Source of the DNA: Candidatus Cybelea sp.
Lineage (GTDB): Bacteria > Vulcanimicrobiota > Vulcanimicrobiia > Vulcanimicrobiales > Vulcanimicrobiaceae
Assembly: GCA_049800655.1 (NCBI GenBank)
Contig: JBARKF010000310.1
Location: 2,835 to 66,834 of the forward strand
Direction of reading: 5' to 3'
Length of the DNA stretch: 64,000 nucleotides
Shown here: one piece after another, positions 1 through 64,000 of the stretch
How the letters are laid out: each line of letters starts with the position of its first letter
Position numbering within the stretch: position 1 is the stretch's first letter
Program-made: the position numbers and the translations under genes
Notes under the pieces: model-generated
The model's database searches: none
What the model saw: only the letters and a program-made list of their open reading frames with translations
What the model was told of the DNA's origin: nothing

Positions 1-207
1 CAATTGGTCGGAAGCTACGATGACGGCAGCGGCGTCATGCACGGATTCTTGATCTCGAATCCGCTTGTGCACGCGAAGTGGACGAGCATCGACGATCCAA
101 ACGGCATCGGCTCGACGGTCGTCAATGGACTGAACAATCACCGTGAATTGGTCGGGTTCTATACCGACGCCGCGGGCAACACCGACGGGATGTTGATTCA
201 GCCGTAG
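1..207 (+). CDS. 3'-terminal fragment of a probable secreted repeat protein (HAF-type extracellular repeat-like); the 5' end lies off-window
   Basis: The frame is open from base 1 to the TAG at 205-207. GVMHGFLISN and NGLNNHRELVGFYTDAAGN resemble HAF-family repeat units. The family assignment is tentative. Confidence 0.4.
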   Translation, partial: QLVGSYDDGSGVMHGFLISNPLVHAKWTSIDDPNGIGSTVVNGLNNHRELVGFYTDAAGNTDGMLIQP

Positions 208-218
208 CGCCTGCAGCA

Positions 219-252
219 AAAGTCCCTTGCGGCTCCGGCAGCAAGGGACTTT
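219..252 (+). terminator. Perfect 12-bp stem hairpin after the upstream gene (terminator-like, no clean U-tract)
   Basis: AAAGTCCCTTGC (219-230) and GCAAGGGACTTT (241-252) are exact reverse complements around a 10-nt loop, 12 nt after the stop codon. Confidence 0.45.
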
Positions 253-283
253 CCGCCCGACCCGATAACAAGACGGCCCGAGA

Positions 284-3200
284 ATGCCCCGCCGGAACGT
301 CATGGTCATCGGGTCGGGACCGATCGTGATCGGTCAGGCCGCAGAATTTGACTACGCCGGCGTGCAAGCGTGCCGCGCGCTGCGAGAGGAAGGCCATCGC
401 GTCGTCCTCGTCAACTCGAACCCCGCGACGATTATGACCGACCCGGAGATCGCCGATGCGGTCTATCTTGAACCGCTCGCGGTTGGCTCGGTGGAAGAGA
501 TCATCGCCCGTGAAGCGCCCGATGCGCTCTTACCGACGCTCGGTGGACAGACCGGTCTCAATCTCGCGGTCGAACTCGAAGAGGCGGGCGTCTTGCGCAA
601 GTACGACGTCGAGCTGCTCGGTACGCCGATCGAAACGATACGGCTGGCCGAAGACCGCGCGAAGTTCAAGCTCAAGATGCTAGAGATTGGCGAGCCGGTT
701 CCGGAGAGCGCAGTCGTTACCGCGATCGAGGAGGGGGTCAATTTCGCCCGGCGCGTCGGCTATCCGCTCGTCGTTCGCCCAGCCTATACCCTGGCCGGGA
801 CCGGCGGCGGCGTCGTCTACGACGAGGCACAACTGCGAACGACCCTCGACGCCGGCCTCAGTGCGAGCCTGATTCATCAGGCTCTTTTAGAAACGTCGCT
901 GCTCGGTTGGAAAGAGATCGAATACGAAGTGCTGCGCGACGGCGCCGGTAACTGCATCGTCGTCTGCAACATGGAGAATATCGATCCCGTCGGCGTTCAC
1001 ACGGGCGACTCAATCGTCGTTGCGCCGTCCCAGACGCTCTCCGATCTCGAATACCAGATGCTGCGCAGCGCGAGCATCAACGTTATTCGCGCGCTGGAAG
1101 TTCAAGGCGGCTGCAACATTCAGTTCGCCCTCCATCCCGACCGCAGCGAGTACGCGATCATCGAGGTGAATCCGCGCGTTTCGCGCAGCTCGGCACTCGC
1201 CTCCAAAGCAACGGGATACCCGATCGCCAAGATCTCAACGCGGATCGCGCTCGGTCAGCGGCTCGACGAAATTCCCAACCCCGTGACCGGTGTAACGCGG
1301 GCCGCATACGAGCCGACGCTCGACTACGTCGTCGTCAAAATTCCGCGCTGGCCGTTTGACAAGTTTCCCTTCGCCGATACCTCGATTGGAACGCAAATGA
1401 AATCCACCGGCGAGGCGATGGGCATTGGACGCACCTTCCGCGCGGCGCTGCTCAAAGCCGTTCGCGGCCTCGATCTGAACCACGAGACGCTCACCGGCGC
1501 GCTCCGCGAGTGGAGCCCGGCCGAGCTGGAGACGATCGTCGCCCGTCCCACGCACGAGCGTCTCTTTGCGGTCTGCGAGCTGCTGCGGCGCGCGCCGCTC
1601 GAGTCGCGTCGCGACGCGATCGAGCAGATCCGCGCGCTCTCGGGCATCGACCGTTTCTGGCTCAACGAGCTCGCTGAGTTGGTCGGCCTCGAAGACCGCC
1701 TTCGCGACGTACCCGCGCCGGCCGATCTCGTCGAAGCGAGGGAGTTCGGATACTCAAGCGCGAGCTTAGCGCGGCTCGGCGAAAGCCTGCCCGCGCGAAA
1801 CGGAGCAACGGGCCCTATCCCCGCATTTCGCATGGTCGACACGGCGGCCGCCGAGTTTCCCGCGCGATCGCCGTACTACTACCTCTCCCGAGGCGAGCTC
1901 GATGAGATGCGCGCGACGCCGGCTGAAGCCGTGGTGGTCGTCGGGAGCGGCCCGATCCGCATCGGACAGGGAATCGAGTTCGATTACAGCTGCGTCCACG
2001 CGGCCTGGGCCTTGAAGGACGCCGGCCGTTCGCCGGTCGTCATCAATAACAACCCCGAGACCGTGTCGACCGACTTCGACATCTCCGACGCACTCGTCTT
2101 CGAGCCGCCCGGACCCGACGAAGTCGAAGCAGCATATCGCGCGACCAACGCCCTTGGCGTAATGCTTGCCTTCGGCGGACAAACCGCGATCAATCTCGCG
2201 GCCGAGCTTAGCCGGCGCGGTGTGAAGATCATCGGCAGCGACCGCCGCTCGCTCGACATGGCGGAGAACCGCGAGCAGTTCGACGCGGCGCTGGCGCGTC
2301 TCGGCGTCGCCCGACCCCAAGGCAAGGCGGCGCGAAGCTTTCGCGAGGCGCGTGCGATCGCGCGCGAGCTCGGTTTTCCGGTGCTCGTCCGGCCTTCGTT
2401 CGTGCTCGGCGGTCGCGCGATGGAAATCGTTTATAACGAGGCGCAGCTCGCGGCCTATGCCGAGTCTGCTCCCGCAATCCAGGCCGGTGCCCCGTTGCTG
2501 GTCGACAAGTATCTCCGTGGTCTGGAGCTCGAAGTCGACGCGATCTTCGACGGTGACGATATCCTCATTCCGGGGATCTTCGAGCACCTCGAGCGTGCCG
2601 GCGTGCATTCCGGCGATTCCATCAGCGTCTATCCGGTTCAGACGATCGATGCGGAAATGGAGCAGCGGATTGCCGGCGTCACGTATGCGATCGCGCGCGA
2701 GCTGCGAATCCGCGGTCTGATCAACATCCAGTTCGTGGTGCACGACGCGACGCTCTACATCATCGAAGCCAATCCGCGCGCCAGCCGCACCGTACCGATC
2801 ATTCAAAAGGCGACGGGCATTAATCTGGTTGCCGCAGCGACTCGCGTCGCACTCGGCGAGAAGTTAGCCGATATGGAATACGGAGTCGGCCTCCGGCCGC
2901 ACGTGCCGTACGTCGTGGTGAAAGTGCCCGTTTTCTCGTTCTCAAAGATGCTTGGCGTCGAAACGGTGTTGGGGCCGGAGATGAAGTCGACCGGGGAGGT
3001 GCTCGGAATCGACGAGTCATTTGGCGGAGCGCTTCGTAAGGGATTTCTCGCCGCCGGCGTACGCTTGCCGGGCGGCGGCGGCCGGATTCTGGTCTCGATC
3101 GCGGACGAAGAGAAAGACGAGTCCATACCGGTGCTGCGCGACTATGCGGCACTCGGCCACACTCTCGTCGCCACGCCGGGTACCCACGCGTTTCTCGAAA

Positions 3201-3487
3201 GCGCCGGGATTGCGACCGAACCGATCAATAAAATCGCCGATGGATCGCCGCACGTGCTCGACCTTATCGCGTCACGCAGAGTCGACCTCGTTATCAACGA
3301 CGCCAAAGGGGTCCGGGAAATCTCCGACGACTACAAGATTCGCCGCGCGGCGGTCGAGGCGAATATTGCGTGTTTAACGAGTCTCGATACGGCGCGGGCG
3401 CTGGCGGAGGCGCTCGCAAGCAAGTCTGGACCGCCACGCAGCCTGCAAGAGTACCGCAGCCTGCTAGGATTCGAGGTGAGCCGTTAA
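284..3487 (+). CDS. carB: Carbamoyl-phosphate synthase large subunit
   Basis: 1067 aa. The N-terminus reads VMVIGSGPIVIGQAAEFDYAG, and the ATP-grasp half is internally duplicated (second copy VVVVGSGPIRIGQGIEFDYS). An MGS-like C-terminal domain is present. No carA lies upstream. Confidence 0.97.
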   Translation: MPRRNVMVIGSGPIVIGQAAEFDYAGVQACRALREEGHRVVLVNSNPATIMTDPEIADAVYLEPLAVGSVEEIIAREAPDALLPTLGGQTGLNLAVELEEAGVLRKYDVELLGTPIETIRLAEDRAKFKLKMLEIGEPVPESAVVTAIEEGVNFARRVGYPLVVRPAYTLAGTGGGVVYDEAQLRTTLDAGLSASLIHQALLETSLLGWKEIEYEVLRDGAGNCIVVCNMENIDPVGVHTGDSIVVAPSQTLSDLEYQMLRSASINVIRALEVQGGCNIQFALHPDRSEYAIIEVNPRVSRSSALASKATGYPIAKISTRIALGQRLDEIPNPVTGVTRAAYEPTLDYVVVKIPRWPFDKFPFADTSIGTQMKSTGEAMGIGRTFRAALLKAVRGLDLNHETLTGALREWSPAELETIVARPTHERLFAVCELLRRAPLESRRDAIEQIRALSGIDRFWLNELAELVGLEDRLRDVPAPADLVEAREFGYSSASLARLGESLPARNGATGPIPAFRMVDTAAAEFPARSPYYYLSRGELDEMRATPAEAVVVVGSGPIRIGQGIEFDYSCVHAAWALKDAGRSPVVINNNPETVSTDFDISDALVFEPPGPDEVEAAYRATNALGVMLAFGGQTAINLAAELSRRGVKIIGSDRRSLDMAENREQFDAALARLGVARPQGKAARSFREARAIARELGFPVLVRPSFVLGGRAMEIVYNEAQLAAYAESAPAIQAGAPLLVDKYLRGLELEVDAIFDGDDILIPGIFEHLERAGVHSGDSISVYPVQTIDAEMEQRIAGVTYAIARELRIRGLINIQFVVHDATLYIIEANPRASRTVPIIQKATGINLVAAATRVALGEKLADMEYGVGLRPHVPYVVVKVPVFSFSKMLGVETVLGPEMKSTGEVLGIDESFGGALRKGFLAAGVRLPGGGGRILVSIADEEKDESIPVLRDYAALGHTLVATPGTHAFLESAGIATEPINKIADGSPHVLDLIASRRVDLVINDAKGVREISDDYKIRRAAVEANIACLTSLDTARALAEALASKSGPPRSLQEYRSLLGFEVSR
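3331..3449. repeat. Copy A of a 119-bp direct repeat (native carB 3' end); its partner is at 6449-6567
   Basis: A hand alignment of 3331-3449 against 6449-6567 gives 110/119 identical bases, same orientation, no gaps. Confidence 0.9.
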
Positions 3488-4807
3488 GCGGCCGGAGCGA
3501 ATCGCGTCCTGCATCGCCGCGTAGTCGCGGTCGACTTGAACGGCATAGGCCTTGGTGTATTCGACGATCGCCGTATCGAAGACATCGCTCCGGCCCAAGT
3601 AACCGCGGATCGCGTCGGCGTCGCCGGCCTTGGCGTGAGCGCGAGCGAGAGCCCAGCCACACATCGTTGCGTAGTTAACCAGCAGGCGCGGATCGAGCTT
3701 CTCGAAATCGGCGGATATCTTCATATCGCGTAGCTGACGCACGTAGAAATCACGTTCCCCGGGCAGCTCCGTCCAACCGAGGAAGATGTCGCCGGCGGCC
3801 TGCATCAGCCGCTGCCCGTACACCACGCGCTCACCCTCATGCGCAAAGCGGCTCTTGGGGCCGGCCGGCTCGAGCACGGATCGCCGCGCCTCCTTCATTT
3901 GGAGAAAGAGCGGCTCTTCCCCATTTGCGAGGAAGAGTGCGATATAGCAGTGCGTGCCGACACTCCCCACGCCGACGACTTTTAACGCGGCGTCTTCAAA
4001 TTCATAGCGGTTCAGCAGCTGCCGAAGCTCGGCACTTGCCGACGCCTTGTACCGGTCGATAACGGTGGCGGCCCGCTCCTCCCAGCCCAAGCGTTGCTGA
4101 TACTCGTGGGTTATGAGCGGCGGATCGTCCATAATCTTCGCCCGCCCGTCGACGATCGTCGTCAACTTCGGGAAGACCGACTCTGAAGTACGCTTTGCCG
4201 CTTGGCGGCGTTTCTTCAGCAGCGTGCGCTCCGTTCTGCGGTGAACCGAAAAGTGCTCGATGAGGTCTTCGATGCGGATGCCTTCGTACCAACGTTCGAT
4301 GATCGTCCGGTCCGCTAGCTCGGCCATTCGCAAACGGTAGGATATGACCGACGCGCGGACGGCTTCCTCTCCAACGCCCTCGGACAAATTACGGCCCCGA
4401 GCGGCAAGCAGGACGCTGACTCCGAGCCGCTTGACGTCCCATTCAAACGGCCCCGGGAACGTTTCGTCGAAGTCGTTGATGTCGAACGCCAAATGCCGCT
4501 CGGGCGTCGCAAATCCGCCGAAGTTCATCAGGTGACAGTCGCCGCAGAGCTGGACCACGATCCCCGAACTCGGTGAGCCGGCGAGATCGTGCGCTTGAAT
4601 CGCGGCCGTCCCTCGAAAGAAGGCGAACGGTGATAGCGACATCCTTCCGTAACGGACCGGTACGAGTTCTTCGATTCGGCCTTCATCCGACGCGCCGAGG
4701 ATTGCAACCGCGTCGTCGGATCGTATCGTCCATTCGGCATGTGCCGCTCGGGGACAGCGCGATCGCAGGTTCTTCCCAGCGGCCCGGCGTGCTGCTTTGG
4801 TCATCAT
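3464..4807 (-). CDS. DUF2252 domain-containing protein
   Basis: Family-typical blocks are present: VPVRYGRMSLSPFAFFRGTAAIQAHDLA, VQLCGDCHLMNFGGFATPERHLAFDINDFDETFPGPFEWDVKRL. The start was trimmed to ATGATG at 4807/4804, which overlaps the upstream gene's stop. The tracked 573-aa ORF has an Arg-rich artefactual extension. Confidence 0.85.
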   Translation of the reverse strand: MMTKAARRAAGKNLRSRCPRAAHAEWTIRSDDAVAILGASDEGRIEELVPVRYGRMSLSPFAFFRGTAAIQAHDLAGSPSSGIVVQLCGDCHLMNFGGFATPERHLAFDINDFDETFPGPFEWDVKRLGVSVLLAARGRNLSEGVGEEAVRASVISYRLRMAELADRTIIERWYEGIRIEDLIEHFSVHRRTERTLLKKRRQAAKRTSESVFPKLTTIVDGRAKIMDDPPLITHEYQQRLGWEERAATVIDRYKASASAELRQLLNRYEFEDAALKVVGVGSVGTHCYIALFLANGEEPLFLQMKEARRSVLEPAGPKSRFAHEGERVVYGQRLMQAAGDIFLGWTELPGERDFYVRQLRDMKISADFEKLDPRLLVNYATMCGWALARAHAKAGDADAIRGYLGRSDVFDTAIVEYTKAYAVQVDRDYAAMQDAIRSGRLTAHLES

Positions 4808-6366
4808 CTCGCAAGCGAGAGCGCGTCGGCCGAGGTATCCACGCTTGCGGTGAGCGTCCCGGGCACGACGACGTGGACGACGAGCGCGTCGACGTCTACT
4901 CCAATGCCGTTCAGCCCGACCGATGCCGGCACCGCACGTAACGCAACCGTCGTTCCATCCGACGTGGTGAACGTGCGGTCGTAGGGTTTCATAAACGGCG
5001 CGGTGTGCTCGTCGATGAGCTTCGATGCGTCGAACGTCGCGGCATTTCGCACCCGTGAGACGACGAAGTTTGAGGTCAGCAGTGGAGCGAACATGCGTAT
5101 TAACAGACGGCTCGTGTCGGTGGTGTAGTTGAGATCGGGCATCGAGATCACTCGCGTCGCCGGATCCACGGTCGGCGTTCCCCAAAGGTAGAGTTTCCCC
5201 GACGCGCCTCCCGAAAAGCCGACCTCAATTACGAGCTTCGGCTGCGGCGTCGTGGCCGTTCCGGCGTCGGTCGCGTAAATATCCACGCTGTCGACGCGCA
5301 CCGTGCCGATCACTTTGATCGGGAGTTCGGTCCCGACGATCGACGATCGCGCGTGTTCTACCATGAGGCTGAAAGGTACGCGGACGTCGATGGGCAGACG
5401 GAACTCGTCGGGAATGTCGAGAGCCGAAAAACTCGGAACCGAAACCTGTGAAGGCGGCGGCGCCTCACTCCCTAACGAAACCTGCGGACGCGCGGCCAAT
5501 GCCAGGTTGAAGTTCGCCAGCAGATCGCTGCCGCTCGTCGCAAGCGATAACTTCCGTATGGTTGCGTTCTGCAGGTTCGGGGTAAGCCAAGCGTTTTCCG
5601 AGACTTGAATCGGCTGCGCGAGTTGCTGCGCCACCGTTGCGAACTTTGCGCGAACGACGAGGTCGAAGGCACGTTGTACCACCATTGCAACGGTCTGCGC
5701 TACTTTATTCAGGGCGCGCAGATACGGCTCGCGAAGTGCCGGCGTCAAGTCGATTCCGCCGTTGTTGATGAAGGAGCGGGCGATGTCGCAATACGCGGGA
5801 AGACGCCCGACGAAGTCCGAGATGCTCGTTTGAAGCGTTCCATCCGGGCGGACTCGGGCGGCGATCGCCGCCGATGCACGCAGCGCCGCGTTTCCCTTCG
5901 GACCGCAGACGTACTCCCCGGCTCGCGAGCGCAGCTGGAGCTCGAAGCGTTCGTTGAACCCGATCCGAATGACGTCGCCTTGGCTGCTCGCGCCGACGTC
6001 GCCGCGGCGGGCCGTAATCCGAAACTCCGTTGGTACGAACTGCGACCCGACGACTTTGCTATTGAGATAGGTCGCGATGATGGAACGAACGTCGGCGTAG
6101 CCGTCGTTGGAAGCCGTTTGAACCGCGCGCCAGCCGGAGTCTAAAATTCTCGAGGACCCTGCGCGGCTGAGTGCCTGTCGGAAGTTTCGGACGCGCACGT
6201 CGATCGGGATCACGATGACCGACGTCTGTGCATTCGTCCCTGGCGGGAACGATGTCGCCCGTGGCGGCGCCGGTGGAAATGCCGAGCCGCATCCTTCCAG
6301 CGTGAGTGCAAAGCAGAGAATCACGGCAGCCATGCTGCCGGCGAATCTGCGGATCGTCAGCGGCAT
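4804..6366 (-). CDS. Hypothetical lipoprotein (520 aa)
   Basis: ATG at 6366 follows GGGAGG. The signal peptide plus lipobox is MPLTIRRFAGSMAAVILCFALTLEGC. The tracked N-terminal extension runs into the carB-fragment repeat and is rejected. Function is not recognised. Confidence 0.7.
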   Translation of the reverse strand: MPLTIRRFAGSMAAVILCFALTLEGCGSAFPPAPPRATSFPPGTNAQTSVIVIPIDVRVRNFRQALSRAGSSRILDSGWRAVQTASNDGYADVRSIIATYLNSKVVGSQFVPTEFRITARRGDVGASSQGDVIRIGFNERFELQLRSRAGEYVCGPKGNAALRASAAIAARVRPDGTLQTSISDFVGRLPAYCDIARSFINNGGIDLTPALREPYLRALNKVAQTVAMVVQRAFDLVVRAKFATVAQQLAQPIQVSENAWLTPNLQNATIRKLSLATSGSDLLANFNLALAARPQVSLGSEAPPPSQVSVPSFSALDIPDEFRLPIDVRVPFSLMVEHARSSIVGTELPIKVIGTVRVDSVDIYATDAGTATTPQPKLVIEVGFSGGASGKLYLWGTPTVDPATRVISMPDLNYTTDTSRLLIRMFAPLLTSNFVVSRVRNAATFDASKLIDEHTAPFMKPYDRTFTTSDGTTVALRAVPASVGLNGIGVDVDALVVHVVVPGTLTASVDTSADALSLAR

Positions 6367-6448
6367 GATCCATCCTCCCAGGTGCGACTGTACGGCAGGC
6401 TTGCCTAGAGGGAGGTCATCCCCCTGCCAGCATGGCCGCTCCGTCCAA

Positions 6449-6567
6449 CTACAAGATTCGCCGCGCCGCGGTCGAAGCGAAGGTTGCGTGTTTAACGAGT
6501 CTAGGTACGGCGCGGGCGCCGGCGGGGGCGCTCGCAAGCAAGGCTGGACCGCCACGCAGCCTGCAAG
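6449..6567 (+). pseudogene. Orphan 119-bp fragment of the carB 3' end (copy B of the direct repeat)
   Basis: In the carB frame it translates to YKIRRAAVEAKVACLTSLGTARA..ALASK.GPPRSLQ, matching carB residues near 3331-3449. It lacks both the rest of carB and the last ~38 bp, including the stop. Confidence 0.85.
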
Positions 6568-6799
6568 CGAGACGCAAGTATTCGCCATCGGCGGAAACGA
6601 GACGACCCTGGCCTTCGTCAACTCGTTACGCCCCAACGGTACCGGTGCCGTCAACGCGACGCTCATACCGATCGCAAGAACGCCGCTCGGCATCGCCGTC
6701 GGCGATGGGCGTCAGGAGGTCGCGATTCCGCTCGCGGGTCTCTTCGAATGGGCGGATCGCACGTTTTCGGCCGACGACGAGCGGGCATTCATCACATCA

Positions 6800-7300
6800 A
6801 TGCGCGATCTCGAACTGCTCGCGCGAGTCGGCTGGGATTCGCGGCTTCCCGATACCATGGACGAGCGCAGCATCGTCAATCTCGAAGATCTTCCGGACGA
6901 AGTTGCCGACGGACTAGCAAGCCCGCCCGTCACGCTCGTTACGTGCGCGGCGTGCCGGCGGCTCTGCGTTCGCGACGATTTTGTTTGGAAAGAGAAACAG
7001 CTCTGCGCCTGGGACTATCACGCGCAGGTCTTCGGTCGCCGCGGCCCCTGGCACGAGGGTCCGTATGAGGAACGTCATTTTGAGACGCTTCCGGCTTGCT
7101 CGTATGTCGCCGATCCGCTCCTCATCGAGCTGGGCGTCGAACCGGTGATGGCCGGCGGAGCGCTTCCCGAATCGACCGCTCGCGCAATCGTGAATCTGAT
7201 TCTCGAGGCCGATGCGAAGCGGCCGCACCTTGCGGTCCGCACCGCGCTCGGTCTATGGGTTTTGCGGGAGAAGCCCGCTCCGAGCCACGCGCAAGAGTGA
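6800..7300 (+). CDS. Hypothetical protein, translationally coupled to the PBP gene (start uncertain)
   Basis: The frame is open from 6215, but there is no ATG/GTG/TTG between 6569 and the ATG at 6800. The stop TGA (7298-7300) overlaps the GTG start of the PBP (GTGA). It contains TCAACRRLC...C and has no recognisable family. Confidence 0.45.
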   Translation: MRDLELLARVGWDSRLPDTMDERSIVNLEDLPDEVADGLASPPVTLVTCAACRRLCVRDDFVWKEKQLCAWDYHAQVFGRRGPWHEGPYEERHFETLPACSYVADPLLIELGVEPVMAGGALPESTARAIVNLILEADAKRPHLAVRTALGLWVLREKPAPSHAQE

Positions 7301-8703
7301 CCAACCGCGCGATCCGTGACCTCTCACTCTTCTTCGTGCTTCTTTTCGCCGTGCTGGCGGTCCGCCAAATCTACGTGCAGATCATCAACGCCTCCGCAAT
7401 CGCGGCGCGTCCGACGAACCCGCGCCACGCCATGCTCGACGCCGGGCGGGGAGCAATTCTCGCGACCGACGGCACGGTGCTCGCACAGACCATCGGCGGA
7501 CGGCGCGTCTATCCGTTCGGTGCGCAGCTCGCTCAGCAGGTCGGTTATGTATCCCCGCGCTACGGCACCAGCGGAATCGAAGGGAGCTTCGACCGCGCCC
7601 TGACCTCGCCGGATCTCAACGGCGACCCGCTGGCACAGCTTGGCGAGCTCGCGGCGACGCTGCGTGGTACGCCGGCCGCCGCGAAGGGAGCCGACGTCAT
7701 CACGACGATCGTTCCCGCCGTTCAGACGAACTTATCCGGGCTTCTCGAGCAGTATCCACGAGCCGCCGGCGTGGTAATCGATCCTCGCAGCGGTGCCGTC
7801 CTCGCGCTGGCGAGCGTGCCGAGCTACGACCCCAACGATTTTGACGCCGAGTTCGCGCAGCTTAGCAGCGACCCGGCAGCGCCGCTGGTGGATCGCGCGC
7901 TCGACGGGCTCTACCCGCCCGGCTCGACGTTCAAGATCTTCACCGCAGCGGCGGCTCTCGACAGCAATACCGTGACGATGGATTCGCACTTTGAGGATCC
8001 CGGTTACCTCGTTATCGGCGATTTCACGCTGCACGACAACGAGAGTGAAGCCACCGGGTATGCCGACCTGACAACCGCCTTCGCCCTTTCGAGTAACGTC
8101 GACTTTGGTCAAATCGCGCTCAAGATGGGCGTCGACACGTTTTACGATTACCTGCAGCGCTGGGGCATCGGGGCATCGCTCGACTTTCAGCTACCCGCGC
8201 AGCGCAGTCGCGTGCCGCCCAAATCGAGCATCGTACCCGGCGAGCTCGCGCAGATGGCCTTCGGACAGGGAGCGCTGCTGACGACGCCGCTGCAGATGGC
8301 GCTCATCGGAGCGACGATTGCTAACGGCGGTAGCGAGCCGCGGCCGTTCATCGTCCGAGAGGTCCGCAGCGGCGGCATCGCCGCCAGCACGTCTCCAAGC
8401 GCCATGTTGGCAAACCCGGTATCGGCCGACACCGCCGCGAACGTTACCAAAATGATGGTGGCCGTCGTGCAACGGGGCACGGGCACTCCGGCGCAGCTGC
8501 CACACGTGACGGTTGCCGGAAAGACCGGTACCGCGACGAATCCGGCGGGACGTTCCCACGCATGGTTTGTCGCCTTCGCGCCGGCCGAGCATCCCCGGGT
8601 AGTCGTCGCAATCGTCATCGAGAACGTCGGTTACGGCGCAACCTACGCGGCCCCGATCGCGCGAGAGGTGCTCGAGACGGCGTTAGAGAGCATCGGAAGT
8701 TGA
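7297..8703 (+). CDS. Class B penicillin-binding protein / peptidoglycan D,D-transpeptidase (PBP2/FtsI family)
   Basis: An N-terminal TM segment (LSLFFVLLFAVLAV) is followed by the transpeptidase motifs STFK (PPGSTFKIF), SSN (ALSSNVDF) and KTGT (AGKTGTAT). The start is set at GTG 7297. Confidence 0.9.
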   Translation: MTNRAIRDLSLFFVLLFAVLAVRQIYVQIINASAIAARPTNPRHAMLDAGRGAILATDGTVLAQTIGGRRVYPFGAQLAQQVGYVSPRYGTSGIEGSFDRALTSPDLNGDPLAQLGELAATLRGTPAAAKGADVITTIVPAVQTNLSGLLEQYPRAAGVVIDPRSGAVLALASVPSYDPNDFDAEFAQLSSDPAAPLVDRALDGLYPPGSTFKIFTAAAALDSNTVTMDSHFEDPGYLVIGDFTLHDNESEATGYADLTTAFALSSNVDFGQIALKMGVDTFYDYLQRWGIGASLDFQLPAQRSRVPPKSSIVPGELAQMAFGQGALLTTPLQMALIGATIANGGSEPRPFIVREVRSGGIAASTSPSAMLANPVSADTAANVTKMMVAVVQRGTGTPAQLPHVTVAGKTGTATNPAGRSHAWFVAFAPAEHPRVVVAIVIENVGYGATYAAPIAREVLETALESIGS

Positions 8704-10787
8704 TCGAGGAACGCATTTTCAACAACCGGTACCGGCTCGATCGCAAGCTCGGCGAAGGCGGCATGGCCACGGTCTACTGCGGCACGGATATTCTGCTGCG
8801 CCGGCGCGTCGCAATCAAGGTTTTGCGCGAACAATACGCGGCTGATGCGGAGTTCGTGCGCCGTTTCTACCAAGAGGCGGAGTCGGCGGCGAAACTCTCG
8901 CATCCCAACATCGTCAATACGTTTGACGTCGGCCATCAGGACGATACCTATTTCATCGTGATGGAGCTCGTCGACGGTCCATCGCTCGCGGAGATCATCG
9001 CCGCCGATGGACGCCTTCCCGAGCCGGTCGCAATCGACTATGCGGCGCAAATCGCGAGCGGTCTCGCGTACGCGCACCGCCAAGGGCTCCTTCACCGCGA
9101 CATCAAGCCGGCAAACGTGCTCGTCACCAAAGACGACGTGGTGAAGCTCTCCGATTTCGGCATCGCGCGCGCAGTTTCGCAGCAGACGATGGCACTCACC
9201 AAGCCCGGCCTCGTGATGGGGAGCGTCTACTATATTTCTCCGGAACAGGCGCAGGAGCACGAAATCCACGAAACCGCCGATCTCTACAGTTTAGGGGTCG
9301 TCCTCTACCAGATGCTGACCGGAAAGCTCCCGTTCACCGGCGAGTCGCCGGTAACCGTCGCGCTCAAACACATCGGCGATCCGGTACCCACGATCGGCAT
9401 CCGCGAGACCGGCGTGAGCCCGGCGCTAGCGGCAATCGTCAACCGGTTGCTGCAAAAGCGACCGGAGCACCGCTTCCAATCGGCCAGCGAGCTCGCCACC
9501 GCCTTGCGCGAGGCCCGCGAGCGCCCCAGCATCGCCAGCTATCGCATTTCGGACGATGCACCTTCGTCGCCCTCGTCACGAGGCGGCGAACGTCTTCCGC
9601 CGCGCCGCTCGCCGATGCCCGATCGATCCGTACTTGGCGAAGAAGAAGAACCTGAACGTAGTCCGCGCTCGCGCTGGATCGCCGCAGCGCTCATCGTTGC
9701 GATGCTCGCGGCAACCGGCCTCGGATATTTGCTCTTTGCGCGGCCCCTGCCGGGGCTCGCTCCCGGCGTCGTGGTCGCCGACTATACCGGCATGACACAG
9801 GCCGAGGCGCAGCAAGACGTGGTGAACGCCGGGCTGCGGACGCGCTTTCAGACGAGCGCCAGCGAGACGGTACCGCCCGATCACGTCATTCGCCAATCCC
9901 CGCCGGCCGGCACCAAAGTCGAGAAGAATCAGGTCGTCGAGCTGGTCATCAGTAACGGAAAACCGCTGCGCGGTCTTGAGGACGTACGGGGGTACAACGC
10001 GAACGACGCGCAGCGCACGCTACAGCAAGAGGGCTTCGCCGTCACGCTGCTGCGTCGAAACGATAACACGATCAAAGACAATGTCATCGACCAGCGGCCT
10101 CGACCCGGCGCCAAAGTGGCGGATGGCAGCCGCGTGACGTTGATCGTTTCGAACGGGCCGCCTCCGGTCACGATCCCGAACTTCGTGAGCATGACGGTGG
10201 AAGGCGCACGTGCGCTTGCAAGCCGGCTCGGTATTATGCTCGACACGACCCAGACCGTTCCCGGATCGCCGCCCGACACGATCGCATCGCAGAACATCGC
10301 GCAAGGCACGCAGGTCGATCGCAACGCGATCGTGCGCGTGGTCGTCAACAGCGGCCAAGCCTCGTCGCCACCGCCGCTCGTCGGCAACGGACCGATCGGG
10401 ACGCTTCCAAACGTCGTGGGTCAGGATTACGATTCGGCAGTTCAGATGTTGACACAAGCGGGCTTTCAATTCGCGGTGCGCTACGTCCAACAGAGCACAA
10501 ACAACGGAAAAATCGTCGAGCAATCCCCGCCCGCCGGCGCCGTTTCGCAGGGGTCGTCCGTAACGCTGATGCTTTCGGTTTCCGGCGAGGTGCCCGATAC
10601 GGTCGGCATGACGCCGGTTGCTGCCATTCAGACGCTGCACGCTTATGGTTACGCTCCCGGAAAATGGGAATGGACGACGGCAATCGGCGCCGACGGCAAA
10701 GTCATCGGAACCAAACCCAGCGCCGGCGAGCCGCTCGCCCCCGGATCGCGCGTCACCGTGACCGTCAACGGAACGCCGCCGCCATAG
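8700..10787 (+). CDS. PASTA-domain Ser/Thr protein kinase (PknB/PrkC-like)
   Basis: Kinase motifs GEGGMATVY, HRDIKPANVL and DFGIAR are present, followed by a TM segment (WIAAALIVAMLAATGLGYLLF) and about five PASTA-like repeats, each ending in SNG/NSG/VSG/VNG. TTG start 8700 overlaps the PBP stop (TTGA). Confidence 0.92.
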   Translation: MIEERIFNNRYRLDRKLGEGGMATVYCGTDILLRRRVAIKVLREQYAADAEFVRRFYQEAESAAKLSHPNIVNTFDVGHQDDTYFIVMELVDGPSLAEIIAADGRLPEPVAIDYAAQIASGLAYAHRQGLLHRDIKPANVLVTKDDVVKLSDFGIARAVSQQTMALTKPGLVMGSVYYISPEQAQEHEIHETADLYSLGVVLYQMLTGKLPFTGESPVTVALKHIGDPVPTIGIRETGVSPALAAIVNRLLQKRPEHRFQSASELATALREARERPSIASYRISDDAPSSPSSRGGERLPPRRSPMPDRSVLGEEEEPERSPRSRWIAAALIVAMLAATGLGYLLFARPLPGLAPGVVVADYTGMTQAEAQQDVVNAGLRTRFQTSASETVPPDHVIRQSPPAGTKVEKNQVVELVISNGKPLRGLEDVRGYNANDAQRTLQQEGFAVTLLRRNDNTIKDNVIDQRPRPGAKVADGSRVTLIVSNGPPPVTIPNFVSMTVEGARALASRLGIMLDTTQTVPGSPPDTIASQNIAQGTQVDRNAIVRVVVNSGQASSPPPLVGNGPIGTLPNVVGQDYDSAVQMLTQAGFQFAVRYVQQSTNNGKIVEQSPPAGAVSQGSSVTLMLSVSGEVPDTVGMTPVAAIQTLHAYGYAPGKWEWTTAIGADGKVIGTKPSAGEPLAPGSRVTVTVNGTPPP

Positions 10788-11311
10788 CGGTCGCACTCGG
10801 CGCGCGGCCTGCGCTGCGCATCCTTGGCATCGATCCTGCGTTGCGAACGACGGGATATGGCGCAATCGAAAAGTCTAACGGACGCGTGCGGTTGGTTGAA
10901 GCCGGGATCGTCGTGCCGCGTTTCTCCGGCACGCTCGAAGAACGCCTGCATGAGCTTCATGCCGGTATCTGCGACGTGATCGCGCAGACCAACCCAAGCT
11001 TCGTCGTCATCGAGGAACTCTATACGACGTATAAGAACCCGCGGGCCGCGTTGCTGATGGGACACGCTCGCGGCGTGCTCTGTCTAGCGAGCGCCCAGGC
11101 CGGCGTCGCGGTGCATACGCTCGGTCACGCGCGCGTAAAGCGCGCGCTCGTCGGGTCGGGCAGCGCGCGAAAGGAGCAAGTCAACGCGATGGTGACGCGC
11201 TTGCTCAACCTACGCGTGCCGCCGAAGCCATACGATGTCTCCGACGCGCTCGCGCTGGCGCTCGCGTTCTTAAACACCGTCGATCGCTTCGGCTCGCTGC
11301 ATGTTCAATAG
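10664..11311 (+). CDS. ruvC: Crossover junction endodeoxyribonuclease RuvC (true start probably near 10814-10820)
   Basis: The conserved core starts at LRILGIDPALRTTGYG. The only canonical in-frame starts (ATG 10664/10670) add about 50 Arg-rich residues overlapping the kinase gene. See the finding on this gene. Confidence 0.85.
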   Translation: MGMDDGNRRRRQSHRNQTQRRRAARPRIARHRDRQRNAAAIAVALGARPALRILGIDPALRTTGYGAIEKSNGRVRLVEAGIVVPRFSGTLEERLHELHAGICDVIAQTNPSFVVIEELYTTYKNPRAALLMGHARGVLCLASAQAGVAVHTLGHARVKRALVGSGSARKEQVNAMVTRLLNLRVPPKPYDVSDALALALAFLNTVDRFGSLHVQ

Positions 11312-11927
11312 AATTTCCGGGGCGCTGGTCGAGCGCAACGGCGAGGCCGCCGTCGTCGAGGCGGGCGGCCTCGGTTACGAGATCGTTCTGCCGCCGTGCA
11401 TCGCCGAGAAGATTCCGACGACGCCGGGAGAGCGCGTGACGCTCGAGGTTTACTCGGTCGTCAACATCGACGGTAACAGCGGCAGATTTACCTATTACGG
11501 GTTCACCAATGGGATCGAGCGCGAGTTCTTCGAAGCCCTGCTCACCGTGGCGTCGATCGGACCGCGCTCGGCGGCGCGCGCTTTTTCCGCGCCGATGTCG
11601 GAGATCGCGGGCGCAATCGACCGCGGAGATTACGCCTTCTTGAAGAGCCTGCCCGGAATCGGCCAGCAAAAGGCCCGCGATATCGTCGCGAAACTGCAGG
11701 GAAAGGTTGCGAAGTTCTTATTGATCCGCGATGCGCCTCCAGCGCCGCCGGCGGCGATTCCCGACTTCGCCGACGAGGCACTCGCGGTGCTCCTCCAACT
11801 CGGTTACCGCCGCGCTGAAGCCGAGGCGATGATCCGTCAGACGCTCGATGCAGAGCCGGCGATCGATCATGCCGAGCAACTTCTCGCGGAGATATACCGG
11901 CACAAGGTGCCGAAAGAATCGTCATGA
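11301..11927 (+). CDS. ruvA: Holliday junction DNA helicase subunit RuvA
   Basis: 208 aa, MFNRISGALVERNGEAAVVEAGGLGYEIVLP..., located between ruvC and ruvB with overlapping junctions. Confidence 0.93.
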   Translation: MFNRISGALVERNGEAAVVEAGGLGYEIVLPPCIAEKIPTTPGERVTLEVYSVVNIDGNSGRFTYYGFTNGIEREFFEALLTVASIGPRSAARAFSAPMSEIAGAIDRGDYAFLKSLPGIGQQKARDIVAKLQGKVAKFLLIRDAPPAPPAAIPDFADEALAVLLQLGYRRAEAEAMIRQTLDAEPAIDHAEQLLAEIYRHKVPKESS

Positions 11928-13015
11928 ACGAGCCCGAGGCTCGCAGACGTCTGCTCGGCCCCGCCGACGTTTCGCTCGAACCGGTTGGGGCGGAAGAGCA
12001 CGACCGCGTCGTCGATCCGCAAGATACGCTTGAGGATGAGGTCTACGGCGTAAGTCTTCGTCCGCGATCTTTTGATGAGTACGTCGGCCAAGAGCGCGTC
12101 GTCGAAAACCTTCGTATTGCAATCGATGCGGCGAAGCGGCGCGGCGAGCCGCTCGAGCACGTACTTTTTTACGGTCCGCCGGGGCTCGGCAAGACCACGC
12201 TAGCCGGACTGATCGCGCGTGAGCTCGGCGCAAACTTTCGGCCGACCAGCGGCCCCACGCTCGAGAAGCCGAAGGATCTCGTCGGCATTCTCACCTCGCT
12301 CGACGTAGGCGACGTCTTCTTTGTCGACGAGATTCACCGGCTCAGCCACGTCGTGGAAGAGTTCCTCTACCCGGCGATGGAGGACTTTCAAATTGACTTC
12401 GTGGTCGACCGCGGCGCCTACGCCAAGACGCTGAAGCTGCCGTTGCGCCGTTTCACGCTCGTCGGCGCGACGACGCGCGCCGGAATGATCACGGCGCCGC
12501 TGCGCGAGCGTTTCGGCATCGTCCACCACCTCGACTACTACGCGCCTGCCGAACTCGAGCGGATCGTACGCCGCTCGGCGAGCGTTTTGGAAGTTCCGAT
12601 CGACGGTGCAGCGGCCGCGGCCATAGCCGCCCGCAGCCGTGGGACCCCACGCGTCGCAAACCGGCTCCTGCGTCGCGTTCGCGATTTTGCACAAGTCCGC
12701 GGGGACGGCCGCATTACGCCCGCAATTGCCGACGAGGCGCTACAACGCGAGGGCGTCGACGAACTCGGGCTCGATCGTCTCGACCGCGCCTTCTTGCGCA
12801 CGATCGTCGAGCAGTACCGTGGAGGTCCGGCCGGAATCGCCGCCATCGCCGCAACGCTCACGGAGGATGCCGAGACGCTCGAGGACGTGGTCGAGCCCTA
12901 TCTGCTCAAAGAGGGCTTCGTTACACGAACGGCCAGCGGCCGTCGCGCAACCGCGCTTGCCTACCGTCATCTCGGCGTCGTCGGCGGCGCCCCGGCGCAA
13001 GAGCGCCTGCTCTAG
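11924..13015 (+). CDS. ruvB: Holliday junction DNA helicase RuvB
   Basis: Walker A motif YGPPGLGKTTLA and FVDEIHRL are present. ATGA overlap with ruvA. Confidence 0.96.
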   Translation: MNEPEARRRLLGPADVSLEPVGAEEHDRVVDPQDTLEDEVYGVSLRPRSFDEYVGQERVVENLRIAIDAAKRRGEPLEHVLFYGPPGLGKTTLAGLIARELGANFRPTSGPTLEKPKDLVGILTSLDVGDVFFVDEIHRLSHVVEEFLYPAMEDFQIDFVVDRGAYAKTLKLPLRRFTLVGATTRAGMITAPLRERFGIVHHLDYYAPAELERIVRRSASVLEVPIDGAAAAAIAARSRGTPRVANRLLRRVRDFAQVRGDGRITPAIADEALQREGVDELGLDRLDRAFLRTIVEQYRGGPAGIAAIAATLTEDAETLEDVVEPYLLKEGFVTRTASGRRATALAYRHLGVVGGAPAQERLL

Positions 13016-14022
13016 TGGCCTGTAACGCGATGCAGCGTGCGGATTTTATGTGGCTCTGCGCGGCGATGGTGGCGGTTCCACGGGCGGCGCGCGCGCAGAA
13101 CGATGTCGATCCGGCGATTACATCGCGACGTCCTGCGCTGCGCGTGCTGCTTGGCCGCGGCGAGGCCGTCTCAGGTCCGGCGCAAACGTTCCAGTTCGAC
13201 GGAGCGGCGTACCGCGGAACTTTTCAGCGTCTCGACGACGGCCAAATCGTCAACGTCGTCGATCTGGAAGCGTATCTCTACAGCGTCGTACCACTTGAGA
13301 TGCCGCCCAGCTGGCCGCCCGCAGCGCTACAGACGCAGACGATTTGCGCGCGCACGTACGTCTTGCAACGTAGCGATCCGCGGCGCGCGTACGACCTCGT
13401 GCCGTCGGAAGTGAATCAGGTCTATCGCGGAATCTCGAGTGAAACGCCGGCGGCGATCGCGGCCGTCGACGCGACCGCCGGGCGCGTGCTCTCCTTCGGC
13501 GGAAACTTCGCCCAGGTGGCCTACTCGTCGTGCTGCGGCGGCCACACAGAGTCGTCATCGGAGGCCTGGGGAAACATCCCGATCCCCTATCTGCAAGGCG
13601 TCGTCTGCACCTCGTGCTCCCAATCGCCTCACTACCGCTGGACGACCACGCTTTCGTTGGACGTGATCGCGCAGCGTCTTTCCTCGACGCTGGCGCCATT
13701 CGGCCGGCTCACCGACGTGCAGGTGCAGGACCGCGACGGCAGCGGTCGCGCTCGTTCGTTGCAACTCGTCGCCGACCACGGCAGCACCAGCGTCACCGGA
13801 AGCGTTTTTCGTCGTACCGTCGGCACTCGCGTGCTGCCGAGCTTATTGCTTACGGATGTGCGCCGCGCGCCTGACGGCGCATCGGTTCAGCTTGACGGCG
13901 GCGGACTCGGGCACGGTGTCGGCTTATGCCAGTGGGGCGCGCGGGGCATGGCGCTCGCGGGTAGCCAGGCGCCCGACATTCTAGCGTTCTACTTCCCTGG
14001 CACCGCCATCACATCGTCGTAG
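13015..14022 (+). CDS. SpoIID/LytB domain protein (secreted peptidoglycan lytic enzyme or enhancer family)
   Basis: A signal peptide (MWLCAAMVAVPRAARA) is followed by SpoIID blocks LEAYLYSVVPLEMP, CARTYVL and YSSCCGGHTESSSEAWG. ATG 13030 is an alternative start. Confidence 0.85.
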   Translation: MACNAMQRADFMWLCAAMVAVPRAARAQNDVDPAITSRRPALRVLLGRGEAVSGPAQTFQFDGAAYRGTFQRLDDGQIVNVVDLEAYLYSVVPLEMPPSWPPAALQTQTICARTYVLQRSDPRRAYDLVPSEVNQVYRGISSETPAAIAAVDATAGRVLSFGGNFAQVAYSSCCGGHTESSSEAWGNIPIPYLQGVVCTSCSQSPHYRWTTTLSLDVIAQRLSSTLAPFGRLTDVQVQDRDGSGRARSLQLVADHGSTSVTGSVFRRTVGTRVLPSLLLTDVRRAPDGASVQLDGGGLGHGVGLCQWGARGMALAGSQAPDILAFYFPGTAITSS

Positions 14023-14065
14023 GTAATCGAACAGAACTGCAAGGCCATCTCAGATTCCGCTTGTC

Positions 14066-14126
14066 ATCCTGAGCCCTTCGACTCGCTACGCTCGCTCAGG
14101 ATAAGCTACGGCGCGTAGCGCCGTAG
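14066..14126. repeat. Two adjacent perfect 9-bp-stem palindromes (REP-like or terminator-like) in the spoIID-queA spacer
   Basis: ATCCTGAGC (14066-74) pairs with GCTCAGGAT (14094-102). CTACGGCGC (14106-14) pairs with GCGCCGTAG (14118-26) around a 3-nt loop. No U-tract follows either. Confidence 0.5.
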
Positions 14127-14141
14127 TCAGGACGTAACAGC

Positions 14142-15206
14142 ATGTTGGTCTCGGATTACGATTACGAGCTGCCCGAAGCGCTGATCGCGCAATCTCCCGC
14201 GCCACGACGGGATGAGAGCCGGTTGATGGTGCTCGACGGAGACGCGACGCTTCACCGCCATTTTCGCGATCTGCCGGCGTTTCTGCAGCCGGACGATCTC
14301 CTCGTGCTCAACGAAACGCGGGTGATCGCCGCGCGGCTCTTGGGGCTTCGCGAACGCGGTGGAGGACGCGTCGAACTGCTCTTGCTCCATCCCGCGAACT
14401 CGCTGCGCTACGATCCGCAAGCGCACGAGTGGATCGCGCTGGCCAAGCCCGCACGACGGTTGCGGCGCGGCGATCGCGTGACGTTCGGAGCACTCGGCGA
14501 AGGCGTGGTGCGCGACGAGCTCGAGAAGGGGATGCGACGGATTGCGTTCGATCTCGCCGTTTCGTTCGAAGAGTTCCTCGAACGCGCCGGCCAGGCGCCG
14601 CTGCCACCCTACATTCACAACGATTCGCCTGAGGCGAAGGAGCGATATCAGACGGTCTTTGGACGCCTTCCGGGCAGCGTTGCCGCTCCGACCGCTTCGC
14701 TCCACTTCACGCCGGAACTGCTGGAGCGGACCGCCGAACGCGGTGTCGAGATCGTACGTCTCGCGCTCTCGATCGGCTTGGGAACATTTCGCCCGGTGAC
14801 CGTCGAATCGATCGATCATCACGTGATGCACGAAGAAGCGTATGCGATCGAACCGGCGGCTGCGCAGGCGATCGAGGCCGCGCGTAGCCAGCGGCGGCGA
14901 ATCGTCGCTGCCGGAACCACGGTGGTTCGCGCGCTCGAAGGCTGCATGAGTGCGTATGGTCGCATCGAAGCCGGCGAACATGCTACGAACCTCTTCATCA
15001 CGCCCGGCTTCGCGTTTCGAGTCGTGGGAGCGATGATCACCAACTTTCACCTGCCGCGATCAACGCTGCTGATGCTGGTTAGCGCGTTTGCCGGACGCGA
15101 GCGCATTCTGCGCGCCTATGGCGAGGCGATTGCGAACGGCTACCGCTTTTACTCGTTCGGCGATGCGATGCTTGTTACGGGAAACGATGCGCTACATCGC
15201 GGTTGA
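14142..15206 (+). CDS. queA: S-adenosylmethionine:tRNA ribosyltransferase-isomerase
   Basis: MLVSDYDYELPEALIAQSPAPRRDESRLMVL, PLPPYI and TNFHLPRSTLLMLVSAF are typical QueA blocks. Confidence 0.95.
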   Translation: MLVSDYDYELPEALIAQSPAPRRDESRLMVLDGDATLHRHFRDLPAFLQPDDLLVLNETRVIAARLLGLRERGGGRVELLLLHPANSLRYDPQAHEWIALAKPARRLRRGDRVTFGALGEGVVRDELEKGMRRIAFDLAVSFEEFLERAGQAPLPPYIHNDSPEAKERYQTVFGRLPGSVAAPTASLHFTPELLERTAERGVEIVRLALSIGLGTFRPVTVESIDHHVMHEEAYAIEPAAAQAIEAARSQRRRIVAAGTTVVRALEGCMSAYGRIEAGEHATNLFITPGFAFRVVGAMITNFHLPRSTLLMLVSAFAGRERILRAYGEAIANGYRFYSFGDAMLVTGNDALHRG

Positions 15207-16170
15207 TGCACCCGGCGGCCCGGAGCTCTTGAAGATCGCCGAAATGGAGCCGCCCGAGCCGGGCCCGGAAGAGGTTATCATCGCCGTCGAGGCTGCCGGC
15301 GTCTCGCATGCGGACGTCATGCAGCGTCAAGGAAACTATCCGCCGCCGGCCGGCGCTTCGCCAATCCTTGGCCTCGAGGTTGCCGGCACGATCGCCGGCC
15401 GCGGCGAGCGCGTCACGCGTTGGAAGGACGGCGATCGTGTCTGCGCGCTAACGAATGGCGGCGGCTACGCCGAGTACGTTGCGGTTCCGGAAGGGCAAGT
15501 GCTCCCCGTACCGCGCGGTTGGAGCACGATCGAGGCGGCGACGCTTCCGGAGAATGCGTTCACCGTCTACGATGGGCTCTTTTCGCGCGCGCGGCTACGC
15601 CCAGGAGAAACCGTGCTGGTGCACGGGGGAACCAGCGGGATCGGCACCATCGCCATCATGTTCGCGACCGCACTTGGCGCCACGGCGATCGCAACGGCTG
15701 GGACGCCCGAAAAATGCGCGGCCTGCATCAAGCTCGGTGCGGTGCATGCGATCGACTATCGCACCACCGACTTCGTCGGCGAGGTGGAGCGCATCACGCA
15801 GGGACGTGGCGTCGACGTCGTGCTCGACATCGTCGGCGGCGATTACGTGATGCGCGATCTTGCCGCGCTGGCACTCGACGGCAGGATCGTCTGTCTCGCT
15901 ACTCGGCGCGGACGCATCGTCGAACTCGATCTCGCGCGGCTCTTCGCCAAACGCGGATCGATTCTCGCTTCGAGCCTTCGCCCGCGCACCGCAAGTGAAA
16001 AAGCAGCCATCGCGCGCGAACTCGAAGCACACATTTGGCCGCTGCTTCCCCAGCGCGAGGCGATCGTGCCGGTGATCGACTCGGTCTACCCATTCCAACG
16101 CGCCGCCGAGGCGCACGCTCGATTGGAGGGGAGCACCCACCTCGGGAAGCTGGTTCTCACGCCGCGCTAA
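15187..16170 (+). CDS. NAD(P)H:quinone oxidoreductase (zeta-crystallin/MDR family)
   Basis: MRYIAVDAPGGPELLKIAEMEPPEPGPEEVIIAVEAAGVSHADVMQRQGNYPPP is followed by the GTSGIG nucleotide-binding loop. The start was trimmed to ATG 15187, which overlaps the queA end. Confidence 0.88.
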   Translation: MRYIAVDAPGGPELLKIAEMEPPEPGPEEVIIAVEAAGVSHADVMQRQGNYPPPAGASPILGLEVAGTIAGRGERVTRWKDGDRVCALTNGGGYAEYVAVPEGQVLPVPRGWSTIEAATLPENAFTVYDGLFSRARLRPGETVLVHGGTSGIGTIAIMFATALGATAIATAGTPEKCAACIKLGAVHAIDYRTTDFVGEVERITQGRGVDVVLDIVGGDYVMRDLAALALDGRIVCLATRRGRIVELDLARLFAKRGSILASSLRPRTASEKAAIARELEAHIWPLLPQREAIVPVIDSVYPFQRAAEAHARLEGSTHLGKLVLTPR

Positions 16171-16181
16171 CTAGGGAAAAC

Positions 16182-16697
16182 CTAGTGATAGATTCCTTGA
16201 CTCTGCGACGTGAAACCCGTCGCCATGAAGAAGAGCATCGGGATCGAGAGCATCGTGTTCGTTCGTGAAGCGAGGAACGCGATGCGGCGGGCTTTTACCT
16301 TCTCTTCGTCGGTAGCTGGGACGAAGCCCAAGATCTTCTTTTGGTTCGGCCAGATCACACCCCAGACGTTCAAGAGCATGATCGTCCCAAGCCATGCCCC
16401 GATGCCGATCGGCGCCATCGCGCCCTGGAGGCCAAAGGCCGCAGGAAAGCCGTTCATGCCGCCGGCGTCAAAATTGCCAAGCAACGCGGCACCGAAGATC
16501 CACGTCGCAACCGCGCCCCAGCGAAACCAGAAGAGCGCGCGCGGTACGACATACTTGGAGATTGGCCCGGCTTCGCCGGCTGCGGTTGCCTCTTTCACCG
16601 CGGCAACGTTGACGAAGTTAAAGAACCAGAGCAGGCCGATCCACATGATGCCGGCCATGATATGAAACCAGCGAAAGATCCAATCGAGATTGCCCAT
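16182..16697 (-). CDS. Integral membrane protein resembling the N-terminal membrane domain of urate hydroxylase PuuD-like proteins
   Basis: 171 aa with about four hydrophobic helices. The opening LDWIFRWFHIMAGIMWIGLLWFFNFV is characteristic of that family. No cytochrome c domain is present, so function is uncertain. Confidence 0.75.
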   Translation of the reverse strand: MGNLDWIFRWFHIMAGIMWIGLLWFFNFVNVAAVKEATAAGEAGPISKYVVPRALFWFRWGAVATWIFGAALLGNFDAGGMNGFPAAFGLQGAMAPIGIGAWLGTIMLLNVWGVIWPNQKKILGFVPATDEEKVKARRIAFLASRTNTMLSIPMLFFMATGFTSQSQGIYH

Positions 16698-16698
16698 C

Positions 16699-16815
16699 TT
16701 ACGCGCCCGCTCCCATCGCGTGCGAAACGATTAAACGGGCGATGAACCAGAGGATCAGGGTCAAAACGAAGCCGCTGATGACGGTACCCAAGAGTGAGTC
16801 CAAGGGGTTTTTCAA
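16699..16815 (-). CDS. Small (38 aa) single-pass membrane protein, not in the ORF track
   Basis: TTG start 16815 lies 7 nt after GGAGG. The product is MKNPLDSLLGTVISGFVLTLILWFIARLIVSHAMGAGA. Its TAA is followed after 1 nt by the ATG of the downstream membrane protein (TAAGATG). Confidence 0.5.
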   Translation of the reverse strand: MKNPLDSLLGTVISGFVLTLILWFIARLIVSHAMGAGA

Positions 16816-16893
16816 CGTACAACCTCCTCGCGTTCGTGGTTGCTATTTACGGAAGGTTGCGGCAACGCAAAAGAGTGTCCTCCCCGAGTCGGC

Positions 16894-18387
16894 TCAAGCG
16901 ACCGACTCGAGCGATTTCGGTTGCGCCACGATCGTCTTGGCGTGGGTGTACCAGACGAGTCCGGGCGGTGCGGCCCGTTGCTTGCGGACGTGTTTGCGTA
17001 GCGTGTAATCAACCGCCACCGAGGTGGCCGTCCTGGCCCGTGAATAATAGGCGGCCAGCGACGCCGCTAATTCGAGGTCCTCGTTCGGGGCGGCCGTGCG
17101 ATCGTCGCGCGCGAGGATCACGTGCGCTCCCGGAATCCCTTGGGCGTGAAACCAGACGTCGTTGGGACGAGCGATGCGGAAGGTCAACTCCGCGTTCTCA
17201 ACGGGCGATCGTCCGACCGCGATACGCGATCCTCGGGCGGTTCGCAGCTCGAGCCGAATTCGCTTTCGCTTTGCCGGAGCGTCCACTGCTGCCGGCGTGC
17301 TCCGCTTCGGACCGAACTCGGCTGCGGCGGCTTCGACGGTAGCGAGATCCTCGTCAGCGGTGCGCTCCGCCTCCCAGCGAAGCATTTCGATGGCGTCGAT
17401 GCCGGCGCGGACCGTACGTTCCCGCGTATCGAAGTGCGGGATGCTCTTGCCAAACCGCTTGTACTCGGCGAAAAGCACTACCGCCTGCTCCTTGGCCGCA
17501 TCGTGCTCTTCGCCGGGAAGCGTATGCAGCGTTGCGAAGATCTGCTCGCCTCGTTCGCGCAGCTCGTCGCGGCGCTCGGCTCGTCGGCGCTTCTCTGAGA
17601 GTTTTGCGAGTTCGTCTTGCAGCTTTCGCTCGCGCGCATCCAATCGTTTGATGAGTGCGCGCCGGCGCGTGGCGGTCCGGTCGTTGCCCAAACGTTGCGA
17701 TTGCTGGCCGCGAAGTTCGGCGAAGATCTCCAGTACCGAGTCTTCGCGCGAAAGTACGGCATCCTCGAATCCTTGCAGCGGCGCGACATATGCCTGCAGC
17801 AGCCTACCGTCGCGGCGATAGACGTAGAGCGGCTCCGAGCCCTCCTCGGCGCGTTCCGATGCGAGCGGCGCCAACATATTTTGACGCTCGGGCAACGGCG
17901 GTAACGCGTACGGCTGCCCGATCAAAACCGCGCGGCGAGGATTTTCGGAGAGCGGAAACTCCTTGCGCGCGGCGATGACGTTGCCGCCCTTGACGAGTAT
18001 CAGATTCCCGTAGCGAGGCACCAGCTCGAGGTAAAGATCGATCTCTTCGCCGACCCCGAACCGCGAGCGCGCCGCAAAACGCAAGCGCACGAGGCGGTCG
18101 TAGCGCCGCGACGTCGCACTGACCAGCATCATTCCGCGCAGCGTACGCGCCAGCACGCGTACGAACCCCGGCTCGACGGCGATGCCCAGCTCCCCCTCTT
18201 CGAGCGTCACGAGCGGAGGCGACGAAAAAAGATCGATCGCCAGCAGTGCTGCCACACCCCGCCGACGGAAGAGCAGCGCGATGCGTCCGTCGGGCAGCAG
18301 CCCGGCGTCGTCGAGACGTGCCCCGCCTAGGCGAAACTCGATTTCGCGGACGAGCCGATGGATAAGGACCCAGTCGGTCAGCATCAA
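16894..18387 (-). CDS. NFACT-family protein (RqcH/FbpA-like ribosome quality control factor)
   Basis: An NFACT-N-like N-terminus and a central coiled coil are followed by a C-terminal NFACT-R/DUF814 block: IAVGRSPVENAELTFRIARPNDVWFHAQGIPGAHVIL. Confidence 0.8.
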   Translation of the reverse strand: MMLTDWVLIHRLVREIEFRLGGARLDDAGLLPDGRIALLFRRRGVAALLAIDLFSSPPLVTLEEGELGIAVEPGFVRVLARTLRGMMLVSATSRRYDRLVRLRFAARSRFGVGEEIDLYLELVPRYGNLILVKGGNVIAARKEFPLSENPRRAVLIGQPYALPPLPERQNMLAPLASERAEEGSEPLYVYRRDGRLLQAYVAPLQGFEDAVLSREDSVLEIFAELRGQQSQRLGNDRTATRRRALIKRLDARERKLQDELAKLSEKRRRAERRDELRERGEQIFATLHTLPGEEHDAAKEQAVVLFAEYKRFGKSIPHFDTRERTVRAGIDAIEMLRWEAERTADEDLATVEAAAAEFGPKRSTPAAVDAPAKRKRIRLELRTARGSRIAVGRSPVENAELTFRIARPNDVWFHAQGIPGAHVILARDDRTAAPNEDLELAASLAAYYSRARTATSVAVDYTLRKHVRKQRAAPPGLVWYTHAKTIVAQPKSLESVA

Positions 18388-18398
18388 ACGTACTTATC

Positions 18399-18836
18399 GT
18401 GAGAATCGCAATCGCCTTGGCCGCCGCAGCCTTGTTAGCGGCGTGCAGCAGCTCCCCGTCGTCGCCCGCGCCGCACGGATGGCAGCCCATTGCGGGCACG
18501 ACCAATGCGTGGTCGACCGGGCACGGCGCCGAGCACGAAGAGTACTATTATGTGACGACGCCGTTCAGCGGAACGCTTTCGGATCTCGCCTCACACGTGA
18601 CGGTCGAGGCGCTGATGCGCTACCGTGGTTCTCGATTTCACGGAAGCATTCCATTCGGACCCTGTCCCGGCGCGGCCGGGATCGCGACGTTCGTGCTGCC
18701 CAATGGGGCAACGCTAGAGGAGGGCTTCGCGGTCCGGAAGGGTCAGGCGATCCAGGTTCGCTACCTGCGCCCGACCGGCGCCCCCTTCGATCCGAACGTC
18801 ACGCTGGCGATGCATACCGCGCTCTGCACGTTGTAG
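18399..18836 (+). CDS. Hypothetical lipoprotein
   Basis: GTG start with signal plus lipobox MRIAIALAAAALLAAC. It sits only 11 bp from the divergent NFACT start. Confidence 0.55.
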   Translation: MRIAIALAAAALLAACSSSPSSPAPHGWQPIAGTTNAWSTGHGAEHEEYYYVTTPFSGTLSDLASHVTVEALMRYRGSRFHGSIPFGPCPGAAGIATFVLPNGATLEEGFAVRKGQAIQVRYLRPTGAPFDPNVTLAMHTALCTL

Positions 18837-18876
18837 AAGGAGGCCGACCGGCTGCTAGGTCAACCACCCGGGCAGC

Positions 18877-19512
18877 GTGAACGGAGAAGGGTTGATCACG
18901 GGGCCGGGTCTGCTGTTCGTCGTATCCGGGCCCTCGGGGGCCGGCAAAGACACGCTCGTTGAGGGGCTACGAGAGCAGCGCTCCAGCCTGCGGTACTCGA
19001 TCTCGGCCACCACGCGCGCGCCCCGCCCCGGGGAACGCGACGCCGAACATTATTTCTTCGTTTCGAAGAGAGAGTTCGAGCAGCGCCGCGAGGAGGGCGG
19101 TCTTTTGGAGTGGCGCGAGTACGGCGGCAACCTTTACGGGACGCCGCGTGATTACGTCGAGCGGAGCGTGCGCGAGGGCTACGACGTCATCATGAAGCCT
19201 GAGGTCAACGGCGCTCTCGCGGTGAAGGCGGCGTATCCGGACGCCGTGCTGATCTTTCTCGTCCCGGACCGGTTCTCGCAACTTCGCGAACGACTGCTCG
19301 CCCGTCGCACCGAGACGAACGAGGAGATCGCGCGGCGACTCGAGGACGCGCGGCAGGAGATGAAGTTCATTCGCAGGTTCGATTATATCGTCGTCAACGC
19401 CCAAGACCGTCCGGAGGAGGCGGTGCGGGACCTAGACGCAATCTTGCAAGCGGAGCGCTTTCGGATCCATCGATACCCCGATGACTCGATCCGGCGGGTC
19501 GAATCGTCTTGA
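18877..19512 (+). CDS. gmk: Guanylate kinase
   Basis: P-loop LFVVSGPSGAGKDTL, SATTRAPRPGE and YGT are present. Confidence 0.95.
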   Translation: MNGEGLITGPGLLFVVSGPSGAGKDTLVEGLREQRSSLRYSISATTRAPRPGERDAEHYFFVSKREFEQRREEGGLLEWREYGGNLYGTPRDYVERSVREGYDVIMKPEVNGALAVKAAYPDAVLIFLVPDRFSQLRERLLARRTETNEEIARRLEDARQEMKFIRRFDYIVVNAQDRPEEAVRDLDAILQAERFRIHRYPDDSIRRVESS

Positions 19513-19548
19513 CAACGCTAAAACACTTAAGGAAAGAATCAATCATAC

Positions 19549-19821
19549 ATGAGTAAGTCTGTCTTCGGCGATTTGGACGCGCTCCTCGAGCATGCCGATT
19601 CCAAGTTCAGCCTGGTCAACATCGTTACCAAACGCGCGCGTCAGCTGAACAATTGGATTCGGGTCGCGCAGCTACCGGCCACCGATCGCCGCGAGTATTT
19701 CGCGAGCGAGCCGCTCGTCGACCGCGAAACCATCAATCCCAATAAGCCCGTCTCGATCGCTCTCGACGAGATCGCCGAAGGAAAAATCAACTATCGCCGC
19801 ACGCGCGAAGGAATAAAGTGA
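19549..19821 (+). CDS. rpoZ: DNA-directed RNA polymerase subunit omega
   Basis: 90 aa with SKFSLVNIVTKRARQLN. It follows gmk, the conserved arrangement. Confidence 0.9.
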   Translation: MSKSVFGDLDALLEHADSKFSLVNIVTKRARQLNNWIRVAQLPATDRREYFASEPLVDRETINPNKPVSIALDEIAEGKINYRRTREGIK

Positions 19822-19835
19822 CCCTGCAATGGGGG

Positions 19836-19891
19836 CCCCAACGGCTCAGCCGTTGGGGGGCGTGCAGGCGCGAAGCGCCGGAGCGCCTTTT
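19836..19891 (+). terminator. rpoZ terminator region: perfect 10-bp hairpin plus a second GC hairpin followed by TTTT
   Basis: CCCCAACGGC (19836-45) pairs with GCCGTTGGGG (19849-58). GGCGC (19867-71) can pair with GCGCC at 19875-79 or at 19883-87, the latter followed by TTTT (19888-91). Confidence 0.55.
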
Positions 19892-19938
19892 AAAAGACAC
19901 ATGCGGGGTCCCCGCCGTGCGGAGCACGGAGGGGTAGC

Positions 19939-21779
<1,841 letters not shown>

Positions 21780-21780
<1 letters not shown>

Positions 21781-22520
21781 TGGTTCGCAGCGACCGGCGT
21801 GCCTCCGACGAGCTGCGACCGGTGACGATCGAGCCGGGTTTTTTAAAGTACGCCGAGGGCAGCGTGCTCATCAGCGTCGGCAACACGCGGCTCATCTGCG
21901 CCGCATCCCTCGAAGAGCGCGTTCCCGCATGGATGAAGGGACGCGGCCTTGGGTGGGTGACCGCCGAGTATGCGATGCTGCCGCGCGCGACGCAGGAGCG
22001 CACCCAGCGCGAAGTCTCGAAAGGGCGTCCGGGCGGGCGAACGCAGGAGATCCAACGCATCATCGGGCGCGCGTTGCGCGCCGTGACCGACACGGCCAAG
22101 CTCGGCGAGCGCACCGTATGGGTCGACTGCGACGTCATCCAGGCGGACGGCGGTACGCGCACGGCCGCGGTTACGGGCGCGTACGTCGCGCTGGCGCTCG
22201 CGTTACGGGTGCGTTTCGATCCGGCCGACCGGGCGCGCTGGCCGCTGACCGCGATGGTCGCGGCAACGAGCGTCGGAATCGTGGCTGGGCAGCCGATGCT
22301 CGATCTTGCGTACGACGAGGATAGCCAGGCCCTCGTCGATATGAACGTCTTCATGACCGACGCCGGCCGTTTCGTCGAGCTCCAAGGCACGGCCGAAGCG
22401 GCTCCCTTCGACCGGCGCGACCTCACGACGCTCCTTGCGCTGGCGGAGAGCGGAATCGAACGGCTCTTTGCGCTACAGCACGCGGCGCTCGACGCAACGC
22501 TCCCCGTCCATGTCCATTGA
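21780..22520 (+). CDS. rph: Ribonuclease PH
   Basis: [43 protein letters not shown] and [14 protein letters not shown] are typical. ATG 21780 overlaps the glmS stop (TGATG). Confidence 0.95.
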
Positions 22521-22851
22521 CCCTCGATTGACCGATCTCGTCACGCGCGTCGGTGCTTTCCACATTACCCATCGCGCGACTAAACAGGCGCAGCGCAGGA
22601 TCGAAGCCGCCATTCGTAACGGCGCCGTGGATGAGGCGACTCGCAGCGCATACATGAGTACCGTCCGGCGGTATTTCGAGGAGTTCGACCGCGAGGCTCG
22701 CGCAAATCTACGCGACGTTGACCGGAGGCTCGAGCACGTCAATCAAGTACGGTTCAACCTCACCGCCGAGCGCGGCGTTGCGGTCAAGCGAATCGAAGGC
22801 ACGCAAAGCGTGCTCGCCGCACTCGACGAGGTCGAGGCCGGAGCGCCGTGA
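22510..22851 (+). CDS. Hypothetical helical protein, coupled between rph and mlaE
   Basis: ATG 22510. 113 aa with no recognisable family. Its stop overlaps the GTG start of mlaE (GTGA). Confidence 0.55.
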
Positions 22852-23618
22852 GACTGCTCGACCGGTTCGGGCGCGCCACGGTCGATTTCTTCGAATACGC
22901 CGGCGGTCTCACGCTGCTCTCGGCGGAGTCGGCCGGGTTCATGGTGCGCCTTCGCATTCGCCTCTCCGAGACGATTTCGCAATGCGCGCTCTTAGGCGTA
23001 CAGTCGCTCGTCATCGTAATGCTCACCTCACTCTTCACCGGCATGGTGATCTCGCTCGAGTCGGCGCAGCAAGCCGTCGCCTACGGCTTCGCCAACGTCG
23101 TGGGCGGCGCCGTTGCCTATGGTACCGTCCGCGAGCTCGGGCCGATGCTGACGGCGGTTGTCGTCGCCGGTCGCGTCGGCTCTGCTATCGCTGCCGAGCT
23201 CGGTTCGATGGTCGTCACCGAACAGATCGAGGCGCTGCGCTCGATGGGCCTGGAGCCGCCGCGTTTTCTGGTCGTGCCGCGCTTAACCGCATTACTGCTG
23301 ATGCTGCCGCTGCTGACGATCTTCGCCGATGTGGTTTCGATTCTCGGCGGCGCGTGGATCGCGCAGACCTACGCGCACATTCCCTACAGTTCGTTTTTCA
23401 CGTCGGTGCGCCAGTCGATCAGCTTCAGCGACGTGCTCAAGGGCGTCTTCAAGGCGTTCGTCTTCGCCACGATCATCGCGATGGTCGGCGCATACCAGGG
23501 GCTCTCGACGCGCGGCGGCGCCGCCGGCGTCGGGCAGTCGACGACCGGAGCCGTCGTGATCGCGATTATCCTGATTTTTGTCTCGAACTTCATCATGTCG
23601 TTTCTGCTCTTCGGTTAA
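22848..23618 (+). CDS. mlaE: MlaE/YrbE-family ABC transporter permease
   Basis: VRELGPMLTAVVVAGRVGSAIAAELGSMVVTEQIEALRSMG is the signature block of MlaE permeases. Confidence 0.92.
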   Translation: MRLLDRFGRATVDFFEYAGGLTLLSAESAGFMVRLRIRLSETISQCALLGVQSLVIVMLTSLFTGMVISLESAQQAVAYGFANVVGGAVAYGTVRELGPMLTAVVVAGRVGSAIAAELGSMVVTEQIEALRSMGLEPPRFLVVPRLTALLLMLPLLTIFADVVSILGGAWIAQTYAHIPYSSFFTSVRQSISFSDVLKGVFKAFVFATIIAMVGAYQGLSTRGGAAGVGQSTTGAVVIAIILIFVSNFIMSFLLFG

Positions 23619-23625
23619 ACGGTAT

Positions 23626-24396
23626 ATGAGCGAGCACGACGATTCGAAGGTCATCGCGCGAATGGAAGACGTTTCGCTCGCTTTCGGAGAGAACGTCGTC
23701 CTCAAGAATTGCAGCCTGGACATCGTCGAGGGAGCGATTACCTGCATCATCGGACTCTCCGGCGCCGGAAAGTCGACGATTTTGCGCCTCCTCGACGGGC
23801 TGATGCTTCCCAACTCGGGGCACGTCTATATACGCGGCCGCGACATCTGCCATCTCTCCGAGGAGCAACTCAATCGCGTCCGGCAGAAGATCAGTCTTTC
23901 TTTTCAGTTTTCGGCGCTGCTCGACAGTCTCACGGTCGGCGAAAACGTTGCGCTCCCGCTGCGCGAACACACGACGCTCTCGGAAGCCGAGATCCGGCGC
24001 ACGGCCACCGACGCGCTCGACAGCGTCGGGCTCTCGCATGCGTACGAAAGTTTGCCGAGCGAGCTTTCCGGCGGCATGCTGAAGCGAGCCGGTTTCGCTC
24101 GCGCAATCGTTACACGGCCGGAGCTGGTGCTCTACGACGAACCCACGACCGGCCTCGATCCGATCGTCACCAATCTCATTACGGACACGATCGTGAAGCT
24201 TCGCCGCAAGCTCAATGGAACGGCGGTCGTGATTTCTCACGACCTTCCGTCGATTTTTGCGATGTCCGATTACGTCGCAATGCTCTTCGAAGGTGCGATT
24301 ATTGCTTACGACACCGCCGAGCGCATCCGCAACTCGACGAATCCCATCCTCGTTCAATTTCTTCAGGGGTCAGAGGTTGGGCCGATCCCGATTTAG
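23626..24396 (+). CDS. mlaF: MlaF-like ABC transporter ATP-binding protein
   Basis: Walker A GLSGAGKST, ABC signature LSGGMLKR and Walker B VLYDEPTTGLD are present. The start was trimmed to ATG 23626. Confidence 0.92.
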   Translation: MSEHDDSKVIARMEDVSLAFGENVVLKNCSLDIVEGAITCIIGLSGAGKSTILRLLDGLMLPNSGHVYIRGRDICHLSEEQLNRVRQKISLSFQFSALLDSLTVGENVALPLREHTTLSEAEIRRTATDALDSVGLSHAYESLPSELSGGMLKRAGFARAIVTRPELVLYDEPTTGLDPIVTNLITDTIVKLRRKLNGTAVVISHDLPSIFAMSDYVAMLFEGAIIAYDTAERIRNSTNPILVQFLQGSEVGPIPI

Positions 24397-24446
24397 CCGG
24401 CTGCCCGCGAGGCTCTTCCTGCCGAAATGAGTAATAGGTAGCTCGT

Positions 24447-26018
24447 ATGACCAGGCAAGCACAAGTTGGCGCGTTCGCGATCGTGGCCTTGCTGTTGCTC
24501 TTCGGCGTATTCTATGTCGTCACGGATTTCGGAACGCGACACACGGGCTACCGGGTCGGCGTGCATTTTGGGTCGGCAGCAGGGCTGACGCCTGGAGCGC
24601 TGGTCTACTTCAGCGGCGTCTCCATCGGCTCGGTCGATTCGATCGTGCTCCTGCCCGACAACACGGTCGATGTGATTTTAGCCGTCAATCGTGACGTCGA
24701 CATTCCGGCCGCCTCGCGCTTTTTGATCACCGCGCCACTGACGGGATCGCCCTCGCTCACGATCGTTCCGCCGCGAGAAAAGCCGCCGCTGCCGCTCTTA
24801 CCGCGTCAGGTCTTGCCGATTGCCGATCAGCCGAAAGGCAGTAACACCGCCACGATTGCCGACTTGCTCGAGCAGGGGCAAGGAGAGCTCAAGCGTTTCG
24901 ACAGCGTGATGGGGCTGATCGAGCAACGCACCCCAAAGTTGCTCAATACGCTGCAGACCACCCTGAATAACGCGAACGATTTGACGGTATCGAGTAAGGC
25001 CGAGCTGCAGCGTCTTACCGGCGAGTTTCTAGCCCTCGGCTCGAGCTTGCAAGGAAACTTGGGCCAAGCCAGCGCGAACGTCCTCCAGCTGTCGTCGACC
25101 TTAAACAGCGCAGCGACGATCGATTCCAAAAAGGTCGGCACGCTGCTCGATCAATTTCAATCGACGGCTGCCTCGCTGAATCGCTCGATGACCGCACTGC
25201 AGGACTTCGCGACCGATCCTCGCCTCAAGGCGAACATCATGGCGACGACCCAAAACATTGCCGATACGACGCAGACGCTTGCCGCGCTGACGAAAGACCT
25301 GCGCACCGTCACCGGAAATCCGCAGACCCAAGCGCAGATGCGTGACACGATCGCGAATCTCGACGCCGTATTGCAAAAGGCGAACGCCCTGCTTGCCGAG
25401 CTGGGCGGCACGAGCAGCGTCTACGGCGTCGATGCGGGCGCGACGCCTGCGCCCCTAACGGTACCGAGCGGCTCACCCTATCCGAACACCTATCCGAATG
25501 CCTCTCCGGCGCCGGCAGGAACGCCCGCGGGCATCTCGCCCGAGGCGCGAGCCAAGCTGCAAGGAAAGCTCTCCCAGCTGGCGCGCAATTTAGTCGCGAT
25601 CCAGGTGCGGTTGAGTGGGCTCTCGCCCCAGCATAACCCGGGGTTGAATCCGGTCCTTACCACCAGCCAAGGTCCGCTCGGCGACATCAATCTCGTCGTG
25701 CTGCCGCACAGCAGCACGAGCGTGATGTTCGGGGCGAATGCCATCGGCAACAACACGACGTGGAACGCGGTGCTGCAAAAGAATATGGGCGAGTTCCATA
25801 TCGCCGGCGGCGTGCTCTATTCACAAATCGGCGTGTTGGGTCAATACGCCCCGATTCACGGGCTTGGTTTCGAAACGCGCATCTACGACCTGACCTATCC
25901 GATGATCGACGTCTACGGCAACCTGCACGTCGCTCCCAGCGCCGAGCTCTTTTTCGGTCAACGTGACATCACGCACGCATCGCGGCGCAACACCTTCGGC
26001 TTCCAATACCAGTTTTAA
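24447..26018 (+). CDS. mlaD: MlaD/MCE-domain protein with a long helical extension and a beta-signal-like C-terminus
   Basis: An N-terminal TM segment (FAIVALLLLFGVFYVV) is followed by an MCE domain (YRVGVHFGSAAGLTPGALVYFSGVSIGSVDSI) and about 180 aa of Q/L/T/N-rich helix. A Pro-rich linker leads to a strand-like tail ending RNTFGFQYQF. Confidence 0.88.
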   Translation: MTRQAQVGAFAIVALLLLFGVFYVVTDFGTRHTGYRVGVHFGSAAGLTPGALVYFSGVSIGSVDSIVLLPDNTVDVILAVNRDVDIPAASRFLITAPLTGSPSLTIVPPREKPPLPLLPRQVLPIADQPKGSNTATIADLLEQGQGELKRFDSVMGLIEQRTPKLLNTLQTTLNNANDLTVSSKAELQRLTGEFLALGSSLQGNLGQASANVLQLSSTLNSAATIDSKKVGTLLDQFQSTAASLNRSMTALQDFATDPRLKANIMATTQNIADTTQTLAALTKDLRTVTGNPQTQAQMRDTIANLDAVLQKANALLAELGGTSSVYGVDAGATPAPLTVPSGSPYPNTYPNASPAPAGTPAGISPEARAKLQGKLSQLARNLVAIQVRLSGLSPQHNPGLNPVLTTSQGPLGDINLVVLPHSSTSVMFGANAIGNNTTWNAVLQKNMGEFHIAGGVLYSQIGVLGQYAPIHGLGFETRIYDLTYPMIDVYGNLHVAPSAELFFGQRDITHASRRNTFGFQYQF

Positions 26019-26026
26019 GGAACCTA

Positions 26027-26998
26027 ATGGCTGAGGAGACTGCGCGCCCGCGAATTGGAATCATCGGTGCCGGCGCGATGGGTACGCTCTTTGGCTTCCA
26101 TCTCGCAGCGAGCTGCGACGTGACGATGCTCGATGACAACCCGCAGACCGCTCGCGCCGTGGAGCGCGAAGGCCTGCGTGTGAACGACGAGCCTGCACGC
26201 ACAGTCCGCGTCGCGCAGCGTGCTCGCGATCTCTACGGGTCGCAGATGCTCTTTCTCTTCGTTAAGGCGGTCGACACGCTGCGCGCGCTACGAGCCTTCG
26301 CCGGCGAGCTCGATCCCGCCGCGCCGGTCATTTCGTTGCAAAACGGCATCGGTAACGAAGACGCGATCAAGACGGCGTTGGGCGGAGCAGTGCCGGTCAT
26401 TCTGGGGATCACCACCGAGTCGTCCCAGACGGTTGGGGCCGGCCACGTGCGAAGCTCGGAAGAAGGGAATACGATCATCGGCACGACGAGCGCGTCCTCA
26501 ACGACGGCGCGAACGGTTACCGAGCTGTTGACGCGCAGCGGCCTGCGCGCCTCGGTCGTCTACGATATTCGGCCGCACCTGTGGGGCAAATTGGTCGCCA
26601 ATGCCGCCGTTAACGCAATCTCAGCGTTGCTCGATTGCGACGCGGGCGAGATTCCCCGCGACCCGAATGCCGCGCGGCTGGCCGAGGCACTCGCCGAAGA
26701 AACCGCGGGGGTTGCCGCCGCGCTAAAAATCAACCTTCCGTTTGTGGACCCCTGGCAGTACGTGACGGAGGTTGTGGCACTGGGCGCCGATGCCAAGAGC
26801 TCGATGGCGTACGATCTCGCATCGGGCCACCCGAGCGAGATCGACCACATCAACGGAGCGGTCGTGGCGTTTGGACGACGTACCGGGACACCGACGCCTT
26901 ACAACGATGCGATGGTTCGTCTGATCAAAGCCCGCGAAGCGATGCTCGGGCACTCACGGTTGGGGCTGGAGGCGCAACAATCGAATCGCGCCGGATGA
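26027..26998 (+). CDS. panE: 2-dehydropantoate 2-reductase (ketopantoate reductase)
   Basis: The Rossmann start IGIIGAGAMGTLFG, LWGKLVANAAVNAISAL, and SSMAYDL...EIDHINGAVV all fit PanE/ApbA. Confidence 0.88.
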   Translation: MAEETARPRIGIIGAGAMGTLFGFHLAASCDVTMLDDNPQTARAVEREGLRVNDEPARTVRVAQRARDLYGSQMLFLFVKAVDTLRALRAFAGELDPAAPVISLQNGIGNEDAIKTALGGAVPVILGITTESSQTVGAGHVRSSEEGNTIIGTTSASSTTARTVTELLTRSGLRASVVYDIRPHLWGKLVANAAVNAISALLDCDAGEIPRDPNAARLAEALAEETAGVAAALKINLPFVDPWQYVTEVVALGADAKSSMAYDLASGHPSEIDHINGAVVAFGRRTGTPTPYNDAMVRLIKAREAMLGHSRLGLEAQQSNRAG

Positions 26999-27667
26999 CG
27001 TCTCCACGTCGATGCGCTGCGTCGCTCCGCCGTTAACGCTGCCGTCGATCGTCTCAGCTCCTGCGCTCGACGTTCCGCGCAAGCCGAAATCGGTAAAGAG
27101 CACGCCGCCGCCGGTATGGAGGTGCACGCCGAAAGCGGCTTTCGCGCTGATCCGGAGCACGATATCGCCCCGCCGCGTCGAGAAACGCAGGGTTCCCGGC
27201 CAAGTCGCCGCGCCCATCGTGACCGATACGTTTCCTTCACCGGTGGCCGCCTGCGCGTATCCCGGCAACATCACATTGACGTTGCCGCGCTGCGCGACGA
27301 TGCGCGCACTTCCGGAAATATCGGTGACGTTAACGTCGCCCTTGCGCGAATCAACGTCGAGTGTCACTCCGTCGGGAACGCGCACGAGCAGCGCACTCAA
27401 CGGCTGCGGCGCGTTAACGAGCACGCCGTGCGGCATCGGTCGCAACTGGGGCGGAGCAGGCGAGCTCTTTGGCAGTGCCGTCGCCGCGATCGTGAATAGG
27501 TCGCGCGGCTGGCCCGCAGCGGGCTGATATGCGTTCACGGTGCCCGAGCCGGCTCGGACCGCGAGCGTCGCTCCTGGCTTGAGAATGCCGACGGTCGTAA
27601 CGTAGGGCGCTGCGGTGCTGCACGCCGCTAGGATGCAGAGCAGGAGAAGAAGCACTGCGACTCTCAC
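26954..27667 (-). CDS. Lipoprotein with DUF4097-like (putative adhesin, beta-helical) repeats
   Basis: Signal plus lipobox MRVAVLLLLLCILAAC, followed by repeated G.V.V/G.I.L strand motifs (GDVNVTDISGSARIVAQRGNVNV, GNVSVTM, GDIVLRI, GAIRLLR). Confidence 0.65.
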   Translation of the reverse strand: MRVAVLLLLLCILAACSTAAPYVTTVGILKPGATLAVRAGSGTVNAYQPAAGQPRDLFTIAATALPKSSPAPPQLRPMPHGVLVNAPQPLSALLVRVPDGVTLDVDSRKGDVNVTDISGSARIVAQRGNVNVMLPGYAQAATGEGNVSVTMGAATWPGTLRFSTRRGDIVLRISAKAAFGVHLHTGGGVLFTDFGLRGTSSAGAETIDGSVNGGATQRIDVETSSGAIRLLRLQPQP

Positions 27668-27743
27668 CAGCGGCGCCTTCGATGCGTCGTCATCCGGCTA
27701 CTTTGTGCGCCGCGCGCGTGAGCGGGCGGATGGTTAGGCGACG

Positions 27744-27775
27744 GCTTTGTCGAATTAGCGCGCCCAAGGCCGGGA
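27744..27775. repeat. Degenerate copy of the junction of the 49-bp repeat unit found at 31.6-31.7 kb
   Basis: GCTTTGTCGAATTAGCGCGCCCAAGGCCGGGA against GCTTTTGTCGCATTCGTGCCAAGGCCAGGT (31701-31730) gives about 25 matched bases with 3 small gaps, same orientation. Aligned by hand, so chance similarity is not excluded. Confidence 0.35.
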
Positions 27776-27800
27776 CCCCCCGGAATAGGAGCATTTTCCC

Positions 27801-29207
27801 TTGCAAAAATCAGCATTATCGCTGGCGATCTGCGTCGCTGCATCGGGCAGTACGGCCTGCAGCGGCGGCGGATCCTCTCCCTCGATTTCCTCAATTCCGT
27901 CGGCCGGCAGGTCGTTCTCGCGACTTCAGTCCGGCCCTTCACCGATAACACACATCGTTCTCATCGTTCAGGAGAATCGCACCTTCAACAACCTCTTTGC
28001 GACGTTCCCCGGCGCGACCGGCGCGACCAGAGGGAAGAAGAAGGCCAGTGGCAGAGTGGAATCCGTCACGCTCAAAGAGACGAACCTCGGAGGGCAGCGC
28101 AACTTCAATCACAACTACAAGAGCTTCCTCACCGGCTACGACAACGGCAAGCTTGACGCGTTTAATCTGATCAAGTTCGCGAACAACAACAAGAACGAAG
28201 GAAACGGGCCGTACGAATACGTCAACCCAAGTCAGATCCAGCCATACTGGCAGATAGCCGAACAGTACGGTCTCGCGAACGCGATGTTCGCGACGCAAGG
28301 CAGCGACAGCTTCCCCGCGCATCAAGATCTGATTCGTGGCGGCACGGCGATCGATTCGAGCGATAGTTTAATCGACAATCCGCCGTACAGCGGTGCGTGG
28401 GGTTGCGATTCCGCGCCCGGCACGAAGACGTCGCTGATCAACACCTATCTGCAAGTCCGGCGTGGCGTAGGGCCGTTTCCCTGTACTCAGGATTTTCCAG
28501 GATCGGGCGCAAACTACCGGACGCTCCGCGATCTGATGGACAACGCCTCGGTCTCGTGGAAATACTACACGCCGGAGATTGGCGCGAGCGGAGCAATCTG
28601 GGACGCGTTCGACGTGATTTCGCCGGTTCGCTTCGGTTCGGAGTGGGGCACCAACGTCAACTGGCCCGAGACGAATATCTTCAACGATATCTCAAACGGT
28701 CAGCTCGCGAATATGTCTTGGGTAATACCGGACGGCGTAAACTCGGATCACCCCAACCGGAGCGGGGACACCGGTCCTTCGTGGGTCGCGAGCATCGTCA
28801 ACGCAATCGGCGAGAGCCAGTATTGGGACTCGACCGCCATCATCGTCGTTTGGGACGACTGGGGCGGCTTCTACGATCCGGTCCCGCCCCCGCTGCCGCG
28901 TGACAATCAGGGCGGGCCGGGCCTCCGAATTCCGATGCTCGTCGTCTCGCCTTACGCGCGGATCGGCAGCGGCAGCCAAGGCGGCTATATCTCCAACACC
29001 GTCTATGCGTTCGGAAGCATCATCCGGTTCGTCGAAGATACGTTCAATCTCGGACGGCTCGGAACGACCGACGGCACCTCCAACAGCATGGACGACATGT
29101 TCAACTTCTACCAATCCCCGCGTCAGTACCAATCGATCGGTTCGAAGTATTCGCGTTCGTACTTCATGCACCAGAAGCCCTCGGGAATTCCAGTCGACAC
29201 CGAATGA
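27801..29207 (+). CDS. Phosphoesterase-family lipoprotein (phospholipase C / AcpA acid phosphatase superfamily)
   Basis: TTG start and lipobox SGSTAC. ITHIVLIVQENRTFNNLFATFPGA is the hallmark N-terminal block of the Phosphoesterase family. IIVVWDDWGGFYDPVPPP lies in the C-terminal half. Confidence 0.85.
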   Translation: MQKSALSLAICVAASGSTACSGGGSSPSISSIPSAGRSFSRLQSGPSPITHIVLIVQENRTFNNLFATFPGATGATRGKKKASGRVESVTLKETNLGGQRNFNHNYKSFLTGYDNGKLDAFNLIKFANNNKNEGNGPYEYVNPSQIQPYWQIAEQYGLANAMFATQGSDSFPAHQDLIRGGTAIDSSDSLIDNPPYSGAWGCDSAPGTKTSLINTYLQVRRGVGPFPCTQDFPGSGANYRTLRDLMDNASVSWKYYTPEIGASGAIWDAFDVISPVRFGSEWGTNVNWPETNIFNDISNGQLANMSWVIPDGVNSDHPNRSGDTGPSWVASIVNAIGESQYWDSTAIIVVWDDWGGFYDPVPPPLPRDNQGGPGLRIPMLVVSPYARIGSGSQGGYISNTVYAFGSIIRFVEDTFNLGRLGTTDGTSNSMDDMFNFYQSPRQYQSIGSKYSRSYFMHQKPSGIPVDTE

Positions 29208-30052
29208 TGCGGTCTCACGCCGCCGGCGCGATCGCCTGGCTATCGCTGCTGCTTTCAGCCTGCGGACCGGGTTCAACAACGCCGGCGGCGCCGAATGCGT
29301 TTGCGATCGGAAGTTCGCCCCTTGGCCAAGGCGCGCGCTGGATTCCGGCGCCAAACGAGTCGTATCAGATCCAGTACGACGGCCGGCTGGACTTGAAGGT
29401 TCCCGCCGATATCTACGATCTCGACATGTTCGACACATCGCCGAAGATCGTCGCGAAGCTGCACGTAATGAAGCGGCGCGTCATGTGCTACGTCGACGTC
29501 GGCACTTGGGAGAACTGGCGCCCCGACGCCAAGGAGTTTCCAAAGAGCGTATTAGGTCACCCCGACGGTCACTGGAGAGGTGAGCGCTGGCTTGACATTC
29601 GCCAGACGGCGATTCTCGAGCCGATCATGGCCCGCCGGCTCGACCTCTGCAAGAAGAAGGGCTTCGATGGCGTCGATCCCGACAATCTTGACGGGTATCA
29701 GAACCGGACCGGATTCCCGCTCACCTATCACGAGCAGCTCACGTACGATACATGGGTCGCCAAAGCCGCGCACGACCGCGGGCTAACGGCCGACCAAAAA
29801 GGCGACAACAGCCAAGTCAAAGACCTCGTGAAAGTCTTCGATTTCGCCGTCGTCGAGCAGTGCTTCGCACAGGGCTGGTGCAACCAGTTCGCGGTCTACA
29901 CCAAGACCAACCGGCTCGTCGTCGACGTCGAGTACTTTCACGACCGCACGCGTTTTCTCGATAAGACCTGCCCCGACGCCGGCAAATACCATGAAACCGC
30001 GATTCTCAAAAGACTCGAACTGACGGCTTGGATCGTAACCTGCCCCAGTTGA
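29204..30052 (+). CDS. GH114-like endo-alpha-1,4-polygalactosaminidase lipoprotein
   Basis: Lipobox LLLSAC. YDLDMFD, VMCYVDVGTWENWRPDAKEFP, GERWLDIR, KKGFDGVDPDNLDGYQNRTGFPLT and FAVVEQCF match Glyco_hydro_114. ATGA overlap with the upstream gene. Confidence 0.85.
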   Translation: MMRSHAAGAIAWLSLLLSACGPGSTTPAAPNAFAIGSSPLGQGARWIPAPNESYQIQYDGRLDLKVPADIYDLDMFDTSPKIVAKLHVMKRRVMCYVDVGTWENWRPDAKEFPKSVLGHPDGHWRGERWLDIRQTAILEPIMARRLDLCKKKGFDGVDPDNLDGYQNRTGFPLTYHEQLTYDTWVAKAAHDRGLTADQKGDNSQVKDLVKVFDFAVVEQCFAQGWCNQFAVYTKTNRLVVDVEYFHDRTRFLDKTCPDAGKYHETAILKRLELTAWIVTCPS

Positions 30053-30134
30053 CGCTGAAGAAGCTCTAACTCACAGCACGAATCGTCACCGGTAATGCTC
30101 GCCAGCCTCTCTTGGCAGCAACAGGAGCTATTCG

Positions 30135-31558
30135 ATGCACAAACCATGGGCGTTTTTTTTGCTCGTCGTCGTAACAGGGAGCCTGACCGCGTGCGGTGCG
30201 TCATCATCCTCGGCGGTAACGCCGATGGCGCGGATTCGTCGTCCGCCGCTCGCGCGACGGGACTCCGGCAGCACGCCGATTCATCATATCGTCGTGGTCA
30301 TTCAAGAGAACCGTACCTTCAATGATTTTTTCGCAACGTTCCCGGGCGCAACCGGTGCGACTTCTGGTTACGAGCTCATCAACGGCGAGAGGCAGCTGAT
30401 CAATCTCAAGGAGGTCTCGCTCGTCGGGCAGCCCGCCTTGAATCATTCTTACAGTGGTTTCACCGCAGCCTGCAACTATAGCTACTCGTCGGGTTGCCAG
30501 ATGGACGGCTTCAATCTGATCAAGTATCCAAAGAATCCGCGGCTGGAGAAGACGGCGCCGTACGAATACGTCAATCCTGCCGATATCGCGCCGTATTGGA
30601 GTATGGCCGAGCAGTATGGACTCGCTAATGCGATGTTCACGACCCAAGGGAGCAACAGCTTCACGGGACACCAGGATCTCATTCGCGGCGCAACTTTTAT
30701 CGATCCCAACGACAGTATGATCGACAACCCGCGTGTCGCCGGCGCCTGGGGATGCGACTCCCAACCCAACACCAGGACGTCGCTGATAACGACGCAACTC
30801 AAATACGAAGAGGATGCCGGGCCGTTCCCGTGCACTCAGGATTTTCCGGAATATGGTGGATATCCTTACAAAACGCTGCGCGACTTGCTCGATGCGAAAC
30901 ATGTCTCCTGGAAATACTACACGCCTCAAATTCCAGACTCGGGCGCGATTTGGAACGCCTTCGACGTTATCTCGGCGGTGCGTTACGGCCCTGAATGGGG
31001 CACGAACGTGACTTGGCCGGAGACCAACGTCTTCAAAGACATCTCCGGCGGGACACTTCCGGCGGTCTCGTGGGTGATCCCCGATGGACGTAACTCGGAC
31101 CATCCCAACGGCGGGCAGGACGACGGGCCGTCCTGGGTCGCCAGCGTCGTCAACGCGATCGGAGAAAGCTCTATTGGAACTCGACGGCGATCATTGTCGT
31201 CTGGGACGACTGGGGCGGCTTTTACGATCCCGTTCCGCCCCCGTTTCCCCGCGACAATCAAGGCGGCCCGGGCTTCCGCGTTCCGATGCTGGCAATCTCT
31301 CCCTACACGAAGATCGGCTCCGGGAGTCAAGGTGGCTATATTTCGAACACCATTTACTACTTCGGCAGCATCCTACGATTCAGCGAAGACACGTTCGACC
31401 TCGGACGTCTCGGGACGACCGACGGCACGTCGAACAGCCTCGGCGACATGTTCGACTTCGACCAAGCCCCGCGGCAGTTCCATCAAATCCGCTCGACGTT
31501 CTCTCGCTCGTTCTTTCTCCATCAAAAGCCCTCCGGGATCCCCGTCGACACGGACTAG
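30135..31558 (+). pseudogene. Second phosphoesterase-family lipoprotein paralog, interrupted by a 1-nt frameshift near 31170
   Basis: Frame 0 (30135-31169) is collinear with the 27801 paralog up to AIGES. The rest (YWNSTAIIVVWDDWGGFYDPVPPPFPRDNQGGPGFRVPMLAISPYTKIGSGSQ...GIPVDTD*) continues in the -1 frame to TAG 31556-31558. AGC-TC-TAT-TGG here corresponds to AGC-CAG-TAT-TGG in the paralog. Confidence 0.8.
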
Positions 31559-31570
31559 GCATGGTTCACT

Positions 31571-31742
31571 GCCAAGGCCAGGTGGGAGGCCCGCGCTGCT
31601 GAGCTTTTGTCGCATTCGTGCCAAGGCCAGGTGGGAGGCCCGCGCTGCTGAGCTTTTGTCGCATTCGTGCCAAGGCCAGGTGGGAGGCCTGCGTTGCTGA
31701 GCTTTTGTCGCATTCGTGCCAAGGCCAGGTAGGAAGCCCGCG
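31571..31742. repeat. Tandem direct repeat, 49-bp unit x 3.5
   Basis: The unit GCCAAGGCCAGGTGGGAGGCCCGCGCTGCTGAGCTTTTGTCGCATTCGT starts at 31571, 31620, 31669 (2 substitutions) and 31718 (truncated and diverged after about 25 bp). There are no unique spacers. Confidence 0.95.
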
Positions 31743-31752
31743 TCTTCCGCAC

Positions 31753-31784
31753 GAATGCGACAAAAGATTTATTATGTCGCATTC
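31753..31784. promoter_or_regulatory. 13-6-13 near-palindrome: candidate tyrosine-recombinase core site or operator overlapping the recombinase start codon
   Basis: GAATGCGACAAAA (31753-65), GATTTA (31766-71), TTATGTCGCATTC (31772-84). The arms are 12/13 reverse-complementary, and ATG 31774-76 lies in the right arm. The same half-site, TTTTGTCGCATTC, occurs once per 49-bp repeat upstream. Confidence 0.55.
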
Positions 31785-32727
31785 AGGGACCGTGAAGAAG
31801 CCTGCGCAGGGCAGCGAAGCTGCCAAGCCGGATCCGCTCGTCCGTGACCTGCGGGGCTACCTGCTGACCGAGCGCAAACGCAGCCCCTTAACGGTCGCCG
31901 CGTACGAGCGAGATCTGATGGAGTTCACCGCGTTTTTGCGGGAGACGGAAGCCTCGGCAGCGCTGCAGGCGGTGAAGCCGACGCAGATTCGGCAATATAT
32001 CGCGCACCTGTTCGACGCGCGTGGCTGCGATAGCCGAACCGTCTGCCGGAAGCTGTCGTCGATCCGCGCGCTCTATCGCTTTCTCAAGATCACGGGGATT
32101 CTCGAGAACGATCCCGCCGCGGCGATTCCCGGCCCCTCGGTCGCGAAAAAGCGCCCGGCGCCGCTCAAAGTCGACGAGGTCATGAAACTGCTGCGGACCT
32201 CGCTTGCCGGCCGGACGGATGCCGCCCGCCGGCGAGACAACGCCATCATGGAGCTTTTCTACGCCAGTGGGATGCGCCGAGCCGAGCTCGCCGGCGTACG
32301 GCTTGCCGACGTCGATCTCGCCGAGCGCACGATTCGCGTAACGGGAAAAGGCAACAAGGAGCGTTTGGTCGTGATCAACCGAGCGGCTGCAGATGCCATC
32401 GAAGCCTACCTGCGCGTCCGGCCGCGCAGCGCCGATCCCGCGCTCTTCCTGGGCCGCGGCGGCAAGGCGCTTACGCCGAAACACGTTTGGCGAATCTTCC
32501 GCGCGATCTATCAAATCAGCGGAGTTCAGAAGCACGCAAGCCCGCACACGCTGCGTCACTCGTTCGCTACGCATCTCGTGGAGAACGGCGTGGACCTCGA
32601 GACCGTCCGCGAACTGCTCGGGCACGAGAGTCTGGCGACGACCGGCGTCTATTTGCAGTTAGCGATGGGACATAAGCGGCGCGCGTACGACGAAGCGCAT
32701 CCGCGTGACCGCATGCCCGATCGCTAG
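31774..32727 (+). CDS. Tyrosine recombinase, XerC/XerD family
   Basis: A SAM-like N-domain (SPLTVAAYERDLMEFTAFL, IRALYRFL) precedes the catalytic region: ELFYASGMRRAEL, GKGNKERLV, HTLRHSFATHLVENGVDLETVRELLGHESLATTGVYLQL. The start was trimmed to ATG 31774, because the tracked extension reads through the tandem repeat. Confidence 0.88.
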   Translation: MSHSGTVKKPAQGSEAAKPDPLVRDLRGYLLTERKRSPLTVAAYERDLMEFTAFLRETEASAALQAVKPTQIRQYIAHLFDARGCDSRTVCRKLSSIRALYRFLKITGILENDPAAAIPGPSVAKKRPAPLKVDEVMKLLRTSLAGRTDAARRRDNAIMELFYASGMRRAELAGVRLADVDLAERTIRVTGKGNKERLVVINRAAADAIEAYLRVRPRSADPALFLGRGGKALTPKHVWRIFRAIYQISGVQKHASPHTLRHSFATHLVENGVDLETVRELLGHESLATTGVYLQLAMGHKRRAYDEAHPRDRMPDR

Positions 32728-32740
32728 CCCGCTGCGTTAT

Positions 32741-32965
32741 TTAACGGCGATTCCGACGTAGCAGTAGCCATTTTGTGTCCGGCCGGGCGCCCCTGACGAT
32801 CAGGCGGCCACCCGGGTGTCCCGTGGTTGCTACGGTTTGCGCTTCCATTGGATCTGGAGTTGGCGACGCTCCTATAACTCCCGGCGTGAGGCCCTGCTGC
32901 CAGGCCGTGCACGCCGCGAGAACGAGGCTGGATAAAATAGCGCAGAGTAGACGCTTAGTTCCCAT
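32741..32965 (-). CDS. Small hypothetical lipoprotein (74 aa)
   Basis: ATG lies 6 nt after GAGGAG. Signal plus lipobox MGTKRLLCAILSSLVLAAC. No family is recognised. Confidence 0.45.
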   Translation of the reverse strand: MGTKRLLCAILSSLVLAACTAWQQGLTPGVIGASPTPDPMEAQTVATTGHPGGRLIVRGARPDTKWLLLRRNRR

Positions 32966-33065
32966 GTTCGGCTCCTCTAGTGACGGGAGGGCGCTCGAGG
33001 CGCCCCAGCGGCAGCAGCATATCGCCCTCGCCGTCCAGCCGGCGTCCAGGAAATCGTCTCGCGTG

Positions 33066-34004
33066 CTAAACCCGCATCTTCTTCTGCCGGGACGCGTCGG
33101 CTTCGATCATGAAGCGCGCGAGCGCGGCGCCGATCGAGGCTCCGCCCGCGGCCTCGTAATATGGGTAGCCCGGCGACGGATTCGCTTCGAAGCAGAACCA
33201 CTCGCCCTCGTCGCTTCGCATCAGATCGATGCCGGCGAAATGCAGCCCGAGCATTCTCGTAAGCCGCCGGCAGCGCTGCGCCACGTCGGCCGGCAGCTCG
33301 GCCGGCGTTATTGTCGAGCGGCCGTAGCGATAATCGATCTGATCCGAGGCGATTTGAGCGGCGAAGACTCGATCGCCGAGCACGTGCGCTCGATAGTTCG
33401 TGCCCTTGACGGCCCGTTGAAAGAGCGTCGGGCACCACTGGACGTCGTCGATAAGGCCGCATTGCGCTTCGCCCAGCCGCCGCACGATGCTGCGGACGCC
33501 GCTCATCGACTTATAGACCGAGTCGGGATGCTGCACCAGAAAGGCACGCGCGGCTTCGGCGTCGTTGCAGAGGAGCGTCTCGGGGACCGCAAAGCCCGCC
33601 TGATGGATAACGCTCATTTGGTACGGTTTCGAGTTATTGGTGGCCGAAGGAGCGGAACGGTTGATCACGACCGCGTCGGAAGCGTCGAGCCACGCCGTCA
33701 GCTGCGCTTCGAACGCGGCCGCACGGATCACGGGGGGACTGTCGTGCGGCAAACCCCGCAGCTCGTCGTGCTGATAAAAGCTCAGGCCCCTCACGTACGC
33801 CACCGTGACGCCGGTGATGTCGATCGTCGCGCCTTCGACCGTCACCGTGCATCGTTCGCCGTTGGCGCCGTCAATGACGGAGTCGATCTCGCAGCGAGCG
33901 ATCTTCCGGTGATCGAAAAAAACGAACTCGGCGCCGGCCTGCGTGAGCGCCGCGCAAGCGATCGCCATCGGCGCGTCGTCCAGCGTCCCCCACAGAAAAA
34001 TCAA
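33066..34004 (-). CDS. ATP-grasp domain ligase (RimK / RiPP-maturase-like)
   Basis: 312 aa with a pre-ATP-grasp N-domain, VYKSMSG, NYRAHVLGDRVFAA, and the Mg-ATP site HFAGIDLMRSDEGEWFCFEANPSPGY (E-x-N). TTG start overlaps the upstream stop (TTGA). Confidence 0.75.
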   Translation of the reverse strand: MIFLWGTLDDAPMAIACAALTQAGAEFVFFDHRKIARCEIDSVIDGANGERCTVTVEGATIDITGVTVAYVRGLSFYQHDELRGLPHDSPPVIRAAAFEAQLTAWLDASDAVVINRSAPSATNNSKPYQMSVIHQAGFAVPETLLCNDAEAARAFLVQHPDSVYKSMSGVRSIVRRLGEAQCGLIDDVQWCPTLFQRAVKGTNYRAHVLGDRVFAAQIASDQIDYRYGRSTITPAELPADVAQRCRRLTRMLGLHFAGIDLMRSDEGEWFCFEANPSPGYPYYEAAGGASIGAALARFMIEADASRQKKMRV

Positions 34005-34705
34005 TGGCGCGGCACTTCCATAAAACGCGCGATCGCGGCGCGGTTCGCCGGTACGCTAACGTCGGGGACGAATGAAAGGTCGGCTAAAGCATATTCGTCT
34101 TCGCGCGTCGCGGCGAAGCGCAGACGAACGTATGGCATCTCGAAGGCGCGCGCAAGTGCCTGCGCGTATTCGCAAACCCGGCCGGGCAGGTCATCCTCGA
34201 CGATCGCATCCCCGATGACGGTCGCTCGTAGCCTCGGTCGTTCCGCCGCCTCGTCCGTCACGGGTAAGCCGTTTCGGATGCGCCCCGCCCAAACGGGAAT
34301 CCCCCAGCCGCGTGCAGCCTTCATCCATTCGATGCGATGCAAGCCAAGACCCGAGAGACTCTTCGGCGTCGGCGGGTTGAGTTTTTTGCAGCGCAACACC
34401 GTAAGCAAGTAGATGAAGAAGGCCCGCACTTCCGCGCAGACGTACTCGCGGTCGGCCGGTTCGACTTCGTAAAACTCTTGCGGCAGAAAGTACGCGACCG
34501 TTGTGACGACGCCGGTAATCTCGGTCGCACGAATCCGGACGCCGCCAATCGTCAGCTGCGCCGACGACAGGTCGCCGACGGAGACGGCGGCCTTGAAATT
34601 GCGGTGGAGCGTCGAAGCGGTGACTAATGAGGCGACGCCGGGCGAGAACGTCTCGATGAGATCGATCGCCGACTCATTAGCCACATTGCTTACGACAAGG
34701 ATCAA
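34001..34705 (-). CDS. Truncated/degenerate ATP-grasp paralog (N-terminal and central part only)
   Basis: 234 aa. Its layout parallels the N-terminal two thirds of the 33066 protein (ITGVVTTVAYFL vs ITGVTVAYVRGL; EVRAFFIYLL vs FEAQLTAWL). No E-x-N or nucleotide-binding C-terminal half was seen. TTG start 34705 overlaps the upstream stop. Confidence 0.55.
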   Translation of the reverse strand: MILVVSNVANESAIDLIETFSPGVASLVTASTLHRNFKAAVSVGDLSSAQLTIGGVRIRATEITGVVTTVAYFLPQEFYEVEPADREYVCAEVRAFFIYLLTVLRCKKLNPPTPKSLSGLGLHRIEWMKAARGWGIPVWAGRIRNGLPVTDEAAERPRLRATVIGDAIVEDDLPGRVCEYAQALARAFEMPYVRLRFAATREDEYALADLSFVPDVSVPANRAAIARFMEVPRH

Positions 34706-35646
34706 CTCTCCTCGGTCTGGTCGCCGCGCTCGCCGACCGGCGGCCGGTCCTCGCTCCGAATAAAGGCGCGCCCCATTGTCTGCAGGCCGACCTGCAACTG
34801 GCTGATGCGCGCATTGAGAGCCGCGATCTCGGCGACGATGAGCTCGGGATCGCCGATATCGCCCCAGCCCTGGGACTCCACCGACTCTTTGGGCCCTTTG
34901 AAGATCTCCGAGACCCACTTGCTCGTGAAGACGTCGCTGATGATTGGCTTATCGAAGTGTTCCTTCGTCTTGACGGGGTCTTTGTAAAGCGCCAACGCAT
35001 AGACGGTTTCGCCTTGGCCTGGCGTTAAGTTAGCGCCGCTGATGAGACTTGGCAGCGGCGATGGATTCGTGAGATCGGTCCATTGGTCGAAAAGCGCCGT
35101 CATGGGCAACGACATATAGGGACCGATGTTCGGATGATCGGCCGCGATCGTGTAGCCGCTCGAAGCGGTATCGACCCAGCCTTCGACGTTCGCTTCGGTG
35201 GTAAGCGTGCCGCCTGGATCCGGGCTGACGGTCACGAAATCGTTGTCGACTAACGCGCCAGTGCTCTCGTTGAAAGCGTCGATGACGGCGCCGCTGTCAC
35301 CGGGTCCGGGGGTGCCCCCGACTGGAACGTAAAGGTAAACGACGAGCACCGGACTCGTGCCGACGGTGCCCGGCGGCGGATATCCTCCGGGCTGATTCGT
35401 AAAGCGCGGCCCTTCGACCAAGCCGGAAACGTTGGTAAGAGCCCACTGCAAGTCGAGCGACCCGACGTCATACGTCAGGAACGGCAGTAACGGCTGGAAG
35501 GACGTGCCGGGCGCGAGCGTCTGGGGTGGCGACGGGTTGAGTCCTGGGATCGGGGTAAAGCCGCCGTAGGAAGTCGTCGCGCGAGGCTGGCGCGTGTGGG
35601 CGCCGGAGGCGCCGAAATAAACGTATTGGGTCGTGAGTAATGGCAT
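34702..35646 (-). CDS. Unknown protein (314 aa), Pro/Gly/Thr-rich with a C-terminal amphipathic helix and acidic tail
   Basis: ATG lies 8 nt after AAGGA. There is no signal peptide or TM segment. The helix PELIVAEIAALNARISQLQVGLQ is followed by the tail SEDRPPVGERGDQTEES. No family is recognised. Confidence 0.6.
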   Translation of the reverse strand: MPLLTTQYVYFGASGAHTRQPRATTSYGGFTPIPGLNPSPPQTLAPGTSFQPLLPFLTYDVGSLDLQWALTNVSGLVEGPRFTNQPGGYPPPGTVGTSPVLVVYLYVPVGGTPGPGDSGAVIDAFNESTGALVDNDFVTVSPDPGGTLTTEANVEGWVDTASSGYTIAADHPNIGPYMSLPMTALFDQWTDLTNPSPLPSLISGANLTPGQGETVYALALYKDPVKTKEHFDKPIISDVFTSKWVSEIFKGPKESVESQGWGDIGDPELIVAEIAALNARISQLQVGLQTMGRAFIRSEDRPPVGERGDQTEES

Positions 35647-35706
35647 ATGCTGATCCTTTCAGTTGCCATTGGGACCAAGGCGGTAGGCGTTCCGCAGCTT
35701 GCGTCG

Positions 35707-36576
35707 CTATTCCTCGATCCAGTCGCGGGTCAAATAGAGCCAGAACGCCAGACCGGCATACACGCCGTAACGCGCGAATGCGCGTCCGATCGTCGAGTCT
35801 TTCGCGCGTTTTTTGCCTGCCAGCCGCAGGTATTTCGGGCGTGTCCAAGAGTCGAAGATCAGCTGCCGATGGCGCCCGAGAAGCTGCATGACGTGCGCGG
35901 CGCCGTAGGGTCCGATCCCGGGCAGTGCGAGGAGCCGCTGCTCGACGTCATCATCGCCGTACCGGTTGCTGCGCAGCGATTCCAGGTCGAGCTCACCCCG
36001 CGCAACGTCCACGGCGATCGCTCGTACGTACGCACCGCGATAGCCCATGCGGGCGACCTCGCGGAACCACGACTCCGGCGTCGCCGCAAGCCGCTCCGCC
36101 TCGGGAAACGCGCCTTCGCCGAGCTCGGCCAAAGCCTGCGTCATTCGAATCGTTCCCGACCATGCACAGTTCGTCGTGCAGATCGTCTTGATCACGTCTT
36201 CAAAGACGGTCGGGCTGGCGAGGATTCGGCCGGCGCCGACGGCGGCCCAGCCTAATGTCTCATCATGGGCGATCTGCGCGTAGAACGGCGAGAGATCGTC
36301 GTCGAAGCGGAACATTCGCGCGACTGCTGTTCCCACCATATTCGCGTCGCCTTGGCGAAGCCGCTCATCCGTCTCGACAATGAGCTTACCGTCGCGTTCG
36401 CGCATCGATAGCACGACGACACGTTTGCCGGTGCGCAACGCGCGGCGATAGACTAACGGCGACTCTTGCACTTGCGCCGGCGCTAGCCGCGCGCAGCCGT
36501 GTGAGTGAACGGTGCGCGCGAACGAGATCGGCTCGCCGCCCGCGCCGCGCAGCGGCAGCTCGCAGACGATCTCCAC
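35707..36576 (-). CDS. HhH-GPD superfamily DNA glycosylase (AlkA / 3-methyladenine glycosylase II-like)
   Basis: An AlkA-type N-domain, ASPTVFEDVIKTICTTNCAWSGT, and the HhH-GPD hairpin LLALPGIGPYGAAHVM...FDSW are present. Confidence 0.75.
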   Translation of the reverse strand: MEIVCELPLRGAGGEPISFARTVHSHGCARLAPAQVQESPLVYRRALRTGKRVVVLSMRERDGKLIVETDERLRQGDANMVGTAVARMFRFDDDLSPFYAQIAHDETLGWAAVGAGRILASPTVFEDVIKTICTTNCAWSGTIRMTQALAELGEGAFPEAERLAATPESWFREVARMGYRGAYVRAIAVDVARGELDLESLRSNRYGDDDVEQRLLALPGIGPYGAAHVMQLLGRHRQLIFDSWTRPKYLRLAGKKRAKDSTIGRAFARYGVYAGLAFWLYLTRDWIEE

Positions 36577-36592
36577 CGATGCGGCTAGTGTC

Positions 36593-37057
36593 CTAGGCTA
36601 CGTACGAAATGTTGACGGCGACGCCGGCGGCTGCAGCGCGCATGAGCACGCCGTAGACCTCGTCGAGTTCGATTTCAATCGCAGAAATCTCGCGGGCGCT
36701 CACACGAAAGCGAGCGGCGTGCGTCCAGAGAAGGTTGCGTGCTCGTTCGAGTGCGCTGTGCAGCCGCTCGGGGGTCGCCTCTAAGACCGGCCAATCCAGC
36801 TCGCCTTGAGCCGGCACGACTCGCCAGCCCGGGCCCGAAACGAACGCCACTTCTTCTTCCGCACCGAGCGCATGCGGCACCGCCGCCAGGACGTCGACGG
36901 CCTCTTGGTCGGCCAGCGACAACGGCAAGCCGAGCTCGCCCAAGCGTAAGATATAGCGGAAGAATGAGGCGCTGCCCACGGTATATGCACCAGCAACCGA
37001 GGCCACGTTCACGTGCACCAGTTCGAGGTCCGGTCGGTCGCTGTGAGAGCCGCTCAT
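36593..37057 (-). CDS. Hypothetical protein (154 aa)
   Basis: The ORF is packed tightly between mdh and the glycosylase gene. No family is recognised. Confidence 0.5.
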   Translation of the reverse strand: MSGSHSDRPDLELVHVNVASVAGAYTVGSASFFRYILRLGELGLPLSLADQEAVDVLAAVPHALGAEEEVAFVSGPGWRVVPAQGELDWPVLEATPERLHSALERARNLLWTHAARFRVSAREISAIEIELDEVYGVLMRAAAAGVAVNISYVA

Positions 37058-37068
37058 GACTAAAAAGC

Positions 37069-38064
37069 CTAGTTCGCGGGAATCAGCCCGAGTTCTTTGA
37101 CTGCGTCCCGTTCTTTGCGAAGTTCCTCCAGCGTGGCCGCGAGCTTGGTCCGGCCGAAATCATCGTGGGCGAGCCCCTCGACGATCCGGGAGACGCCGTT
37201 TTCGGTGCGCGACGGGAACGAGAAGATGAGGCCCGGATCGACGCCGTACTCGCCATGCGAGTTGCGTCCGACGGAGTAATATTCACCCGCCGGCGTGTCG
37301 TGGGTGAGGTTATAGACGCCGACGATCGCGGCATTGGCCGCCGACGCTGCCGAGGAGGCACCGCGTTGTTTGATCACTTCCGCGCCCCGATTTTGTACGG
37401 TTGGAATGAAGTGACTCTCGAGCCATTCCCGATCCACGACGACCTCGTGCGCAGGGCGCCCACCGATCTTCGCGTGGGTAAAGTCGGGGTACTGCGTCGT
37501 CGAATGGTTCCCCCAGATCGCCATCTGCGCGATCTCGGTGACGTCGATCCCCGCCTTGCGTGCAAGCTGCGCTCGCGCGCGCAACTCGTCGAGCGTCGTC
37601 ATCGCAAAGAACCGGTCGGTAGGGATTCTCGGTGCGTTATTCATCGCGATCAGGCAGTTCGTATTCGCGGGATTCCCGACGACGAAGACCTGCACGTCAT
37701 CGGCGGCGTTCGCGTTGAGCGCTTGGCCCTGCTCGGTGAAGATCGCGCCGTTCACGCGAAGGAGATCGGAACGTTCCATGCCGGCCTTGCGAGGGACGGC
37801 ACCGACCAGGATCGCCCAGTTTACGTCGCGCATCGCCTCGCCGGCATCCGAACCGTAGCGAACCTTCTTGAGCAGCGGAAAGGCGCAATCTTCAAGCTCC
37901 ATGGCGACGCCGCCGAGCGCCCCGAGCGCCTGCTCGAGCTCGAGCAACTGCAGTTCCAGCTCGGTGTCGGGCCCAAACATTTGACCTGACGCCATGCGAA
38001 AAATCAGCGCATAGCCGATTTGGCCGGCCGCGCCGGTCACCCCCACCTTAATTCGTTTCTTCAC
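37069..38064 (-). CDS. mdh: Malate dehydrogenase (NAD-dependent, LDH-like MDH type)
   Basis: [43 protein letters not shown] and [12 protein letters not shown] are typical. Confidence 0.93.
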
Positions 38065-38144
38065 GCAACCTCCCCAACAGCTAATTTGCAGCGTACGTTT
38101 CGGCAGGAGAGCTAAAGCGCGTTCAACACGAACCTGCCATATCG

Positions 38145-39422
38145 ATGAGCGAGCACGCGGTGACAGGCTTTAGCGGAACCGACCAGCCCCGTGCATCCAT
38201 CTACGACACCTGCATTCGTTGCGGCCTCTGCCTGCCGTCGTGCCCGACGTATCTCGAAACTATGACAGAAACCTCGGGGCCCCGCGGCCGGATTAGTCTG
38301 ATCAAGGCCGTCGGCGAGGAGCGGCTCGACCTCAATAGCCCGGGCTTCGTCGGGCAGATGTGGGAGTGTCTGGATTGCCGTGCGTGTGAGGCGGTCTGCC
38401 CTTCGGGCGTGCAGTATGGACAGCTCGTTGAGACGGCACGCACGCAAATTCGCCGCGCGCAGAGTGCTAATGAGTCCAGCGCCGCGCGCGTCGTTCGGCG
38501 ACTGTTCTTGCAGCGACTCTTCGCTCGGCTCGATCTCATGTGCCTGGCCGCGGCGTTGCTTCGATTCGCACAGCAGACGCGGCTGACGTCGCTCGCTGCA
38601 CTCGTCGGACTCGGGCGAATCGCGAAGCTCGCACCCCAAGTTCGCGGCGCATTCTTCGTTCCGAACGACCAGCGCTTCGAAGCGGCCGCTCCGCAAGGTC
38701 TCGCATTCCTGCACGCCGGCTGCGTGATGGCCGTCGCTTTCGGCAACGTCCATCGCGCAACGGTACGCATGCTGCGTCGTGCCGGACTTTCGGTCGTCGT
38801 CCCGAGCACGCAGGGCTGCTGCGGTGCCATCGCCGTTCACGCGGGCGAGATGGACATTGCGCGCGAGTTTGCCAAGCGTAATATCGTCGCGTTCGAACGC
38901 AGCGGCGCCGATGTCTACGTCGTCAACGCGGCGGGCTGCGGAAGCGCGCTCAAAGAGTACGGCGACCTTTTTGCCGGCGACCCTGCCTGGGCGCCGCGCG
39001 CGGCGAGTTTCTCGGGTCGCGTACGCGACGTCGTGGAGGTGCTCGACGCTATGGACTTCGGAACCGCGAGACGCGCGATCGACGCGACGGTCACCTATCA
39101 AGAACCGTGTCATCTCGTGCACGCGCAGCGCGTCGCCGGAGCCCCGCGCCGGCTGCTCGCGCGCATCCCCGGCCTGCACCTCATCGAGATGCGAGAGAGC
39201 GCGATCTGCTGCGGCAGCGCAGGAATTTACAACCTCACGCAACCCGAAATGTCGGCTCGTCTTGCTCGCCGGAAGGTAGAAGCGATCCGGCAGACCGGCG
39301 CGCAGATCGTTGCGACCGCGAATCCCGGCTGTGCGGCGCAAGTCGAAGCGGGATTACGAGAAATCCGCTACCATGCGGCCGTAAAGCATATCGTCGAACT
39401 CCTCGACGAAGCGTATCGCTAG
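38145..39422 (+). CDS. glcF: (Fe-S)-binding oxidoreductase subunit, GlcF-like (two 4Fe-4S motifs plus two CCG domains)
   Basis: [14 protein letters not shown] and [15 protein letters not shown] are followed by two Cys-rich CCG-type regions (GCCG, CCGSAG). No glcD/glcE lies adjacent. Confidence 0.8.
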
Positions 39423-39432
39423 TGGCCCGTAA

Positions 39433-39807
39433 CTAGAGCGTCGACGAGACTCGCTCGTGATCGCTGCGCGCGTCCTCCAACGAGTGATACACCGCGAAGA
39501 CCGTGATCAAACCGGTGATGTTCAGCAAACGCGCGATGGGACCGTCGCTGATAACGACCCGGAACGAACCGCCGCGCTCGGCCGCCCGCCGGTGCGCACC
39601 GATCAGCACGCCTAAACCGGTCGAGTCGAGGAACTCGAGCTGCGTCAGATCGACGATCAGGTGATGACTGCCCTTCTCCGTCGCCTCGCTCAACGCGGCG
39701 CGAACCGTGGGAGAAGTCGCCAGATCGAGGCTTCCGCGCAGCTTGAAAATTAGCGTTCCGCCGCCGTCCTCGGTTTTGAGATCAATGCCTAACTCATCGT
39801 GCGTCAT
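39433..39807 (-). CDS. STAS-domain protein (anti-sigma factor antagonist, SpoIIAA/RsbV-like)
   Basis: LIVDLTQLEFLDSTGLGVLIG carries the phosphorylatable Ser context (DST-G). The start was trimmed to ATG 39807; the tracked start at 39852 is possible. Confidence 0.8.
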   Translation of the reverse strand: MTHDELGIDLKTEDGGGTLIFKLRGSLDLATSPTVRAALSEATEKGSHHLIVDLTQLEFLDSTGLGVLIGAHRRAAERGGSFRVVISDGPIARLLNITGLITVFAVYHSLEDARSDHERVSSTL

Positions 39808-40780
39808 TAAGGCCTGGTCCTTCGCTGCCGGAGACGAAACAACCCGCATCATCGTCCCAGCGCGTAACGCTGCGCGGCACTAAATGAACGCCGCCGATCC
39901 ATCGATCGATCGCATGGTCTTCGAGCCAATCGGCGTCACCTGCTAGCACGCGCCGGCCTAGTACCGTTGGAACGAGCTTCCCCTCTTCTTCTTCCAGCAG
40001 CGCACCGGCGCCGCGTTCAAGGTCTTCGACCATTTGCAAAAAGGCGCGCTCGCCGAGAAAGTATGCCTCCTCGCGAGCCTGCGCCCGCGCGAAAAGCTCT
40101 TCGGGCCTGCCAGGCCCCTGGATGACGGCGTAGAGCGCCTGTCGCTGTGACCGTGAGAGTCCGTCGCGCTTCCAGGGATACTCTTCGCAGAGTCGCTGCA
40201 GCGACGCGCGCAGGAACGGCAGGCCGATTGCGTCCTCTCCGGCCGCCGCGTAGAGATCCGCGGGAGAGTCGGACGTAAAGCGTTCCCAGGTCCGGCGCGC
40301 TGACTTAAAGATCGCCGGCGTCGCCGTGCGCCGCTTCGAAAAGAGCGGAAAGATCTCGTCCACCGTCATGTTCGCGAGATAATGGTCGCATTGCACGACC
40401 GATATTCGTCCCGGCTCGAGATCGAGTTCCTCTAACGCCGTGAGCACTTGCAGCAACTGCAATTGATCGTACAGATCGTGCTCGAACCACAGGACGACTT
40501 CGTCGAAATCGTCGGCATGACGCAGCTGCGCGTCGCGGCGCTCGAACTCGTGGATCAATTTGATTGGATTACCGTAGCCCCGTTCCGATAAGTATCGCGC
40601 GCGCAAGGCGCTCGTCTCTTCGAGCGACAAACCCGCGGGCACCGGCCCTTCATTGAGCGCATCGCGCCACGCGACGTGCGTACCAAGCATACCCGCCTTT
40701 TTCAGCAGGTAGAGCGCGCCATCACCGTTGGTAAGGTGCAGCGCCCCAACCGACCGCGTCAAAATCCGCGAGTCCACCAC
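39794..40780 (-). CDS. DUF1835 domain-containing protein
   Basis: LHLTNGDGALYLLKKAG, VVLWFEHDLYDQLQLLQVL and the C-terminal part resemble the DUF1835/DUF3658 architecture, recognised from memory. Confidence 0.6.
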   Translation of the reverse strand: MVDSRILTRSVGALHLTNGDGALYLLKKAGMLGTHVAWRDALNEGPVPAGLSLEETSALRARYLSERGYGNPIKLIHEFERRDAQLRHADDFDEVVLWFEHDLYDQLQLLQVLTALEELDLEPGRISVVQCDHYLANMTVDEIFPLFSKRRTATPAIFKSARRTWERFTSDSPADLYAAAGEDAIGLPFLRASLQRLCEEYPWKRDGLSRSQRQALYAVIQGPGRPEELFARAQAREEAYFLGERAFLQMVEDLERGAGALLEEEEGKLVPTVLGRRVLAGDADWLEDHAIDRWIGGVHLVPRSVTRWDDDAGCFVSGSEGPGLNDAR

Positions 40781-42075
40781 GTGCCGCCGGGAACGTAGAC
40801 GGCCGAACCCTCTCCCCAGATGACGTGATTGACGCCGTGAGCGTCGACGGCTAGCCCGAGATAATCGCCGAACGGAAAATCGTAGCCCGCCCGATGCTTA
40901 TAAGGCGCGCCGAAGCCTTGGTCAGAGAGCCTAATCGCGCTGCTCCAGCTCGCGCCGCGATCGCTGCTCTGCGAATACCACGTATTCCACGCCTTCGGGC
41001 CGTTGCGGTTATCTTGCCAGACGAGGCGAAAGCTGCCGTCGGGCGCGGCGGCGATCGCGGGGCTCGTGTTGTTTCCCACCGCGTTGATGAGTCGCGACGT
41101 GCTCCACGTTTCGCCGTCGTCGTTCGACCGGCTCGCGTAGAGCGAGTTCGGCAGGTGCCTGCGAGCGTTCATCGCAAAAACGAAGACCAGATTTCCGCGT
41201 CCGTCGGCGGCGACGGCATCCTCCGCCGTGTAGAAATCGGGATAACAATGGTGTACTTTGCAGGTCTCTCCCTTGTAACTCACCGCGAATGGAATCTCGC
41301 GCCAGGTCGCTCCGCCGTCGGGTGAGGTAACGAGCTCGACGTGTCCTTCGCCGCGCTCCTTCCTTCCGGACTCGCCGTCGACGGCAAACCAGATGACTCC
41401 ATGGCGCCCGACCGTCCCGCTGTACGGGAAGTACCAGAGCCGCCGCGTCGTCACTCGCATCGCTGGTAGCCACGTCGCGCCGTAGTCGTGCGACACCGAC
41501 ACGTAGAGCGACCATCGCACGTTGTAGGCTACGTAAACGTCTTTTCCTCGCGCCGCGAGAACGAGCGTCGGTTTATCGCTGTATGCCATCCTCCCATCGA
41601 GTCGAACCGCCTTACTCCAGGTAGCGCCCCGATCGTGCGATCGCGCGAAGACGACGCCCGGCCGGAATCCGTCGAGACAGACGACGTCGATGACGCCGCC
41701 CTTCGCAACGGCGATCTGCGGATCGAATTGAAACGGAACCCTTACTCCTCGATGACAGAGGTGGCGCGCCGCGCCCCAGGTTCTTCCGCCGTCGCTCGAG
41801 GCGCGAAACAATAGATAGTTCGGACGCTGACCGGTCGTTAGCTGATAGACCCAACTCGACTCCGGATCGGCTGCGATAGTGGGCTCCCAACGATTCGCAC
41901 CCGGCGGTCCCCAAAGCTGCTCTCGCTCGAATCGTTGTCTGGGCACCCTCGAAGCGGTTGAAGGTTCGAGCGGCGGCAACCCGCTCGTGTTTCTGCCCAC
42001 CGTGCACGAAACCGCAAAGACGGCGAGCAGAAAACCGAGACGTAGTGCGTAGCTGCCACGAGTCAAGGTTTTCAA
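40759..42075 (-). CDS. BNR/Asp-box repeat beta-propeller protein (sialidase-like glycoside hydrolase fold), secreted
   Basis: TTG start after GGAGGG, with a signal peptide. There are six Asp-boxes: SSDGGRTW, SHDRGATW, SHDYGATW, SPDGGATW, SNDDGETW, SSDRGASW. Confidence 0.8.
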   Translation of the reverse strand: MKTLTRGSYALRLGFLLAVFAVSCTVGRNTSGLPPLEPSTASRVPRQRFEREQLWGPPGANRWEPTIAADPESSWVYQLTTGQRPNYLLFRASSDGGRTWGAARHLCHRGVRVPFQFDPQIAVAKGGVIDVVCLDGFRPGVVFARSHDRGATWSKAVRLDGRMAYSDKPTLVLAARGKDVYVAYNVRWSLYVSVSHDYGATWLPAMRVTTRRLWYFPYSGTVGRHGVIWFAVDGESGRKERGEGHVELVTSPDGGATWREIPFAVSYKGETCKVHHCYPDFYTAEDAVAADGRGNLVFVFAMNARRHLPNSLYASRSNDDGETWSTSRLINAVGNNTSPAIAAAPDGSFRLVWQDNRNGPKAWNTWYSQSSDRGASWSSAIRLSDQGFGAPYKHRAGYDFPFGDYLGLAVDAHGVNHVIWGEGSAVYVPGGTWWTRGF

Positions 42076-42097
42076 ACGCTAGGCCCTCCAAGCGATG

Positions 42098-42169
42098 CTG
42101 GGGTGGCTGGATTCGAACCAACGCATGGCGGAGTCAAAGTCCGCTGCCTTACCGCTTGGCTACACCCCA
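42098..42169 (-). tRNA. tRNA-Gln (anticodon TTG)
   Basis: The minus-strand sequence is TGGGGTGTAGCCAAGCGGTAAGGCAGCGGACTTTGACTCCGCCATGCGTTGGTTCGAATCCAGCCACCCCAG. The acceptor stem is TGGGGTG/CACCCCA, the anticodon loop is CTTTGAC, and the T-loop is GGTTCGAATCC. CCA is not encoded. Confidence 0.9.
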
Positions 42170-42198
42170 TCGTTCGCCTTAGCTTCGCGCATGAAAGT

Positions 42199-42234
42199 AA
42201 AAAGGGCAAGCGCCTGTGCGGGGCGCCGCCCTTC
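42199..42234 (-). terminator. Intrinsic terminator downstream of the NlpC/P60 gene
   Basis: Minus strand: AAGGGCGGCGCC-CCGCACA-GGCGCTTGCCCTTTTTA. About 11 bp of GC-rich stem is followed by a T-run. Confidence 0.75.
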
Positions 42235-42253
42235 TGATGGATGAGAACGCGGG

Positions 42254-42874
42254 CTACTTCGTGGCGATCAGCCGCTTTGCTCCGACGTAGCGCGAGGCCC
42301 AATACGATTCGGATAGGTGGCTCACCTCGACGCCGTGGCTAGAGCTGGCGTGGACGAACTTGCCGTGCCCTAGGTAGATTCCCACGTGCGAAACACCCCC
42401 GTAGGTGTCAAAGAAGACCAGATCGCCTGGGCGTGGCCCGCCGGTCGCCGGCCGGCCGATGTCATATTGAGCGTCGGCGGTCCGCGGCAGACCCATGCCG
42501 AGCATCGCGAAGACGTGCTGGACGAAGCCCGAGCAATCGAAGCCCGTCGTTGACGTTCCGCCAAACACGTAGGGCACCCCTAGAAAACGAAGGGCGCTGC
42601 GGGTCAGTTGTTGGGCGATTTTGGAGGTTCGGGAGAGTATCCCGCCGGTGAACCGGGAGATCCCCGCCCTGTGGCGCGTGGGACTCGAGATGATCAGGTG
42701 GGTCGTCCATTCGGCGACATCAGGGCTAAGGGCCTGGGCGTCGACCGTTTGTGACGACCCGGTATAGTTTAACGCTTGGCTGAAGGCAGTGCTACTGTTC
42801 GTATGCGCTTCAACCATCGCACTCGAACCGGCAATCAAAAGGGCAAATATCCCTAAAGCTAACGCATGACGCAA
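42254..42874 (-). CDS. NlpC/P60 (C40) family peptidoglycan endopeptidase
   Basis: A signal peptide is followed by the catalytic block GVPYVFGGTSTTGFDCSGFVQHVF...PGDLVFF...SHVGIYLGHGKFVHA. TTG start lies 7 nt after AGAGGAG. Confidence 0.9.
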   Translation of the reverse strand: MRHALALGIFALLIAGSSAMVEAHTNSSTAFSQALNYTGSSQTVDAQALSPDVAEWTTHLIISSPTRHRAGISRFTGGILSRTSKIAQQLTRSALRFLGVPYVFGGTSTTGFDCSGFVQHVFAMLGMGLPRTADAQYDIGRPATGGPRPGDLVFFDTYGGVSHVGIYLGHGKFVHASSSHGVEVSHLSESYWASRYVGAKRLIATK

Positions 42875-42895
42875 GAAACCGCTCCTCTTTCACGA

Positions 42896-43008
42896 CACTT
42901 GCGGGGTTAGTTGACGGGTTCGGACGGGAAAGATTCGCCCTAGGGCCGACCGGCCCACTCACCCCTACCGGGACATCCCCCGCTCGAGGCTCTCGCCCCG
43001 ACTCAGTG
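42896..43008 (-). ncRNA. Cyclic-di-AMP riboswitch (ydaO-yuaA class) in the NlpC/P60 5' leader
   Basis: The minus strand reads CACTGAGTCGGGGCGAGAGCCTCGAGCGGGGGATGTCCCGGTAGGGGTGAGTGGGCCGGTCGGCCCTAGGGCGAATCTTTCCCGTCCGAACCCGTCAACTAACCCCGCAAGTG. It contains the conserved GAGCGGGGGA, GGGGTGA and CCGAACCCGTCA-CTAACC-CG-AAG blocks, with P1 as CACT/AGTG. Confidence 0.8.
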
Positions 43009-43138
43009 ACCTTGTACAGGCATGGGAACTGTCGACGTCGCTTTTATTTGCAAATCATCGAAGATCCCAGATCTCAGGGGCGCTTCGTCGTAACGTTGCG
43101 GCGCCCTTCCGCGTTCCACTTCACCTCCGATTATTGCG

Positions 43139-44497
43139 TTAGGTTGAAGCGAAACGCTCAACCTCCTGCTCGATCCGCGCGGCAACTCGACTGACCTGCG
43201 CCTCTACAAGTGCCCGGTCGTCACCTTCCGCCATCACGCGAATGAGCGGCTCGGTTCCCGACGGGCGCACGAGAAGCCGCCCACTATGTCCAAGCGCGGC
43301 TTCCGCGGACGCGATCGCTTCGATAACCGCGGGATTCACTAACACGTCGCGGCGACTCGTGCGAACGTTAACCAATACTTGCGGCGCGGTCACGACTTCT
43401 CGCACCAACTCGTGCAAGGTCGTGCCCTGCGTTGCGACGATGCTAAGCAACGTTATCGCCGTTTTCGGTCCATCACCAGTCGTGTTATAACGAAAGTCGA
43501 TCACGTGGCCGGATTGCTCGCCGCCCAACGCATAGCCGTCGGCGCGCATTCGCTCGAGCACGTACCGGTCGCCGACGGCAGCGCGAATCAAGCCGATTCC
43601 TCGCCGCTCGAGCGCGCGCTCGAAACCAATGTTGCTCATCACCGTAGCCACGACCGCGCCGCCATCGAGCTGACCCCGGGCTTGCATCCACGATGCCAGC
43701 GCGAACATCACATGGTCGCCACTGATCGCCGCACCCGTTTCATCAACAAAGAGCGCGCGATCGGCGTCACCGTCGAAGGCAACGCCGACGACACGCCGTT
43801 CGCCCGCGGCCGCCAACTCCTGCACCGTGGCCTGCAGCGCGCGTAAGTCGGTTGCGCCGCTTTCGACGTTGATTCGAGAACCATCGTTTTCGCAGTTGAT
43901 CTCCGTGACGGTCGCGCCGAGTTTACGCAGTGCGTACGGGACGATTGCGTAGGCGGCCCCGAAACCGCCGTCAACAACGACATTCAATCCGTCCAGCTCC
44001 GCCGCGCCGTCGTAAAGCTCGTCGTAGTAGTAACGCCCGAGATTCGCAGCGGCCCGCGCCGTTCCAACCTTGGTTCCCGTTGGCCGCGGCAGCTCCGGCG
44101 AATCGATCAGCGCTTCGACCGAATCTTCGAGCGTATCGCCGAGCTTGAAGCCGTCCGAACCGAAAAATTTTATGCCGTTATCTTCGATGGGGTTGTGCGA
44201 TGCGCTGATGACGACGCCGGCAACAGCCGCCGTACGGCGAGTAATGCAAGCAACGGCCGGCGTCGGAACGATGCCAAGCGAAACGGCGTTACGCCCGACG
44301 GAGGTGACTCCTGCGACTAAGGCAGCTTCCAACATCGTCCCCGACAGGCGCGTATCGCGTCCGATCAGAATCGGCCCTCCCTCCTCGCCGCTCGGTAGCA
44401 GCGCCGCGGCGGCGCGCCCGAGACGCAGCGCAAGCTCGGGCGTTAGCTCGCGGTTGGCAACCCCGCGCACGCCATCGGTGCCGAAAAGACGGCTCAT
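43139..44497 (-). CDS. glmM: Phosphoglucosamine mutase
   Basis: MSRLFGTDGVRGVAN and the active-site block VISASHNPIEDNGIKFF are present. Confidence 0.96.
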   Translation of the reverse strand: MSRLFGTDGVRGVANRELTPELALRLGRAAAALLPSGEEGGPILIGRDTRLSGTMLEAALVAGVTSVGRNAVSLGIVPTPAVACITRRTAAVAGVVISASHNPIEDNGIKFFGSDGFKLGDTLEDSVEALIDSPELPRPTGTKVGTARAAANLGRYYYDELYDGAAELDGLNVVVDGGFGAAYAIVPYALRKLGATVTEINCENDGSRINVESGATDLRALQATVQELAAAGERRVVGVAFDGDADRALFVDETGAAISGDHVMFALASWMQARGQLDGGAVVATVMSNIGFERALERRGIGLIRAAVGDRYVLERMRADGYALGGEQSGHVIDFRYNTTGDGPKTAITLLSIVATQGTTLHELVREVVTAPQVLVNVRTSRRDVLVNPAVIEAIASAEAALGHSGRLLVRPSGTEPLIRVMAEGDDRALVEAQVSRVAARIEQEVERFAST

Positions 44498-45162
44498 TTG
44501 GATGGACCAGTTCCGGCAACGAAGTGCGTTTCCACGCGGACCAGGTTCGGTGCGACCGAAAGCCCGGTGAGCTCCGCGCCGGACGAATCGACGGGAATCG
44601 GCCGCACCATTTCGTCGAGCACCTTCGGCGCGCTCGGCATGGCGATATCGGCCTGCACCGCGCTGATTTGCGCGAGCAGCGATGTCGGCCCGCGAACGAG
44701 CGCCGCGCTCGGAAGAACGACACCGTTGCTCGCGACGATGCCGCTGGGCTGCGCACCGACGTAATGCACGGTGACCGGGAAAGCGCGCTCTTCGACCTTT
44801 TCGATCGTCAGGGTAACCGACGCAGGGCTCAAGCTCTGCACGACCACCTCGGGTGCAACGAGCGTGACCGGAATGGTATACACCCCCGGTTCTTTGTTCG
44901 AAAGGTCGAGAACGGCCTTGATATCCTCGGGCTTGATCGCCGGCTCGCCGCGTTTGCTCTCAACGGTTACGACGGCCTCGCGTTCGGTATAGTGCGCGAC
45001 GTTTCCCAACGGCAGATTAACCGCGGCGATCGGAACCGAGAGCTGCGCCGACTGCGCCGATCCGAAACCGGAATTACCGGCAACTCGAAAGTATGCCCAG
45101 CCGAGAACCGCGAGCGCGACCGCCAGCAGCTTGAGCGAAAAGTTCCGTCGGACGATTTCCAA
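44494..45162 (-). CDS. cdaR: YbbR-domain protein (CdaR, regulator of diadenylate cyclase)
   Basis: An N-terminal TM segment is followed by YbbR-like beta repeats. It lies between cdaA and glmM, as in the conserved cdaA-cdaR-glmM operon. Confidence 0.8.
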   Translation of the reverse strand: MEIVRRNFSLKLLAVALAVLGWAYFRVAGNSGFGSAQSAQLSVPIAAVNLPLGNVAHYTEREAVVTVESKRGEPAIKPEDIKAVLDLSNKEPGVYTIPVTLVAPEVVVQSLSPASVTLTIEKVEERAFPVTVHYVGAQPSGIVASNGVVLPSAALVRGPTSLLAQISAVQADIAMPSAPKVLDEMVRPIPVDSSGAELTGLSVAPNLVRVETHFVAGTGPSK

Positions 45163-45177
45163 GCGTTTTGGTTCTCG

Positions 45178-46038
45178 CTACGAAACGCGCGAGGTCGTCT
45201 CGCCGCGCGGGGGTCGCAGCCGCGAGCGAAGATGCGCGATGAGATCGTTTCGCCGGCGATGTTCTCGCGGCGGCCGCGTAATCGCTAAGAGCATCTTGGT
45301 CAACCGCTGTTCGTCATCCACGGGGCGCGTGAGCTTACCGTCACGAGCGATCGAAATCGCTCCCGTCTGCTCCGAAATGACCAGCACCACGGCGTCGGTC
45401 TGCTCCGCAAGTCCGAGCGCGGCCCGGTGACGCGTCCCAAATCGCATGTTTGCGGGCGAACGCTCTGCCAAGGGCAAAAGGCATGCCGCTGCCTCGATGC
45501 GGCCGTCGCGCACGATTACCGCGCCATCGTGCAGCGGCGAGTCCGGTACAAAAATGCTCACCAGCAACTCCTCGGAAATGTCGGCGTGCAGCATCGTCCC
45601 GCTTTCACAGTACTCTTTGAGGCCGCTCTGTTGTTCGATGACGATCAAGGCGCCGCGGCGGTTGCGCCGGAGCAGAAAGGCGGTGCGTGCAAGCACTACC
45701 ATCTTCGGGTCTTCGCGGCCCTCGTCGTCCTGCGAGGTCAACATCCGAAAGAGATTCCCACGGCCGATCTTCTCGAGAGCGCGACGCAACTCGGGTTGAA
45801 AGACGATTGCAATGGTAATCGTCGCGCCAACCAGGATCAGGCGCAAGATCGTTCCCAACAAGTAAAGGTGAAAGAGCGTCGCGAGCCCGAGCAACCCCAC
45901 GACCACCAGCAGGCCGATGAGGATCTGAACGGCGCGCGTGCCGCGAATGAGGAGCAAAACGTAATAGAACAGGATGCTGGTCGCGATGACGTCGATGACG
46001 TCAGAGATACCGACGTAATGTCCCAGCGTGCTAAACAC
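45178..46038 (-). CDS. cdaA: Diadenylate cyclase CdaA (membrane-anchored DAC domain)
   Basis: Three N-terminal TM helices precede the DAC motifs GALIVIE, PLHDGAVIV, GTRHRAALGLAEQTDAVVLVISEQTGAISIA. Confidence 0.93.
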   Translation of the reverse strand: MFSTLGHYVGISDVIDVIATSILFYYVLLLIRGTRAVQILIGLLVVVGLLGLATLFHLYLLGTILRLILVGATITIAIVFQPELRRALEKIGRGNLFRMLTSQDDEGREDPKMVVLARTAFLLRRNRRGALIVIEQQSGLKEYCESGTMLHADISEELLVSIFVPDSPLHDGAVIVRDGRIEAAACLLPLAERSPANMRFGTRHRAALGLAEQTDAVVLVISEQTGAISIARDGKLTRPVDDEQRLTKMLLAITRPPREHRRRNDLIAHLRSRLRPPRGETTSRVS

Positions 46039-46564
46039 GATCGATCCTCAGCTCGAGAATACGCCGCGGCTCGATCTCCGGAGCCGCTAATCCTTCCGCC
46101 GCGAGCTTCGCCGCAAGCTCCGGCGATAACGGCGAGAGCACTTCCGAAACGCGGCCGCTACCAAAACGCTTCAGCTCCACGTCGACGAGGCCGAGCACGA
46201 CCGAGGCGCCCGTCCGGGCTGGGTCCCATTCAACGACGAGGCCATCCGGGCAGGGGCGGCATGCCAGAATGCCGGCGGGGCGGCCCGGTCCGTTCAAAGC
46301 ATCGAGCAATTTCGGCAAGGCTTCGGTAACTGCAGGGAAAACTGCCAAGGCTATGATCGAGCCGTCGTACACCGTTGCCCCCGGCAATGCGCGAATTGCG
46401 TCGGCGTCGCTTTTCTCCGGAAGCTCGAGGAGAGCGTACGAACGCCTGGCCGATTCCCGGGTACGCCAAATCACGCTGCCGCCTAGGGCGAGCACCGCGG
46501 CCTCAATCGCTGCGCGTTGCTCGCCGTCGACGTCCTTGTCGAAGCTCAAGGTGAGGTAAAACAC
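46031..46564 (-). CDS. Hypothetical protein (177 aa) overlapping the cdaA start
   Basis: There is an 8-nt overlap with cdaA. No family is recognised, and no TM segment or signal peptide is present. Confidence 0.55.
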   Translation of the reverse strand: MFYLTLSFDKDVDGEQRAAIEAAVLALGGSVIWRTRESARRSYALLELPEKSDADAIRALPGATVYDGSIIALAVFPAVTEALPKLLDALNGPGRPAGILACRPCPDGLVVEWDPARTGASVVLGLVDVELKRFGSGRVSEVLSPLSPELAAKLAAEGLAAPEIEPRRILELRIDRV

Positions 46565-46606
46565 GCTCGCTTCATCGTTTGCCGTTTCAATCGTGCATTC
46601 TTGCGT

Positions 46607-47488
46607 GTGAGCGAAACGCAGCGAGCACTGGTCGTCTCAACCGGGAAGAATTCCGCGTTGATTTCCGTTGACGGTGAAACGCGGACGCGGAACGCGCAAC
46701 TGCGCCGTATGACCGGCGCGCGGTTCATGCCGGTGCCCGGCGACATCGTGCGCGTGCGCATTTTGGAAGACGAACAGGCACTGGTCGAACGCCTGGAGCC
46801 CCGGAGTTTCACGCTCGAGCGGCGGAGCGCTGCCGGCCGCGCGAAGACGATGGCCGCCAACGTCGATCTGATCGTCACCGTTACTGCCCTCGCTAACCCG
46901 CCGCCGCGATTCGTCACCCTCGACCAGCTCCTGGCCTTCGCCGAGGTCGAGGAGATCGCGGCCGCCGTCATACTGACCAAACCCGACCTCGGCGATCCGG
47001 TGCAAAGCCGAGCGCTGGCCAAGCTCTACAGCGATCTCGGGTACCCCGCCGCCGTCATTAATCCCAAGACGAACGAGAACGTCGATGCGCTGCGCGAGCT
47101 CATCCGCGACCGCCGCGCACTGCTGGTCGGAAACTCCGGCGTTGGAAAGAGCACGATCTTTCGCGCACTGGGCGGAGAAACGACGGTCGGCGAGGTCTCG
47201 CGGCGCGGCTTGGGAAGGCAGACGACGACCGCGGGGCGGCTCTACCGGATCGGCTCGGGCTTTCTTATCGATAGCCCGGGGATCAACGAGTTCGGGCTCG
47301 GAACCATCCAGGCGGGCGACTTGACGCAGGCCTTCCGCGAGATGCGCGAGCCGGCGGTGCGCTGCCGCTTTACCGATTGCACCCACCTGCAGGAGCCCAA
47401 TTGTGCCGTTTTGGCGGCCGTTGGCGACGGACGGATCGCCCCCAGCCGCTACGCCAGCTACCGGAAGATCCTGCTCGAACCGACCTAG
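46607..47488 (+). CDS. rsgA: Ribosome small-subunit-dependent GTPase A
   Basis: Circularly permuted GTPase motifs TKPDL and GNSGVGKST are followed by DSPGINEFGL and the Zn knuckle CRFTDCTHLQEPNCAV. The start is GTG 46607 or TTG 46601. Confidence 0.88.
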   Translation: MSETQRALVVSTGKNSALISVDGETRTRNAQLRRMTGARFMPVPGDIVRVRILEDEQALVERLEPRSFTLERRSAAGRAKTMAANVDLIVTVTALANPPPRFVTLDQLLAFAEVEEIAAAVILTKPDLGDPVQSRALAKLYSDLGYPAAVINPKTNENVDALRELIRDRRALLVGNSGVGKSTIFRALGGETTVGEVSRRGLGRQTTTAGRLYRIGSGFLIDSPGINEFGLGTIQAGDLTQAFREMREPAVRCRFTDCTHLQEPNCAVLAAVGDGRIAPSRYASYRKILLEPT

Positions 47489-47575
47489 CAGGCGGCGAGC
47501 CAAGGTGGACACTCGGCGCGGCCACCTGGTATGATACACGCCGTTCCGCCCTTACCTTTCTTCATGGGAGTCCTC

Positions 47576-47863
47576 TTGCCGAACATCAAGGCCGCTGAGA
47601 AATGGGTTCTTCAATCCGAAAAGCGTACGGCACGCAATAAAGGCGTCAAGAGCCGCCTTAAAACGCTCTTCAAGGCTGCCGCCGATACCGGCGAGGCGGC
47701 GGCGACCCGCGGCGTCGAGAGCGCCTACGATAACGCCGCCAGTAAAGGCATCATCCATCGCAATAAGGCCGCTCGCAAGAAGTCGCGGCTTGCCAAAGCC
47801 ATCCGGCGAAGCGCCAGCGCTCCGGCGAAACCCGCAAAGGGACGCTCTAAGGATCGACGTTAA
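47576..47863 (+). CDS. rpsT: 30S ribosomal protein S20
   Basis: TTG start lies 6 nt after GGGAG and gives (M)PNIKAAEKWVLQSEKRTARNKGVKSRLKT, the canonical S20 N-terminus. Confidence 0.88.
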   Translation: MPNIKAAEKWVLQSEKRTARNKGVKSRLKTLFKAAADTGEAAATRGVESAYDNAASKGIIHRNKAARKKSRLAKAIRRSASAPAKPAKGRSKDRR

Positions 47864-50231
47864 TCGCTAAACGCGTCGCGCGATCCGCGTGCGCGAGGTC
47901 GAGGATTCGCTCTCGCACGAACGCGCGCAAGGCTGCTGGGCTGCGACCGCGCAGCGCGATGCGATAACGCCATTCGTTGTTGACACGCACGATAGGATAG
48001 GGAGCCGGTCCCAGGACCTCGGTAGTGCCGCCGTCGCGCAGCCGGGCCGCGTATCGTTGCGCCGTCTCCGCAACGCGCCGGCGATCGCGTCCGAGGACGC
48101 CGAGATAAATAAGCCGCTCAGATGGGGGAAAGCCGGCGGCGGCACGTTCTCGCAGTTCCACTTCGGCAAAACCGTCGTAGTCGTGCCGCGCAGCAAATCG
48201 AATCACCGGGTGTTCCGGTGCATATGTCTGAACGATCGCCTCGCCGCGGCGCATCCGGCCACTTCGCCCGCAAACCTGCGCGATCAACGCGAAGCTGCGT
48301 TCGGCCGCGCGAAAATCGGGAAGAGCGATGCCTAAATCTGCGGCGACGACGGCCGCTAGCGTGACCGTGGGATAATCGAGCCCTTTGGCAACCATCTGCG
48401 TTCCGACCAGCACGTCGCCGTCCCGTGCAAACGAGCCCAGAATGCGCGCGTGATCGCCGACGCGGGTGGTCGTATCCGAATCCATTCGCAACACGCGGGC
48501 ATGTGGAAAGAGCCGGAGCAGCTCCTCGACGACGCGTTCGGTTCCGATCCCGAGCTCGCGAATCGTCTCTTTTCCGCAGACCGGGCAGCGTTGCGGAATA
48601 GCGCACTGGTAGTCGCAGTAGTGGCAGCGAAGTAATCGCTCGCTGCGATGGACCGCGAGCGCCACGCTGCAGCGCGGGCATTGCGGTGAATTTCCACAGC
48701 TCCGGCAGATCAGCGCCGCACTGCTGCCGCGCCGGTTGACGAAGACCAGGCTCTTCTCCTGACGCTCGAGCCGGTCGCCCAGGGCTTGAACGAGGGCGGG
48801 GCTGAAAATGCTGCGGTTGCCGCTCTCAAACTCCTTGCGTAGATCGACCACGCGCACTTGCGGCAACGGCTGCGCCGTCGCGCGCTTGCGCAGTTCGAGC
48901 AGCGCAATTCTTCCAAGTTTGGCCGCCGCAAAGCTTTCAAGCGAGGGAGTCGCGCTTCCGAGAACCAGCACGCCATCGGTCAGGCGCATTCGCTCGCGTG
49001 CGACCGCGACGGCGTGGTAGCGCGGCACGACTTCTTGCTTGTAGGAAGGGTCGTGCGCTTCGTCAACGATCAGCAGGCGCACGCGCTCGAGCGGTGCGAA
49101 GACGGCGCTCCGCGCGCCGACGACGACGTCGATCTCGCCGCGCGCACACGCCTGCCACGCATCGAAACGCTCGCGATCCGAGAGCGCCGAATGCAGCACG
49201 GCCACTCGTTCGCCGAACGCCGCCTCGAAGCGCTCCGCCGTTTGGGGCGTGAGTGAGATCTCCGGCACGAGCACGATCGCGCGGCCGCCTTCGCGAACCA
49301 CGCGTTTGATCGCCTCGACGTAGACGAAGGTCTTGCCGCTCGCCGTGACGCCATAAAGCAAGGCTGCAGCAAACCGCTTCGCGTCGAGTGCTTCGGCAAT
49401 CCAACGTAAAGCGCGCTCTTGTTCGGCCGTCGGCGATGCGTTGGATTCCGTCTTTTCGATGCGCCGGCTCGACGTGCGTCGTACCGAACGCTCGCGAATC
49501 GCTGCCTGCTTGACGGCGCGCGCGATGACCGCGCTGCTAAATCCCGCCAAAAGTGCTTGTGCGCGTGGCATCCCCGGATGCTCGCGCACGTACGCAGCGA
49601 GCGCTTCGGCTTTTTTGCCGCGAATCGGCCGATCGCCGGGGTCGAGAACGCGAACCTGGTACTCGCTCGTGCGCGGATCCACAAAGCGTCGCTCGCGGCG
49701 GAGCGCGCCACCCCGCACCAGTGCGCGCACGTGACCCAAGAGCGCCGCGCGATCGGCCGCGCGTCGCGCCTCGGGATGGCGAAGCAGTTGTTCGAGCGAA
49801 AACCCCGCTGGGAGATCCTCCCAAATCAGGCGGAGCAAGCGAGGCGGCACCGAGCGAAATCGCTGCGGGCTCGCGCGCTCGCTCTCGCGCACCAAGGAAT
49901 CCTGCATCCGAGGAACCGCATCCGCGAGGACCACCGCGCTCAACGCTTCACCGAGCGTGCAGAGATAGTGCTCGGCAACAAAGGCCGCTAGCTGCAATCC
50001 GGTTTCGTCGAAGGCGCGCGGAACGTCCAGCCGTTCGAGGACCGGCTTGTACGACGCTCCACCGTCGGCGATCTCGCGTATCGGGGCAACGATGAATGCC
50101 AAGATTTCGCGCCGTCCGAGCGGCACACGCACGACATCGCCGACGCAAAGCGCGAGACCCCCGGCGTCGTAGGTTAAGGGGAGGTCAAAACGCGATGACC
50201 GGATAGCCGGCAGCGCGTCAACGACGAGCAC
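47847..50231 (-). CDS. priA: Primosomal protein N' (replication restart helicase PriA)
   Basis: Walker A GVTASGKT, DEAH-like IVDEAHD, the Cys-rich zinc region CRSCGNSPQCPRCSVALAVH...CHYCDYQCAIPQRCPVCG, and helicase C motifs are all present. Confidence 0.95.
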   Translation of the reverse strand: MLVVDALPAIRSSRFDLPLTYDAGGLALCVGDVVRVPLGRREILAFIVAPIREIADGGASYKPVLERLDVPRAFDETGLQLAAFVAEHYLCTLGEALSAVVLADAVPRMQDSLVRESERASPQRFRSVPPRLLRLIWEDLPAGFSLEQLLRHPEARRAADRAALLGHVRALVRGGALRRERRFVDPRTSEYQVRVLDPGDRPIRGKKAEALAAYVREHPGMPRAQALLAGFSSAVIARAVKQAAIRERSVRRTSSRRIEKTESNASPTAEQERALRWIAEALDAKRFAAALLYGVTASGKTFVYVEAIKRVVREGGRAIVLVPEISLTPQTAERFEAAFGERVAVLHSALSDRERFDAWQACARGEIDVVVGARSAVFAPLERVRLLIVDEAHDPSYKQEVVPRYHAVAVARERMRLTDGVLVLGSATPSLESFAAAKLGRIALLELRKRATAQPLPQVRVVDLRKEFESGNRSIFSPALVQALGDRLERQEKSLVFVNRRGSSAALICRSCGNSPQCPRCSVALAVHRSERLLRCHYCDYQCAIPQRCPVCGKETIRELGIGTERVVEELLRLFPHARVLRMDSDTTTRVGDHARILGSFARDGDVLVGTQMVAKGLDYPTVTLAAVVAADLGIALPDFRAAERSFALIAQVCGRSGRMRRGEAIVQTYAPEHPVIRFAARHDYDGFAEVELRERAAAGFPPSERLIYLGVLGRDRRRVAETAQRYAARLRDGGTTEVLGPAPYPIVRVNNEWRYRIALRGRSPAALRAFVRERILDLAHADRATRLAINVDP

Positions 50232-51294
50232 GAACTTGCTCCGGCGGTTTTTGCAGGCGCTTTACCACGGCACGAACGCTGCGCATGTCGCACTCGATGC
50301 CGTATTCCACGTCGCCGATTGCACGCGGAAGGACGAAGCGCATCCGCGCCGCCCGGCGCTTCTTGTCACCGAGCATCGCGGCGAGAATCGCTTCCGGCGC
50401 GACCGTCGTCTGCAACGGCAGGCCGAGCAAGGTTAAGAGCGCGAGGACGCGCAGGTGTTCCGCTTCGCTGAAGCGATCGCAGCGCAGCGCCAGCAGGCCG
50501 GCGGCGCGTAAGCCGACCGCGACCGCCGCGCCGTGGGTCACCCGATACTTCGAGCCCGCTTCAATCGCATGCGCAAAGGTATGGCCGAGGTTGAGTGTCT
50601 CGCGCAGGCCGGCTTCGGTTCGATCGTCCGCAACGATCATCGTCTTGACCTTGACGGCCGACTCAATCACCGCCGCCCACGGCCACCGCAAAAGCGGATG
50701 CGGCGCGAGCTCCTCGAGCCCTTCGAAGAAGCTGCCGCCTTCGATGATCGCCGCCTTTACGATCTCGGCCAACCCTGCGCGCAAGCCTCGCGCCGGCAGC
50801 GTGCGTAACGCCGCGACGTCGCAGAGGACCGCAACGGGATCGCGAAACGCACCGGCCAAATTCTTGCCGCCGCGCAAATTGACGCCCGTTTTGCCGCCGA
50901 TCGCCGCATCCACCATCGCCACGAGTGACGTCGACACGTGCGCGTATCGAACTCCGCGCATGTAGCTCGCGCAGGTAAAGCCGAAGAGATCCGCCGCGAT
51001 CCCTCCGCCGACGCCGATCACGAGTCCGGAACGCTCCACGCGCGATTGCAGCATTGCGTCAAGCGCCTGCTCGACGGTTGCGAGCCGTTTGCGCGACTCT
51101 CCAAGCGCGAATGCCCGCAGCGGCACTCCCGCCTCACCGGCCATTTTGGCCGCAATGGCGCGGACGAACCGGTTTTCATCGCTGAGCACGATGCTCGGCG
51201 GCCCGTGCCGGCCAAGGAGCTCCGCCAAATCCACGGGGTCCTCAGCTACGACGATCGGGTAACCCAGGTCGAAGTTCACCGCCGGCTCAGGCAT
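50218..51294 (-). CDS. aroB: 3-dehydroquinate synthase
   Basis: GVGGGIAADLFGF, VDAAIGGKTGVN and LNLGHTFAHAIE are typical. Confidence 0.94.
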   Translation of the reverse strand: MPEPAVNFDLGYPIVVAEDPVDLAELLGRHGPPSIVLSDENRFVRAIAAKMAGEAGVPLRAFALGESRKRLATVEQALDAMLQSRVERSGLVIGVGGGIAADLFGFTCASYMRGVRYAHVSTSLVAMVDAAIGGKTGVNLRGGKNLAGAFRDPVAVLCDVAALRTLPARGLRAGLAEIVKAAIIEGGSFFEGLEELAPHPLLRWPWAAVIESAVKVKTMIVADDRTEAGLRETLNLGHTFAHAIEAGSKYRVTHGAAVAVGLRAAGLLALRCDRFSEAEHLRVLALLTLLGLPLQTTVAPEAILAAMLGDKKRRAARMRFVLPRAIGDVEYGIECDMRSVRAVVKRLQKPPEQVRARR

Positions 51295-51299
51295 CGCGT

Positions 51300-51812
51300 T
51301 TAAGTTTCCCGAAGCCAGTCGACGATTGCATCGATCACCTCTCGATCGCTGTGCCGTTCCACTTCGATGACGAAATCCGCACTTGCGTACTGCGGGAGAC
51401 GCTGCGCGTAGAGTTCTTTAATCGCCTCGAGTGTCGGGGCCGCGCCAAGCATCGGCCGTGTCTCGCGACTCCGCCGAACGCGCGCCAGAACTTGTTCCGA
51501 AGAGACTTTGATGAAGACGCAGTCTGCGCGTTGCTTCAGCAGCCGGCGATTCTCGGCAACCGTCAGCGCGCCGCCCCCCAACGCCACAACCGATGCCTGC
51601 GCATTCGCTAGCACCTCGCCGATCGCGCGGCATTCGTAGCGACGAAACGCGGCTTCGCCTTCTCGCGCGAAGATCGCCCTAATCGGACCGTGCGCGCGGA
51701 CTACCAGCTCATCGGTGTCGACGAACGGCCTGCCGAGACGCCGCGCCAACTTCCGGCCGATCGTTGATTTTCCCGACGCCATAAAGCCCACGAGCGCCAG
51801 ATGGCGCTTCAC
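51300..51812 (-). CDS. aroK: Shikimate kinase
   Basis: The P-loop LVGFMASGKSTIGR is followed by FVDTDE. GTGA overlap with aroC. Confidence 0.93.
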   Translation of the reverse strand: MKRHLALVGFMASGKSTIGRKLARRLGRPFVDTDELVVRAHGPIRAIFAREGEAAFRRYECRAIGEVLANAQASVVALGGGALTVAENRRLLKQRADCVFIKVSSEQVLARVRRSRETRPMLGAAPTLEAIKELYAQRLPQYASADFVIEVERHSDREVIDAIVDWLRET

Positions 51813-52984
51813 TGTCGTTGCGGGCCGCCTTCACGCGCGAAGAGGCGGCTGGCGGCCTCGCGACTACGCTGCAGGTTGTCAAGCGTCTCTTCCATCGAGT
51901 CGCCGCCGTACTTCTCCAAGACCGGGTCAACGAGTGCAAGACGCACCATCGCTTCGGCGACGATCGCCGCCGCCGGCACGACGCAAACGTCGCTACGCAC
52001 GATAGCCGCGGGCGCACCGGTTCGCTCGTGCAGATTCACCGACGGCAATGCCTTCATCAACGTCGGAATCGGTTTGACCGCGACGCGCACGACGATCGGC
52101 TCGCCGTTGCTCATCCCGCCCTCGATGCCGCCGGCGCGATTGCTCGTCCGAACAACACGCTCGCCGTCGAGCGCAAAAACGTCGTGGGCCGCGGAACCCG
52201 GAGTGGCCGCAACTTCCGCGCCCAATCCAATCTCGACCGCCCGAACCGTTTGCATGCCCATCACCGCGGCGGCAAGGATACCATCGAGTCGCTGGTTGGG
52301 CTGCCGATTGCTTCCGACGCCGACCGGCACGCCATCGATGCGGACCACAAACTTCCCGCCAAGCGTATCGCCGGCAGCCTTGGCGGCGTCGATCGCGGCG
52401 ATCATCAGCTCGGCGGTCGCGCGATGCGGGCAGCGGACGTCGCTCGCCTCGACGTCGGTTTGATCCCAGTCGTCCAGCTCCGGCGCCTCGACGCTACCGA
52501 TCCGAGCGACGTAGCTCCGCGTGCGGATGCCCAGTGCCCCGAGTAGTTGCGCGCAGATCGCTCCGAGGCAGACGCGCATCGCCGTTTCACGCGCGCTCGC
52601 GCGCTCGAGCACGTTGCGCAGATCTCGCTGGCGATACTTCAGCGCGCCGGCGTAGTCGGCGTGGCCGGGGCGGGGATTCGTGAGCGGGTCGCCGCGGCCG
52701 GTGATCGGATCCATGAGCGTCCGCACTTTCGGCGTAAGATGGTCGCGGTTGCGCACCAACACGGCGATCGGTGAGCCAAGCGTCTCGCTGCCCCGAATCC
52801 CCGCTAGGAATTCGACTTCGTCGCGCTCGATCTGCATGCGGGCGCTGCGCCCGTAGCCACCTTGCCGGCGCACCAAGGTCGCGTTGATCGCCTCCACGTC
52901 CAAGTGAAGATGCGCCGGAATGCCGTCAAGGATGCCAACGAGCGCCGGTCCGTGCGATTCGCCTGCCGTCAAGTAGCGAAACAT
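51809..52984 (-). CDS. aroC: Chorismate synthase
   Basis: MFRYLTAGESHGPALVGILDGIP, GRSSARETA-like SARETAMRV, and GGMSNGEPIV are present. The start was trimmed to ATG 52984; the tracked 525-aa ORF has an Arg-rich artefactual N-terminus. Confidence 0.95.
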   Translation of the reverse strand: MFRYLTAGESHGPALVGILDGIPAHLHLDVEAINATLVRRQGGYGRSARMQIERDEVEFLAGIRGSETLGSPIAVLVRNRDHLTPKVRTLMDPITGRGDPLTNPRPGHADYAGALKYRQRDLRNVLERASARETAMRVCLGAICAQLLGALGIRTRSYVARIGSVEAPELDDWDQTDVEASDVRCPHRATAELMIAAIDAAKAAGDTLGGKFVVRIDGVPVGVGSNRQPNQRLDGILAAAVMGMQTVRAVEIGLGAEVAATPGSAAHDVFALDGERVVRTSNRAGGIEGGMSNGEPIVVRVAVKPIPTLMKALPSVNLHERTGAPAAIVRSDVCVVPAAAIVAEAMVRLALVDPVLEKYGGDSMEETLDNLQRSREAASRLFAREGGPQRQ

Positions 52985-53715
52985 TACCGCCGCTCTTCGG
53001 CGCTGCCGACCGCGGCTACTTTGAGCCGGTCGATCGCGGCGCGGTGCAGGCGCGTTATGTGGCGGCGCGAGTAGCCGAGCCGCGCTGCAAGCTCGACGGT
53101 GCTTATCCCTTCGAGATGAATCGAGCGTACGATCTGTCGTTCCAGCGGCGACAGGGCCTGCAGAATCCGATCGACCGTCAGACGGTCGAGCACCTTTTCC
53201 ATTTCCTGGAAGGGGCCACCGTGCTCGCCGTTGCGCAAGAACTCGAACGAAAGGACGCAACTGCTGGCGCGATACGCACTGACTTCGCGTGCTTCTCTGT
53301 CGGTCGCGCCGACGAAACGCCTCACGTCGCTCTCGGCCGGCTCTCGGCCGAGGCGTCGGCGCAGCTCGCCTTCGGCGACGCTCCAACGGCGCTCGAGCTC
53401 GCGCACGCCGCGCGGTGCGCGCAAGAATCGTTCGCTATCGCGAACGTAATGCATGAGCTCGCCGAGAATCAAAAGCCACGCGTAGGCTTCGAACGGCGCG
53501 CTCTGCGATGGATCGTAGCGGTCAGCCGCTTTGATCAAACCGATCGCGCCGACCTGTTCGAGATCCGCGCGATCGAGCCCGCGCCGCATGAAGCGACGGG
53601 CCGCGCGGCGACAGAGATACCAGTATTGAGCAACCACTCGTTCGCGCGCGAGAAAATGGCGCAACGACGTTGCACGGAAGCGAAGAGCCACACCCAACCT
53701 CAGCTTCGTAAGCAC
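52984..53715 (-). CDS. Sigma-70 family RNA polymerase sigma factor (group 3, SigB/SigF-like)
   Basis: Region 2 is DLEQVGAIGLIKAADRYDPSQSAPFEAYAWLLILGELMHYVRD. Region 4 contains the HTH ISTVELAARLGYSRRHITRLHRAAIDRL. Its stop overlaps the aroC start (TAATG). Confidence 0.85.
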   Translation of the reverse strand: MLTKLRLGVALRFRATSLRHFLARERVVAQYWYLCRRAARRFMRRGLDRADLEQVGAIGLIKAADRYDPSQSAPFEAYAWLLILGELMHYVRDSERFLRAPRGVRELERRWSVAEGELRRRLGREPAESDVRRFVGATDREAREVSAYRASSCVLSFEFLRNGEHGGPFQEMEKVLDRLTVDRILQALSPLERQIVRSIHLEGISTVELAARLGYSRRHITRLHRAAIDRLKVAAVGSAEERR

Positions 53716-53826
53716 ACACGGCCGCCGCTCCCGAGCAGCGTCCGTTGCTAATCGTTATATACCAACTCGTTTCCAAAGCGCAATACCCTGCAGGAGTCGC
53801 TGCAATGCACCGCTTACTCTTGAACT

Positions 53827-55224
53827 GTGATGAAGGCGTCGCGCGGCGTGCTGCTCGTGGCGCTGGCGCTTCTCGCGATCGCAGCGCTCCGCGATTTCGT
53901 GCGTCTCGGCGACGCTCTTCCGTGGCGTCAGCTCTACGATTTTGGCGATTTCTACTGTGCGGGTGCGGCGCTCGATGGTCACGCCGATCCGTATCGCTAC
54001 GAGCCGCTGCACGCTTGCGAGCATCGAGTCAATCTCAGCGCGGCGTACCAACACGACCCGGGCCGCGTCGTCCCCGCGCCGCTTCCGCCGTACGACTTTC
54101 CGCCGTTCATGCTCGCGGCGCGCTCGAGCTTTTCGCTCGCACGCGCGATCGACGCGGTTGCAATTCTGCTCGCGCTGCTCCTCGCAATCTGGGCGATTGC
54201 TCTCTGCGGCGTGCCGCTCGACCTTGCCGCCATTGCCCTCGTTTTGCCGGCCGGTTACGTGCTGCTCAACGCCGGCCAAGTCGTCCCGTTTGCGCTGGTC
54301 GCACTCGCCGGGTGCGGCGCCGCGCTCGCATTGCGACGCGATGGAGTCGCGGGCATCCTGGCCGCACTGACGCTCATCGAGCCGCACCTTGGTCTGCCGG
54401 TCTGTGTGGCGCTCTTCATCTGGGCACCTCGAAGCCGCCTCAGCATCGCGGCAACGATCCTCGCGCTTGCGCTTCTCGGGGCATGGACGCTAGGTATTTC
54501 CGGAGCCGGCGAATATCTCGGACGCGTGCTCCCCGCGCAAGCCGCGGCCGAGACCGGCTACGTCTACCAGTACAGCCTCACATATCTCTTACGGACCTTG
54601 GGTGCTTCGCCGGCCGCAGCGTTGCTTCTCGGCGAGCTCTCCTACCTCGTGGCGCTGGGCGCCGGCGTTTGGCTGGGTGGGCGGGTCGCGACGGGCCTAG
54701 GGCGCCGCGAACTGCTCGCCTATCTCCCGGCGGCGTGTAGCGTCATCGGCGGTCCTTACGTGCACATGGTCGATCTCCCATTTGCAATTCCTGCGGCGCT
54801 CGTGCTTGCGACGACGCTGGATGGGCGTTCCAGGAAGATCGCGGCCGTCGCGCTCGCGCTGTTGGCGGTTCCTTGGATTCCCGCCTGGACAACCAAGAAG
54901 CTTTTCCTAGCGTCTCTTTTCGTGGTCGCGGTGATTTTGCTACGGCTGCGTGTCAGAGCGCCGCTTGCGATTGGCACGTTCACGGCCATCGCTGCAACGA
55001 TGTATCTCTTCGAGCTCGCTCCACCGGCGCCGTTAGCTGCAACCTCCGCGCTCTTTCCTCCGGGCGCGCTGGCACAACAAGCTTGGCAAGAGTACGTGAC
55101 ACGGCTCGGTGCCGCGACCCCGCTATGGACGGCGATTAAGCTGCCCAGCTGGATCGCTCTGGGCGCGCTGATCGCCGCCGCGTTGGGAGCCCTTCGCCGT
55201 GGCCGGAACGCGCCGCAGCCGTGA
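53827..55224 (+). CDS. Polytopic membrane protein, possibly a GT-C-fold glycosyltransferase (DUF2029/GT87-like); paralog 1
   Basis: There are about 10 or more hydrophobic helices. An early periplasmic-loop motif reads DFGDFYCAGAALDGHADPYRYEPLHACEHRVN. The family call is tentative. Confidence 0.65.
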   Translation: MMKASRGVLLVALALLAIAALRDFVRLGDALPWRQLYDFGDFYCAGAALDGHADPYRYEPLHACEHRVNLSAAYQHDPGRVVPAPLPPYDFPPFMLAARSSFSLARAIDAVAILLALLLAIWAIALCGVPLDLAAIALVLPAGYVLLNAGQVVPFALVALAGCGAALALRRDGVAGILAALTLIEPHLGLPVCVALFIWAPRSRLSIAATILALALLGAWTLGISGAGEYLGRVLPAQAAAETGYVYQYSLTYLLRTLGASPAAALLLGELSYLVALGAGVWLGGRVATGLGRRELLAYLPAACSVIGGPYVHMVDLPFAIPAALVLATTLDGRSRKIAAVALALLAVPWIPAWTTKKLFLASLFVVAVILLRLRVRAPLAIGTFTAIAATMYLFELAPPAPLAATSALFPPGALAQQAWQEYVTRLGAATPLWTAIKLPSWIALGALIAAALGALRRGRNAPQP

Positions 55225-56654
55225 AACCGCAACGGCGACGCGCAATCATCCTCGGCGTACTGATCGCCGCGCTCGCCCTCGCGGCACTGCGCGATGTATT
55301 TCGGCTCGGGGAGGCTTCGCCGTGGCGAAATATGGATGATTTTCCCGATTTCTACTGTGCGGGCTGGGCACTCGACGCGAAAGCTAACCCATACACGTAC
55401 GAGCCGCTGCACACTTGCGAGCACCGCGTTAATATCTGGGACACATTTCGCGGCCGGCTCTTTCGGAGCGACCCTGCAATTGCCGTCCCCGCGCCCCTTC
55501 CCGCGTACGATTTTTTGCCGTTTATGGCGATCGCGCGGCTGCCGGTTGGCGTGGCCCGCGCTCTCGAGGCAGCAGCCATCGTCGGCGCGGTGCTGCTTGG
55601 CGCAATAAGCCTCGCCGGGTTAGGCATACCGATCGCCGTGGCTGCGGCCGCACTCCTCCTTTCGACCGCTTACGTCGAGCTTAACACCGGGCAGATCGTT
55701 CCTTTTGCGCTGCTGGCACTGATTCTCTGCGGCTTAAGCCTTGCGCGCGGATACGCGAGGCTCGCCGGGGTTCTCGCCGTGCTTACCGCAATCGAACCGG
55801 TCGTCGGCCTGCCCGTTACGCTCGCGATGCTTTTTTACGTGCCGCGCGCGCGCTGGACGGTTCTCGTAACCGCCGCCATCTTCGCGGTCATCGCCCTTGT
55901 CACGGTCGGTCCCTCGGCACTCTGGGAGTACGCCACCCGCGTCGTTCCCGCCCAAGCCGCCTCGGAGATACACTTCCCATTTCAATTCAGTTTGACGTAT
56001 GCTCTCGCGCGTGCCGGTATGCCGGCGACGGTCGCGGGCGTCGCGGGATCGCTTTCGTATCTCGTGCTGCTGGCGCTGGGGTTGTGGCTTGCGCCCCGCG
56101 CGGCGCGCGTCCTGAGAAGACGCGAACTCATCGTCTTCATTCCGGCATTCTGCTGCGCCGTCGCCGGACCGTACCTTCACCAGGAAGAGCTCTGCCTCGC
56201 GCTTCCCGCGCTGCTCGTCTTAACCGTCGCTACCACGGGTCGCGCGCGGATCGTCTTTGCGATCGCGCTCTGCGTTGTATCGGTTCCATGGATTCCCATC
56301 TGGGGCATCAAGCAGCTCTTCCTTGCCTCGCTCTTCTGCTGCGCGGTCATGCTTTGGCAGCTCCGGATCTCACGCTGGCCGGCGATTACCGCATTCTGTG
56401 CGATCGCTGCAACGCTCTACGCCTTCGAGTTGCATCCACCGCACCTGCCGGTTCCGAGCACCTCCGTGAAGCAAACCTACGCTGCGACAGCGTTAGTGCA
56501 AGACGAATGGCGCGTCTACGCCGAGCAGCGCAGCACGAGCGACCCGCTCTGGTTCGCGATCAAAGTTCCAACCTGGGCGGCGCTGCTCGCAACGCTGCTC
56601 TTGACGACACGGTTGAGCCTCCGGCCGGATCAGCCTAGCTCGGCGCGCATCTGA
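55221..56654 (+). CDS. Polytopic membrane protein, paralog 2 of the 53827 gene
   Basis: It is collinear with paralog 1 (DFPDFYCAGWALDAKANPYTYEPLHTCEHRVN; VPAPLPAYDF; LNTGQIVPFALLAL; IEPVVGLPV). GTG start overlaps the paralog 1 stop (GTGA). Confidence 0.65.
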   Translation: MKPQRRRAIILGVLIAALALAALRDVFRLGEASPWRNMDDFPDFYCAGWALDAKANPYTYEPLHTCEHRVNIWDTFRGRLFRSDPAIAVPAPLPAYDFLPFMAIARLPVGVARALEAAAIVGAVLLGAISLAGLGIPIAVAAAALLLSTAYVELNTGQIVPFALLALILCGLSLARGYARLAGVLAVLTAIEPVVGLPVTLAMLFYVPRARWTVLVTAAIFAVIALVTVGPSALWEYATRVVPAQAASEIHFPFQFSLTYALARAGMPATVAGVAGSLSYLVLLALGLWLAPRAARVLRRRELIVFIPAFCCAVAGPYLHQEELCLALPALLVLTVATTGRARIVFAIALCVVSVPWIPIWGIKQLFLASLFCCAVMLWQLRISRWPAITAFCAIAATLYAFELHPPHLPVPSTSVKQTYAATALVQDEWRVYAEQRSTSDPLWFAIKVPTWAALLATLLLTTRLSLRPDQPSSARI

Positions 56655-57418
56655 ATCCAGCCACGGAAGTTTGCGCGAAACGCCTCGTCGGGAGCGGGCG
56701 TCGCCACGTGTTCGAACGGGCTCAAGTGGCGATCGCTCTTGAGACGCTCGAAGAGCTCGAGGTCTTTTTCGATCTCGCGCTTGCCCTCGTGCGTGAGATA
56801 CGAGACGCGAGCGCATCGCGCCGCCGAAATTCGGCGGCGCGTCTCCAGATCGAGGTCGCGTTCGTCCTCCTGCAGCAGCGGCGTGTGCCACTCTCCGAGC
56901 GCAACGCGCTGCGGCCGGCTGGCATCGATCGCCACGCGCATTTCCAGCGCCGCGGCGCGAATCTCCGGCTGCGCGTTGGGGGCGCAGCGTAGATCGAAGA
57001 AGTTCGACCACTCGGTCGCGGTAACGATCACCGTATGCCAGAGAAACGGCTCCAAAAGCCGGTTCAACTCTTGTTTGTGCACGTTGAGCGCGAGGAGCTC
57101 CCGAGCTCGCACGACGGCATCGTCGCGCGCTTCTAACCAAATCGCCCGCGCGGCCTGGCCTTCTTCATCGCTCAGCACGTCGCTGGCCGACATCCCGGCC
57201 TTGTTGCGCCCCCATTCCAACGGCACCACCGGATCGCGCTCGACGCGATCGATCAACTTCGACGTCGGCACCGCGCGGCTGCTCGCCGAATTTCTTGACA
57301 GGACCCTATGCGTGTTAAATTCCGCTAACACAAACCGCGGGAAGGTGACCTCAAGCGTGGTCAGCCGGACTCCGGCCGGGCTGACGGAGTCCAGCAAAAC
57401 GCGCGCGCGATAGGCCAC
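56630..57418 (-). CDS. thyX: ThyX-like FAD-dependent thymidylate synthase (divergent motif)
   Basis: FNTHRVLSRNSASSRAV fits the (R)HR-X7-S ThyX motif. NRLLEPFLWHTVIVTATEWSNFFDLRCAPNAQPEIRAAALEM parallels the second conserved ThyX block. Confidence 0.6.
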   Translation of the reverse strand: MAYRARVLLDSVSPAGVRLTTLEVTFPRFVLAEFNTHRVLSRNSASSRAVPTSKLIDRVERDPVVPLEWGRNKAGMSASDVLSDEEGQAARAIWLEARDDAVVRARELLALNVHKQELNRLLEPFLWHTVIVTATEWSNFFDLRCAPNAQPEIRAAALEMRVAIDASRPQRVALGEWHTPLLQEDERDLDLETRRRISAARCARVSYLTHEGKREIEKDLELFERLKSDRHLSPFEHVATPAPDEAFRANFRGWIQMRAELG

Positions 57419-57436
57419 CCGGGCGGCTGCTAGCGG

Positions 57437-58516
57437 TTACCCGCGATAACGCAAGAAGGCCGGGACGTCGATGTCGTCCATCGAGACGGGAGCGACCGTT
57501 TCGAGTCTGCCGGTCTCGAAGGCGTAGCCGCCCTGCGCGCCGCGATAACCACGCCGCGAGCCAAACCCGGCGGCGAGCACCGTCACGCGCACTTTCCCCG
57601 ACATCGTTGGGTCGATCGACGCCCCAAAGATGATTTGCGCTTCGGAGTCGACCGCGCGGCTGATCATTTCGGCGGCTTCGTTGACCTCGTACATCGCCAT
57701 GTCGGGGCCCCCGGTGATGTTGAAGATGACGCCGTGTGCGCCCTCGACCGTCGTCTCGAGCAGTGGCGAGGCGATCGCCTTTTGGGCCGCGTCCGCGGCG
57801 CGATGCTCGCCGCTGCCTTCGCCGATGCCCATCATCGCCGAACCCGCATCGGTCATGATCGTCTTGACGTCGGCAAAATCCAAATTGATGAGGCCCGGCT
57901 GCGTGATCAGATCGCTGATGCCGGCGATGCCTTGGCGCAAAACGTCATCGGCGTACGCGAAGGCCTCATTGAGCGGCGTCTTCTTCTCGATGACTTGCAG
58001 GATGCGCTCGTTGGGAATGGTGATCAGCGTGTCGACCTTCGATTCCAGTTCGGCAATGCCGTTCTCGGCGATCTGCATGCGCTTCTTGCCCTCGAATGCG
58101 AAGGGCTTCGTCACGACGGCGATCGTTAACGCGCCCGACTCTCTTGCAAGCTCCGCAATAACCGGCGAGGCGCCCGTACCGGTGCCGCCGCCCATGCCGC
58201 AGGTCAAGAAGACCAGATCGGAGCCGTCGAGGATCAATGAGAGATCTTCACGCGATGCCTCGGCCGCCTCGCGCCCGAGGGTCGGATTCGAACCCGCGCC
58301 GAGGCCGCGCGTCTGATCGCCCCCGATGTGGACGCGATTCTCGGTCAACGCGCCGCGCAACGCTTGAACGTCGGAGTTGACCGCGAAAAAGTCGACCCCG
58401 CTCAGGCCGGCGGCCACCATGCGATTGACGGCGTTGCAGCCGCCCCCGCCGATGCCGATCACTTTGATCGTCGCTGCGTGTTCGGGCTCGGTTACAGAAC
58501 GTCGTACGTCAGCCAT
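57437..58516 (-). CDS. ftsZ: Cell division protein FtsZ
   Basis: IKVIGIGGGGCNAVNRM, the tubulin signature GMGGGTGTGASPVIA, and NLDFADVKTIM are present. Confidence 0.98.
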   Translation of the reverse strand: MADVRRSVTEPEHAATIKVIGIGGGGCNAVNRMVAAGLSGVDFFAVNSDVQALRGALTENRVHIGGDQTRGLGAGSNPTLGREAAEASREDLSLILDGSDLVFLTCGMGGGTGTGASPVIAELARESGALTIAVVTKPFAFEGKKRMQIAENGIAELESKVDTLITIPNERILQVIEKKTPLNEAFAYADDVLRQGIAGISDLITQPGLINLDFADVKTIMTDAGSAMMGIGEGSGEHRAADAAQKAIASPLLETTVEGAHGVIFNITGGPDMAMYEVNEAAEMISRAVDSEAQIIFGASIDPTMSGKVRVTVLAAGFGSRRGYRGAQGGYAFETGRLETVAPVSMDDIDVPAFLRYRG

Positions 58517-58549
58517 TTACTTCGGGTCCCTCCGTCAAAATGTGTAAGC

Positions 58550-59758
58550 TTAAGTCCACAGATCTGCCAGCCATCGCTGGACTCGGGCCGCCATTCCACT
58601 TCCGCGACGCCCGACCCGCGAGGCGTCGTCGCGATCCCCGTTCGCGCCGAAGAGGACGAGTCCGACCGCCGTTGCGTACTGCGGCGCAGCCATTACTTCG
58701 GTCAAGCCCCCCAGCGCATTCGGTGTGCCCGTTCGAACCGGCAATCCGAACACGTCTTCGGCGATCGGGCCGATGCCGGGCAACTGCGCGCCGCCACCCG
58801 TCAGCACGACTTCCCCCAGCACCAGGTCGCGAGGCACGTTTTCGACGATCTTTTGCTTAGCCATGCGTAACGTCTCGAGAACGCGAGGGACGACGATTTG
58901 CCGCAGCTCGGCCGTCGAATGCTCCTTAGTCGCGCGGCCGTCCAGCGTGCGGACGGCAAAGGTCCGCTCTTCCTGCGCGGCGCCGAGCCGTTTCTTGACC
59001 CCTTCCGCCTCCGAAAGGGTTGTTTTCAGCCCGAGCGAGATGTCGCTCGTAAGAACGTTCCCGCCGACCGGAATGGTGGCGGTGTAGATCGCGCTTCCCA
59101 AAGAGTAGACGGCGATGTCCGTGGTCCCGCCCCCGATATCGAGTAACACGACGCCGACCTGCCGCTCTTCTTGCATGAGCGTTGCCGCCGAGCTTGCCAG
59201 CGGCTCGAAGACGACGCCGACCGTGTCTAACCCGGCGCGCTGAACGCATTTGAGCACGTTGGTAATAAAACTCGTGCTTCCGGTAACGATGTGCGTGTCG
59301 ACTTCCAGCCGTCCACCCGCCATCCCGATGGGATCGTTGACGCCTTCCTGGCCGTCGACGGTGAAGTATCGCGGGAGCGCGTGAATGATCTGACGATCGG
59401 TGGGAAGGTTGATAATCTTACTGGCATCGATCACGCGACGGACGTCGCCCGACGTAACCTCCCGGTCCTCGCCTGAAACGGCGACGACGGCACGATTATT
59501 CGTGCTTCGAATATGGTCACCCGTAATGCCGACGAAGACCTCGCTGAAGTGTACGCCGGCCATACGTTCGGCTCGCTCCGTAGCCGATTCTATCGATTTG
59601 ATCGTCTCGTCTAAATCGACGACGACGCCTTTGCGCATTCCAAACGAGGGTGCTTCGCCAAAGCCAACGATCTCGAGCCCGCTTGGACCGTTGGTCGCAA
59701 CGACCGTGCATGTCTTGGTCGTCCCGATATCGAGCCCGCAAACGGTCCCGTGCTTCAT
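58550..59758 (-). CDS. ftsA: Cell division protein FtsA
   Basis: The actin-like ATPase blocks GLDIGTTKTCTVV and LLDIGGGTTDIAVY are present, and the gene lies immediately upstream of ftsZ. Confidence 0.95.
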   Translation of the reverse strand: MKHGTVCGLDIGTTKTCTVVATNGPSGLEIVGFGEAPSFGMRKGVVVDLDETIKSIESATERAERMAGVHFSEVFVGITGDHIRSTNNRAVVAVSGEDREVTSGDVRRVIDASKIINLPTDRQIIHALPRYFTVDGQEGVNDPIGMAGGRLEVDTHIVTGSTSFITNVLKCVQRAGLDTVGVVFEPLASSAATLMQEERQVGVVLLDIGGGTTDIAVYSLGSAIYTATIPVGGNVLTSDISLGLKTTLSEAEGVKKRLGAAQEERTFAVRTLDGRATKEHSTAELRQIVVPRVLETLRMAKQKIVENVPRDLVLGEVVLTGGGAQLPGIGPIAEDVFGLPVRTGTPNALGGLTEVMAAPQYATAVGLVLFGANGDRDDASRVGRRGSGMAARVQRWLADLWT

Positions 59759-60043
59759 CCGCTCCCTTACACCTCTCCAAACGACTGCCAGCTTACCACG
59801 AGATATTGTGGTCGCAACGTCCGAATCCTACTAGCGATAGCGGCAGCCGGGAGGGATTCGCAAGCCTTGGCGAGCGCCCAGCCATCTCCTTGCGAAGAGC
59901 GTGGCAAACGTGTGGACAAGCTGTGTATTACTCGCGAACTTACGCAAAGAGGCCGAAGGGCTTATCAAAAAGACCTCAAAAAGTACACGCAGAAAGTTCT
60001 TTCTTTTTGAATGCAACACTTTTCCATTTTGGAGCCCGCGTCC

Positions 60044-60334
60044 GTGAACCGTAAATGCTCGTTCGTCGCCCTTTGTCTCGCCTTTGCTTTGCCGATTGCC
60101 GCGCGCAGCGCGACGGTCGATCCAACAAGCATTCCCGACGGCACGTACACCGTTAAGGTGCTCAAAGTCGTCGACCCCAGGCACCTTCAGGTCGTCATGG
60201 ACACCGGTGCGGATACCACGTTGGCAGCCGGGCGCGCAACGGTCGACTTTTCGAAGGTTCAGCCCAACGATCAGCTCAAGCTCTCGCTGATCAAAGGCTC
60301 GGTCGTCGTCTTTCTCGACCTCACCAGCCACTAA
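60044..60334 (+). CDS. Small secreted hypothetical protein, on the opposite strand between ftsQ and ftsA
   Basis: GTG 60044 lies 9 nt after GGAG. The signal peptide is VNRKCSFVALCLAFALPIAARSA. ATG 60011 is an alternative start. Confidence 0.5.
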   Translation: MNRKCSFVALCLAFALPIAARSATVDPTSIPDGTYTVKVLKVVDPRHLQVVMDTGADTTLAAGRATVDFSKVQPNDQLKLSLIKGSVVVFLDLTSH

Positions 60335-60350
60335 CGACCTCCAGCCGCCG

Positions 60351-61097
60351 TCACCGATAGACGAGCACCGGCGCTGCGGGTGCCCGCAGATCCACAGCGG
60401 CAACCCGCGACTGATGGCCGACGACTTGAGCTAAGATCGCTTGAGCCAGCCTCACCTTCCCGCTCATGTCGTTCTCGCTGCCAAAGAGCAGGCGCAGACC
60501 TCCGGGCATCGTTACAACGAGGCCGCCGAATCGATCGAGCGAGAGCTGCGTCGGCACGATGCCTCGTCCGGTTACGGCGTCGTAGGCGTCCCGCAACGCA
60601 ATCGCCTGGTGCGTTCCCACGAAGGCCCCAGGGACGAGGCGAGCGCCGGGGTCGATCACAAACTCCGGTAACTGCTCGTCGGGCGCATCCAGCGTCAGCA
60701 CTCGCATAGTGCGGTCGACCACCGCCGCGTCATCGCCGCTGCGCAGCGTCGCAAAGGGTGCGCGCTCGGTAACGACGATAACGATGGACGCCGGCGGAAT
60801 CCGGTGAACGGCCGCCCGGGCAATATACGGAATGGTCGCGACCCGCGCTTCTATCGCCCGCGTATTCTGCAGCCAGATGCTCATCCGCGGATTTATCGCC
60901 GCGTGCGCCAAGATCTCACCGCTTCCGACCTGGTGATTTCCCCTTACCGCGATGTGCTTGGGATTGAAACCGGGCCAGGTTGCAGCAACGCCGAGCGCTC
61001 CCACCACGACCGCGGCACAGAAGACGGCCGGCATCCAAAACGGTCGAATGCGCGCCGCCGGCGAGCGCCGCCGCCTACGCTTCTTCATTGCCGGCAC
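60351..61097 (-). CDS. ftsQ: Cell division protein FtsQ/DivIB (POTRA domain)
   Basis: A basic N-terminus and TM segment (VFCAAVVVGALGVAA) are followed by a POTRA-like stretch, IAVRGNHQVGSGEIL...ARVATIPYIARAAVHRIPPASIVIVVTER. Confidence 0.85.
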   Translation of the reverse strand: MPAMKKRRRRRSPAARIRPFWMPAVFCAAVVVGALGVAATWPGFNPKHIAVRGNHQVGSGEILAHAAINPRMSIWLQNTRAIEARVATIPYIARAAVHRIPPASIVIVVTERAPFATLRSGDDAAVVDRTMRVLTLDAPDEQLPEFVIDPGARLVPGAFVGTHQAIALRDAYDAVTGRGIVPTQLSLDRFGGLVVTMPGGLRLLFGSENDMSGKVRLAQAILAQVVGHQSRVAAVDLRAPAAPVLVYR

Positions 61098-61896
61098 TCA
61101 ACACGTATTTTTCGACCGCTTCCGCGACGCCGTCGTGTGCGACGTCGCCGACAACCGCGTCGGCAACCGCGCGCAACTCTTGCGGTGCGGAGCCCATCGC
61201 GACGCCGAAGCCTGCAGCCTCGAGCAGCTGCGCGTCGTTCCAAGAGTCGCCGATCGCCATCGTTTCTTCGCTCTGCAGGCCGAGCCGCTTGGCGACGAAC
61301 CGCAGCGCCGCGCCCTTATTGACGCTCGGGTCGAGCACTTCGACGAACTCCGGCAGGCTGCGCGTTACGTTGGCCCGACCGTCGAGTATGCCGCCGAGTT
61401 TCTGCGCGTATTCGGCTGCGACGGGAGCGTCGGCGATGATCACCGCTTTGGTCGCGGGACTAAACGCGAACGCCTCGCGCAGCGACGGCACGATGATCGG
61501 CTGCGTCATCGAGAGGCTCGCATAAAGCTCTGAAAATCGATTCCGAGCCTCGCAATAGTACTCATCGTTCCGGTACAGCTGCAGGTGCATCCGATCGCGC
61601 TCCGCGATCTCGATGATCTCGCGCACGGCCTCGTTGCCGAGCGCCGAATGCGCGAGCACTTCGTCGGTCGCGGGATCGATGATCGCCGCCCCTTGATAGC
61701 AGATCAGCGGCGAATCGAAGTCGAGTTCGCGCGCGAACGGGATCGTGGCGCGGTACATTCGTCCGGTGACCAAGCACCCCGCGGTGCCGGTTTCCAACAT
61801 GCGTGCAATCGCCCCGCGAACCGTGCTCGATATCGCAAGGTCGCGTCCGATGAGCGTTCCGTCAACGTCGAACGCGACCAGGCGCGGGCGTTTCAA
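61075..61896 (-). CDS. Cof-type HAD-IIB family phosphatase
   Basis: HAD motif I is VAFDVDGTL and motif IV is AIGDSWNDAQLL. The cap region is Cof-like. Confidence 0.85.
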   Translation of the reverse strand: MKRPRLVAFDVDGTLIGRDLAISSTVRGAIARMLETGTAGCLVTGRMYRATIPFARELDFDSPLICYQGAAIIDPATDEVLAHSALGNEAVREIIEIAERDRMHLQLYRNDEYYCEARNRFSELYASLSMTQPIIVPSLREAFAFSPATKAVIIADAPVAAEYAQKLGGILDGRANVTRSLPEFVEVLDPSVNKGAALRFVAKRLGLQSEETMAIGDSWNDAQLLEAAGFGVAMGSAPQELRAVADAVVGDVAHDGVAEAVEKYVLSAGNEEA

Positions 61897-63170
61897 CTAC
61901 CGCACCGCATGCGCGCGGTTTGCGCGTGATTGGGGAGTCCATCGGCCTCGGCGAGCGCTGCGAGCGCCGGCGCGTCGGCCGTCATTCTCTCGCCGCTGTT
62001 CTCGACGACGCTAAAGCTTCGCGTAAAATCGGCGAGCGAAAGGCCCGATGCGAACCGCCCGGTGCCCGAGCTCGGTGCGACGCGATTCGTCCCGGCGAGA
62101 TATTCCCCGCTAACCAGCGGCGTCATGTCGCCGACGAAAACGGTACCGGCAGCGTAGACCCGTTCTAAATATGCCGACGCGTCGCGCACCTGCAGTGACA
62201 GGTACGCCGGTGCGATGCGATTCAAGAGCTCAAAGAGCTCGTCGCGGCCGCTCGCTTCGATCAGCCGGCAATGCGCGGCGATCGACTCGCTGACGCGATC
62301 GTTCTGTTCGACCGTTCGAAGATCGAGCGTATCGATCAGCTGCGCGACCGCCTCGAGGAGCGGACGCGACTCCGAAAGCACCGCAAGACGCGTCACACCT
62401 GGGCGCTCGGCCTGCGCTAGAAGCTCGCCGACGACGTACTCGCTGCTCGCACCGTCGTCGGCGACGATCAAAATTTCCGCCGGACCGGCCAGCGCGTCAA
62501 CGCCGCAGCGTCCAAAGACTTGACGTTTCGCTTCCGTCGTCCAGAGCCCGCCGCGACCAACGATTTTGTCGACCGGGCGGATCGACTCCGTGCCGAACGC
62601 GGCCGCGGCAACGGCCTGCGCGCCGCCCACGGCGTAGAGCTCGTCGACGCCGCAGAGCGCGCAAACGAAGAGCAGCGCGGCCGGCACCTCGCCTTGGCGC
62701 GGCGGCGTGAGCACGATGACGCGGGAGACGCCGGCGATCTTCGCCGGCACTACCCCCATCAAAGCAGCCGTTGCGGGACTGCTTCGCTGCGCGTAGACGG
62801 CGACCGAACGCAGTGGCCGTCGCTGAACCGCATAGCGCGAGCCATCTTCCTCAACGTACGCGCTCTCCGGTTGTCGCTGCCGCTGGTGAAAGCGCGTGAT
62901 GCGCTCTCGCCCTAGTTCCAAGGCAGCGGCGATCTCGGGCGCAATCAACGATCGAGCCGTCTCCAACATCGGAATCGGCACGCGCAGTTTCGACAGCTCG
63001 AAGCGCGCGTCGTCGAATCGGCGCGCGTACTCGACGACGGCCGCATCGCCGCGGCCGCGCACGCCCGAAAGGAGCGCCGCGACCTCGCTAACGACCGATT
63101 CGGGTGCGCTCCACCCCGCATCGAGTACGCCCGCCAGCGCGGCCGTGTCGGAGGCCGCGGTAACGTTCAT
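61893..63170 (-). CDS. hisD: Histidinol dehydrogenase
   Basis: LYAVGGAQAVAAAAFGTESIRPVDKIVGRGGLWTTEAKRQVFG, GPAEILIVAD and YLAGTNRVAPSSG-like blocks are present. The start was trimmed to ATG 63170 (ATGA overlap with dnaE). Confidence 0.9.
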   Translation of the reverse strand: MNVTAASDTAALAGVLDAGWSAPESVVSEVAALLSGVRGRGDAAVVEYARRFDDARFELSKLRVPIPMLETARSLIAPEIAAALELGRERITRFHQRQRQPESAYVEEDGSRYAVQRRPLRSVAVYAQRSSPATAALMGVVPAKIAGVSRVIVLTPPRQGEVPAALLFVCALCGVDELYAVGGAQAVAAAAFGTESIRPVDKIVGRGGLWTTEAKRQVFGRCGVDALAGPAEILIVADDGASSEYVVGELLAQAERPGVTRLAVLSESRPLLEAVAQLIDTLDLRTVEQNDRVSESIAAHCRLIEASGRDELFELLNRIAPAYLSLQVRDASAYLERVYAAGTVFVGDMTPLVSGEYLAGTNRVAPSSGTGRFASGLSLADFTRSFSVVENSGERMTADAPALAALAEADGLPNHAQTARMRCGS

Positions 63171-64000
63171 CCGTAGGCGTCCAGCGCGCCTTCGCGGACG
63201 CCTTGTGGCGCGAAGATCCGCTCGAGCTCGTGGCGGACGCGGGCATCCGCGGCGACCGCGCGGGCAACGCGTTGCGAGCGTCCGCGCACATGCATGACCA
63301 CCGGCACTTCGCCGGGCCACTCGTCGATCAAACGCGCTAAGCGATCGATTTGCTCCCGATGCGTAACCTCAACGTGCCAACCGCGAACGGCTCCGCCGAA
63401 TGCCTTCGGCGCCGGCGGCACGAAGTCGGAAACCTCGTTTGCGACCACCGAAAGCTCGACGCGAGGTTCGTCGCCGGGAGCCGCACCCGGTCGCTCGCGG
63501 AGGCGAAGGCGTCCCTTGACGATCAGAATCGCATCGTTTTCAAAGCGATGCTGCAGCTCCGGATAGAGCTTCGAAAAGAGCACGACGTCGCAAAGACCCG
63601 TCGTATCCTCGAGTTGCGCGATGAGGATACGCTGGCCCGCTTTGGTGAGTGTCCGGCGGACTCCGGTCACGGTACCCGCAATCGTCACCGCGGCATCATC
63701 CGGCAGCTCTTGGAGCTCTTTGATCGGCATTGCTCCTGCGCTCGCCAGCAGCGGCGCGATCTCCGCCAGCGGATGACCCGAGATGAAAATTCCTAATGTC
63801 TCGCGTTCCCATGAGAGCATCTCGCGGGTCGTAGGCGCCGCAATGCTCGGTAATTTTGGCGCCAGCGTGGGCGTCGCTAGCGCCGAGTCCCCAAAAAGTG
63901 AGACCTGTCCGAGCTCCGCGTCGCGCGTCGTCCTGGCGGCCAGTTCCAGCGCGGTATCGAGCGCCGCGAGTTTCTGTGCGCGATTTCCGGCGATCCCATC
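63167..64000 (-). CDS. dnaE: DNA polymerase III alpha subunit, C-terminal part (5' end off-window)
   Basis: The frame is open to the window edge. WERETLGIFISGHPL and the OB-fold region VTIAGTVTGVRRTLTKAGQRILIAQLEDTTG are present. Confidence 0.9.
   Translation of the reverse strand, partial: DGIAGNRAQKLAALDTALELAARTTRDAELGQVSLFGDSALATPTLAPKLPSIAAPTTREMLSWERETLGIFISGHPLAEIAPLLASAGAMPIKELQELPDDAAVTIAGTVTGVRRTLTKAGQRILIAQLEDTTGLCDVVLFSKLYPELQHRFENDAILIVKGRLRLRERPGAAPGDEPRVELSVVANEVSDFVPPAPKAFGGAVRGWHVEVTHREQIDRLARLIDEWPGEVPVVMHVRGRSQRVARAVAADARVRHELERIFAPQGVREGALDAYG

What the first reader, a model, noticed from the sequence alone, without database searches (positions are those of the whole stretch)
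31571..31790. 49-bp tandem repeat array ending in a 13-6-13 palindromic site that overlaps the start codon of a Xer-family tyrosine recombinase
A 49-bp unit (GCCAAGGCCAGGTGGGAGGCCCGCGCTGCTGAGCTTTTGTCGCATTCGT) begins 13 bp after the phosphoesterase pseudogene stop. It repeats head-to-tail at 31571, 31620 and 31669, with a truncated fourth copy at 31718. Each unit carries the motif TTTTGTCGCATTC. Directly after the array lies GAATGCGACAAAA-GATTTA-TTATGTCGCATTC (31753-31784). This is two copies of the same motif in inverted orientation (12/13 complementary) around a 6-bp AT-rich centre, and the recombinase ATG (31774) sits inside the right arm. Two inverted 11-13-bp arms around a 6-8-bp crossover region is the architecture of tyrosine-recombinase core sites (dif, lox and FRT style). 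Extra directly repeated half-sites beside the core resemble accessory or arm-type sites, as in attI and attP. So this may be a recombination locus, an autoregulatory operator, or both. An RNA-level reading is also possible. The 17-nt segment 31750-31766 is perfectly complementary to each upstream CTTTTGTCGCATTCGTG (31604-20, 31653-69, 31702-18). Ten of its nucleotides are also complementary to 31775-84 across the start codon. That gives mutually exclusive hairpins which could gate translation. I do not recognise this arrangement as a described element.
Basis: partly seen in the sequence, partly recalled or inferred. Interest (0 to 1): 0.75.

Follow-up and report, generated by a model that had tools for sequence, protein, structure and literature searches.

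The report
dif-like Xer site with repeated hairpin arm
The palindrome at the start of this recombinase gene looks like the recombinase's own DNA target, of the kind used to separate joined chromosome copies, and is conserved across a family of uncultured soil bacteria; the 49-bp repeats are a strain-variable amplification of a segment that base-pairs with one half of that target.

Summary
The organism is Candidatus Cybelea (Eremiobacterota). The finding has three layers.

(1) The 13-6-13 palindrome is not peculiar to this strain. It sits at the 5' end of the xer gene or operon in every one of about 150 related loci, down to 54% Xer identity. It is AT-rich and is the best dif-like 28-mer in the window. 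Gene orientation in the window converges on it. It is most likely the Xer target of a linked dif-xer module, as in XerS/difSL and XerH/difH.

(2) The upstream repeated motif is an inverted copy of the left arm plus its flanks. It occurs in about a third of lineages. It forms a 14-30 bp hairpin with the left arm, with compensatory changes and G·U but almost no A·C pairs, so pairing is selected on the sense strand. This favours an RNA hairpin over accessory recombinase sites.

(3) The 49-bp array is a copy-number-variable amplification of that arm: 1, 2 or 3 copies in close relatives. Independent arrays with periods of 23-90 bp occur in other lineages.

Not shown: recombination, a single Xer per genome, terminus position, the transcription start, or why several copies are kept.

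The parts
31570..31742 (+). 49-bp tandem array, 3.5 copies. Each full unit is the 18-nt hairpin arm 'A' plus 31 nt. Copy number varies between strains.
   Evidence: TRF period 49, 95% matches, score 318. L001, a strain with 99% Xer identity, has exactly two units (98 bp) fewer. Orthologues at 93-94% identity have two A copies with period 51-52.
31604..31621 (+). Arm A1 (distal): CTTTTGTCGCATTCGTGC, reverse complement of 31749-31766
   Evidence: Inverted repeat I1, 18 nt, 100% complementary
31653..31670 (+). Arm A2
   Evidence: Inverted repeat I2, 18 nt, 100%
31702..31719 (+). Arm A3 (proximal). Forms the long hairpin H1 with 31749-31766.
   Evidence: Inverted repeat I3, 18 nt, 100%, 29 nt between arms. 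RNA fold of 31695-31800 gives -43.6 kcal/mol, z -4.29. The helix covaries in 42 distinct loci.
31720..31748 (+). Loop of H1. Contains GGAAG (31733-37) and CTTCC (31744-48), which extend the helix.
   Evidence: Fold. AGGA...CTTCT motifs lie upstream of the left arm in most relatives.
31749..31765 (+). Left arm B of the dif-like site (GAATGCGACAAAA, 31753-65) with its 4-nt flank GCAC, which also pairs with A
   Evidence: Conserved as GAATGCGAYRAAA in all loci. Pairs with A.
31766..31771 (+). 6-bp AT-rich central region GATTTA (CTGTTA in other clades)
   Evidence: In relatives its first 3-5 nt are included in the A:B helix and covary with A's 5' flank: ATC with GAT, CAG with CTG. In this window only G31766 pairs with A.
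31772..31784 (+). Right arm C (TTATGTCGCATTC), containing the xer start codon ATG at 31774-31776
   Evidence: 12/13 complementary to B. The ATG in this arm opens a full-length xer ORF in 111 of 134 distinct loci. The arm is also conserved where it is not the xer start.
31755..31782 (+). 28-bp dif-like core in 11-6-11 register
   Evidence: Top-scoring 28-mer of 127,946 under a matrix built from 29 proteobacterial dif sites: 15.8 bits, next unrelated 3.2. The 32-bp site is 34% G+C in a window of 59-65% G+C (counted).
31774..32727 (+). xer gene, 317 aa, XerC/XerD-like tyrosine recombinase
   Evidence: NCBIfam XerC 290 bits (cut-off 335), XerD 264 (cut-off 330). Pfam Phage_integrase plus SAM_1. 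Nearest annotated recombinase chain is XerD 1A0P, E 8.9e-39. Orthologues at 58-100% identity lie on Mb-scale Eremiobacterota contigs.
30135..31558 (+). Upstream phosphoesterase-family gene, frameshifted. Context only, not part of the element.
   Evidence: One-base deletion near 31171 relative to the intact gene in L001, 99.5% identity

Best explanation
1. The 13-6-13 palindrome (31753-31784) is the DNA target of the Xer recombinase encoded immediately downstream. It is a dif-type site fused to the 5' end of its own gene. Together they form a self-contained dif-xer module that is conserved across Baltobacteraceae (Eremiobacterota). Because the site overlaps the start codon, and in one clade a promoter-like element, Xer bound there would also be expected to limit its own expression.

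2. The repeated motif upstream ('A') is an inverted copy of the left arm plus a few flanking bases. On the sense strand it pairs with the left arm to form a long hairpin (H1). In the xer leader RNA, H1 competes with the palindrome's own hairpin (H2), which would otherwise bury the AUG. A therefore acts as a decoy for the right arm and keeps the start region open.

3. The 49-bp array is a recent, strain-variable tandem amplification of the unit carrying A.

Shown here: conservation and dif-likeness of the site, linkage to xer, covariation and strand bias of the A:B helix, and copy-number variation.

Inferred: Xer binding and recombination, chromosome-dimer resolution, that the leader is transcribed through A, and the effect on translation.
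For: Site:
- It is present at the 5' end of xer in all 93 genome and contig loci that have an intact 5' end.
- An independent metagenome pattern scan found 62 contigs with one site each. A Xer homologue lies downstream in 57. Four of the other five have 315 nt or less of downstream sequence. The fifth, L102, has 941 nt downstream and no Xer homologue, but its arms match the site poorly.
- No second copy was found in the window or in about 1.5 Mb of related loci.
- The arms stay conserved in clades where the ATG in the right arm is not the xer start and the site lies 65-900 nt upstream. So the right arm is not conserved merely as coding sequence.
- A dif matrix from PMC2731167 Table 1 ranks it first in the window, in the 11-6-11 register.
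- It is low in G+C and palindromic, which are features listed for dif in PMC2731167.
- Gene orientation converges exactly on xer. Left of it, 17 genes are on + and 7 on -. Right of it, 8 are on + and 19 on -. The best pivot is at 32.3-32.9 kb, and 5 of 2000 label permutations do as well.
- Gene content immediately flanking the module is variable.
- Precedent: xerS lies immediately adjacent to difSL as a single module, and difH is linked to xerH in most epsilon-proteobacteria (PMC5357621; PMC2731167).
- Outer B:C positions vary without compensation, so the palindrome itself behaves as a protein/DNA site rather than a selected RNA helix.
- In one clade of 16 distinct loci, TTGACT/TTGACA lies exactly 17 nt upstream of GATAAA in the left arm. 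A promoter can therefore overlap the site.

Hairpin:
- 31 of 85 loci have an upstream 14-mer pairing at 13 or more of 14 positions with the left arm. The maximum in 1,840 shuffles was 12.
- Helices are 14-30 bp.
- On 42 distinct loci, 12 of 25 pairs show compensatory double changes. The covariation score is 0.258 against 0.075 or less for slid controls, and 0 of 500 shuffles reach it. This includes columns outside the 13-mer that was used to find A.
- Non-Watson-Crick cells are G·U 62 against A·C 1.
- L121 has the hairpin in a divergent intergenic region, so it belongs to xer and not to an upstream gene's 3' end.
- Folding energies: H1 -43.6 kcal/mol, H2 -17.5 kcal/mol with the AUG inside the stem.
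- The modelled unpaired probability around the AUG rises from 0.18 to 0.54-0.61 when A is in the transcript.

Array:
- Close relatives carry 1, 2 or 3 A copies.
- Among 123 distinct loci, 22 have 1 copy, 14 have 2, 7 have 3 and 1 has 4. Periods range from 23 to 90 bp.
Against: - GC skew does not change sign at the site, either raw or at third codon positions corrected for gene strand. The classical terminus signature is therefore absent in this 64-kb window.
- I could not read whole genomes. So uniqueness of the site, absence of a canonical dif elsewhere, and the number of Xer genes per genome are untested.
- The site overlaps coding sequence, whereas dif is usually intergenic.
- Its matrix score (15.8) is below the lowest training dif (20.0).
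- 79 of 123 distinct loci lack A.
- Predicted H2 stability does not differ between loci with and without A (-11.3 against -11.2 kcal/mol, p = 0.9). A simple 'A is needed to undo H2' prediction was therefore not met.
- No transcription start is known. If xer mRNA is leaderless or starts inside the site, as the promoter-like clade suggests, then A is not in the mRNA.
- A stable stem ending 3-8 nt before the AUG could itself hinder initiation.
- Distal A copies diverge less than their surroundings (8.6% against 34%, with ascertainment bias). One hairpin does not explain that.
Confidence: 0.5

Rival explanations
1. The direct repeats are accessory binding sites for extra Xer subunits next to the core. 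This is the arrangement in Tn4430, where tandem DR1-DR2 motifs bound by extra TnpI subunits beside the IR1-IR2 core impose resolution selectivity and the order of strand exchange. The array would build a topologically selective synapse or a repression complex.
For: - Each copy carries an exact arm sequence in the orientation of the right arm.
- Half of the A-bearing loci have two or more copies, in independent arrays.
- Between copies, the 13-mer diverges less than the rest of the unit (8.6% against 34%).
- Documented precedent: core inverted motifs plus adjacent tandem accessory motifs bound by the same tyrosine recombinase (PMC2847244).
Against: - The copies are absent from 79 of 123 distinct loci, although the core is invariant.
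- A follows the left arm's lineage-specific substitutions and not the right arm's sequence.
- Complementarity extends into the flank outside the arm (GTGC/GCAC, GAGCGG/CCGCTC, GCGTGG/CCACGC) and into the central region (ATC/GAT, CAG/CTG), with compensatory changes.
- Mismatches are G·U and almost never A·C. A duplex-DNA protein site does not predict that.
- Spacing between copies varies from 23 to 90 bp.
Confidence: 0.15
2. The palindrome is functional, but the A copies and the 49-bp array have no function. An inverted duplication of the left arm arises and is kept complementary by quasipalindrome template switching, is amplified by replication slippage, and then decays. On this view it is a lineage-specific minisatellite.
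For: - The phylogenetic distribution is patchy and many loci show visibly decaying copies, for example L016, L043, L055 and L021.
- Unit lengths and boundaries differ between lineages, and copy number varies between near-identical strains.
- There is no link between A presence and H2 stability, nor with upstream gene orientation under a crude gene call.
Against: - The hairpin occurs in lineages whose Xer is only 61-63% identical to this one (L089, L124). Within single clades that share one loop, the full path G-C to G·U to A-U is seen.
- The G·U to A·C asymmetry of 62:1 is not expected from strand-symmetric DNA processes.
- Long perfect hairpins are normally deletion-prone, yet stems of 20-30 bp persist.
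Confidence: 0.2
3. The palindrome is only an autoregulatory operator for Xer, or for another dimeric regulator. The chromosome's real dif lies elsewhere, at the terminus, and may be served by this Xer together with a second paralogue.
For: - The site overlaps the start codon, and in one clade it overlaps a promoter-like TTGACT-17-GATAAA element.
- GC skew does not switch sign here.
- The recombinase is an ordinary-length XerC/D-like protein, not an atypical XerS- or XerH-type enzyme.
Against: - No copy of this site type was found away from xer in 62 metagenome contigs, 93 other loci or viral contigs. A dif with these arms elsewhere in these genomes should have been hit.
- Gene orientation converges on the site.
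- The central region is conserved within clades but falls into discrete variants between clades (GATTTA, CTGTTA, GAATTA, GAGTTA). This is the pattern PMC2731167 reports for dif.
- The near-perfect two-fold symmetry fits a single-recombinase system.
Confidence: 0.2
4. Hairpin H1 followed by AUUUAUUAU is an intrinsic terminator or insulator. It stops read-through from the upstream gene into the dif site and xer.
For: - A strong stem (-43.6 kcal/mol) is followed by 5 T in the next 8 nt.
- In this window and its close relatives, a co-directional gene ends 13-50 nt upstream.
Against: - L121 carries the hairpin with a divergently transcribed upstream gene.
- The base of the stem is A/U-rich, the stem is far longer than typical terminators, and the consensus scan reports no terminator here.
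- No room is left for a xer promoter between the stem and the AUG, unless the promoter lies inside the hairpin.
- Loci without A often have separate GC-rich hairpins further upstream.
Confidence: 0.08

Closest known systems
XerS/difSL (streptococci, lactococci) and XerH/difH (Helicobacter, Campylobacter): single-recombinase dif-xer modules
   Same: A palindromic, AT-rich recombination site lies immediately next to the gene of the tyrosine recombinase that would act on it, and the pair is inherited as one unit (PMC5357621, PMC2731167). Here the linkage holds in all of about 150 loci.
   Different: - The recombinase is a normal-length (317 aa) XerC/D-like protein, not the 350-360-aa XerS or XerH.
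- The site has a canonical 6-bp centre and TTATG-type inner arm, like classical dif, rather than the 11-bp centre of difSL.
- The start codon lies inside the right arm.
- A hairpin partner of one arm, often amplified, lies upstream.
- A single Xer per genome and terminus position are not shown here.
Classical XerCD/dif
   Same: 11-6-11 architecture. The inner-arm and centre sequence ...AAAA-GATTTA-TTATGTC... resembles ...ATAA-TGTATA-TTATGT.... Low G+C. It is the best matrix match in the window. Flanking gene content is variable.
   Different: The two arms are almost identical, which suggests one protein rather than XerC plus XerD. The site overlaps a coding start. No GC-skew switch is visible. 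The score is below all training dif sites.
Tn4430 TnpI / IRS (core IR1-IR2 plus tandem accessory motifs DR1-DR2)
   Same: Inverted core motifs with additional directly repeated copies of the same motif alongside (PMC2847244). That the IRS lies next to the recombinase gene is from my own knowledge and was not checked here.
   Different: Here the extra copies are absent in most lineages, vary in number and spacing, and covary with one core arm as a base-paired helix, including non-arm flanks. This is a chromosomal housekeeping context, not a transposon.
Alternative-hairpin translational control in mRNA leaders (sequestor and anti-sequestor helices)
   Same: One segment (B) can pair either with an upstream partner (A) or with a downstream partner containing the AUG (C). 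The upstream pairing is stronger and forms first during transcription.
   Different: The sequestor helix is a by-product of a DNA recombination site. No ligand or sensor is evident. The anti-sequestor is present in only about a third of lineages and is often multi-copy. There is no Rfam family match.
CTX-phi attP(+) and integron attC (Xer- or IntI-family recombinases acting on folded single strands)
   Same: A Xer-type site is associated with a strand-specific hairpin. G·T pairs are also tolerated in DNA hairpins, so a sense-strand DNA fold is not excluded by the covariation.
   Different: The A:B stem reconstitutes only one half-site plus 3-5 nt of the centre, not a full two-arm site. There is no mobile-element context, and no matching site in viral contigs.

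Membership tests
dif (chromosome dimer resolution site) | Two inverted arms of about 11 bp around a 6-8 bp central region | tested here: met
   13-6-13, 12/13 complementary. The 11-6-11 register is the best matrix hit.
dif (chromosome dimer resolution site) | G+C content well below that of the chromosome | tested here: met
   11 of 32 bases (34%) against 59-65% in the window
dif (chromosome dimer resolution site) | Sequence similarity to known dif, especially the XerD-side TTATGT inner arm | tested here: met
   Matrix from 29 proteobacterial dif sites gives 15.8 bits, rank 1 of 127,946, with the next unrelated hit at 3.2. The score is still below the training minimum of 20.0.
dif (chromosome dimer resolution site) | Located at the replication terminus (cumulative GC-skew extremum) | tested here: inconclusive
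   There is no sign change of GC skew in the 64-kb window. However, gene orientation converges exactly at xer. Whole chromosomes could not be read.
dif (chromosome dimer resolution site) | Intergenic, non-coding location | tested here: not met
   The right arm contains the xer ATG and codons 1-4 in 111 of 134 distinct loci. The site is non-coding only in some distant clades.
dif (chromosome dimer resolution site) | One copy per chromosome | tested here: inconclusive
   No second copy was found in the window, in about 1.5 Mb of loci, or away from xer in 62 metagenome contigs. No complete genome was scanned.
dif (chromosome dimer resolution site) | Bound and recombined by Xer, activated by FtsK | not testable with these tools
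   Needs biochemistry or genetics
Single-recombinase dif-xer module (XerS/difSL, XerH/difH type) | Site genetically linked to (adjacent to) the recombinase gene | tested here: met
   Linked in all loci with an intact 5' end. The distance is 0 nt (ATG inside the site) up to about 900 nt.
Single-recombinase dif-xer module (XerS/difSL, XerH/difH type) | Only one Xer recombinase in the genome | not tested
   No paralogue was found in the window or in flanks of 6-10 kb. Near-identical arms and equal similarity to XerC and XerD are only suggestive.
Single-recombinase dif-xer module (XerS/difSL, XerH/difH type) | Recombinase belongs to the XerS or XerH protein family | tested here: not met
   XerS model 112 bits against a cut-off of 267. 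XerH structure chain E 1.6e-14 against XerD 8.9e-39. It would be a separate lineage.
Accessory-site recombination locus (TnpI/IRS-like, arm-type sites) | Extra recombinase-binding motifs conserved alongside the core wherever the core occurs | tested here: not met
   A is absent in 79 of 123 distinct loci. Number and spacing are variable.
Accessory-site recombination locus (TnpI/IRS-like, arm-type sites) | Motif conservation confined to the protein-contact sequence | tested here: not met
   Complementarity with the left arm extends into flanks and the central region with compensatory changes.
Structured RNA element (cis-regulatory leader hairpin) | Helix supported by compensatory substitutions and strand-specific G·U pairs | tested here: met
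   12 of 25 pairs have double changes. Covariation is 0.258 against 0.075 or less for slid controls, and 0 of 500 shuffles reach it. G·U 62 against A·C 1. Caveat: the core 13 pairs were used to find A, and relatedness was not corrected for.
Structured RNA element (cis-regulatory leader hairpin) | Region is transcribed on the sense strand as part of the xer mRNA | not testable with these tools
   No transcript data. No sigma-70 consensus promoter was found in 31300-32000.
Structured RNA element (cis-regulatory leader hairpin) | Match to a curated RNA family | tested here: not met
   Rfam found nothing at gathering score. The only other hits were generic hairpin (miRNA) models at 27 bits against a gathering score of 92.
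Intrinsic terminator | Compact G+C-rich stem, short loop, U-tract; placed after a co-directional gene | tested here: not met
   The consensus scan found none. The stem base is A/U-rich. L121 has the hairpin with a divergent upstream gene.
Minisatellite / VNTR | Head-to-tail units with copy-number differences between close strains | tested here: met
   3.5 units here against 1.5 units in a strain with 99.5%-identical flanking DNA, a difference of exactly 98 bp.

The most novel reading that the evidence does not exclude
A self-contained dif/Xer module in which the recombination site doubles as the control region of its own recombinase gene. An evolvable, copy-number-variable decoy of one site arm, acting as an RNA or single-strand hairpin, tunes how much Xer is made, or tunes how the site is used. 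This would be a regulatory layer not described for any Xer system, conserved and repeatedly re-amplified across an uncultured phylum.
Probability: 0.2. Interest if true: 0.7.

Novelty: new variant of a known kind. Interest (0 to 1): 0.5.

Why it matters
If the site is the chromosomal dif, Eremiobacterota would join streptococci, epsilon-proteobacteria, Legionellales and archaea as lineages with a one-recombinase dimer-resolution module. In this case the enzyme is an ordinary XerC/D-like protein and the site is classical-looking.

The start codon (and, in one clade, a promoter-like element) lying inside the recombination site is an unusually direct physical link between site occupancy and recombinase supply.

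The covarying hairpin arm gives a concrete, testable case of a DNA recombination site imposing an RNA-structure cost on the gene it overlaps, and of that cost being offset by a compensating element.

Practically, the 32-bp site is a simple marker for locating the xer locus, and possibly the terminus, in Eremiobacterota MAGs. The 49-bp array is a strain-typing VNTR.

Tried and rejected
1. Exact-protein look-up of the window's Xer and of P0001 found nothing on record.
2. I tested whether loci with A have a more stable palindrome hairpin. They do not (p = 0.9).
3. I tested whether A goes with a co-directional upstream gene. A crude GC3-based gene call gave 22:6 against 31:16. It was noisy because of spurious antisense ORFs and was not used.
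4. RNAalifold on -28..+66 of 75 loci predicted only six inner palindrome pairs. It did not support an outer CTTCTTC/GAAGAAG helix, because the upstream motif is not column-aligned. That helix remains a visual impression.
5. IMEX or phage mimicry: there were no site matches in viral contigs. The single 18-mer hit (L095) is at chance level and has no palindrome nearby. No second flanking site was found in loci where a gene sits between the site and xer.
6. A second Xer: none in the window or locus flanks.
7. Promoter search: no sigma-70 consensus near the array. The -35/-10 pair inside the site was found in one clade only.
8. I rejected reading the repeats as full degenerate sites. The 13 nt left of each half-site match the left arm at only 4 of 13 positions (read).
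9. A literature search found nothing on Xer or dif in Eremiobacterota.
Full report
**Observation**

The region reads exactly as described.
- Tandem Repeats Finder gives one array at 31570-31742: period 49, 3.5 copies, 95% matches, score 318. Nothing else in the window has a period above 15.
- The 13-mer TTTTGTCGCATTC occurs exactly at 31605, 31654 and 31703 on the + strand and at 31753-65 on the - strand. It occurs with one mismatch at 31772-84 (+). The rest of the 64 kb holds one 2-mismatch match.
- Each upstream copy is part of an 18-nt perfect inverted repeat with 31749-66. The palindrome 31753-65 / 31772-84 is 12/13 complementary around GATTTA.
- The ATG at 31774 starts a 317-aa protein with Phage_integrase and SAM-like N-terminal domains. 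It scores almost equally for XerC (290 bits, cut-off 335) and XerD (264 bits, cut-off 330). The nearest annotated recombinase chain in the PDB is E. coli XerD.

**Source and relatives**

The identical protein is recorded from a Candidatus Cybelea MAG (Eremiobacterota). Orthologues at 80-100% identity sit on contigs of up to 2.8 Mb. This is therefore a conserved chromosomal gene, not a mobile-element integrase.

I collected three sets of related loci:
- 14 loci by exact-protein look-up;
- 80 species-representative loci from genome contigs, with Xer identity of 58-93%;
- 62 metagenome contigs found purely by a degenerate DNA pattern for the site.

**Layer 1: the palindrome**

*Conservation and linkage.* Every locus with an intact 5' end has the site at the start of xer. 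The consensus is GAATGCGAYRAAA-[GATTTA or CTGTTA, with rare variants]-TTATGTCGCATTC. In the pattern-based metagenome set, each contig has one site. A Xer homologue follows in 57 of 62. Four of the other five contigs have 315 nt or less of downstream sequence. The fifth, L102, has 941 nt downstream and no Xer homologue, but it matches the arms poorly.

*Not just coding sequence.* The ATG in the right arm opens the full xer ORF in 111 of 134 distinct loci. In more distant clades (Xer 54-63% identical), that ATG opens only a 3-27-codon ORF, or a MUG113-domain gene of about 290 aa that precedes xer. There xer starts 65-900 nt downstream, often behind a GGAG-type ribosome-binding site. The right arm is conserved there too, so its conservation is not a side effect of coding for the Xer N-terminus.

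*Similarity to dif.*
- A weight matrix built from 29 proteobacterial dif sites printed in PMC2731167 ranks 31755-31782 first of all 127,946 28-mers in the window.
- The score is 15.8 bits, in the 11-6-11 register. The reverse strand of the same site is second, and the next unrelated sequence scores 3.2.
- The score is below the weakest training site, which scores 20.0.
- The site is 34% G+C in a 59-65% G+C window.

*DNA site, not RNA helix.* The outer positions of the right arm vary (CATCC, CCTCC, CTTTC, TTATTC) with no compensation in the left arm. A consensus RNA fold keeps only six inner pairs. The palindrome as such therefore behaves like a dimeric protein's DNA site.

*No stray copies.* No copy of the site was found away from xer in the window, in the loci or in viral contigs.

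**Is it at the terminus?**

The evidence conflicts.
- GC skew is negative on both sides, with no extremum at the site. It stays negative after separating gene-strand effects at third codon positions.
- Gene orientation, in contrast, converges exactly on xer. There are 17 + and 7 - genes to the left and 8 + and 19 - genes to the right. The best pivot in the window is at 32.3-32.9 kb. Only 5 of 2000 permutations of strand labels do as well; this permutation ignores operon structure.
- The genes immediately flanking the module differ between relatives, while the outer synteny (ApbA ... Ldh) is kept. That is typical of dif neighbourhoods, but it is not proof.

Whole chromosomes could not be read with the tools I had left.

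**Comparison with known systems for layer 1**

The literature describes xerS lying immediately adjacent to difSL 'as a single module' (PMC5357621). It also describes difH as genetically linked to xerH in most epsilon-proteobacteria (PMC2731167). The present module works like those. It fails membership on the protein family: the enzyme is XerC/D-like and of normal length. I could not test the defining 'single Xer per genome'.

**Layer 2: the upstream motif (A)**

*Distribution.* A is not specific to this strain, but it is not universal either. In 31 of 85 distinct loci, an upstream 14-mer pairs at 13 or more of 14 positions with the left arm. The best of 1,840 shuffles reached 12. Across 123 distinct loci with enough upstream sequence, 79 have no A, 22 have one, 14 have two, 7 have three and 1 has four.

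*A follows the left arm.* A tracks the left arm rather than the right arm:
- GACAAAA pairs with TTTTGTC;
- GATAAAA pairs with TTTTATC;
- GATGAAA pairs with TTTCATC;
- CAATG pairs with CATTG;
- GAATACG pairs with CGTATTC.

*Pairing extends beyond the arm.* It continues past the 13-mer on both sides. On the loop side the flanks pair as GTGC/GCAC here, and as GCGC/GCGC, GAGCGG/CCGCTC, GCGTGG/CCACGC and GAGCGGGG/CCCCGCTC elsewhere. On the other side pairing runs 3-5 nt into the central region, ATC/GAT in GATTTA-type sites and CAG/CTG in CTGTTA-type sites. Stems are 14-30 bp.

*Formal count.* On 42 distinct sequences:
- 12 of 25 pairs have changes on both sides;
- there are 95 compensated cells against 34 in shuffles;
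- the covariation score is 0.258 against 0.075 or less when the partner is slid by 1-3 columns;
- 0 of 500 shuffles reach the observed score.

The 13 core pairs were used to find A, so the flank columns are the independent evidence. Relatedness is not corrected for.

*Strand bias.* Non-Watson-Crick cells are G·U 62, A·C 1 and other 7. Within single clades that share one loop, G-C, G·U and A-U states all occur, while the A·C state does not. Pairing is therefore selected on the sense strand. That points to RNA, although a sense-strand DNA fold is not excluded.

*Not a terminator for an upstream gene.* In L121 the upstream phosphoesterase gene is divergent. The consensus scan finds neither a terminator nor a sigma-70 promoter around the array. 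Rfam has no matching family.

**Mechanism proposed for layer 2**

In RNA the left arm (B) can pair with A. That hairpin (H1) has -43.6 kcal/mol, z -4.3. B can instead pair with the right arm C. That hairpin (H2) has -17.5 kcal/mol, z -3.9, and places the AUG inside the stem. A is 12/13 identical to C, so it is a decoy for C.

In partition-function models of 44 A-bearing loci, the mean unpaired probability of positions -2..+8 around the AUG is:
- 0.18 without A;
- 0.54 with the proximal A;
- 0.61 with all copies.

For this window the figures are 0.14 without A, 0.36 with the proximal copy and 0.33 with all three. The 82 A-less loci stay at 0.21-0.22.

In clades where xer has a GGAG ribosome-binding site downstream of the site, a CTTCTC motif just upstream of the left arm is complementary to it. 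This fits the same logic, but it rests on visual reading only.

Weaknesses of this mechanism:
- H2 stability does not differ between loci with and without A.
- No transcription start is known.
- One A-less clade of 16 distinct loci has TTGACT/TTGACA exactly 17 nt upstream of GATAAA in the left arm. That would give a nearly leaderless mRNA. It is found in 0 of 45 A-bearing loci. This is compatible with 'A matters only where B is transcribed', but it is one clade.

**Layer 3: the array**

- A strain whose flanking DNA is 99.5% identical has exactly two units fewer, with one A copy.
- Orthologues at 93-94% identity have two A copies. Their unit bodies have diverged, but the 20-mers GCTTTTGTCGCATTCGTGCC are identical.
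- Independent arrays with periods of 23, 35, 37, 42, 51, 57, 66, 71, 81, 87 and 90 bp occur in other lineages.
- Between adjacent copies the 13-mer differs at 8.6% of positions and the flanks at 34%. This comparison is ungapped, and the copies were chosen by similarity, so it is biased.

That distal copies stay intact is not explained by a single hairpin. It keeps alive the accessory-site model, whose documented precedent is TnpI with its tandem DR1-DR2 motifs beside the IR1-IR2 core (PMC2847244). It also keeps alive a conversion and slippage model without function.

**Verdict**

The 'accessory half-site' reading is weakened but not excluded.

My probability estimates are:
- about 0.8 that the palindrome is a Xer DNA target;
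- about 0.55 that it is the chromosomal dif of a linked module;
- about 0.55 that the A:B hairpin is a selected sense-strand structure;
- about 0.35 that its role is to free the start region;
- about 0.15 that copy number itself is functional.

It is a new variant of a known kind, the dif-xer module, with an undescribed hairpin and VNTR layer.

Noticed in passing
window 42880-43018 (-) and 42097-42169 (-): A c-di-AMP (ydaO-type) riboswitch (72.9 bits, gathering score 38) and a tRNA-Gln(TTG) gene. They are the only Rfam or ARAGORN hits in the window.
   Followed up: no
window about 31171 (within 30135-31558): The second phosphoesterase-family gene is broken by a single-base deletion (CTCC to CTC) relative to the intact 474-aa gene of L001, which is 99.5% identical. 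This could be a real pseudogene or an assembly error.
   Followed up: partly
window 33052-35685: A 2.6-kb insertion relative to L002-L009, about 330 bp downstream of xer. It carries three minus-strand genes. One is an ATP-grasp ribosomal-peptide-maturase-like protein (TIGR04187, 128 bits, below cut-off). The other two ORFs have no family hits. It may be a small RiPP-type cassette.
   Followed up: partly
L155:45-896, L148:329-1201, L149:229-1095; truncated in L106: In distant clades an ORF of about 285-290 aa with a C-terminal MUG113 (GIY-YIG-like) domain lies between the dif-like site and xer. It starts at or just after the ATG in the right arm. No second site precedes xer.
   Followed up: partly
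L053, L057-L060, L062, L063, L065, L066, L097, L103, L112, L114, L115, L135, L156 (about 38-33 nt upstream of the ATG): A conserved TTGACT/TTGACA lies exactly 17 nt upstream of GATAAA inside the left arm. This is a promoter-like pair that would start transcription within a few nt of the ATG. It is found only in loci without the hairpin arm.
   Followed up: partly
most loci; window 31733-31748 and 31794-31800: An AGGA...CTTCT(T)C motif directly upstream of the left arm and a GAAGAAG (Lys-Lys codons 8-9, or a GGAG-type RBS in distant clades) downstream of the right arm are widely conserved and mutually complementary. This may be an anti-SD/SD-like outer helix. It was not confirmed by the consensus fold.
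   Followed up: partly
L121:6426-6584: A 53-residue fragment, 56% identical to the catalytic C-terminus of Xer (residues 258-311), lies 1.2 kb downstream of the intact xer. It looks like a recombinase gene remnant.
   Followed up: no
L095:2090-2170 (IMG/VR contig): The single viral match to the 18-mer lies among three direct GTCGCAT-containing repeats upstream of an ORF, with no palindrome nearby. The hit count is at chance level, but the local repeat looks operator-like.
   Followed up: no
L015, L043, L059 (record titles): Contigs carrying the Cybelea-type xer locus (82-93% identity) are deposited in MAGs labelled Acidiferrales, Babeliales and Acidoferrum. This is probably binning contamination.
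   Followed up: no
window 27801-31558: Two paralogous phosphoesterase-family genes flank a GH114 glycoside hydrolase gene just upstream of xer. In relatives this block is present, partly present or replaced by other genes. In L121 the phosphoesterase gene is inverted.
   Followed up: no

What the first reader, a model, noticed from the sequence alone, without database searches (positions are those of the whole stretch)
33066..35646. Three-gene operon: unknown P/G/T-rich protein with acidic tail, truncated ATP-grasp paralog, and intact ATP-grasp ligase
Three minus-strand genes are chained by TTGA start/stop overlaps at 34705/34702 and 34004/34001. Gene 1 (314 aa) matches nothing I recognise. 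It has no signal peptide or TM segment, a Pro/Gly/Thr-rich body, an amphipathic helix (PELIVAEIAALNARISQLQVGLQ) and an acidic C-terminal tail (GERGDQTEES). Gene 3 is an ATP-grasp enzyme (VYKSMSG; HFAGIDLMRSDEGEWFCFEANPSPGY). Its N-terminal pre-domain resembles RimK-type and RiPP-maturase-type ligases. Gene 2 parallels the first two thirds of gene 3 but apparently lacks the nucleotide-binding half, so it could be a non-catalytic partner or substrate-recognition subunit. ATP-grasp ligases of this kind ligate amino acids to protein C-termini (RimK on ribosomal protein S6) or form macrocycles in peptides (graspetides). One testable idea is a protein-tail modification system acting on gene 1. A small lipoprotein gene (32741-32965) follows 100 bp downstream. 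Caveat: 4-nt overlaps are common throughout this genome. They support co-translation but are not unusual here.
Basis: partly seen in the sequence, partly recalled or inferred. Interest (0 to 1): 0.7.

Follow-up and report, generated by a model that had tools for sequence, protein, structure and literature searches.

The report
ATP-grasp pair modifying a tagged protein
A conserved three-gene module: an active ATP-grasp ligase and a catalytically dead, shrunken copy of it most likely install lysine-to-acid cross-links in the lysine-rich C-terminal tail of the 314-residue protein encoded just upstream. It looks like a protein-sized, so far undescribed relative of the graspetide peptide-cyclising systems.

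Summary
Three minus-strand genes (g1 34702-35646, g2 34001-34705, g3 33066-34004) are linked by TTGA overlaps in a Candidatus Cybelea MAG. g3 is an intact graspetide-type ATP-grasp macrocyclase homolog: closest solved structure PsnB, best NCBIfam model TIGR04187 but far below its cutoff. g2 has no sequence-family match, but its AlphaFold model matches graspetide macrocyclases (MdnC, TM 0.72). It aligns colinearly with g3, lacks the ATP-lid region and the DYR loop, and has lost the Mg-binding residues, so it is a pseudo-enzyme. g1 is a Lys-poor beta-sandwich domain of unknown function followed by a C-terminal module: Lys/Asp/Glu repeats in a 4-5 residue register, an amphipathic helix, and an invariant F-[IV]-[KR]-x3-R-P-x-V-G motif. 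This module, not the N-domain, travels with g2+g3. It sits on an unrelated N-domain in Rhizobium mesoamericanum and two other loci, always followed by g2/g3-like genes. N-domain paralogs without it lack the pair. Most likely the g2/g3 heterodimer reads the C-terminal motif as a natural follower and forms Lys-Asp/Glu isopeptides, as in corallotide. I rate it a new variant of a known kind. Nothing has been tested experimentally.

The parts
34702..35646 (-). g1: 314-aa predicted substrate protein (NCBI: hypothetical protein WA431_18070)
   Evidence: ORF. 89 homolog clusters, all unnamed. Exact-sequence cluster look-up.
34984..35646 (-). g1 N-terminal domain (aa 1-221): beta-sandwich of unknown function, with no Lys in this sequence
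   Evidence: AF2 pLDDT mostly 84-95. No convincing PDB or BFVD fold match, TM below 0.2. The domain occurs in 477 representative clusters, most with other C-termini. Lys counts.
34846..34983 (-). g1 Lys/acid repeat linker (aa 222-267). It holds all 7 Lys of the protein. Candidate sites: KEHFD, KPIISD, KWVSE, KGPKE, KESVE. Predicted core region.
   Evidence: K to D/E spacing is enriched at +1, +4 and +5 and depleted at +2. AF2 predicts it disordered or low-confidence.
34774..34845 (-). g1 amphipathic helix (aa 268-291), with a conserved L-x-x-R-[IL]-x-x-L-E pattern
   Evidence: AF2 helix 267-292. Alignments.
34732..34773 (-). g1 C-terminal signature GRAFIRSEDRPPVG (aa 292-305). Family pattern F-[IV]-[KR]-x3-R-P-x-V-G. 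Predicted follower (recognition) motif.
   Evidence: F, R, P, V and G are invariant across type A and type B proteins. The motif is present on an unrelated N-domain in L021, L024 and L025.
34705..34731 (-). g1 tail ERGDQTEES: acidic here, variable and mostly basic in homologs
34001..34705 (-). g2: 234-aa degenerate ATP-grasp paralog (pseudo-enzyme), predicted partner subunit of g3
   Evidence: No family hit. AF2 pLDDT 81.5, pTM 0.81. Foldseek: MdnC E 2e-9, TMq 0.72-0.74, then PruB, CdnC, MdnB, PsnB, RimK. Colinear hhalign to g3 with internal deletions and loss of the GIDL and FE.N residues.
33066..34004 (-). g3: 312-aa active graspetide-type ATP-grasp ligase
   Evidence: TIGR04187 E 4e-37 over the full length. 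PsnB 7drm E 1e-25. Y-K-S, F-Q, N-Y-R, D-Y-R-Y and the key residues of the G-I-D-L and F-E-x-N-P-S-P motifs are invariant or nearly so in 17 orthologs.

Best explanation
The three genes form a self-contained protein-modification module of the graspetide type. g3 is the catalytic ATP-grasp ligase. g2 is an obligate, catalytically dead ATP-grasp paralog. It probably takes the place of the second subunit of the usual macrocyclase homodimer, giving a fixed asymmetric heterodimer. g1 is the substrate. Its C-terminal motif (amphipathic helix plus F-[IV]-[KR]-x3-R-P-x-V-G) would act as a natural follower sequence that docks on the enzyme. The ligase would then phosphorylate Asp/Glu side chains in the upstream Lys/acid repeat tract, and nearby Lys epsilon-amines (register about i to i+4/5) would attack them. 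The result would be several small side-chain macrolactams (isopeptide 'staples') in the tail of an otherwise folded protein. Shown here: gene linkage, the fold and residue status of g2 and g3, the modular architecture of g1, and the portability of the C-module. Inferred: the heterodimer, the docking role of the motif, the Lys-acid chemistry, and intramolecular rather than intermolecular linkage. The biological role of the modified protein is unknown. No protease or exporter is conserved, so it may be an in-situ protein modification rather than a secreted RiPP.
For: (1) Linkage. g1-g2-g3 recur in the same order with gaps of -4 to +20 nt in Vulcanimicrobiota (Eremiobacterota), Opitutaceae, Acidobacteriaceae, Parafilimonas, Bacteroidales and Gallionella MAGs. 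They are the only conserved genes across these loci. (2) The C-module tracks the enzyme pair; the N-domain does not. L021 (Rhizobium mesoamericanum), L024 and L025 carry an unrelated His-rich N-domain with the same repeat-helix-FIKxxxRPxVG tail, followed by g2-like and g3-like genes. N-domain paralogs with other C-termini (L002, L026) have no ATP-grasp genes. A DNA scan for the motif alone returned 31 loci, and 29 have g2 immediately downstream. (3) g3 keeps every catalytic and graspetide-specific residue tested, including the equivalents of PsnB Arg213 and the D(F/W)R loop. g2 has the same fold but lacks the lid and the Mg ligands. (4) No small ORF is conserved, and the intergenic spaces in the window are 60 and 100 nt. 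(5) Lys is concentrated in the module (median 14 K) and nearly absent from the N-domain (median 1 K; 0 in the window protein). K to D/E spacing is strongly non-random at +4 and +5. (6) Precedents. Corallotide CorB (a TIGR04187-type enzyme) makes Lys-Asp isopeptides at five KxxxD repeats of a roughly 200-aa precursor and needs a partner protein. MyxF lactamises (KxxE)n, and MyxD2 works only in complex with paralogous ATP-grasps. PsnB acts as an asymmetric dimer with one productive subunit. A graspetide leader still works when moved behind the core.
Against: There is no experimental evidence of any modification. I could not run an AF-multimer model. Profile similarity between g2 and g3 is weak (hhalign E 0.0013, probability 18%), so the residue-level mapping of g2 rests mainly on fold. 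The spacing statistics come from related sequences and include a strong +1 signal, so the actual Lys-acid pairing is undetermined. Lys- and Glu-rich tracts could also simply be a charged single helix or linker. Two related loci (L037, L046) carry g1 with an intact C-module but no g2/g3 within 8-14 kb. g3 scores far below the TIGR04187 cutoff (128 vs 350 bits). The acidic residue in 'DRP' and the Lys in 'FIK' are replaceable, so they are not the reacting residues.
Confidence: 0.55

Rival explanations
1. The chemistry is the same but intermolecular. The pair cross-links g1 molecules to each other (a Lys of one tail to an Asp/Glu of another), perhaps templated by the amphipathic helix acting as a coiled coil, building covalent oligomers or a matrix.
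For: There is a conserved amphipathic helix next to the repeat tract. Many Lys and acids occur per tail. Engineered graspetide synthetases can cross-link protein dimers (text on ThfB).
Against: All characterised natural graspetide enzymes make intramolecular rings. The 4-5 residue Lys-acid register matches the intramolecular KxxxD rings of corallotide.
Confidence: 0.12
2. RimK-like tailing. g3 adds free amino acids, such as Glu, to the C-terminus or to side chains of g1, with g2 as a specificity subunit.
For: g3 has weak RimK-family similarity (Pfam RimK E 0.002, rimK_fam E 3e-10, PHROG 'S6 glutaminyl transferase'). The window protein ends in an acidic tail.
Against: Graspetide models score much higher than RimK models. 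The graspetide-specific Arg and DYR loop are conserved. The tail is not conserved in charge, length or last residue.
Confidence: 0.1
3. g1 is not the substrate. It is a scaffold, regulator or cargo that binds the g2/g3 complex through its C-terminal motif, and the ligase acts on an unlinked peptide, protein or metabolite.
For: Makarova et al. could not find precursors for their ATP-grasp branches 7 and 8 and proposed substrates encoded elsewhere. Two loci have g1 without g2/g3.
Against: The Lys/acid repeat tract co-varies in presence with the enzyme pair on two unrelated N-domains. Lys is excluded from the rest of the protein. No other gene is conserved nearby.
Confidence: 0.15
4. Ester rather than amide linkages: Thr/Ser-Asp/Glu lactones, as in plesiocin or microviridin.
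For: The closest solved homolog, PsnB, makes esters. The window linker has a few Ser and Thr.
Against: Ser and Thr are few and unconserved in the linkers, whereas Lys is abundant and in register with the acids.
Confidence: 0.05

Closest known systems
Corallotide system of Corallococcus (CorA/CorB/CorC/CorD; graspetide group 15; Carter et al. 2026, PMC13097080)
   Same: It has an unusually large precursor with repeated K-x3-D motifs that a TIGR04187-type ATP-grasp converts to Lys-Asp isopeptide rings. The synthetase depends on a co-encoded partner protein.
   Different: The corallotide partner is a 2OG oxygenase, not a dead ATP-grasp. CorA has an N-terminal leader domain and no folded cargo domain. 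A hydroxylase and a beta-lactamase are part of that cluster, and it is restricted to one genus. Here the recognition motif is C-terminal, the substrate carries a 220-aa folded domain of two alternative kinds, and the module is spread over at least five phyla.
Myxomiditide pathway (MyxF, MyxD1, MyxD2, MyxC; PMC12848669)
   Same: An ATP-grasp forms lactams on tandem (KxxE)n motifs. One ATP-grasp paralog (MyxD2) is inactive alone and works in a complex with paralogs.
   Different: All Myx ligases are full-length and catalytic in complex. The substrate is a short microviridin-type peptide with an N-terminal leader.
PsnB/PsnA (plesiocin) and MdnC/MdnB (microviridin) macrocyclases
   Same: These are the closest solved structures to g3 by sequence (7drm, E 1e-25) and to g2 by fold (5ig9, TM 0.72). 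The catalytic Lys, the Arg213 equivalent and the D(F/W)R-type loop are shared. PsnB works as an asymmetric dimer, and its leader uses an F-I containing motif (LFIEDL).
   Different: They are homodimers of active subunits acting on short precursors with N-terminal leaders and forming mostly ester rings.
'Branch 8' graspetide-type ATP-grasp loci of Makarova et al. 2022 (PMC8939145)
   Same: These loci encode an ATP-grasp plus a truncated, catalytically inactive ATP-grasp, and no small precursor could be found.
   Different: [quoted passage not shown] Here g2 is colinear to the C-terminus with internal deletions, and no peptidase is conserved. Identity of the two groups could not be tested: the stored supplement is cut and no matching sequences were found.
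RimK / ribosomal protein S6 glutamylation
   Same: An ATP-grasp ligase acts on a full-size protein encoded in the genome.
   Different: RimK adds free Glu to a conserved C-terminal Glu. g3 is much closer to macrocyclases, and the g1 tail is not conserved.

Membership tests
ATP-grasp superfamily (active enzyme): g3 | ATP-binding Lys, hinge Gln/Glu, Arg, and Mg-binding Asp and Glu-x-Asn in the C-domain | tested here: met
   Y-K-S, F-Q, N-Y-R and the key residues of the G-I-D-L and F-E-x-N-P-S-P motifs are invariant or nearly so in 17 orthologs. Positions were mapped through the PsnB alignment.
Graspetide macrocyclase clade: g3 | Conserved Arg that recognises the ring-forming carboxylate (PsnB Arg213) and a D(F/W)R loop | tested here: met
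   The R of g3 N-Y-R aligns with PsnB Arg213. g3 D-Y-R aligns with PsnB D-F-R, with Tyr in place of Phe/Trp.
Graspetide macrocyclase clade: g3 | Score above the curated cutoff of a graspetide maturase model (TIGR04187, TIGR04184 or TIGR04185) | tested here: not met
   128 bits against a cutoff of 350; 72 against 475; 71 against 425. This is a distinct, unmodelled subfamily.
Graspetide (RiPP) biosynthetic gene cluster | An adjacent short precursor peptide with an N-terminal leader and a core bearing donor and acceptor residues | tested here: not met
   No conserved small ORF. The only conserved neighbour is a 296-339 aa protein whose conserved motif is C-terminal.
Graspetide (RiPP) biosynthetic gene cluster | Demonstrated ATP-dependent dehydrations (omega-ester or omega-amide rings) in the precursor | not testable with these tools
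   Needs co-expression and mass spectrometry.
Corallotide-like (group 15) systems | Repeated K-x3-D/E donor-acceptor motifs in a large precursor | tested here: met
   K to D/E is enriched at +4 and +5 (z 24 and 13 in 86 linkers; z 2.7 and 7.8 in 9 divergent linkers). Window sites: KEHFD, KWVSE, KGPKE, KESVE, KPIISD.
Corallotide-like (group 15) systems | Co-occurring 2OG-Fe(II) oxygenase and beta-lactamase | tested here: not met
   Absent from the window and from most loci. Only the Acidobacteriaceae locus L003 has a PF13640 gene nearby.
RimK family | Score above the rimK_fam or PRK10446 cutoff, and a substrate with a conserved C-terminal Glu tail | tested here: not met
   40 bits against 143; 24 against 331. 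The tail is variable and mostly basic.
ATP-grasp fold, catalytically inactive: g2 | ATP-grasp architecture with loss of nucleotide- and Mg-binding elements | tested here: met
   Foldseek gives TMq 0.72-0.74 to MdnC, probability 1.0. hhalign is colinear over g2 1-234 and g3 1-304, with g2 lacking the region around g3 155-200 and the DYR loop. g2 has R-L-R-F and A-D-L where g3 has G-I-D-L and F-E-A-N. The sequence-level significance is weak.
Makarova 2022 'branch 8' | Placement of g3 in that branch of their ATP-grasp tree | not testable with these tools
   The stored supplementary tables and FASTA are cut. No Branch_8 rows and no matching motifs were found.

The most novel reading that the evidence does not exclude
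A natural, portable 'staple tag'. In this reading, a C-terminal cassette (Lys/acid repeats, a helix, and an FIKxxxRPxVG follower) can be fused to unrelated folded domains. It directs an ATP-grasp/pseudo-ATP-grasp heterodimer to install multiple isopeptide rings in a full-size protein. That would be graspetide chemistry used as a protein post-translational modification rather than for making a secreted peptide, with the first obligate pseudo-enzyme subunit in this enzyme class.
Probability: 0.4. Interest if true: 0.75.

Novelty: new variant of a known kind. Interest (0 to 1): 0.62.

Why it matters
Graspetide enzymes are being engineered to cyclise peptides and proteins. In 2026, partner-protein dependence, large repeat precursors and artificial C-terminal leaders were each reported as novelties. 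This module appears to combine all three naturally: a folded roughly 300-aa substrate, a C-terminal recognition motif, and a dedicated dead paralog as partner. It is spread across at least five phyla, including a cultured Rhizobium. If confirmed, it would extend side-chain macrocyclisation from RiPPs to ordinary proteins. It would also give a compact genetically encoded tag and enzyme pair for protein stapling, and a clean case for studying why these ligases work as asymmetric dimers. Finally, it would assign a first functional context to a widespread uncharacterised domain (477 representative clusters).

Tried and rejected
- **Sequence-family searches on g1 and g2.** Pfam, NCBIfam, PHROGs, PADLOC and PDB sequence searches returned nothing.
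- **Fold searches on the g1 model.** Foldseek against PDB and BFVD gave only low-TM beta-sandwich noise such as SHIRT domains, pilins and phage proteins, so I assign no function to the N-domain.
- **Direct g2/g3 comparison.** BLASTP and small-alignment hhalign were not significant, and global hhalign failed. Only the larger alignments gave a weak colinear hit.
- **Tyrosinase reading of the type-B N-domain.** By eye, its His motifs look like a type-3 copper (tyrosinase) site. Pfam, NCBIfam and PDB searches did not confirm this, so I keep it only as a lead.
- **Equating the family with published groups.** I compared it with Makarova's branch 8 and with RODEO groups 34, 35, 41 and 42. The latter are Streptomyces, Nostoc or Komeilibacteria systems with different precursors. 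Branch 8 could not be checked because the supplements are cut.
- **Profile scan for the C-module.** I replaced it with a degenerate DNA pattern scan.
- **Plasmid search.** A search with the Rhizobium g2-like protein found no match.
- **Other neighbours.** The lipoprotein downstream of g3, and any protease or exporter, are rejected as parts of the system because none is conserved.
- **Expression signals.** The promoter and terminator scan was uninformative.
Full report
**1. The observation.**
The window comes from a Candidatus Cybelea sp. MAG (Vulcanimicrobiota, formerly Eremiobacterota). The g1 product is 100% identical to NCBI 'hypothetical protein WA431_18070'. Each junction is a TTGA start/stop overlap. 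The mechanical ORF list also offers a 305-aa reading of g2 from GTG 34918. Homologs begin (M/L)ILVxSNVANE, and in other loci g2 starts 9-20 nt after the g1 stop, so the short reading is right.

**2. g3 is an active graspetide-type ATP-grasp.**
- Pfam sees only a weak RimK match, E 0.002.
- NCBIfam gives a full-length match to TIGR04187 (ATP-grasp ribosomal peptide maturase, SAV_5884 family), E 4e-37. MvdD and MvdC follow at about 1e-20, and rimK_fam at 3e-10. All are below their curated cutoffs.
- The closest solved structures are PsnB (7drm, E 1e-25), a protein deposited as an 'MvdD-like pre-ATP grasp domain-containing protein' (9bou; listed as PruB), CdnC, MdnC and MdnB. RimK is far weaker.
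- I mapped residues through that alignment and the PsnB paper. g3 keeps the ATP-binding Lys (Y-K-S), the F-Q hinge, the Arg equivalent to PsnB Arg213 (N-Y-R), a D-Y-R loop at the D(F/W)R position, and the Mg ligands (G-I-D-L and F-E-x-N). The hallmark residues are invariant, or nearly so, in 17 orthologs.
- g3 is therefore a working enzyme of the macrocyclase clade, but belongs to a subfamily that no curated model covers.

**3. g2 is a degenerate ATP-grasp.**
- g2 has no hit in any sequence library or in the PDB sequence search. BLASTP against g3 is not significant.
- An AlphaFold2 model built from 31 homologs is confident: pLDDT 81.5, pTM 0.81.
- Foldseek places it squarely among graspetide macrocyclases: MdnC E 2e-9 with TMq 0.72-0.74, then PruB, CdnC, MdnB and PsnB, with RimK and LysX behind.
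- With larger alignments, hhalign gives a weak but fully colinear alignment of g2 1-234 to g3 1-304 (E 0.0013, probability 18%). g2 lacks roughly g3 155-200, the segment carrying the Y-K-S loop and the F-Q hinge. It also lacks the D-Y-R loop. Where g3 has G-I-D-L and F-E-A-N, g2 has R-L-R-F and A-D-L.
- So g2 is a shrunken pseudo-enzyme. It is colinear with g3 to the C-terminus, not a copy of 'the first two thirds'.
- Its most conserved stretch is PQEFYYIEPADREYVCAE... In the hhalign mapping this lies opposite the N-domain helices, which in PsnB form the dimer centre and touch the core peptide. This is an inference, not a test.

**4. g1 is modular.**
- Eighty-nine homolog clusters exist, all unnamed.
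- Residues 1-221 form a conserved domain predicted as a beta-sandwich with high confidence. It has no convincing structural neighbour in PDB or BFVD.
- Residues 222-267 are a variable-length Lys/Asp/Glu-rich tract. Then come an amphipathic helix (268-291), the signature G-x-A-F-I-[KR]-x-x-[DE]-R-P-x-V-G (292-305), and a short tail.
Elsewhere the tail is basic or nearly absent.
- All seven Lys of the window protein lie in 222-253, and the N-domain has none. Across the family the N-domain has a median of 1 Lys against 14 in the C-terminal part.
- In the linkers, Asp/Glu follow Lys preferentially at +1, +4 and +5 and are avoided at +2. In 86 linkers the z-scores are 24, 24 and 13. In nine divergent linkers, +1 and +5 were reached by none of 2000 shuffles, and +4 by 15 of 2000.
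- These sequences are related, so the z-scores are inflated. The exact Lys-acid pairing cannot be read from them.

**5. Linkage, and what it is linked to.**
- The trio recurs with the same order and tight spacing in MAGs of Vulcanimicrobiota, Opitutaceae, Acidobacteriaceae, Parafilimonas, Bacteroidales and Gallionella. Identity between phyla is 55-65%, which together with nearby recombinase genes suggests lateral spread.
- All-against-all clustering of flanking ORFs finds no other conserved neighbour. In particular there is no lipoprotein, protease or transporter.
- The decisive observation came from distant g3 homologs. In Rhizobium mesoamericanum (L021) and two metagenomic loci (L024, L025), the upstream protein has an unrelated His-rich N-domain but the same C-terminal cassette.
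  - L021 carries repeats such as KAIIID, KPHIID and KHIFD.
  - L025 carries KEFVKEHG five times.
  - The repeats are followed by a helix and then SPFIKPFMRP[ED]VG or GQTFIRAAERPTVG. g2-like (27-28% identity) and g3-like (41%) genes follow.
- Conversely, the g1 N-domain is widespread (477 representative clusters) and mostly carries other C-termini, such as a Cys-containing helical hairpin or signal-peptide forms with Cys-rich ends. The two such paralogs whose context I examined have no ATP-grasp genes.
- A metagenome scan with a DNA pattern for the C-terminal motif alone returned 31 loci, and 29 have g2 directly downstream as far as the contig extends. The two exceptions are related to each other (L037, L046). 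There an argG-like gene follows g1, and no g2/g3 lies within 8-14 kb.
- So the C-terminal cassette, not the N-domain, co-inherits with the enzyme pair.

**6. Mechanism.**
The best-supported reading is that the cassette is both recognition element and substrate.
- *Precedents.*
  - Corallotide CorB, a TIGR04187-type ligase, forms Lys-Asp isopeptide rings at five K-x3-D repeats (KIVAD, KVMDD...) of a roughly 200-aa precursor, and needs a partner protein for activity.
  - MyxF lactamises (KxxE)n, and MyxD2 works only in complex with paralogous ATP-grasps.
[quoted passage not shown] Its leader docks through a Phe in an L-F-I-E-D-L motif.
  - The fuscimiditide leader still directs cyclisation when moved behind the core. 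Its key element there is R-P-F-G.
- *Proposal.* I propose a g2/g3 heterodimer in which g2 replaces the non-productive subunit. The helix plus F-I-[KR]...R-P-x-V-G would dock as a natural follower, and Lys-Asp/Glu macrolactams would form stepwise in the repeat tract.
- *Leads.* The resemblances of F-I to LFIEDL and of R-P-x-V-G to RPFG are leads, not tests.
- *Non-reacting residues.* The Lys of F-I-K and the acid of D-R-P are replaceable (R in the window; M in L021), so they are not the reacting residues.
- *Role.* No protease or exporter is conserved, so the product may be a modified protein rather than a released peptide. Its biological role is open.

**7. Rivals.**
- Intermolecular cross-linking of g1.
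- RimK-like amino-acid addition.
- g1 as a non-substrate partner.
- Ester rather than amide rings.

Each is weighed in its own section of this report. None is excluded without mass spectrometry.

**8. Comparison with what is known, and novelty.**
The enzyme class, the Lys-acid repeat logic, partner dependence, inactive ATP-grasp paralogs in precursor-less loci (Makarova 2022 'branch 8') and C-terminal leaders have each been described separately. I found no description of this family. It is not among the RODEO groups I could inspect. All members are annotated as hypothetical or generic ATP-grasp proteins. The combination is new in four respects:
- The substrate is a folded protein of about 300 aa with interchangeable N-domains.
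- The recognition motif is a natural follower.
- The obligate partner is an internally deleted pseudo-ATP-grasp.
- No maturation or export genes are present.

I rate it a new variant of a known kind, of solid but not exceptional interest, resting entirely on computational evidence.

Noticed in passing
window 31570-31742: A 49-bp tandem repeat, 3.5 copies at 95% identity, overlaps the 5' end of a tyrosine recombinase ORF (31618-32727; PF00589 + PF02899). It lies immediately downstream of the trio and the lipoprotein gene.
   Followed up: partly
window 30135-31700: A lipoprotein-type phosphoesterase ORF (PF04185) matches the profile only up to position 275 of 356. The last ~175 residues are Arg/Ser/Pro-rich with no match, so a frameshift or pseudogene is possible. 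The alternative-frame ORF 31286-31558 gave no Pfam hit.
   Followed up: partly
L020:6001-6329 (Eremiobacterota chromosome OY969421): A remnant in which g1 residues 1-41 are joined directly to g3 residues 240-307. It looks like a deletion scar of the whole module.
   Followed up: no
L003:4661-5323 (Acidobacteriaceae MAG): A 2OG-Fe(II) oxygenase (PF13640, the Pfam family of corallotide CorC) is encoded divergently about 680 nt upstream of the trio. It is not conserved in other loci.
   Followed up: partly
L021:4469-5311, L024:2393-3283, L025:826-1734: The type-B substrates have a His-rich N-domain whose motifs (FFQFHRDLMNEF, IHNWIHGAV, FYKIHGLVDLWW) look by eye like a type-3 copper site. Pfam, NCBIfam and PDB searches do not confirm this. 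In L024 the neighbours are a multicopper oxidase, a tyrosinase and a Cu-ATPase.
   Followed up: partly
L037 and L046 (JGI peat/soil metagenome contigs): g1 homologs with an intact C-terminal cassette are followed by an argG-like gene (MKIVLAYSGGLDTSVI...), and no g2/g3 lies within 8-14 kb. These are the only exceptions to the linkage.
   Followed up: partly
JGI 3300041966 contig (no DNA available): A g2-like (231 aa) plus g3-like (305 aa) pair is preceded by a 1011-aa protein. This may be a third, much larger carrier of the cassette.
   Followed up: no
window 34984-35646 and family-wide: The g1 N-domain is almost free of Lys: 0 in the window protein, with a family median of 1 in about 220 aa. 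This holds even in low-GC Bacteroidota members. Paralogs without the cassette have a median of 3.
   Followed up: yes
P0296, P0309, P0313, P0338 and others: Many distant members of the g1 N-domain family carry signal peptides and Cys-rich C-termini. The domain is therefore probably extracellular in those proteins, which raises the question of where g1 itself acts.
   Followed up: no
L023:6960-8225: A frameshifted copy of the trio lies next to a DUF6624 gene and an Hcp (T6SS) gene. DUF6624 was reported as frequent in several graspetide groups.
   Followed up: no
L005:6940-8589 and L014:6948-7644: g2 is interrupted by a frameshift in two long-read MAGs. In L005 the shifted frame reads through into g3, and the database holds a 542-aa fused protein (P0175). 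This is probably a sequencing error, but it was not checked.
   Followed up: no
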